Shown here piece after piece: positions 1-28,469 of a DNA stretch of 28,469 bases; the first letter of the stretch is position 1; each line of letters opens with the position of its first letter. This DNA is from Bacteroidetes bacterium GWA2_30_7 (GTDB taxonomy: Bacteria; Bacteroidota; Bacteroidia; Bacteroidales; GWF2-33-38). The notes beneath the pieces are model-generated. The model did no database searches, was not told the origin of the DNA, and worked only from the letters and a program-made list of their open reading frames with translations. The stretch lies in contig MENC01000202.1 in the NCBI GenBank assembly GCA_001768155.1, positions 1,088-29,556 of the forward strand, in the 5' to 3' direction. Position numbers and translations under genes: made by a program.

Positions 1-87
1 ATGTCCTGAATTATTCTGATGTACCATTCTTAAAACATCTCTTCTTACTTGTGAGGCTATTTGTTTGAGTTCTTGAGTGTTTTTCAT
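1..87 (-). CDS. tkt: Transketolase, N-terminal (TPP-binding) subunit; 5' end only, runs off the window edge
   Basis: Not in the ORF track. My translation from ATG at 87 gives MKNTQELKQIASQVRRDVLRMVHQNNSGH, the typical transketolase N-terminus (RRDxLRMVHxxNSGH). Confidence 0.85.
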   Translation of the reverse strand, partial: MKNTQELKQIASQVRRDVLRMVHQNNSGH

Positions 88-147
88 TCAACTAATTTTA
101 AAATAATTTATCGTAAAAATAAACTTTTAGATTGTTTAAAATAAATG

Positions 148-789
148 TTATTGGTTATTTATTGTTTTTTTTCTGAAATCTGACGAAACTATACATTTCT
201 CATTCTCCCATTTACCAAGATAATCTTCTGACTTTAAGATGCTTCCTGTGCAATTTATAAAATTTCCGTTTTTATCTTTTTTAATAATCCAAAGTTTTCC
301 GGTTATAATTTCATTTTTGATGTAGGTTTTAAGCGAATCTAAAGTTTCGTTTTTTAGAGAAATGCCAATTTGAATACCGGCATCATTATTCAAAAAATCC
401 ATCTGGCAGCTTTGTGCATCGGGCAATGTGCCATCTTCTGTGCGATGCTTTTTATAATCCAAATAATTTCCTTTTTCGTGTGCATTTCCAAGTTTTTTTG
501 CGGCTTTTATTCTTATTTCTCTAACCAGCATTGCCATCCACAAGGAATGCCTAAAGGCATCTACCTGTCCGCCATTTCCATCGCCATCAAGCAGAGAATC
601 TTTTAATTCTTCGTTTGCTAATTTTCTGGCTTCTAATGAAATTTGATTTGTTTTTTTTGCAATAAATGGATGCCAAACTACCCAGCATTTTTCGGGACGG
701 CTAAGGGCTTTGAATTTTTTGTACAAACTTTCTTGAGCAGTTATTGGGTAAATAATTGAAAATAAGATTATAAATAGTAAAAATTTCAT
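148..789 (-). CDS. Exported DUF6973-like protein (DAFRH motif)
   Basis: Signal peptide, then the motifs GGQVDAFRHSLW, NAHE and MDFLNNDAG. Confidence 0.7.
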   Translation of the reverse strand: MKFLLFIILFSIIYPITAQESLYKKFKALSRPEKCWVVWHPFIAKKTNQISLEARKLANEELKDSLLDGDGNGGQVDAFRHSLWMAMLVREIRIKAAKKLGNAHEKGNYLDYKKHRTEDGTLPDAQSCQMDFLNNDAGIQIGISLKNETLDSLKTYIKNEIITGKLWIIKKDKNGNFINCTGSILKSEDYLGKWENEKCIVSSDFRKKTINNQ

Positions 790-803
790 TAATTGAAATA
801 TTA

Positions 804-2183
804 TTATTTTCTGAATTTGTTGTACTCGGGGAAGCCTTTAGGCTTTTTCTCCGATTCAATTACCGATAAGTGATAAAGATTGTATAAAAGTAAATAATCC
901 AGACCGTTATAAAGACCCGAAAACCAATCTGGAGTACCATCAAATTGTTCTTCTTTTGTGTGCCAGTATTTTGCAGAACTTGCCCATCCTCCAAAATTAG
1001 ATTTTATACTATCGTTCAAACAATAGGGTCCAAATTCGGGTGCAGAATTTAAATCAATAATAACGTCGTTTATAAAATATTCATCTTTGCTGTTTTGTAA
1101 AGTTTTCCAAATAAGCAAATATAAAGGATGCCATTTTTCTTTAATAGTTACATTTAAAATTCCCTTGCCGGTATTGTTTTTTCCTGCTATCGACCATGAA
1201 TTTCCAACTGCTGCTAATGCTGCTACAAGATGTGCATGTGTATTGCTAACTCCATAAAATTGGAATGTATTCCATAACGATTTGTATGCTCTTCGCTTTT
1301 CGTAACCACTATAAAATGAATCAATTGGCTCGTCTGTTATAAACTCTGCTGCTTTTGCAAATCCGTAAGAATATGCCCTGGCATCGCCACCTAGATTATA
1401 ATCAACAAGTTCGCCATGTGGGTTATAAATCATCCAGTGCTTTGAACCAAGACTTTCGTCGTTATTTCGAATATGAGTGATTAAGGTTTTGGTAATTAAT
1501 TTAGCTGTTTTGCACGAATACGAACTGTCTGGCATTAATTTTTTTACAATTGCCAAACCCATCAACAACCCAATTGCCTCGTCCTGACTTATAATTCCTG
1601 CTTTCGGATTCCATGTATCTCTGCTAACATATATTTTACATCTTTTATCATAAGAATAAATTTCATCTACATAAGCCGGATAACCAACTCCGAATTTTGT
1701 ATTATAAACTGTACTTTTTTTGTCTAAACCAAAATTTAACTTTTCTGAATATTTTTCAAGAAAATTATATGGAACGTCTTCACGCATAAAGAAACCATCG
1801 AATTTATTTTCTGACATTCCCCAACGTTCCGATTTTTCGCATTTATCGAGTCGTATATAAGATTTTAACGCATTTTCAAGCTCATTTTCAGTTGAATCGG
1901 CATTAATTCCTTGTTTTTTTAATAAAGCATATTCCGAAGCTAATACTCCAAGATAATATCCAAAATTTATAATATGTTGTCCATAAGCTATTGTTTGCGT
2001 TCCCCAACTATTTCTTTCCGAAGCTACACATCCAACTCCTTCAAATTCGGGTTTATCGTTTACAACAAAATATTGAAGTCGTTCTCTATAAAGCCAGTAT
2101 TTTTTATTATTCAAATCGTAATTCTGAGATTTAATACTCGAAGTTATGATTAAAAGACTTAATGCTAAAATTATTGATTTCAA
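804..2183 (-). CDS. Secreted hypothetical protein, predicted largely helical
   Basis: 459-aa ORF with a TTG start and a Sec signal peptide (MKSIILALSLLIITSSIKSQ). No T9SS C-terminal domain and no catalytic motif that I can name. Confidence 0.8.
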   Translation of the reverse strand: MKSIILALSLLIITSSIKSQNYDLNNKKYWLYRERLQYFVVNDKPEFEGVGCVASERNSWGTQTIAYGQHIINFGYYLGVLASEYALLKKQGINADSTENELENALKSYIRLDKCEKSERWGMSENKFDGFFMREDVPYNFLEKYSEKLNFGLDKKSTVYNTKFGVGYPAYVDEIYSYDKRCKIYVSRDTWNPKAGIISQDEAIGLLMGLAIVKKLMPDSSYSCKTAKLITKTLITHIRNNDESLGSKHWMIYNPHGELVDYNLGGDARAYSYGFAKAAEFITDEPIDSFYSGYEKRRAYKSLWNTFQFYGVSNTHAHLVAALAAVGNSWSIAGKNNTGKGILNVTIKEKWHPLYLLIWKTLQNSKDEYFINDVIIDLNSAPEFGPYCLNDSIKSNFGGWASSAKYWHTKEEQFDGTPDWFSGLYNGLDYLLLYNLYHLSVIESEKKPKGFPEYNKFRK

Positions 2184-2202
2184 ACTAATTATGTTTTGAT
2201 TT

Positions 2203-2273
2203 GCCGCTAAGGTACAAAGACGCTAAGTTTAATATCACTTAATATTCCTTTTGTGTCTTTGAGTCTTTGTGGC
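2203..2273. repeat. Imperfect inverted pair of degenerate 8-mer tandem tracts (CAAAGACA-like / TGTCTTTG-like)
   Basis: Left arm 2203-2227 gccgctaaggtacaaagacgctaag; right arm 2249-2273 ttttgtgtctttgagtctttgtggc. 17/25 positions are complementary and 4 more are G-T wobbles. Confidence 0.7.
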
Positions 2274-2283
2274 ATATTATAAG

Positions 2284-3051
2284 TTATGATGTTCGTTTAA
2301 ATTCTGAAAATAAAATTCCTGCTGCTATTGAAATATTCAGCGAATCAATATTATTTGAATTTGAAAAACTCGGTATTGAAATTCGGTTTGTTATAAGTTT
2401 TTCGATGTTTCGAGAGATTCCTTTCGATTCGTTTCCAAAAACAATAATACCCTCTTGTTCAAGTGTTTCTTTATAAATATTATTGCCATTTAATAATGTT
2501 CCGTAAACTTTGTAATCAAATTTTGAAGAATATTCTTTTATAAAATTTTCAATATTTGTATAATAACTATTTACTCTCATAAACGAACCCATACTTGCCT
2601 GAATAACTTTTGGATTATAAACATCAACCGTTGTTTCAGAACAGACAAGGTTTTTTATTCCGAACCAATCCATTGTGCGTATTATAGTCCCTAAGTTACC
2701 TGGGTCTTGAACATTATCAAGAACTATTGTGAGTTCATTTTTTAATGCCGAAAAATCTAACTTATTTTTAAAAATCTCAGCTATTACAAGAACTTTATTA
2801 GGATTTGATAGTAAACTAATTTTTTGAAGCTCAATTTCTGATATTTCATAAATTTCAAAATTGCTATTTGAATTTAAATTATTTTGCTCTAAAAAATCTT
2901 TTGTTGCAAAAATGCTGTGTATTTTAATGTTTTGGCTTGATAATAATTCTTTCGCAATTTTAACACCTTCGGCAATAAAAAGTCCTGTTTCATTTCTTCC
3001 TTTATTAGAATGAAGCGATTTAATAAAACTTATTTTTGCTTTGCTTATCAT
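2284..3051 (-). CDS. trmH: TrmH/SpoU family RNA 2'-O-methyltransferase
   Basis: SPOUT motifs VLDNVQDPGNLGTIIRT, FGNESKGIS and SLNISIAAGI; N-terminal GLFIAEG. Start moved from 3093 to the ATG at 3051 (MISKAKISFIKSL) to fit the usual family N-terminus. Confidence 0.92.
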   Translation of the reverse strand: MISKAKISFIKSLHSNKGRNETGLFIAEGVKIAKELLSSQNIKIHSIFATKDFLEQNNLNSNSNFEIYEISEIELQKISLLSNPNKVLVIAEIFKNKLDFSALKNELTIVLDNVQDPGNLGTIIRTMDWFGIKNLVCSETTVDVYNPKVIQASMGSFMRVNSYYTNIENFIKEYSSKFDYKVYGTLLNGNNIYKETLEQEGIIVFGNESKGISRNIEKLITNRISIPSFSNSNNIDSLNISIAAGILFSEFKRTS

Positions 3052-3182
3052 AAATTTTTTCATAATTGACTTAAAACCGCTGCAATAAAGCAATTATTTT
3101 TATTTTCATTTAACAAATTATAATTTTACCGCAAGTTATTTATAGTTTTGAGCATTCCTAATGCTAATTTATTTTCACAAAT

Positions 3183-5561
3183 TTGAGAAAAAAATACAAC
3201 AAATTATTGAATGTAAAAAGTGTAGTTATAATTTTTTTTGTAATTATCTCATTTTCATCTTGTCGTCCAACAAGATATGTTCCTGAAGGAAATTATTTGC
3301 TCAATAAATCTAAAATTGAAAGTAGTAATAAGCAAATTAATTCTGATGAACTCGAAAGTTATATAAAACAAAAAACTAACAAACGAATTTTATTGGTATT
3401 TCGCTTTCATTTATGGATTTATAATATTGCAAGTTCCGGAAAAGAACGTAAATGGAAAAGCAAAATTAAAGAAATTATTGGCGAAGAACCTGTTATATAT
3501 GACGATTTTCTTAAAACCAAAAGCACTAAGCAACTTTTACAATATCTGAAAAACAAAGGTTATTATAAAGCTATTGTTACTGATACTACAATTTACAAAA
3601 ACAAAAAGGCAAAAGTTGAATTTCGAATTAATTCGAATGAGGTTTATAAAATTAATAATATTGAATATCAGTTTGAAGACGATAGTGTTAAGCAAATTAT
3701 TCTTGATAATTCAAATAATTCGTTAATTAAAATAGGTTCTCCTCTTGATGTAGATTTGTTACAAAGTGAACGTAATAGAGTTGCTAATGTTATGAATAAT
3801 AATGGATATTATTACTTCTCAAAAGAATTTATTTATTACGAAGTTGACAGTAATTCATTTGAAAATGAAGCACGTATAAAAATTTCTATTAAAAAAAATG
3901 TAAGAAAAATTTCAGACGAAGAGTTTATAAACGAAAATCACAAAATATATAAAATCAGAAATATTTATGTTTATTCAGATTACGACCCAAAAGAGTTGTT
4001 ATCAGACCCAAATTTTTATAAAGAAAATTCTGACACATTGATATTTAATAATATAAATTTTATTTATAAAGATAAATTAACAGTTAAGCCGGGAATAATT
4101 TCGCAATCAACTTATATTAAGCCAAATGACATATTTAGCAAGACGATAACAGATAAAACGTATAAATCAATTTCTTCTTTACGAATTTTCAAATTAATCA
4201 ATATAGTTTATACCGATGTTAGTATCGAAAATGATAACTTACTTGATTGTTTTATTCAGCTTACACCTTTTACTCTACAATCATATACAGTTGAACTTGA
4301 AGGAACAAATTCGTCTGGGAATTTAGGAGTTGCATCAAATTTATTATATCAACATAAAAGCTTATTTAAAGGAGCCGAAATATTCGATATAAAATTCAAA
4401 GGAGCTTTAGAAGCACAAACTACAGAATTGAAAGATAATGATGGTATTATTCAAGAAAACATTCCATTTAATACTATTGAAATTGGTTCGGAATCTGGGC
4501 TGAGTTTTCAACAATTTTTATTACCGATTAGGTCCGAAAAATTTACGCAAAAATATAACCCAAGAACTAAAATATTGGTATCATATAACTTTCAAAACCG
4601 ACCCGATTATACAAGAACAATCCTAAAAAATTCGTTCGGTTACTACTGGAATGGCTCAAAATTTATCAAACATATTGTAAATCCGATAGAAATAAATTCT
4701 GTTAGAATTAAATATAATAGTGAAGAATTTATTGAATCAATTAAAGACCAATATATTAAATCAAGCTATACTAATCACCTTGTTACAGTTACCAGTTATA
4801 GCTTAATATATAACACTCAAAACATTAATAAAACTCGTAATTTTGTTTACATTAATTGGAATGCCGAATCGTCTGGCAACATTCTTACAGCAATAAATAA
4901 TTTTATTGGAACCGATACTATTGATGGTTCATATAATTTACTGGGTGTAAAGTATGCACAATTTGTAAAGTCTGAAATAGATTTACGATATTATAATATA
5001 TTAAATAAAGCAAATAATACCGTTATAAGATTTTTTGCAGGTTTAGGATTTCCGTATGGCAATATAAATGTTTTACCTTTCGAGAAAAAATATTTTAGTG
5101 GAGGAGCAAATAGCCTTCGAGCTTGGCAAGTACGTTCGTTGGGACCAGGCTCGTTTGTTGATTCACTAGGGCTTACTAATCAACTGGGAGATATAAAGTT
5201 AGAAGCTAATTTTGAATATCGTTTTAAACTTATTTGGGTTTTAGAAGGAGCATTCTTTATTGATGCCGGAAACATTTGGGCAATAAATAGTTATGATACC
5301 AGAGACGGTGCAATGTTTAAATTTTCAGAATTTTACAAACAGTCTGCAATTGGAACTGGATTAGGTGCAAGATTCGATTTTTCATTTTTTGTATTCCGAT
5401 TTGACGTTGGACTGAAAGTTCGTGAACCTCAATTTCAAAATAATCAAAGTTGGGTTATCGAAAATTTATTCGACAAAGAATGGAAGGAGAATTACAAATT
5501 AGCAAACGACAGAAAATATAGATTTTTTGCATTTAATTTTGGAATTGGTTATCCATTCTGA
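3183..5561 (+). CDS. tamL: Omp85-family (BamA/TamA-like) outer-membrane lipoprotein, TamL type
   Basis: Lipobox FSSC, POTRA-like segments (GEEPVIYD, LKNKGYYKAIV), beta-barrel motifs FSGGANSLRAW and GDIKLEANFEYRF, and C-terminal FGIGYPF. Confidence 0.88.
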   Translation: MRKKYNKLLNVKSVVIIFFVIISFSSCRPTRYVPEGNYLLNKSKIESSNKQINSDELESYIKQKTNKRILLVFRFHLWIYNIASSGKERKWKSKIKEIIGEEPVIYDDFLKTKSTKQLLQYLKNKGYYKAIVTDTTIYKNKKAKVEFRINSNEVYKINNIEYQFEDDSVKQIILDNSNNSLIKIGSPLDVDLLQSERNRVANVMNNNGYYYFSKEFIYYEVDSNSFENEARIKISIKKNVRKISDEEFINENHKIYKIRNIYVYSDYDPKELLSDPNFYKENSDTLIFNNINFIYKDKLTVKPGIISQSTYIKPNDIFSKTITDKTYKSISSLRIFKLINIVYTDVSIENDNLLDCFIQLTPFTLQSYTVELEGTNSSGNLGVASNLLYQHKSLFKGAEIFDIKFKGALEAQTTELKDNDGIIQENIPFNTIEIGSESGLSFQQFLLPIRSEKFTQKYNPRTKILVSYNFQNRPDYTRTILKNSFGYYWNGSKFIKHIVNPIEINSVRIKYNSEEFIESIKDQYIKSSYTNHLVTVTSYSLIYNTQNINKTRNFVYINWNAESSGNILTAINNFIGTDTIDGSYNLLGVKYAQFVKSEIDLRYYNILNKANNTVIRFFAGLGFPYGNINVLPFEKKYFSGGANSLRAWQVRSLGPGSFVDSLGLTNQLGDIKLEANFEYRFKLIWVLEGAFFIDAGNIWAINSYDTRDGAMFKFSEFYKQSAIGTGLGARFDFSFFVFRFDVGLKVREPQFQNNQSWVIENLFDKEWKENYKLANDRKYRFFAFNFGIGYPF

Positions 5562-5566
5562 TTAAA

Positions 5567-5598
5567 TTTGGAAAATAAAATAATGTTTTATAAATTTG
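5567..5598 (+). promoter_or_regulatory. Bacteroidota primary-sigma promoter (-33 TTTG, -7 TAAATTTG)
   Basis: TTTG at 5567-5570, 20-nt spacer, TAAATTTG at 5591-5598, ATG at 5623. Confidence 0.7.
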
Positions 5599-5622
5599 TT
5601 TTATAACATAAAAATAAACGAT

Positions 5623-6708
5623 ATGAAAAAATTTTTACAAATCATTTGCTTAATCGTTTTAACTGGCACATTTTCAACACTAAAGGCTCAAATAACTGTT
5701 GACGAATTTGATATGCCCGAAATTAACGATTTGTTTTTATATGCAAACGACAACACAACAATTACTGATACGACATTATTAGATTCTCTTGAGTTAATAG
5801 GCAATGCAGGAGAAAATCAAACTTGGGATTTAACATGGATAAAAAATGATGTTATAGATTCAAGCTATTTTTTTGACCCGGCTACTACACCCGATTTTGA
5901 CCAATTTCCAACAGCTAATTTAGCAACTACATCTAGCGACATGGGAATGGTTTATTTATTAAAAAATTCAACTAAAATTGAAGTTCTTGGTGCAATTGTT
6001 CCTACTGAATTTGGCTCAATGACAGCACACTTAAATCAAACAATTTTAACTTTACCAAACAATTATCAAAGTCAGCATCAAGACACTTCTGTTATAGATT
6101 TTACTTTTTACTTTGGTCAACAAATAGAAGGAATGCAAGTTGATTCATTACGATTTAAAAGCACAAATTTTATTTCATCTTTAACCGATGGTTGGGGCAC
6201 TGTTACAACACCACACTATACCGATAATGTTTTAAGAGTTAAAGAAAATACAATTACTGTTGACACTACTTGGGGTTATATAATTATTGTTCCTGATATA
6301 GTAGAATACTGGATAGCATTTGAAACAAAAATTGATTCTTCGATTACATACTCTTGGTTTCCTAAACTTATGGGTTCTGCTTTAGCAGATGTTACCGTTA
6401 AGCATGATACTATAACTGAAGCTAAATTTTTAGCAGATACAAATTTGCTTAATATTAATAAATTAAATTACGATAAATTTATTTCTATTTATCCAAACCC
6501 TGCAAATAATTTTATTACAATATTAACAACAGAAAACAATTGTAAATTAGAAATTTATAACATTACAGGGCAAAAATGTATTGATGCAGTTTTAGATAAC
6601 ATAAACAATATAGATGTACAAAATTTTAAAACAGGAATTTATATTTATAAAGTTTTCGATTCTGATAATACAATTAAAGAAACAGGAAAACTTAATATAA
6701 TTCATTAA
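5623..6708 (+). CDS. T9SS type-A sorting domain protein of unknown function
   Basis: Signal peptide MKKFLQ...LKAQ and a C-terminal domain ISIYPNPANNFITI...LEIYNITGQ...GIYIYKV...KLNIIH. Start moved to ATG 5623 because the annotated 5596 start overlaps the promoter box. Confidence 0.88.
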   Translation: MKKFLQIICLIVLTGTFSTLKAQITVDEFDMPEINDLFLYANDNTTITDTTLLDSLELIGNAGENQTWDLTWIKNDVIDSSYFFDPATTPDFDQFPTANLATTSSDMGMVYLLKNSTKIEVLGAIVPTEFGSMTAHLNQTILTLPNNYQSQHQDTSVIDFTFYFGQQIEGMQVDSLRFKSTNFISSLTDGWGTVTTPHYTDNVLRVKENTITVDTTWGYIIIVPDIVEYWIAFETKIDSSITYSWFPKLMGSALADVTVKHDTITEAKFLADTNLLNINKLNYDKFISIYPNPANNFITILTTENNCKLEIYNITGQKCIDAVLDNINNIDVQNFKTGIYIYKVFDSDNTIKETGKLNIIH

Positions 6709-6715
6709 AAAAATT

Positions 6716-6737
6716 GGTCTCGTCAGAGACCTTTTTT
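6716..6737 (+). terminator. Intrinsic terminator
   Basis: GGTCTC-gtca-GAGACC followed by a T tract, 7 nt after the stop codon; an upstream A tract suggests it may be bidirectional. Confidence 0.75.
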
Positions 6738-6773
6738 ATTTAATCCTCAAATCCGCAAGTTTATCTTTAAGTA

Positions 6774-6829
6774 CCCCGATTTAGCATCGGGGAGGCAGGG
6801 TGCATCAGTCAGGTGTTTTCACCTGACTG
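6774..6829. repeat. Two GC-rich perfect palindromes (REP-like)
   Basis: CCCCGAT-ttagc-ATCGGGG at 6774-6792 and CAGTCAGGTG-tttt-CACCTGACTG at 6806-6829; neither has a U tract. Confidence 0.7.
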
Positions 6830-6866
6830 GAAGACAACAAATTACCATTTAGCCTGCGAATTTAGG

Positions 6867-7829
6867 TTAATCTAATTGATAAAATTTCAAAATTTTCTCA
6901 GCCAAAACCATCGAAACTTTATAAAACGATTCATTACTCCAACCCGCAACATGAGGTGTAATAATTACTTTATCAGAATTTAATAAATAGTCAAAATCTT
7001 CGGACAAATTTTTACAACCAAGATTTTCAAAATTATGATTTTCATATTCAATTACATCTAATCCAGCTCCTAATACTTTGCCCGAATTAATGCAATCTAC
7101 TAATTCTTTAGTATTTACAATTTGACCACGAGAAGTATTTAACAAAAAAATATTTTTCTTGAAACGATTTAAAAATTCCGATGAAATCAAATATTGAGTT
7201 TCATTAGTAAGTGGAATATGTAAACTTAGAATATCAGCCCGATTAAAAATTGTTTCTAAATCAACTTCTTGCACAAATGAATCCGAAAAATCTTTTTTGA
7301 ATTTATCATAAGCAATAACATTAACTTCAAATCCAGATAATTTTTTTGCAAAAGAACCACCCATATTACCGTAGCCGATTATGCCAACTGTTTTACCTTT
7401 TAACTCAATTCCCCAATTATCGTTTCTATTCCATATTCCTTTTTTTATTTCGTTACCCGCTTTACTAATTTTGTTTAATAAATTTAACAACAAACCTAAA
7501 GTATGTTCACCAACCGAATCTCTGTTTCCTTCGGGAGAATTAAAACACGTTATACCCTTTTTTTCAGCATAAACGGTATCAATATTTTCAAGCCCGGAGC
7601 CGGCTCTTCCTATAAATTCAAGTTTTGAAGCTTTATCAATTAATATATTATCAATTCTGATTTTACTTCTTAAAATTATACCATTATAATTTGAAATAAT
7701 TTCTTCAATTTCGGTTTTTTTAATTACTGGTTTATAATCAACCAGAAAGCCCAGTTCTTGAAGTTTAGTAATTAAATCATTGTGTATATGGTCGATAATT
7801 AAAATTGCTGAATTATTAAATTGTTTCAT
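6867..7829 (-). CDS. D-isomer-specific 2-hydroxyacid dehydrogenase (SerA-like, no ACT domain)
   Basis: RAGSGLENID, NAD-binding GIIGYGNMG, LHIPLT, NTSRGQIV, LDVIEYE and catalytic TPHVAG. Confidence 0.9.
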   Translation of the reverse strand: MKQFNNSAILIIDHIHNDLITKLQELGFLVDYKPVIKKTEIEEIISNYNGIILRSKIRIDNILIDKASKLEFIGRAGSGLENIDTVYAEKKGITCFNSPEGNRDSVGEHTLGLLLNLLNKISKAGNEIKKGIWNRNDNWGIELKGKTVGIIGYGNMGGSFAKKLSGFEVNVIAYDKFKKDFSDSFVQEVDLETIFNRADILSLHIPLTNETQYLISSEFLNRFKKNIFLLNTSRGQIVNTKELVDCINSGKVLGAGLDVIEYENHNFENLGCKNLSEDFDYLLNSDKVIITPHVAGWSNESFYKVSMVLAEKILKFYQLD

Positions 7830-7859
7830 TGTTTCATTGTTAAATTGTTACATAGCAAT
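7804..7859. repeat. Degenerate 8-mer tandem tract (ATTGTTWM) overlapping the dehydrogenase start codon
   Basis: attgctga attattaa attgtttc attgtttc attgttaa attgttac atagcaat. Confidence 0.65.
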
Positions 7860-7907
7860 GTATTGAGCTTAGTCGAAGTGTGCGTAACCGAAGTGTTGCT
7901 GGATTAG

Positions 7908-7949
7908 TAAATCCCAAATCCTAAATCCCCAATCGTAAATTCTAAATTA
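7908..7949. repeat. Degenerate 7-mer tandem tract (YAAATCC)
   Basis: taaatcc caaatcc taaatcc ccaatcg taaattc taaatta. Confidence 0.7.
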
Positions 7950-8015
7950 AAACTGCAATTTAAAAACAAAAAAAATTGTTTCAACAAATCTTTATAGATT
8001 TCTGTAATAATTAAA

Positions 8016-8023
8016 TATATTTG
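8016..8023 (+). promoter_or_regulatory. Candidate -7 promoter box TATATTTG for the S41 protease gene
   Basis: Matches TAnnTTTG about 110 nt upstream of ATG 8133; no clean -33 box. Confidence 0.45.
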
Positions 8024-8132
8024 CTTGTTTATAATTTATCAAAATGAACCGAACCATAAGTAGCCACTTATATAATTACATAAAAAAATATGGTGAGTTA
8101 TATGTGGCAAATCAAAATTAAATTATTATCAC

Positions 8133-9731
8133 ATGAAAATAAAATCGGCTCTTCTTCCAATAATATTCTCATTATTAATAATTTTAGGTATTTTTCTTGG
8201 ACGAATTTTAGATTCAGACGAAAGTAATTCAAGCTCATCACTACTTGTTAAAAAATATCATAAATTAACAAGTGTACTCGGTTATATCGAATCTGAATAT
8301 GTTGACGAAATTTCTTCAAATGAATTGATTGAAAAATCGTTACCATTTATTTTAGAAAACCTTGACCCTCATTCTGTATATATTCCAGCAAAAGAATTGA
8401 TGGGATTAAACGAATCTCTTGAAGGCAATTTTGATGGAATAGGAGTTCAGTTTAATATTCAGCACGATACAATTATAGTAATAAGTACGGTTTCTGGTGG
8501 ACCTTCCGAAAAATTAGGAATTATGGCTGGCGACAGAATTGTTAAAATTGATGACACATTAGTTGCAGGAATTAAAATTACAAATAATCAGGTACTTAAA
8601 AAATTAAAAGGATTAAAGGGTACAAAAGTTAAAGTTAGTATTCATCGAAATAAATTTCCCGAATTAATTGATTTTATAATAACCCGCGATGTAATTCCAT
8701 TGTATAGCGTAGATGTTGCATATATGATTGACGAAAAAATAGGCTATGTAAAAATTAGCAGTTTCGCTGCTACAACATATCAAGAATTTAAAAAAGCAGT
8801 TCTTCGACTACAAAAACAAAACATGAAAAAATTGATTGTAGATTTGAGAGGAAATGGTGGTGGATATTTAGATGCAGCAACAAAAATAACTGATGAATTT
8901 CTTGAAGACAAGAAATTAATAGTATATACTGAAGGAAAATCTCGCCCAAAAACAGTTACTTACTCAACAAGCAGAGGTTATTGTCATGAAACTGAGATAG
9001 TTGTTTTAATAGATGAATGGTCTGCGTCGGCAAGTGAAATTTTTGCAGGTGCAATTCAAGATAATGATAGAGGTACAATAATCGGAAGACGTTCGTTTGG
9101 AAAAGGGTTGGTTCAAGAACAAACTATGCTGCCAGATGGTTCAGCTTTGCGTCTTACAATTGCAAGATATTATACCCCATCAGGTAGAAGCATTCAAAAA
9201 CCCTACGAGCATGGAAATATTAATAAATACAATGAAGAAATTGTTGAAAGATATGTACATGGAGAGTTTTCTGAAAAAGACAGTATTAAAAATACAGATA
9301 GTTTAAAATACCATACAACAAAGGGTCGAACAGTATATGGTGGAGGTGGAATTATGCCCGACATTTTTATACCTGTTGATACACTTGGTTGGACTCCTTA
9401 TTTATCGGAAGTTTCAAACAAAGGACTCGTATATCAGTTTGCATTTGAATATGTTGACGAAAATAGAGATTTTTTAAGTAAATTTAATGATTATAAAGAA
9501 TTAGATGAATTTCTAAACAAAGCTCATTTAGTAAATCAATTTATACTTTTTGCTGAAAATAAAGGAGTTACAAAAAAATATAAGGAAATTAAAACATCTG
9601 AATTTATTATAAAAACACAAATTAAAGCTTACATTGCTCGAAACCTATTTGATAACGATGGATTTTATCCAATAATGAGAGAAGTTGATATCCCACTTAA
9701 AAGAGCAATTGAAGTTTTAACATCAAAATAA
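8133..9731 (+). CDS. S41 family C-terminal processing peptidase (CtpA/Prc-like) with PDZ domain
   Basis: LDPHSVY, GNFDGIGVQF (PDZ), VDLRGNGGGYL, catalytic Ser in SASASEIFAGAIQD, Lys in RRSFGKGLVQ, and RYYTPSGRSIQ. Confidence 0.93.
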   Translation: MKIKSALLPIIFSLLIILGIFLGRILDSDESNSSSSLLVKKYHKLTSVLGYIESEYVDEISSNELIEKSLPFILENLDPHSVYIPAKELMGLNESLEGNFDGIGVQFNIQHDTIIVISTVSGGPSEKLGIMAGDRIVKIDDTLVAGIKITNNQVLKKLKGLKGTKVKVSIHRNKFPELIDFIITRDVIPLYSVDVAYMIDEKIGYVKISSFAATTYQEFKKAVLRLQKQNMKKLIVDLRGNGGGYLDAATKITDEFLEDKKLIVYTEGKSRPKTVTYSTSRGYCHETEIVVLIDEWSASASEIFAGAIQDNDRGTIIGRRSFGKGLVQEQTMLPDGSALRLTIARYYTPSGRSIQKPYEHGNINKYNEEIVERYVHGEFSEKDSIKNTDSLKYHTTKGRTVYGGGGIMPDIFIPVDTLGWTPYLSEVSNKGLVYQFAFEYVDENRDFLSKFNDYKELDEFLNKAHLVNQFILFAENKGVTKKYKEIKTSEFIIKTQIKAYIARNLFDNDGFYPIMREVDIPLKRAIEVLTSK

Positions 9732-9782
9732 AATTATTTTGACCAAATTGTTTGTTTTTTAAAGTCTTTTGAATTATATTTT

Positions 9783-9812
9783 TTTGTTTTTTTTTAAAAA
9801 AATATATCTTTG
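9783..9812 (+). promoter_or_regulatory. Bacteroidota promoter (-33 TTTG, -7 TATCTTTG) with a T9/A7 homopolymer spacer
   Basis: TTTG at 9783-9786, 18-nt spacer, TATCTTTG at 9805-9812, ATG at 9843. Confidence 0.6.
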
Positions 9813-9842
9813 TAACTTAATTATAAACTAAAATTTAACATT

Positions 9843-12131
9843 ATGAGAAAATTTACTTTTTTAATTTTAATGTTGTCTTTTTCGGTTTTTGCCATTGCAC
9901 AACAAATGGGAAAACTATTTCAAGAAAAAGCAATAAGTAAAAAAGATGTTGGAATACAAGCTCCTCCATCAATGTCATCTCGCTCAGTACAAGCTGTTGG
10001 AGATACTATTTATTACAACGATTTTTCCGACCCTTCAACTTGGGAAATTGGAAATTTCTCGGGCGATGCTCAAGACTTTGTTATTACAACTGACGGACCT
10101 ACTGGTTATTATTCAGCACCTATGGGAGCTATTAACTCAACTACAGCTTCAAACGGATTTGCACTTTTCGATGGAGATTTACTTGGTTGTAGCGGTTGTG
10201 CTCAACAAAATGCATATATTGCAACTAAGAGTTCTATTGACCTTACCGGTCATGAATATATTTCACTAGTATTTCAACAATATTATAGATCTTATACTAA
10301 TGAATCTTGTTTTATAGAAGTAAGTACAGATTCTGTAAATTGGACACAATTTTTATTTAATACTGGAATGGCTACAGGTGCAGTAACAGCAAATCCTAAA
10401 TTTATGTATTATAATATTTCATCTGCTGCAGGTAATCAACCACAAGTTTGGATTCGTCTTCACATTATTGCAGACTGGGGTTACGCTTGGATGATTGATG
10501 ATATTGCAGTAGTTGACGGTGCTGCTAATGACATAGTTTTAGAAGAAATTAATCCATGGTTTACAGCCGTTAATACTGCTGCTTCTCAATATTATATTCA
10601 AGGTTATCTTACTCAAATTCCATATACTCAGATTCCTTCACTTAATTATAATCTGGCTGCACTTTTTAATAATGGTCCTATGACTCAGAATCATCCAAAA
10701 TTAAACATTAAAATTAATGATTTCAACTCCGATGTTTTTGATGTTACAACAGATACAAGTTATGTTACCGGTGATACATTAAGCTTTTTAGAAGATGCTG
10801 TTAGAGATACCCTGTTTTCTTCAATCCCATTTTTGGCTCCTTCAGAATTAAAAAACTATAAAATGACTTTTACAATTTCGCAAGATGAAATTGATGCAAA
10901 CCCTGCAACCAATGTTGATACTGCAAGTTTTTCTATTACTGAAACAACTTTTTCTCACAATAATAGATTTAATTCTCGTATAGGACCAGATATGTACACA
11001 GGTTTTGCCAATGGCGACTTAATTGGTGCTAAATTTTCATTCGTAAATGCTCAAGAAGTTAATTCAATTTCATATTACATTCATCCTGAAAGTACAATAG
11101 GAGCTTCTTTCTTTGCCCAGCTATATAGTTATGATTTTGGAAGTCAGTCGTGGGTTCCATTACTTGCAAACATTAATGCTTACACAATTACTGCTGATGA
11201 CCTTGATAAATGGATAACAGTACCCCTTGAAAAAGATGGTTCTGGCGAATTTATTGCAGCCGAAACTATGGTTGCTGCTGCAATGTCGGTTAGTGTAGTT
11301 GATGAAGCTAATGATGGAATACATTTAAGATCAGATAATTCAGCTAAACATTATTTTGCTGGAGAATCACTTTTAAGATTAGGCGCAGATTATTATTATG
11401 TAGATTATTCTCCTGGAATTATTTTAAATTTAGTTCCAATTGCTTCTATTCCTTTACAAGTTTATGTAACAAATAGTACTACAACTTTTTGTGTTGGTAG
11501 TAGCGATGGAACAATTACTGTAACAGGTGCCGGTGGTTCAGCTCCTTATACTTACGAATGGTTTGATGGAAGCACTTCTGAAACTATAACTGGATTAAGT
11601 GTAGGTAGTTATTCTGTAACAGTAACTGATGCAAGTTTTGATCAAGTTTCAGGAACATTTAGTGTTACTGAACCTGATGCTATTGTCCTTTCTGATACTC
11701 CAGATTGGAATTCAATTGATTTAATTGTTAATGGTGGAACACCTCCATATACATATTCATGGGTTGGTCCAAGTTCATATACTGCATATACTCAAGACAT
11801 TGATGGCTTATCTCCAGGTGCATACACAGTTACTGTAACTGATGCTAAAGGTTGTACTGATACATTAACTGAAGTTATAACAAATATTGTTAATGGTAAT
11901 TCAAAAGTTATTAATGTTTATCCAAACCCAACAAACGGATTTATTAATATAGCTAATGCTGAAAACTCAAAAATTACAGTATATAATATTATTGGTGAGT
12001 CTTTGGTATCTATTACAAATAACAAATCAATTGCCAAAATAGATATAAGTAATTTAGCAGAAGGCACTTATATTATTAGAATAGTTTCTAATAATAATGC
12101 TACTACTAAGAGAATTTACTTAGTTAAATAA
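9843..12131 (+). CDS. T9SS type-A cargo protein with two SprB-like repeats
   Basis: Signal peptide, N-terminal beta-sandwich region, SprB-like repeats (GGSAPYTYEW...GLSVGSYSVTVTDA and GGTPPYTYSW...GLSPGAYTVTVTDAKGC), and C-terminal domain NVYPNPTNG...GTYIIRI...KRIYLVK. Confidence 0.9.
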   Translation: MRKFTFLILMLSFSVFAIAQQMGKLFQEKAISKKDVGIQAPPSMSSRSVQAVGDTIYYNDFSDPSTWEIGNFSGDAQDFVITTDGPTGYYSAPMGAINSTTASNGFALFDGDLLGCSGCAQQNAYIATKSSIDLTGHEYISLVFQQYYRSYTNESCFIEVSTDSVNWTQFLFNTGMATGAVTANPKFMYYNISSAAGNQPQVWIRLHIIADWGYAWMIDDIAVVDGAANDIVLEEINPWFTAVNTAASQYYIQGYLTQIPYTQIPSLNYNLAALFNNGPMTQNHPKLNIKINDFNSDVFDVTTDTSYVTGDTLSFLEDAVRDTLFSSIPFLAPSELKNYKMTFTISQDEIDANPATNVDTASFSITETTFSHNNRFNSRIGPDMYTGFANGDLIGAKFSFVNAQEVNSISYYIHPESTIGASFFAQLYSYDFGSQSWVPLLANINAYTITADDLDKWITVPLEKDGSGEFIAAETMVAAAMSVSVVDEANDGIHLRSDNSAKHYFAGESLLRLGADYYYVDYSPGIILNLVPIASIPLQVYVTNSTTTFCVGSSDGTITVTGAGGSAPYTYEWFDGSTSETITGLSVGSYSVTVTDASFDQVSGTFSVTEPDAIVLSDTPDWNSIDLIVNGGTPPYTYSWVGPSSYTAYTQDIDGLSPGAYTVTVTDAKGCTDTLTEVITNIVNGNSKVINVYPNPTNGFINIANAENSKITVYNIIGESLVSITNNKSIAKIDISNLAEGTYIIRIVSNNNATTKRIYLVK

Positions 12132-12147
12132 AATATCACATTAAACT

Positions 12148-12179
12148 AAAAAAGCCCGATTAATTCGGGCTTTTTTTTT
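12148..12179. terminator. Bidirectional intrinsic terminator
   Basis: AAAAAA-GCCCGA-ttaat-TCGGGC-TTTTTTTTT. Confidence 0.9.
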
Positions 12180-12265
12180 AAATAATATCTGTAAAATTAA
12201 AGAATGAAAAAATTCTTTGCATTTTCATAATTTTTTTATTACTTGCATAATTAAAATAAATTGAG

Positions 12266-13186
12266 ATGAATATATCAATGATGAACTCAAAACATTTATT
12301 ACTAATATTTTCAGCTTTATATTTTCTGGTATTTTTTGCAGCTTGTAAAAGCACTACAAATACAAACGAAAATGTTGAAGATAAGTTAGATGTAGAAATT
12401 GACACTACAATGAGTACTGTTTTAAAATTTAATAATACTTTATTTAGTATTCCGTCACCCTATCAACTTGCAATTTTGATTAAGAATTTAAAAATTGACT
12501 ACAACAAGGAATTTTTGAACTCTACCGGTAAAGCTATTAATTATACAGATAATTTTCAAAAAGCATTAAATTTTGGAATTTACGGAGCAGACTTAGGATA
12601 TTTAAATATATACGAACAAACTCCAGAAGCAATAAATTACTTTTCGGTAATGAAATCAATGTCGCAGGAATTAGGTATTTCAAGTGCTTTCGACAAGGCA
12701 ACAATTAATAGAATTGAAAATAATATGGGCAATAAAGATTCTCTTCTATTTATTATGTCAAACACTTATCGAAAAGCAGATGCTTATCTAAAAGAGAATA
12801 ATCGAAATGAAATGGGTGTACTTATTCTTGCCGGTGGTTGGATTGAAAGTATTCATATTATTACACAAATTGCTGTAAATAAAAATGCTCCACAGCAAAT
12901 AATCGACAGATTAGGTGAACAAAAACACCCTCTTGACAATCTTATTAAAATATTATCACCATATTATAATCAATCTGAGAAATTTGCTGAATTGCTTGAT
13001 GGTTTAATTGATTTAGCTTATGAATTTGATGGAGTTAACTATGAATATCAGTATAAAGAACCAACTGTAATACCAAGCGAAAAACTTACTATTATTAATA
13101 GTACATCAAAAATTATTATTTCTCAAGAACAACTAAAAACAATTGCTGAAAAAATATCAATTATTAGAAAAAAAATAATTGAATAA
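12266..13186 (+). CDS. Lipoprotein of unknown function, predicted all-helical
   Basis: Lipobox FAAC after a hydrophobic stretch; segments ALNFGIYGADLGY and LAGGWIE. The true start may be a downstream ATG (12278 or 12281). Confidence 0.85.
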   Translation: MNISMMNSKHLLLIFSALYFLVFFAACKSTTNTNENVEDKLDVEIDTTMSTVLKFNNTLFSIPSPYQLAILIKNLKIDYNKEFLNSTGKAINYTDNFQKALNFGIYGADLGYLNIYEQTPEAINYFSVMKSMSQELGISSAFDKATINRIENNMGNKDSLLFIMSNTYRKADAYLKENNRNEMGVLILAGGWIESIHIITQIAVNKNAPQQIIDRLGEQKHPLDNLIKILSPYYNQSEKFAELLDGLIDLAYEFDGVNYEYQYKEPTVIPSEKLTIINSTSKIIISQEQLKTIAEKISIIRKKIIE

Positions 13187-13205
13187 TTTTTAAAATTTTA
13201 TTCAA

Positions 13206-13625
13206 ATGAAAAAAATTGTAATATTTATTATATGTATTGTAGCAACACTTTCATCAATAGATGTAGTAGCTCAATCTGACACATTAGTTAAAATTTGTAC
13301 AAAATATTTAGGTTCTCCATATATATCAGATGGTCAGCAATATAAAGCTTTGTTAAACGGAGACGAAATAGCTGAATTTCATGCTACATTTTATGGAGGA
13401 AGTACATATAGAATAGTAGGAGCTAGTGGATTAAATGAAGGCAATCTTGTGTTTTCTGTTTATGATATTGAAAGAAATTTATTATTTACTAATAGAAATT
13501 ATCAAAATACAGCATTTTGGGATTTTAAATTTAATTCAACAATTGATTGTATAATCGAAGCAGAACTTGATGCCAAAAATTTAGATTCTGGTTTTGCTTT
13601 ATTATTGATAGGATTTAAACAATAA
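13206..13625 (+). CDS. Small exported protein, predicted beta-sandwich
   Basis: Signal peptide MKKIV...VVAQ and alternating beta-strand pattern (TFYGGSTYRIV, LVFSVYD, FALLLIGFK); 19 nt downstream of the lipoprotein gene. Confidence 0.85.
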   Translation: MKKIVIFIICIVATLSSIDVVAQSDTLVKICTKYLGSPYISDGQQYKALLNGDEIAEFHATFYGGSTYRIVGASGLNEGNLVFSVYDIERNLLFTNRNYQNTAFWDFKFNSTIDCIIEAELDAKNLDSGFALLLIGFKQ

Positions 13626-13663
13626 ATTAGAAATTGTTAGTTTATTTATACTATATAATAGCT

Positions 13664-13692
13664 AAGGCATTATCATTATTAATGCCTTTTTT
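13664..13692 (+). terminator. Intrinsic terminator or attenuator upstream of the ABC transporter
   Basis: AAGGCATTA-tcattat-TAATGCCTT then TTTT; ends 21 nt before ATG 13714. Confidence 0.65.
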
Positions 13693-13713
13693 ATTTGACG
13701 ATATTAACTTGAA

Positions 13714-16700
13714 ATGAGCGAAAGGATTCTAAAAGCTTTAATGCAATTATTTGCAATAATTGCACCACCTGAAAGTAACCCTACCGACAGGAGAAGTGTT
13801 GTGGAATCGTTTCTGAAACTATTACTTAATCAAGAATTAGTTAAAGAATATCTTAAAGTTTTTGATGAATACTATGAAGTATATCAAAAAAAACAAAATG
13901 AAGAAACTACAAAAAGAAAGAAAAACATATCATTAAGTTCTGTAAAAGTTCTTAAAATATGTACAGCAATAAACGAAGAACTTACACAAAAACAAAAGCT
14001 AGTAGTAATAGTTCGTTTACTTGAATTTATAAAAGCAGATTTTCAAGAAATTTCCGACCAAGAATTAGAGTTTGTTGAAACAGTAGCTGATGCATTTCAT
14101 ATTTCATTAGAAGAATATTCAAGAGTTAAGTCATTTGTATTAAATGACTTTCAAGAAATCCCAAATTCAAATAAATTATTATTAATTGATGATAACGAAC
14201 GTGCATTTAACGATGATTTAAAGCACATTCATTCACATGCATTACATGGTCAAATTAAAATTATGCAACTTGCTGTTGGCGAAATATATTTACTTCGTTT
14301 CCATGGTGGTAGTGAGTTGTATCTCAACGGTCAATTAGTACGACAATCAAAAATTTTTATATTAACCACAGGTTCTTCAATTAGAAATCTGAAAATTAAA
14401 CCTATTTATTACAGCGATATAATATCAGCTTTTAATATTGATAAATTAAAAGTTAAAACCGTATATGAAGTTAAATACGTTGACTATAAATTTAAAGGAG
14501 GAAAATACGGATTACATAATATTAATTTTACAGAAGAATCCGGAAAATTAGTTGGAATAATGGGTGCAAGCGGGGCTGGAAAATCTACATTACTTAATGT
14601 ATTAAATGGAGCATATAAACCAACCTCTGGATACGTCAATATTAACGGCGTAAATATGTACACCGAAAAGGAAAAGGTTGAAGGATTGATAGGATATGTG
14701 TCTCAGGATGACCTTTTAATAGAAGAGTTATCAGTTTTTCAAAATTTATTCTATAATGCAAAACTGTGTTTCGATAATTTAACCGAACAACAAATTGTTA
14801 AGAGAGTATTGCGAATTCTCGAAAGTCTTGGTTTATACGAAATTAAAGATATGGTTGTAGGTAATCCTCTTAATAAAAAAATAAGTGGCGGTCAACGAAA
14901 AAGACTAAACATTGCATTAGAACTTATTAGAGAACCATCGATTCTTTTTTTAGATGAACCTACATCTGGCTTATCATCAAGAGATTCAGAAAATATTATG
15001 GATTTACTAAAAGAATTAGCTTTAAAAGGTAAGCTGGTTTTTGTAGTTATTCATCAACCGTCTTCAGATATTTTCAAGATGTTTGATAAACTGATTATCC
15101 TTGATACAGGTGGATTTATGATTTATTGTGGAAATCCGGTTGACTCAATTATATATTTTAAATCAAGAATTCATCAAGCCGATTGGAACGATAGTGAGTG
15201 CCGAACCTGTGGGAATGTAAATCCAGAGCAGGTTTTTAATATAGTTGAAGCTCCAGTTCTTGATGAATATGGAAATGCAACTCACACCCGAAAAATTTCT
15301 CCAAAAGAGTGGGCATCTTACTATACAGAATTTTCGAAACAAGAAGCAGCAAAGATTTTTGAAATTCCAAAAGAAGTCCCTGAAATAAGTTTCAAAGTTC
15401 CTAATTGGTTTAAACAATTTAGAGTTTTCGTTATTAGAGATGTATTATCTAAAATTGCGAATACACAATATATGGTAATTAATTTACTTGAAACACCATT
15501 ATTGGCATTTCTATTATCTTTTATAATAAGATATTACAGCGTTGATGTAACAAATGAATATGGTTATACTATTAGCGACAATACTAACCTTCCTGTATAT
15601 ATTTTCATGGCTGTAATAGTTGCTATTTTTATAGGACTAACTGTAAGTGCAGAAGAAATAATTAAAGATAGGAAAATATTAAAAAGAGAATCTTTTTTAA
15701 ATTTAAGCAGGTCAAGTTATTTGATGTCGAAAGTTGTTATACTATTAACTCTTTCAGCATTTCAAGCATTTACTTTTGTAATTATTGGCAATTTGATAAT
15801 GGATATCTCAGGCATGTATTTTCATTATTGGTTAGTTCTTTTCAGTGCATTTAGTTTTTCAAATATGTTGGGATTGAATATTTCAGATAGCTTTAAAACA
15901 GCTGTAACTATATATATATTAATTCCTTTTCTAGTTATTCCTCAAATGATATTATCTGGAATAATTGTAAAATTTGATAAATTAAATCCAAATATTTCAT
16001 CCCCAAGTGAAATACCAATTTATGGTGAGATAATTACTGCAAGATGGGCTTATGAGGCACTTGCTGTTTTTCAGTTTATACATAATGATTATGAAAAATT
16101 ATTTTATCCGTATGATAAAGTGATGAGTGAAGCAAATTATAAGAAAGATTATTGGTTGCCTATATTAAAAAACAAAGTTACTTCTTGTAAGAGAGATTTA
16201 GATAAACCAGAAAAGAAAACACAAATTATTTCATATCTTGAATTGCTTAGAAATGAGATATATAAAGAATTAAATAGTAATAAAAAAATTGCATTTAATG
16301 AAGTAAATCAACTTTATTACGATAAATTAAACTTAAATGTAATAATTTCTACTGAGCAATATCTGGATCAATTAAATAAATATTTTATAAAAAAATATAA
16401 TAAAGCAAATTCAGAAAAAGATGCTTTATTGTCTAGTTTGCAAAAAACCGACCAAGAAAAGAAAAAGTTAATAATGCTTAAAAAGAATCATTATAATGAA
16501 AACCTTTCTGAATTTGTAACCAACTCAAATTCACTTGACAGAATAGTTGAATTTAATAATCATTTATATCAGAAATTAGACCCAATTTTTCAAGACCCAT
16601 CTGGAAGTTTTATAAAATCGCACTTTTATTCGCCCAGAAAAAAATTATTTGGTTCAAGTGTAGATACCTTTTGGGTTAATGTATTTGTAATGTGGTTTAT

Positions 16701-16797
16701 GACAATTATTCTTTATATAACTTTATATTTTAAAGGATTAAAGAAATTGTTGGACTTTTTCGCCAGAATAACAAGCAAATTCACTTCTACAAATTAG
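13714..16797 (+). CDS. ABCG-type (NBD-TMD) fused ABC transporter with N-terminal TerB-like and possible FHA-like domains
   Basis: Walker A GASGAGKS (14563-14586), Q-loop VSQDD, signature ISGGQRKR (14881-14904), Walker B FLDEP, H-loop IHQP and an ABC-2-type membrane region. N-terminal ADFQEISDQELEFVETVADAFHIS resembles TerB. Confidence 0.9.
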   Translation: MSERILKALMQLFAIIAPPESNPTDRRSVVESFLKLLLNQELVKEYLKVFDEYYEVYQKKQNEETTKRKKNISLSSVKVLKICTAINEELTQKQKLVVIVRLLEFIKADFQEISDQELEFVETVADAFHISLEEYSRVKSFVLNDFQEIPNSNKLLLIDDNERAFNDDLKHIHSHALHGQIKIMQLAVGEIYLLRFHGGSELYLNGQLVRQSKIFILTTGSSIRNLKIKPIYYSDIISAFNIDKLKVKTVYEVKYVDYKFKGGKYGLHNINFTEESGKLVGIMGASGAGKSTLLNVLNGAYKPTSGYVNINGVNMYTEKEKVEGLIGYVSQDDLLIEELSVFQNLFYNAKLCFDNLTEQQIVKRVLRILESLGLYEIKDMVVGNPLNKKISGGQRKRLNIALELIREPSILFLDEPTSGLSSRDSENIMDLLKELALKGKLVFVVIHQPSSDIFKMFDKLIILDTGGFMIYCGNPVDSIIYFKSRIHQADWNDSECRTCGNVNPEQVFNIVEAPVLDEYGNATHTRKISPKEWASYYTEFSKQEAAKIFEIPKEVPEISFKVPNWFKQFRVFVIRDVLSKIANTQYMVINLLETPLLAFLLSFIIRYYSVDVTNEYGYTISDNTNLPVYIFMAVIVAIFIGLTVSAEEIIKDRKILKRESFLNLSRSSYLMSKVVILLTLSAFQAFTFVIIGNLIMDISGMYFHYWLVLFSAFSFSNMLGLNISDSFKTAVTIYILIPFLVIPQMILSGIIVKFDKLNPNISSPSEIPIYGEIITARWAYEALAVFQFIHNDYEKLFYPYDKVMSEANYKKDYWLPILKNKVTSCKRDLDKPEKKTQIISYLELLRNEIYKELNSNKKIAFNEVNQLYYDKLNLNVIISTEQYLDQLNKYFIKKYNKANSEKDALLSSLQKTDQEKKKLIMLKKNHYNENLSEFVTNSNSLDRIVEFNNHLYQKLDPIFQDPSGSFIKSHFYSPRKKLFGSSVDTFWVNVFVMWFMTIILYITLYFKGLKKLLDFFARITSKFTSTN

Positions 16798-16946
16798 TGA
16801 CTTTTTTAGATTCAACTTGTTTCAGTATTTAAACAATTTACAAAATAAAAGTTTCAGAGATTCTGAAGTTCAGAATAACATTCTGAATTACTTTACTGAT
16901 TTTGTTGAGTTTGTGAATAAACTTTAATTAAATTTTACTAAACAAC

Positions 16947-16976
16947 AAAAGCTAAGCTGTTTTCACAACTTAGCTT
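16947..16976 (-). terminator. Intrinsic terminator for siaBC
   Basis: Minus strand reads AAGCTAAGTTGT-GAAA-ACAGCTTAGCTT then TT. One G-U pair and the GNRA loop work only in this orientation; it lies 25 nt after the siaC stop. Confidence 0.75.
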
Positions 16977-17001
16977 AATTTATTATTAACGTAATAAATT
17001 A

Positions 17002-17382
17002 TTACTCTTCTATTTCAATCATTTTAAATGGGATGCGGATAATAGATTGATAATCTTCACCAGCTTCCAACATATCCTCATCATCTTCTTCGTAATACCA
17101 GTTTATTAACACTTCATTACCAGACTTATGAATAGTTTCTAATTTCTTAAAAACATCAAGAATACATTTTGATGAACTAGTGTTGAAATATTCTAATTGT
17201 ACATTAACCTCTGTTAAGCCTTTTGGTGTACTAGAATATTTTTCTAACCAATCAACTAACGGTTTGTAAAATTCAATTGAATTTTCAGGAATTGATCTTC
17301 CTTTAATTTCAACTTTCCCAGAATTAAAATCAAAATTTACACTTGGGGTTTTAGGTGTTCCTTCTATTGTTATTGACTCCAT
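17002..17382 (-). CDS. siaC: SiaC family phosphoprotein (DUF1987)
   Basis: TPxVxFD, GRSIPEN, LEYFNTSSSK (Thr68), INWYYEEDDEDMLEAGEDY and IPFKMIE. Confidence 0.92.
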   Translation of the reverse strand: MESITIEGTPKTPSVNFDFNSGKVEIKGRSIPENSIEFYKPLVDWLEKYSSTPKGLTEVNVQLEYFNTSSSKCILDVFKKLETIHKSGNEVLINWYYEEDDEDMLEAGEDYQSIIRIPFKMIEIEE

Positions 17383-17421
17383 ACTATTTAAGTTTTAATA
17401 ATTTATACTAATCTACAACAT

Positions 17422-17958
17422 TTATACATTAAATCCAAAAATAAAAAAATAATATTCTTCAGAAAACTGCTCAAAACAATATTCAAGTTTGCTGTCAGTT
17501 CTTTTTACTATATCAATCATTCCTAATCCACCACCGCCTTTTTCCGAAAATTCTTCGTTATTTAAAACCATTTTATAAAGAGCTTTAATTTCTTCATGTG
17601 ATAATGAATTTAACTGTTCAATTCTGTCTTTTATAAAATGAATTTTATCTTTTTTAATAAAATTTCCAGTTATTACTTTAAAATTTTCACCATATTTTAA
17701 AACTGAAAAAATTGCATATTTATCAGGATTACCATTAAATTGATATTGCTCCGAATGATGATATAAGTTTTGTAAAGATTCAACTAATACATTATAAAGC
17801 TTTTTTGTTTGCCTAGAGTTATTATCAATTTCTTGTAGCTTATTCTCAATCATTTCTAACGTATCTGCAATTAATTCAGATGAAATAGAACCTTTATAAG
17901 TAAATAAAACATCATTTTTACTTATACTATCATACCAAGAATCTAAACTAAAACTCAT
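17422..17958 (-). CDS. siaB: SiaB family GHKL-like Ser/Thr protein kinase (DUF6272)
   Basis: YKGSISSELI, LVESLQNLYHH (E/N box), ITGNFI and G-rich SEKGGGGLGMIDI; directly upstream of siaC. Confidence 0.88.
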   Translation of the reverse strand: MSFSLDSWYDSISKNDVLFTYKGSISSELIADTLEMIENKLQEIDNNSRQTKKLYNVLVESLQNLYHHSEQYQFNGNPDKYAIFSVLKYGENFKVITGNFIKKDKIHFIKDRIEQLNSLSHEEIKALYKMVLNNEEFSEKGGGGLGMIDIVKRTDSKLEYCFEQFSEEYYFFIFGFNV

Positions 17959-17996
17959 TAATTTACTTTACAAACTAGATAAAATCCTTACTGACA

Positions 17997-18004
17997 CAAA
18001 TATA
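17997..18004 (-). promoter_or_regulatory. Candidate -7 box TATATTTG for siaBC
   Basis: Matches TAnnTTTG on the minus strand 38 nt upstream of ATG 17958. Confidence 0.55.
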
Positions 18005-18090
18005 AAAAAAATATTAATAATATATCATAAATTTAAAATAGTTGAACGCAGTTTATTAATTTTTTTTTTAAATTATCAATAATTGGCGAC

Positions 18091-18115
18091 AGATTGCTTC
18101 GTAACTCGTAACTAC
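18091..18115 (+). repeat. Degenerate copy of the AGATTGCTTCGTTCCTCGCAATGAC REP-like element
   Basis: agattgcttcgtaactcgtaactac matches the 22970 copy at 20/25 positions. Confidence 0.65.
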
Positions 18116-18191
18116 AATATACCACGAAATAGCAAGGTACGGAACTATCTTAATTTTAATTTTTTATTTTTTTTTACTGATTTTTGAGAAC

Positions 18192-18698
18192 TTACTTATT
18201 GTTCCTGATATATTTATATGTACTATTCCAAATATTGTTTCCAGAATAAGTTTTGAGAAAAGTTACCAAATCTTTTGTGCTGTTAATTTCATATTTCACA
18301 GAATCTTTATGAATTGTAGAAAAAATTAAAGAATCGTTAGAAAGATTAAACTTTATTATTAGAAAACCATCTTCAAGTTTATCTTTTTCGTAAAATCTAA
18401 CATTTGCATATTCGTTAGGTTTTAGTTTGGTTAAGAATGCTTTAGCCATTACAAATGAATCCGGATATTCATCAGGAATCATTTTTAAATTATAATTCTT
18501 ATTATCTATACTTGTTACTTCTAAAATATGTTTTTCTGTTGATGAACTTGTATCATTTTTAATTTCGATAAATCTCCAACTTCCAATTAAATCACTTTTA
18601 TAATATGATTTATTTTCTTTTCCGGCAGGAAATGACGAAAAATAATCACTACAAGAAGAAAAAAAAGATAATAGTAAAATAAAGAATATTAGTCTCAT
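18192..18698 (-). CDS. Lipoprotein of unknown function
   Basis: Lipobox FSSC at residues 13-16; beta-rich mature region. Confidence 0.75.
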   Translation of the reverse strand: MRLIFFILLLSFFSSCSDYFSSFPAGKENKSYYKSDLIGSWRFIEIKNDTSSSTEKHILEVTSIDNKNYNLKMIPDEYPDSFVMAKAFLTKLKPNEYANVRFYEKDKLEDGFLIIKFNLSNDSLIFSTIHKDSVKYEINSTKDLVTFLKTYSGNNIWNSTYKYIRNNK

Positions 18699-18791
18699 AA
18701 TAAAAATATAAAGTTTTTAAAAAAAATAAAAGTACAAAAATTTCAAAAATTATTTTACCTTTAATTGATTATTTTAATGTTTTAATAGTTA

Positions 18792-19547
18792 ATGATAAAC
18801 AATAAGAAGGTTGTAGTAGTGATGCCGGCTTATAATGCCGAAAAAACACTTCGAGAAACGTATAGTGAAATTCCATTTGATATTGTTGATGACGTAATTA
18901 TTGTAGATGATTGTAGTAAAGACCGAACCATAGAAGTTGCAAAAGAGTTAGGAATTACTCATATAATAAAACACGAAGTAAATAAAGGATATGGAGGTAA
19001 TCAAAAAACATGTTACAACAAAGCATTAAGTTTAGAAGCCGATATTGTAATAATGCTTCATCCTGATTATCAATATACTCCACGACTTATTCCATCAATA
19101 ACATATTTAATTGCTTTTGATTTATACCATGTAGTTTTAGGCTCACGAATACTTGGAAATGGAGCAATAAAAGGAGGAATGCCGATATATAAATTTCTGT
19201 TTAATAGATTTTTGACTTTTTTTCAAAATATCTTAATTGGAGCAAAACTATCTGAATATCACACTGGTTATAGAGCATTTTCAAAAGAGGTTTTGCAAAA
19301 AATAAACTATAAAGCAAATTCCGATAATTTTGTATTCGATAATCAAATGTTATCGCAAATAATCTTTGCCGGATACGAAATTGCCGAAGTTACTTGTCCT
19401 ACAAAATATTTTGCCGAAGCATCGTCAATAAATTTGAAAAATAGTACCATTTATGGACTTGGTGTTTTGAGCACATCGTTTAAACATTTATTCCAAAAAC
19501 TCGGAATTGCAAAATACGAAATGTACAATTTGAAAAAAAATGACTGA
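18792..19547 (+). CDS. GT2 family glycosyltransferase (polyprenyl-phosphate hexosyltransferase / DPM1-like)
   Basis: VVMPAYNAE, IIVDDCSKD, NKGYGGNQKT, HPDYQY, VLGSR and EYHTGYRAFS. Confidence 0.92.
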   Translation: MINNKKVVVVMPAYNAEKTLRETYSEIPFDIVDDVIIVDDCSKDRTIEVAKELGITHIIKHEVNKGYGGNQKTCYNKALSLEADIVIMLHPDYQYTPRLIPSITYLIAFDLYHVVLGSRILGNGAIKGGMPIYKFLFNRFLTFFQNILIGAKLSEYHTGYRAFSKEVLQKINYKANSDNFVFDNQMLSQIIFAGYEIAEVTCPTKYFAEASSINLKNSTIYGLGVLSTSFKHLFQKLGIAKYEMYNLKKND

Positions 19548-20508
19548 TTCGGTTAATCCCTGCGGATTCTGTAAAACAACCAATAGCAAAATAATGTATC
19601 CTGTGTCTGATATTTTCGGACATAATTTCAATATCAATAAATGTAATAATTGCTATGCTTTTTTTCTTTCGCCTACGCCAACTTTCGAGCAATTAGATAT
19701 GGCTTACGATTCGACGTATTATGGAAGCAACGAAAAAAAGTTTTCATTTCCAGTTATTGAACAAGTGCTGGACTATTTCCGAAGCGGAAGAGCCAGAAAA
19801 TTAGCAAAATATCTAAAAGAAAACGATGCTGTATTGGATATTGGCTGCGGAAACGGAAGATTTCTGATGTATTTGAATAAAATCGGAAATTACAAACTTT
19901 TTGGAACAGAACTACCCGGAAATTCTGCCGAACGAACATCAAAAATTAAAGAAATTAATTTGAAAATCGGAATGCTGGAACATTCAGATTTTGAGCCTGA
20001 AACATTTTCGGCAATTACACTTTTTCACGTTTTTGAACATTTAACCGAACCTAAAACAATTCTCGAAATTATTTCAAAAATTATAAAACCCAAAGGCATT
20101 TTAATAATGTCGTTTCCCAATATCGACAGCTTACAGGCAAAGTGGTTTAAGGGAAAATGGCTTCACCTTGACCCTCCACGACATTTGTTTTTCTTTGCAC
20201 CAAACGATTTTGAAAAACTGTTGAATTGTTATGGTTTTGAGCTGGTTGGCAAACAGTTTATGTCGTTTGAACAAAATCCATACGGAATGGTTCAAAGTAT
20301 TTTAAATAAAATAGTTACAAGGCGTGAAGTTTTATTCGAGCGACTTAAAGGAAATAACCATTACGCAAAGGAATATTCAAAATTAAATATTTTGCTGCAA
20401 AAGTTATTTTTTATTGCCACAATGCCGGTTTTTATGATTACAGATATTTTTGTAAGCCTTGCAGGGAAGGGGGCTACTGTGGAGTTTGTTTTTAGGAAGA
20501 GGAAATGA
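19540..20508 (+). CDS. Class I SAM-dependent methyltransferase with N-terminal Cys4 Zn ribbon
   Basis: CGFC...CNNC, motif I VLDIGCGNG, ITLFHVFEHL and FPNIDS...WLHLDPPRHLFFF; overlaps the GT2 stop by 8 nt. Confidence 0.9.
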   Translation: MTDSVNPCGFCKTTNSKIMYPVSDIFGHNFNINKCNNCYAFFLSPTPTFEQLDMAYDSTYYGSNEKKFSFPVIEQVLDYFRSGRARKLAKYLKENDAVLDIGCGNGRFLMYLNKIGNYKLFGTELPGNSAERTSKIKEINLKIGMLEHSDFEPETFSAITLFHVFEHLTEPKTILEIISKIIKPKGILIMSFPNIDSLQAKWFKGKWLHLDPPRHLFFFAPNDFEKLLNCYGFELVGKQFMSFEQNPYGMVQSILNKIVTRREVLFERLKGNNHYAKEYSKLNILLQKLFFIATMPVFMITDIFVSLAGKGATVEFVFRKRK

Positions 20509-20615
20509 AAATTCTATTTAGAGCGAATAAAATTTTAACATATAGTAAATATACACGCAATATGCAGGAATATTGGCGTTGTAAAGCATTTAACAAATTA
20601 GTAGTAACAGTTAAT

Positions 20616-21119
20616 ATGAGATTCAGATTTTACACGATAAAATTTATTGTATTATTGATTCTGTTGATACCATTTTATAGTTGTCTTTCAGTTGCGAAGA
20701 TTGGCGATTTTCCAAAATCTTCTACTGAAATTAATTTTGATAAATATTCAACAGAATACCAAGATAAAAAAGATCCAATTAGAACTTCCAATAAGTCTAA
20801 TGAATATTTCTTTGAACGAAATATAATAATGACAGAAGAAGATTTAACAGAAATCATCAAAGATGCATTAAAGGAAAAAGGCTACACAATATTTTCTTTT
20901 AGCCTCGAAAATGATAATGTTATTGGAAAACGTGGAATGCAAGCAAATGAATGGAATTCAATCACTGGAGTGTATTATAAAAATGACATTAATAAACAAA
21001 AATTACAAATTTATATAAATACGAAGATAACACAGGACTTTACTGGTGGGTGGAGCGAGAATAGAGCGAAAAAGATAGGATTGATAATTGACGCTAAGAT
21101 TGATTCAAAGAAAGAATAA
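20616..21119 (+). CDS. Lipoprotein of unknown function
   Basis: From ATG 20616: MRFRFYTIKFIVLLILLIPFYSC, a positively charged N-region, hydrophobic core and lipobox Cys. The 20505 extension has no signal-peptide character. Confidence 0.7.
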   Translation: MRFRFYTIKFIVLLILLIPFYSCLSVAKIGDFPKSSTEINFDKYSTEYQDKKDPIRTSNKSNEYFFERNIIMTEEDLTEIIKDALKEKGYTIFSFSLENDNVIGKRGMQANEWNSITGVYYKNDINKQKLQIYINTKITQDFTGGWSENRAKKIGLIIDAKIDSKKE

Positions 21120-21227
21120 AATGTCCTACTACAATTGCTCATACCCAATGTGAGTTTCGAGAGATTATATCACCTTCAGGTAAGTTGGACAGATTCAGGT
21201 AAAATCTAGTCGCAGTTGTTAAATTAA

Positions 21228-21983
21228 TTACAAATACCCCATCACAAAATAAACAACATAACCCGATATTTCGTGCATTATCAAAGTCCAATTGCTAAGT
21301 GCATCTACATTTGGAACAATTAAATGGTCGATTATATACCTTCTATCACCTGAATATCTGTCAACAACATAAGGAGTAACCTTAAAACCAACATTTTCAA
21401 AACAGCCTTTTGCCCGTCTCATGTGAAATGCAGATGTTATTAATAAACAACTACTTGAATCTGGAATAATTTTTTGGGATTCTATTGCATTTTCTCTTGT
21501 ATTTCGCGATATGTCTTCATATTCAATATCTTCGGAAGGAATACCAATTATTATTAAATGCGATTTAATTACTGCGGCTTCGTTATAATCGGCATCGACA
21601 ATGCTTCCCGAGCCACCAGAAAGGAATATTTTTTTTATTTTGCCCAATTTGTATAATTCAACAGCTTGGTAAACTCTATCGAAACTGCGTATAACACCAA
21701 TTCTATCAAACTGTTTATCGTACCAACTAACTCCGCCTAAAACAATTCCGTAATCATATTGAACCGTTATTGAATCAGTATTAAGTGCTTTAATTTCCCA
21801 AAAACGGAATACTTCGTCAACTATAAATGAATTTGTGAAAACTAAAAAAAGAACTAAGGTTATTATAAAACCACGTTTTTTTCGTTTAATGTTTTTAGTA
21901 AATATTGAATAAATCAAAAGTCCTAATATCCAAGTGATTGGAGTTATTAAAAAGAGTAATATTTTAGATAAATAAAAAAACAT
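21228..21983 (-). CDS. YdcF/ElyC (DUF218) family membrane protein
   Basis: Two N-terminal TM segments, GIVLGG, SGGSG, SRNTRENA and LITSAFHMRRA. Start moved to ATG 21983 (MFFYLSK); the 22058 extension is translated REP sequence. Confidence 0.9.
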   Translation of the reverse strand: MFFYLSKILLFLITPITWILGLLIYSIFTKNIKRKKRGFIITLVLFLVFTNSFIVDEVFRFWEIKALNTDSITVQYDYGIVLGGVSWYDKQFDRIGVIRSFDRVYQAVELYKLGKIKKIFLSGGSGSIVDADYNEAAVIKSHLIIIGIPSEDIEYEDISRNTRENAIESQKIIPDSSSCLLITSAFHMRRAKGCFENVGFKVTPYVVDRYSGDRRYIIDHLIVPNVDALSNWTLIMHEISGYVVYFVMGYL

Positions 21984-21997
21984 TTTCAAAAAAATTA

Positions 21998-22023
21998 AGA
22001 TTGCTTCGTTCCTCGCAATAACG
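21998..22023 (+). repeat. REP-like element in the GNAT-YdcF intergenic gap
   Basis: agattgcttcgttcctcgcaataacg matches 22970-22995 at 25/26 positions. Confidence 0.85.
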
Positions 22024-22042
22024 CTGTAATTTTTATATTTTA

Positions 22043-23236
22043 TTAAGTAAAAACACAATCTCCATCGCCATCTTGAATAACGAAATTATTACTATCGAAA
22101 TATTCTTTTAAATTATTAGAAATCAAATATTCACGAATCATTTTTTTCTTAAATAAACTATTTGTTTTTTGTTTCAAAAGTTGGTCAGAAATTTCATTAT
22201 TATAAGTTGTAAAAGTAGAAATTTTTAATTCAATTATCTGTTGCAAAATAACAAGAATTATTTCATGCAAATATTTTGATTTGTAAATGCAATATGGCAA
22301 TTTTAATGTGTTTTCTCGTTTTGTAAAAAACAGAAAAGCAACAACTTCATTGTTTTTGTTTCTTAATTTACAGCAAAAATTTTCAAAAGATTTAGCAACT
22401 GCTGAAAAGTAATATCTCTTATTAAGCGAATCAATTTTATCTGATTGAATAATCCAAGGATATTTAATAATCCAGTTAAAATCAACAGTTTCACGCTTAA
22501 ACAATTGTGTATTATTGTTTGAATTTATAAAGTTTTCTATTTCAGAATCAAATTTTGAAATTCGTTCAAGCTTTAACGATGAACTATTTTTATTTATAAA
22601 TAGAAAGCGAATATCAAACACAAAGTTTAAAACATTGTCTGTAATTGAAAGTAGGGATTTAATTTTGTGAAAAATCCTTTTCTTTGGAGGCAAAATGTGT
22701 TGTAAATCAAAACGATTGTAAAGTCTGATTCCGTTTAAGAAAGTTGAATTATTAAATGAATTTGTTTTTAAATACAGTTTTTTTGAAAGTGGTGCAAATT
22801 CGGTAATTAATATATTGCCACTCCATTCCGATAAGGCTTTTTCTACCAGTTGTGTTCCGAGCCCTTCTCCTCTCATCGTTTCATCTACCCAAAAACAGCT
22901 AAACCAGCCGAATTTTAGTTTTTCAATAATATTGCTATTGTTCGTGAAGCTATCTGTTAATGTTTGAATAGATTGCTTCGTTCCTCGCAATGACGAATCT
23001 CTATGTTTTGTAAGGGATTCTATAAATAAAAAATCTGGTAATATGCCCATGTAGCCAACTATTTCATTGTTTTTGAAGGCAATAATCATTATTATGTCGT
23101 TTTTGTCGGCTCGTGGATTGTGGAAATGCGATTTAGCACGATGTAACGAAATAGGAATATTTTTAAAATTGTAAAACCGCTCCAAATTAATGAGTTGTTC
23201 AAGTTCCACGATATTATATAATTTCAACTCTATCAA
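22043..23236 (-). CDS. GNAT-family N-acyltransferase carrying an in-frame REP-derived insertion
   Basis: IVGYMGILPD and acyl-CoA motif A FWVDETMRGEGLGTQL. The TTG start overlaps the TGA of the upstream deacetylase. Confidence 0.82.
   Translation of the reverse strand: MIELKLYNIVELEQLINLERFYNFKNIPISLHRAKSHFHNPRADKNDIIMIIAFKNNEIVGYMGILPDFLFIESLTKHRDSSLRGTKQSIQTLTDSFTNNSNIIEKLKFGWFSCFWVDETMRGEGLGTQLVEKALSEWSGNILITEFAPLSKKLYLKTNSFNNSTFLNGIRLYNRFDLQHILPPKKRIFHKIKSLLSITDNVLNFVFDIRFLFINKNSSSLKLERISKFDSEIENFINSNNNTQLFKRETVDFNWIIKYPWIIQSDKIDSLNKRYYFSAVAKSFENFCCKLRNKNNEVVAFLFFTKRENTLKLPYCIYKSKYLHEIILVILQQIIELKISTFTTYNNEISDQLLKQKTNSLFKKKMIREYLISNNLKEYFDSNNFVIQDGDGDCVFT
22931..22995. repeat. Intragenic REP-like dyad (intact arm 22970-22995, decayed inverted arm about 22931-22955)
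   Basis: AGATTGCTTCGTTCCTCGCAATGACG preceded by GAAGCTATCT (22946-22955), which is 9/10 complementary to AGATTGCTTC. Confidence 0.8.
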
Positions 23237-24258
23237 GTTCTTTTGATTTTATTTTTCCCAAAAATAGCTCTAAAAATGTAATAAATAAGCTCAGAATTAA
23301 TTATTTGTTTTGCCGATAAATTATTCATTTCTAACGATATTCTTTGAATGTTTTTTACTGCTGAATCGGCTTTAATTCCGGCACAACCGAACGAAATATC
23401 AACTTTGTTTTGATTATAAACTTCATCGAAAAATTGCTTTGAAACTCCATAATCGGTAAACGGAAATGAGAAATATTTATATTTAATGCCAAAGTCGTTA
23501 CAAATTCTATTTGTGCTTTTAATGGTTTGATTTAGTTGCTCTTCATATGAAATAAACCTGTATTCTGGATGGTCGATGCTGTGTGAACCAAAACGAAAAC
23601 CTTGTTCTTTGAGTGATAATATTTGTTTTGAAGTGAGATATGGCTTATTCTCCCTTAAATATTTTGTGAAATTATAATTTGCAGTGTTTGCCAAATTGGT
23701 TAAAATATCTTTATTTTCATAATTAATTAGCTGTAAGTGCTTTATGAGCTTTTTAAATTCTCGTCTAATTAGATAATTTGCATACTTACCTGCATCAATA
23801 TTTGGTTTCGATAAAAGAGTGTATTCAATTAATAAACTTGTTTTGTATCTGTAAAACAATGCTTTATTGTCGATAAATTCAGAATTTAAAAAGCAAATTG
23901 CAGGTATTCCTTTTCGATATAAAATTGGAGCAATAATGTCGTGAAACTCTCTTAGTCCATCGTCAAAAGTAAGTAAAAATGAAGGTTTTGTAATTGTTTT
24001 TTTATTCTGTATATAATAATCTAAATCAGCATAATCTAGTGGTTTGTAATTTTTTAAAAGAAATTCTAAATCAGCTTCAAATTGCTTAACAGTTTTTACT
24101 TGATATAAATGTTTTATATGAATAGGTGCTTCATCGGAAATGCAATGGTAAAAAGGAAAAATAACTTTTTGTCCTGTGATATTTGTGAGAGTTTTGGTTG
24201 GAATATTTCCAGCTAATTTATTGATTGAGTGTATAAAGTTTTCACGAATTTTTAGCAT
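23233..24258 (-). CDS. Polysaccharide deacetylase (CE4/NodB family)
   Basis: FPFYH, motif 1 LTFDDG, GSHSIDH, FSFPF and SFGCAG. Confidence 0.88.
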   Translation of the reverse strand: MLKIRENFIHSINKLAGNIPTKTLTNITGQKVIFPFYHCISDEAPIHIKHLYQVKTVKQFEADLEFLLKNYKPLDYADLDYYIQNKKTITKPSFLLTFDDGLREFHDIIAPILYRKGIPAICFLNSEFIDNKALFYRYKTSLLIEYTLLSKPNIDAGKYANYLIRREFKKLIKHLQLINYENKDILTNLANTANYNFTKYLRENKPYLTSKQILSLKEQGFRFGSHSIDHPEYRFISYEEQLNQTIKSTNRICNDFGIKYKYFSFPFTDYGVSKQFFDEVYNQNKVDISFGCAGIKADSAVKNIQRISLEMNNLSAKQIINSELIYYIFRAIFGKNKIKRT

Positions 24259-25298
24259 GGAACAATAATTTCATGAATATTTCCATCAATTATTTCACGT
24301 TTTATATAATTTCCTATTAAGGTTGGTGCTTTAATTCCATTATGGAATTTAATTTTTGAAGTAAAAACACCGGCTTCGTCCCATAAATTTTTTTGAATAA
24401 ATGTATTTAATAGCATCGAACCGCCCTCAACCATAATTGATTGTATTTTTCGTTTATGAAGTATAGTTAGCATTTGCTCTAACCAGTTTTCATCAAAATC
24501 AATATTTATGTACTCTGTATTTGGCGAACTTACTTCATTTTTAACCTCTGTAAAAATAAGTGTTGGAATTGAGCCATCAAACAAATACAAACTTTTTGTA
24601 AGACGTAATGTTCTGTCAATTACAATTCTTGTTGGGTTTTTGCCTGTCCATTCACGTGTATTTAATTTTGGATTATCTAATAATGCGGTTTGAGTGCCAA
24701 CCATAATTGCTTGTTCTTCGGAACGCCATTTATGAGTTAAAATTCGGTGAAATTTATCAGAAATATTTGCAGGAGATTTATCGCTCGAAGTCCTTATTCT
24801 ATCTATAAATCCATCGCTGGTTTGTGCCCATTTTAATAAAATAAAAGGTCGCTTTTTTTCGTGAAATGTAAAAAATCTTTTGTTTAACTCTCTACATTCT
24901 TTTTCTAAAACTCCAACTTTGACATTACATCCGGCATCGAAAAGCTTTTTTATTCCATTTTCGCAAACAATTTCGTTCACATCGGTAGTTCCAATTACAA
25001 CATTTGGAATTTTATTTTCGATGATAAAATCGGCACAGGGAGGGGTTTTGCCAAAATGCGAACAGGGTTCGAGATTAACATAAAGTGTTGCTTTTTGTAA
25101 AAGAGATTTGTCTTTTACCGAATTTATTGCATTAACTTCTGCGTGAGCTTTTCCATATTGCTGATGAAAGCCTTCTCCAATAATTTGATTATCAAACACA
25201 ATTACAGAGCCAACCATCGGATTTGGAGCAGTATTACCAAGCCCCAGAGATGCCAACTCAAGGCAACGGTGCATGTATTTTTCTGAAAATTGAAACAT
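24252..25298 (-). CDS. ribD: Bifunctional riboflavin biosynthesis deaminase/reductase
   Basis: PNPMVGSV, Zn motifs HAE and LEPCSHFGKTPPC, LKWAQTSDGFI, VGTQTALLDNPKL and MVEGG. Confidence 0.96.
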   Translation of the reverse strand: MFQFSEKYMHRCLELASLGLGNTAPNPMVGSVIVFDNQIIGEGFHQQYGKAHAEVNAINSVKDKSLLQKATLYVNLEPCSHFGKTPPCADFIIENKIPNVVIGTTDVNEIVCENGIKKLFDAGCNVKVGVLEKECRELNKRFFTFHEKKRPFILLKWAQTSDGFIDRIRTSSDKSPANISDKFHRILTHKWRSEEQAIMVGTQTALLDNPKLNTREWTGKNPTRIVIDRTLRLTKSLYLFDGSIPTLIFTEVKNEVSSPNTEYINIDFDENWLEQMLTILHKRKIQSIMVEGGSMLLNTFIQKNLWDEAGVFTSKIKFHNGIKAPTLIGNYIKREIIDGNIHEIIVPC

Positions 25299-25303
25299 TA
25301 ATG

Positions 25304-25311
25304 CAAAATTA
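25304..25311 (-). promoter_or_regulatory. Candidate -7 box TAATTTTG only 5 nt before the ribD ATG
   Basis: Minus strand reads TAATTTTG-CATTA-ATG. Confidence 0.5.
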
Positions 25312-25439
25312 AATCAATTTTTTAAATTGGGTGCTTAAATGACTTTTATTCAAAATTTATATCGTTTTATTTTTAAACGAAATTTTGTATATTCTCAATA
25401 CATAAGGGTAAAATCCATATCTGTACAAAATCCAATAGA

Positions 25440-25544
25440 ACACAGATGAAACGGATTAGACTGATTGGTCTTGGGTCTAATTGGCTGATGAGGTTAATGA
25501 AACGTTTGTAAATGCTTATTATTTTTAATCAAATCAGCCGTTTT
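25440..25544. repeat. Degenerate 9-mer tract with an inverted partner
   Basis: acacagatg aaacggatt agactgatt at 25440-25466; GGCTGAT (25483-25489) and ATCAGCC (25533-25539) form an inverted pair. Confidence 0.45.
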
Positions 25545-25905
25545 AACCCATGACCATTTGCATATTTTAATTTCATTAAGTGGTATCATAATATTTTACT
25601 TTATTGCTTATTTGTAAAATGTCTGCTAACATTTCGCTAAACGAATAATTGCGTTTATTTTTTTTAAATGTAATTTAACTAAATCCTTTTTCTTTAAGAT
25701 GTTGTAAATGTAAAAAATATTTATGTTTTGCAATAAAATATTTCTATAAGATAATCAATTGAATTATAATCTAATGTGAACATATCACTGCCAAAATAAG
25801 CCAGACTTACAGGTTTAATGAAAATTCATAATTCTTTTTTATAATGTTCAGAGTCTAATTTCGTAATTTAATTTTCAAGAAATTACATTTTGTAAAATAT
25901 TTAAT

Positions 25906-25913
25906 TATTTTTG
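25906..25913 (+). promoter_or_regulatory. Candidate -7 box TATTTTTG for the oxidoreductase gene
   Basis: Matches TAnnTTTG 28 nt upstream of ATG 25942; the nearest TTTG is too close to be a canonical -33 box. Confidence 0.45.
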
Positions 25914-25941
25914 TTATCTAATCATATTAAAACTCAAATAT

Positions 25942-27822
25942 ATGGAATCACATTTAAGAACAATTACAATTGATGCTTCAACTTCATTTTATAAGTTTAA
26001 TAAGTTTCAGATTGGCGAGTTTTTCGGTCCTGTCGATTTAGGCTATCATTTAGCGGCAAAAAATAATAGTTTGAATATAGGAACCGGCATTTTTGGCGGC
26101 TCAATATTTCCTGGGTCTAATAGACTGGTATTTACAGGATTTTCGCCATGTTGGGGAGGTTTTTATATTTCTTCAATGGGTGGTGCTGGATTAGTTTTCG
26201 AAAATCTGGGAATTAATTTATTATCAATTACCGGAAAGGCAGGAAGTCCATCTATATTGTACTTAAATCGTACTCATGGCGAGGAAATAGAAGTTGGATT
26301 AATTCCAGTTGATATTAAAAATATTTGGAAGCAAGGACGAAAAGGTTTTTATGGAATGTTAGATTTTACACTCGAACAATTTTCATCAAAATATAAATCG
26401 ACTCCTCGAGTACTAGCAGTTGGTCCTTCGGCATTAAGTACCGATTTTGGTGCAATTGGCTCTGCACCAGTAAAAAATGGAAAAAATTCATTTGTTGATA
26501 CTTGGGCTGGAAGAGGCGGTTTTGGTTCAAAATTATTACAAGAACATGGCATTTGTGCAATAATTTATGGTGGTACAGAAATTCACGAAGATTTTAAAGA
26601 CCGAAAAGTAGCAGACCAATGGTTTGAACAAAAATTTAACAAAAAACTTGCAGCCGAAGACATTGAAGCAACAACAAAATATCGTTACGATTCGCACTTC
26701 AATACAGGCGGAACTCTTGGTGTAAATTATGCAACTTTAGGTGGTAAAATAATGGCCTTCAACTATAAATCAATTTTTATGGACGAAGAAAGCCGTTTAG
26801 ATATAAATGAGAAATTGATTAAAAATCATTATCTTAAACAATTTAACGAAGAAACGATTGAGAAAAAACAACAAGCCAATTGTGGAGAACCTTGTGGAGC
26901 GGTTTGTAAAAAAATGAATGGGGAATTTAAAAAAGACTACGAACCTTACCAGACAATGGGACCTCAATGTGGAATTTTCGACCAGAGAGCAGCCGAAAAG
27001 CTTAATCATCATGCAGATATGTATGGCTTTGATGCAATTTCGGCAGGTGGAGTTTTATCTTGGTTAATGGAATGTCTTGATGAAAAATTACTTACAAAAG
27101 AAGAGCTTGGCGTTACCGAATATCCGGTTTTTACACAAACTAATTTCAAAATTGTTGAGGACTCTATGCACAATGCAAATATTGGAATCGAATTACTTGA
27201 TGCAATTATCGAAAAGAAAGGAATATTGAATTTATTTAAAGGTCCAAGAAAATTAGCTCACGAACTTTCTCGCACAAAAAATCGTAGCATTATAAATAAA
27301 TTTGTTTACAACTCTTATGCACGAAACGGTTGGATGGTTCCTAACCAATATTGGGTTGCAGGAGCGCTTTCGCCAATGGCTATTATGGGAAAATATTATA
27401 TGAATTATTCTAACGATTATATTCCACCTCGTAAGCTTGGTCAGAAAAATGCCGACCGAATGCAAAAAGAATTTATTTTGGATAATTTAGGATTTTGCCG
27501 TTTCCACCGACAGTGGGCAGAAGAAATGCTTCCCGATATTGTAGAGTCTATTTATGGCGAAGGAATGAAAGAAAAACTTAATGCAAATATTAAAATGATT
27601 ACTGCACGTATAAACAGCCGAAACTCTTCGGTATTTTGGGAATCGGAACGAAATATTGAATATGTTTACACCTTTTTGAAACGCAAACAAGTGGTCGAAA
27701 AAAATGCTGATTCTGACCTTACAAAATGGATTGAATATTTCGAAAAAGATAAACAATCGGCAGCACTCGACTTTTGGTACGAAATTCATAAAGGTGCACA
27801 GGAAACGTTGAAGGATTTTTAA
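25942..27822 (+). CDS. Aldehyde:ferredoxin oxidoreductase family (W/Mo-bis-pterin, 4Fe-4S) enzyme, GAPOR-like
   Basis: AFOR-family motifs SSMGG, ITGKA, AGRGGFGS, TGGTLG, DYEPY, DMYGFDAISAG and NLGFCRF; cluster cysteines CGEPCGAVC (26881-26907) plus C519 (27496). Confidence 0.9.
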   Translation: MESHLRTITIDASTSFYKFNKFQIGEFFGPVDLGYHLAAKNNSLNIGTGIFGGSIFPGSNRLVFTGFSPCWGGFYISSMGGAGLVFENLGINLLSITGKAGSPSILYLNRTHGEEIEVGLIPVDIKNIWKQGRKGFYGMLDFTLEQFSSKYKSTPRVLAVGPSALSTDFGAIGSAPVKNGKNSFVDTWAGRGGFGSKLLQEHGICAIIYGGTEIHEDFKDRKVADQWFEQKFNKKLAAEDIEATTKYRYDSHFNTGGTLGVNYATLGGKIMAFNYKSIFMDEESRLDINEKLIKNHYLKQFNEETIEKKQQANCGEPCGAVCKKMNGEFKKDYEPYQTMGPQCGIFDQRAAEKLNHHADMYGFDAISAGGVLSWLMECLDEKLLTKEELGVTEYPVFTQTNFKIVEDSMHNANIGIELLDAIIEKKGILNLFKGPRKLAHELSRTKNRSIINKFVYNSYARNGWMVPNQYWVAGALSPMAIMGKYYMNYSNDYIPPRKLGQKNADRMQKEFILDNLGFCRFHRQWAEEMLPDIVESIYGEGMKEKLNANIKMITARINSRNSSVFWESERNIEYVYTFLKRKQVVEKNADSDLTKWIEYFEKDKQSAALDFWYEIHKGAQETLKDF

Positions 27823-27881
27823 TAATGAAAATCTGTTTATTTTACAAAAAATAATTTCAAAACTAATTTAATTTCTTATTA

Positions 27882-28157
27882 ATGAAAATACATATTATCA
27901 TTTCATTAATTGTTTTGATAATAGCTGTTATTATATTTATCGTTATTCGATTTCGCAAAATTAATCTCAATAAAAATACCCAAAAGATTATTAATGTAAT
28001 TGGACTATGTTGTGGCATTATTTCCATATTTTTTTTTTTAACGTCATATTATATTTCTCCAAACAAAAATATCTCGCAACTTTACAAATTATCAATGCCT
28101 ACTCTGATTATTATTCTCTTTTTAATAAACTTGAAAAAACTTGAAAATAAAAAATAG
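27882..28157 (+). CDS. Small membrane hypothetical protein
   Basis: 91 aa with three hydrophobic stretches separated by basic residues; low-complexity AT-rich sequence. Confidence 0.5.
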   Translation: MKIHIIISLIVLIIAVIIFIVIRFRKINLNKNTQKIINVIGLCCGIISIFFFLTSYYISPNKNISQLYKLSMPTLIIILFLINLKKLENKK

Positions 28158-28212
28158 TATTGTTGTAAATACCAGATATTTCGTATAAAAAAAGCTGAAT
28201 TAATTTGCTTCG

Positions 28213-28469
28213 ATGAAAAAAAGAATTAAAATAATCGGATATATAATTTTTTTGCTTTCATGTATTTTATGGGGAATTTTATTTATTATACCGTGGTTAG
28301 GTTTTTCAAAAGTTCAAATCGCAGGGTATTCAACAATATTGATAATTGCAGGAGAAATAACTTTTTATTTAAGTATTTTTATACTGGGAAAAAGCTTTTG
28401 GGATAAGATAAAAAACAAACTAAGGTTTTGGAAATCAAAATCTAAAGAAACAAATTTATCCGAGCAAGA
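28213..28469 (+). CDS. Two-TM small protein resembling the 'transporter suffix domain' family; runs off the window edge
   Basis: Not in the ORF track. My translation is MKKRIKIIGYIIFLLSCILWGILFIIPWLGFSKVQIAGYSTILIIAGEITFYLSIFILGKSFWDKIKNKLRFW..., with the W..IP...E..F.L...LGK pattern. Confidence 0.7.
   Translation, partial: MKKRIKIIGYIIFLLSCILWGILFIIPWLGFSKVQIAGYSTILIIAGEITFYLSIFILGKSFWDKIKNKLRFWKSKSKETNLSEQ

Follow-up and report, generated by a model that had tools for sequence, protein, structure and literature searches.

The locus described here raises the question of what a SiaB/SiaC phospho-switch controls when neither the phosphatase SiaA nor the diguanylate cyclase SiaD is encoded next to it. 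To our knowledge, a Sia switch has so far been described solely in Pseudomonas, where it regulates a diguanylate cyclase and biofilm formation, and Bacteroidia mostly do without c-di-GMP signaling. The window, that is, the whole stretch of 28,469 nucleotides that was analyzed, lies on contig C202 of a groundwater Bacteroidales metagenome-assembled genome (4.1 Mb in 308 contigs, 79% complete, 30% G+C); among sequencing runs, the window sequence was seen in groundwater metagenome DNA runs only, with shares of at most 0.09, and relatives that bear a name are MAGs of uncultured Bacteroidales or Bacteroidota. Within the window, a siaB-siaC pair faces a gene for an ABCG-type half transporter, and the preliminary description of this DNA had proposed that SiaC has an output other than a cyclase, most likely the adjacent transporter. 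In the P. aeruginosa system, it is the unphosphorylated form of SiaC that attaches via N67/T68/S69 to the helical stalks of SiaD and stabilizes the active dimer; phosphorylation by SiaB blocks the SiaC-SiaD binding, and SiaA reverses this effect (PMC8457831). The possibility that DUF1987 proteins, the family that includes SiaC, 'modulate adjacent proteins' has been raised in the same work (PMC8457831), and our comparison with more than 100 related genomes suggests that, in the case of this locus, the switch controls the neighboring ABC export pump.

Judged by sequence matches, siaB and siaC are genuine kinase and phosphoprotein switch genes of the Pseudomonas SiaB/SiaC type, in agreement with their initial identification. 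The siaC gene (17002-17382, minus strand) encodes a SiaC-family (DUF1987) phosphoprotein of 126 aa that matches the PF09345 SiaC profile over positions 1-119/120 (E-value 2e-46, 157 bits, cut-off 24.5) and P. aeruginosa SiaC (PDB 6KKO chain C; 6KKO/6K4F) with an E-value of 1.9e-22. The ACT codon of Thr68 is located at 17179-17181 (minus strand), as had been noted from the sequence, and its product lies in the segment LEYFNTSSSK, within the N67-T68-S69 motif that SiaC proteins carry at the beginning of helix alpha2, at the phospho-acceptor position of P. aeruginosa SiaC. In the alignment of 77 SiaC proteins linked to ABC genes, this threonine is invariant, both in the loci arranged as in the window (hereafter T1; 58 of 58) and in a second, co-directional type of locus described below (T2; 19 of 19). 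Separated from siaC by 39 nt, siaB (17422-17958, minus strand) codes for a 178 aa SiaB-family GHKL-type protein kinase, with matches to PF19788/DUF6272 (E-value 2e-34), to NCBIfam NF038262 'SiaB family protein kinase' (142.1 bits, subfamily cut-off 85) and to SiaB of PDB 6KKO chain A (E-value 2.5e-9). The ATP-binding motifs of SiaB are conserved in both sets of loci (62 T1 and 19 T2 sequences), with VE.LQN, TGN and G.GLG..DIA.K, corresponding to the GHKL N-box and the glycine-rich lid, all kept, the last of them as GGGGLG..DIA.K in the protein from the window. Given that SiaC scores 103.9 bits against the equivalog NF038265 'biofilm regulation phosphoprotein SiaC' (cut-off 150) and SiaB 64.6 bits against the equivalog NF038264 (cut-off 225), the two proteins are members of these families and not orthologs of the Pseudomonas biofilm proteins. 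Natural single-chain SiaB-SiaB-SiaC fusions exist in relatives and support the kinase-substrate pairing only; apart from these chains, the large SiaC-bearing ORFs encode a SiaC-TPR protein and a single protein of 740 aa, and none of them is a Rosetta-stone fusion of SiaC to the transporter N-terminal domain.

The pair appears to be an expression unit of its own, as had been suggested on the basis of a candidate promoter and a terminator, and both elements were found again in motif and hairpin scans. The candidate -7 promoter box, TATATTTG (17997-18004, minus strand), precedes the start codon of siaB by 39 nt and matches the Bacteroidota -7 consensus TAnnTTTG, a motif that is not enriched across the whole window (48 occurrences compared to 55.7 expected in this DNA of 30% G+C). 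Among 62 orthologous loci of the convergent (T1) type, 46 have the same motif within the 120 nt that precede siaB, mostly 31-68 nt before the start codon, but it was found upstream of only one of 19 operon-internal (T2) siaB genes, which makes a dedicated promoter of the pair plausible. Scanning of the region 16700-18300 for terminators yielded a single hairpin (0.2 expected), with a 12-bp stem and a T-rich tail (16949-16976, minus strand), that resembles an intrinsic terminator; it follows siaC, in the 204 nt that separate the convergent siaC and ABC genes. Several nearby genes were considered as additional members of the system: orf168 (18192-18698), upstream of siaB, was rejected since it is conserved within the genus only, and the S41 peptidase, pnuC and rlmL genes found near many T1 loci were set aside as housekeeping-type genes that are absent from the arrangement in the window.

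The absence of PP2C and GGDEF genes from the window, stated in the preliminary description, was confirmed by profile searches, and when these searches are extended to the whole genome, only one half of that statement holds. There are no GGDEF (PF00990) matches in the entire assembly (79% complete), nor in 21 SiaC-bearing relatives, nor in four more distant genomes of the class (G127, G143, G147 and G151). For SpoIIE/PP2C domains, there is no match on contig C202, which carries the window, but 77 matches were found in approximately 60 genes of the genome, and one siaA-like gene belongs to the T2 operon. Accordingly, the pair is an orphan locally, in a window without siaA and siaD, but not genome-wide, where a complete siaA-like/siaB/siaC/ABC operon is present along with the approximately 60 PP2C genes. 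The genome encodes 7 SiaC paralogs and 6 DUF6272/SiaB domains; given that five further SiaC paralogs have other neighbors, not all SiaC proteins of this genome are transporter regulators.

The genome contains three paralogous transporter loci. At the T1 locus in the window, the gene order is lipoprotein, small exported protein and ABC transporter, followed by the convergently oriented siaC and siaB, without a phosphatase gene. The T2 locus, on contig C91, is encoded on a single strand and consists of a PP2C gene (cut by the contig end), siaB, siaC, an ABC gene (1003 aa), a lipoprotein gene (301 aa) and a gene for a 147-aa protein, whereas T3, on contig C24, is a third ABC paralog with no sia genes beside it. 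An identity of 47% connects the T1 and T2 ABC proteins from end to end, the N-terminal extension of 259 aa included, and the respective lipoproteins are homologous, so that the genome possesses two paralogous modules composed of siaBC, an ABC transporter and a lipoprotein. The T2 phosphatase (approximately 870 aa) combines cytoplasmic GAF-PAS-PAS sensors with a PP2C catalytic part for which the SiaA model is the best match (E-value 1e-48), and the ABC gene in T2 occupies the place of siaD in the Pseudomonas operon. In the SiaC tree, to which the window contributes a T1 member, T1 and T2 form separate clades (support values 99/95 and 95/88, respectively) that match the ABC paralogs, and these parallel splits suggest that the module was duplicated as a whole, and long ago. 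The SiaC proteins of the two clades consistently differ near the phospho-site (S69 in T1 vs A69 in T2, Q62 vs K62 and C73 vs L73), which suggests insulated T1 and T2 specificities.

The proposed output of the switch is the 1027-aa protein encoded at 13714-16797 (plus strand), which consists of a cytoplasmic N-terminal domain, a nucleotide-binding domain (NBD) and a transmembrane domain (TMD). The ABC_tran domain (267-418) precedes the ABC2_membrane domain (568-759), so that the NBD comes before the ABC-2 type TMD in one chain, which is the architecture of an ABCG/White-type half transporter; the best NCBIfam match is TIGR00955 (E-value 5e-76, under the model cut-off), and a loop of approximately 225 aa precedes the last transmembrane helix in the hydropathy profile. 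Two genes upstream on the same strand encode the conserved partners of the transporter, namely a 306-aa lipoprotein with a readable lipobox (12266-13186, plus strand), homologs of which adjoin the T1, T2 and T3 ABC genes, and a 139-aa exported protein with a signal-peptide-like N-terminus (13206-13625, plus strand) that is conserved between the lipoprotein and ABC genes in T1 loci. No family name was found in Pfam, NCBIfam or the atlas for either of them. The exporter/lipoprotein module is present in at least 584 species-representative genomes.

The N-terminal regulatory domain (13714-14490, plus strand) is a candidate docking site for SiaC and is cytoplasmic, given that it is located ahead of the NBD with no membrane segment in between. 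An AlphaFold2 model of residues 1-260, built on 37 homologs (pLDDT 84.7, about 90 in the FHA-like part), consists of a TerB-like helical bundle (residues 1-144) and an FHA-like part (residues 150-238). The bundle is most similar to P. gingivalis PG1108 (2h5n; Z 9.3), and the TerB-family protein 2ou3 (tellurite resistance, COG3793) is matched with a Z-score of 7.4; the Pfam TerB match of the N-terminus is below the cut-off (18.2 bits vs 24.4). For residues 150-238, the structural comparison yielded over 40 FHA domains with Z-scores of 5.5-7.0, including Rv1747 FHA-2, EssC and DgcB, and all of the best 50 Foldseek matches of the N-terminus are FHA domains, with weak E-values of 0.017 or weaker; there was no PF00498 FHA match in the transporter at E <= 0.01. 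The only invariant or nearly invariant columns in this region are N205, G220, P230, Y232, S234 and D235, of which only the asparagine of 'LNG' is strictly invariant, and upon inspection of the alignment by eye, the canonical phosphothreonine-binding residues (Gly-Arg and Ser-x-x-His) are not conserved. Thus, of the earlier suggestion of an FHA-like segment resembling a phosphothreonine reader, the fold finds support in the model matches and the reader function does not, and residues 150-238 look like a degenerate FHA domain rather than an evident phosphothreonine reader.

The linkage between siaBC and the transporter was examined in three genome samples. The first sample (41 genomes with that of the window) covered 39 other families of the order by one genome each, and the genus and the family of the window by one additional genome each. 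Here, the ABC N-domain is present in 24 genomes and SiaC in 21, and each of the 21 genomes with SiaC also has the ABC N-domain. The T2 operon, in the order GAF-PAS-PAS-PP2C (approximately 870 aa), siaB, siaC, ABC, lipoprotein and small protein, was detected in 19 of the 41 genomes, always co-directional, and T1 was seen in 13. The second sample consisted of the 80 species-representative genomes closest to the window by the N-domain, 65 of which were informative, in that the ABC gene is complete and followed by no less than 1.2 kb of sequence; in 50 of these 65, the convergent siaC-siaB pair is located beside the T1 ABC gene, with a median ABC-siaC gap of 79 nt at T1 loci. Outside the order, in a sample of 251 genomes from the phylum, the N-domain was found in two further families within the class, from another order of Bacteroidia, with T1 in G143, G147 and G127, and T2 in G151. 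The adjacency is therefore not unique to the genome that contains the window. Across the 65 T1 loci, the median identity is 79% for SiaC, 76% for the ATPase core of the transporter, 53% for the N-domain and 46% for SiaB, and the high conservation of SiaC would be compatible with contacts that constrain several surfaces of this small protein.

Taken together, these comparisons indicate that siaBC probably is a c-di-GMP-independent SiaB/SiaC partner switch that lost, or never had, a cyclase output, its output being the neighboring ABCG-type exporter. The preliminary proposal of a non-cyclase output, with the adjacent transporter as the obvious candidate, is thus strengthened by the T1 linkage in 50 of 65 genomes, the T2 operon and the lack of GGDEF domains. 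By analogy with SiaC-SiaD, SiaB would phosphorylate SiaC at Thr68, and the phosphate would be removed by a PP2C encoded elsewhere, acting in trans in the case of T1; the candidates are the GAF-PAS-PAS-PP2C protein of contig C91 or another of the approximately 60 PP2C gene products. One phospho-state of SiaC, probably the unphosphorylated one, would bind the cytoplasmic part of the transporter, either at the TerB-like/FHA-like N-domain or at the NBD. Such contact is topologically accessible: the N-domain and the NBD are cytoplasmic, and the hydropathy profiles of SiaB and SiaC contain no hydrophobic segment. Given that the ABC protein is a half transporter, it must dimerize, and the binding of SiaC could gate export by changing the dimerization or the ATPase activity of an exporter that presumably works together with the lipoprotein and the small exported protein. 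What the comparisons show directly are the identities of the genes, the conserved motifs and two-gene unit, the linkage to the ABC gene in two architectures and the lack of GGDEF matches; direct SiaC-transporter binding, the active phospho-state, the sign of the regulation, the substrate and the phosphatase are matters of inference. Ranking of PP2Cs by the SiaA model, attempted as a way to single out one cognate T1 phosphatase, gave no clear winner, with 4-5 similar unlinked candidates even in genomes with small repertoires (G147 and G031). A point against the proposed regulation is that, in the window, the siaBC and ABC genes are convergent and not co-transcribed.

The same linkage could be read in the opposite direction, with the transporter as the input: the N-domain would report transport activity to SiaB/SiaC, in the manner of flux-sensing 'trigger' transporters, and SiaC would act on an unlinked target. 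Genomic linkage alone gives no direction, and the many SiaC paralogs and PP2C sensors in the genome are suggestive of a network. Furthermore, the N-domain predates SiaC or exists without it: all three ABC paralogs carry this domain, and a near-invariant helix of it (MSE.ILKAL..LFA) is found also in the sia-less T3 paralog and in genome G210, which has no SiaC, so the N-domain cannot be there solely for SiaC. However, the T2 operon already has a dedicated cytoplasmic sensor, the GAF-PAS-PAS-PP2C protein, and contains no other candidate output gene, and no conserved third partner was seen beside the T1 or T2 loci. Moreover, in two genomes with few SiaC proteins, every one of these adjoins an ABC gene: G147 (100% complete) encodes a single SiaC and a single ABC transporter of this kind, in convergent orientation, along with five PP2C genes and no GGDEF, and the two SiaC proteins of G031, a closed genome, are divided between a T1 and a T2 locus. 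A transporter that acts as the input therefore appears unlikely, and direct control of the pump by SiaC remains the preferred reading.

It seems at least as doubtful that the adjacency is a legacy of ancestral gene order with no function behind it, and with siaBC serving as a general-purpose switch for an unlinked protein. Apart from the convergent orientation of the genes, this explanation could draw on the presence of an unrelated rlmL-like methyltransferase gene beyond siaB in 40 of 60 T1 loci, often with a pnuC/S41 block in the vicinity, which implies that part of the conservation is indeed inherited gene order, and on the 15 of 65 orthologous ABC loci that have no siaBC pair next door. 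Yet the remaining T1 loci, including that in the window, have 12 other clusters in this outer position, and with 13 different outer neighbors of siaB, the ABC-siaCB junction has outlived many rearrangements (at least 12 changes of the outer neighbor), apart from being found in another order. In five genomes with a detached T1 pair, the pair is intact elsewhere and the T1 ABC gene is retained as well, and no sampled genome has T1 SiaC without T1 ABC or the reverse. Above all, T2 is a second, independent, co-directional architecture that joins the paralogous siaBC and ABC genes. Finally, that T1 is a phosphatase-less side arm engaged in cross-talk with T2, either competing for the T2 PP2C or regulating the T2 or T3 transporter, would accord with the lack of a conserved PP2C beside the fetched T1 loci, with the presence of T2 in 12 of 13 genomes in the sample whose T1 pair lies beside the ABC gene and with the N-domain shared by the three ABC paralogs, but is equally improbable given that T1 is the only type in G147, G143 and G127, and that no T2 was detected alongside T1 in G036, such that the T2 PP2C cannot be the universal T1 partner, and that the clade-specific residues around the phospho-site of SiaC suggest insulation. 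Each of these explanations is less economical than direct control of the neighboring pump.

More tentatively, SiaC might be viewed as a phospho-regulated gate of an as yet undescribed Bacteroidia envelope export machine composed of the ABCG half transporter with its TerB/FHA-like cytoplasmic domain, the lipoprotein and the small periplasmic protein; the Sia switch would then be an ancient, c-di-GMP-independent regulator of transport in which the T1 'off' signal would come in trans from the approximately 60 PP2C sensors, making the pump a point of convergence of many signals. If the proposed coupling is correct, DUF1987/SiaC proteins would be general-purpose phospho-controlled adaptors, and bacteria would provide a clear example of post-translational control of a transporter by a partner switch. 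It would also offer a handle on an uncharacterized, widespread exporter/lipoprotein module of the Bacteroidia envelope and an approach to the signals that are perceived by the very large PP2C families of these bacteria. In searches of the literature on SiaB/SiaC with ABC transporters or Bacteroidetes, on DUF1987 and on partner switching in Bacteroidota, no paper was found that describes such a link; a Sia switch coupled to a transporter appears to be a variant not described in the literature found. Comparative genomics lends the proposed coupling good support.

Among known systems, SiaABCD of P. aeruginosa (PA0172-PA0169; PDB 6KKO, 6K4F and 7E6G) comes closest (PMC8457831, PMC7647112). Both systems include a SiaB-family kinase and a SiaC/DUF1987 protein with N67-T68-S69, and in the case of T2, a PP2C resembling SiaA is present and the order phosphatase-kinase-phosphoprotein-output is kept. 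However, whereas SiaABCD includes the GGDEF protein SiaD, no such protein is encoded in this genome or the relatives searched, and an ABCG-type exporter is in the output position. Furthermore, SiaA is encoded adjacently in SiaABCD, whereas the copy in the window lacks a neighboring phosphatase gene and is oriented convergently to that of the exporter, and the membrane/HAMP module of SiaA is replaced in the T2 phosphatase by cytoplasmic GAF-PAS-PAS sensors.

On the transporter side, the counterpart is Rv1747 of M. tuberculosis, an ABCG-like exporter with N-terminal FHA domains that is controlled by a Hanks-type Ser/Thr kinase. The two proteins share the NBD-before-TMD half transporter architecture, a cytoplasmic N-terminal module with the FHA fold (the Rv1747 FHA structure 6cah is among the fold matches of the N-terminus, with a Z-score of 6.1) and a link to Ser/Thr phospho-signaling. 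Unlike Rv1747, the transporter described here has a single degenerate FHA-like domain behind a TerB-like bundle, with phosphothreonine-binding residues that are not conserved, and its predicted signaling partners are two proteins, a GHKL-type kinase and a small phosphoprotein, instead of a Hanks-type kinase. The logic of the proposed regulation is shared also with those STAS-type partner switches that control enzymes and not sigma factors, such as HsbA-HsbD and BgrV-BgrR (cited in PMC8457831), in which a PP2C and a kinase set the phospho-state of a small effector-binding protein; in the system outlined here, the small protein is DUF1987/SiaC, and the proposed effector is a membrane transporter rather than a cyclase or an anti-sigma factor.

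The assembly of the genome from which the window derives carries a signalling gene set that is very large for 4.1 Mb: profile searches of the whole assembly placed 77 SpoIIE/PP2C matches within some 60 genes, many of them in tandem arrays (contigs C25, C148, C69 and C244), together with 7 SiaC and 6 SiaB domains, and detected no GGDEF domain.

The transporter begins with 17 residues (MSE.ILKALMQLFAII; window 13714-13765) that are nearly invariant among the paralogues of the convergent window arrangement (T1), the co-directional PP2C-siaB-siaC-ABC operon (T2) and the third copy that has no sia genes beside it (T3), and remain so in other orders of the class. Conservation of this segment in the alignment of the cytoplasmic N-terminal domains far exceeds that of the remainder of the domain, which suggests a conserved helix involved in docking or autoinhibition. 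On contig C91, the T2 operon of the window's genome is incompletely assembled: after the signature/Walker B region its ABC gene (L024:4889-7900) has a stretch of N that translates to X over approximately 26 residues, and the PP2C gene upstream is cut off by the contig end. In the closest other genus, where the N-terminal domain is 72% identical, the convergent siaC-siaB pair is displaced; a divergent lone siaB-like gene precedes the lipoprotein gene there and shares the orientation of the ABC module (L041:11718-12284 and L067:5848-6414). Just upstream of the exporter module, the window encodes an Omp85-family protein (3183-5561) and two proteins that each carry a type IX secretion sorting domain at the C-terminus (5596-6708 and 9843-12131), one of which has SprB repeats; the association of these genes with the module is not conserved.

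In a third conserved context, siaB-siaC immediately precedes, in the same direction, a gene for an S41 C-terminal processing peptidase homologous to the product of window 8133-9731 (L076:14217-16776, L104:13587-16152, L113:11998-14571 and about 7 further loci). The SiaC proteins of this context form a separate clade (support 100/97) and have Ser instead of Thr at position 68. In the window's own genome, a lone siaB-like gene without siaC lies immediately upstream of genes for a double-AAA ATPase of 693 aa and an AAA-lid protein of 171 aa (L028:4417-7660, contig C246).

Contig C219 of the window's genome encodes a 370-aa fused SiaB-SiaB protein followed by a separate siaC (L026:2143-3255); the D-Ala-D-Ala ligase of this locus is split into two ORFs of 191 and 109 aa (L026:3440-4367), so that either the gene is a pseudogene or the split comes from a frameshift or an assembly error. 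In three other families, SiaB-SiaB-SiaC is a single chain of about 520 aa (L155:2281-3837, L157:568-2085 and L158:2322-3881). In a relative with an 8-Mb genome, a 686-aa nSTAND1-NTPase-PP2C protein is followed by a 469-aa SiaC-TPR fusion (L159:69-3542), a pair that represents a further non-cyclase wiring of SiaC.
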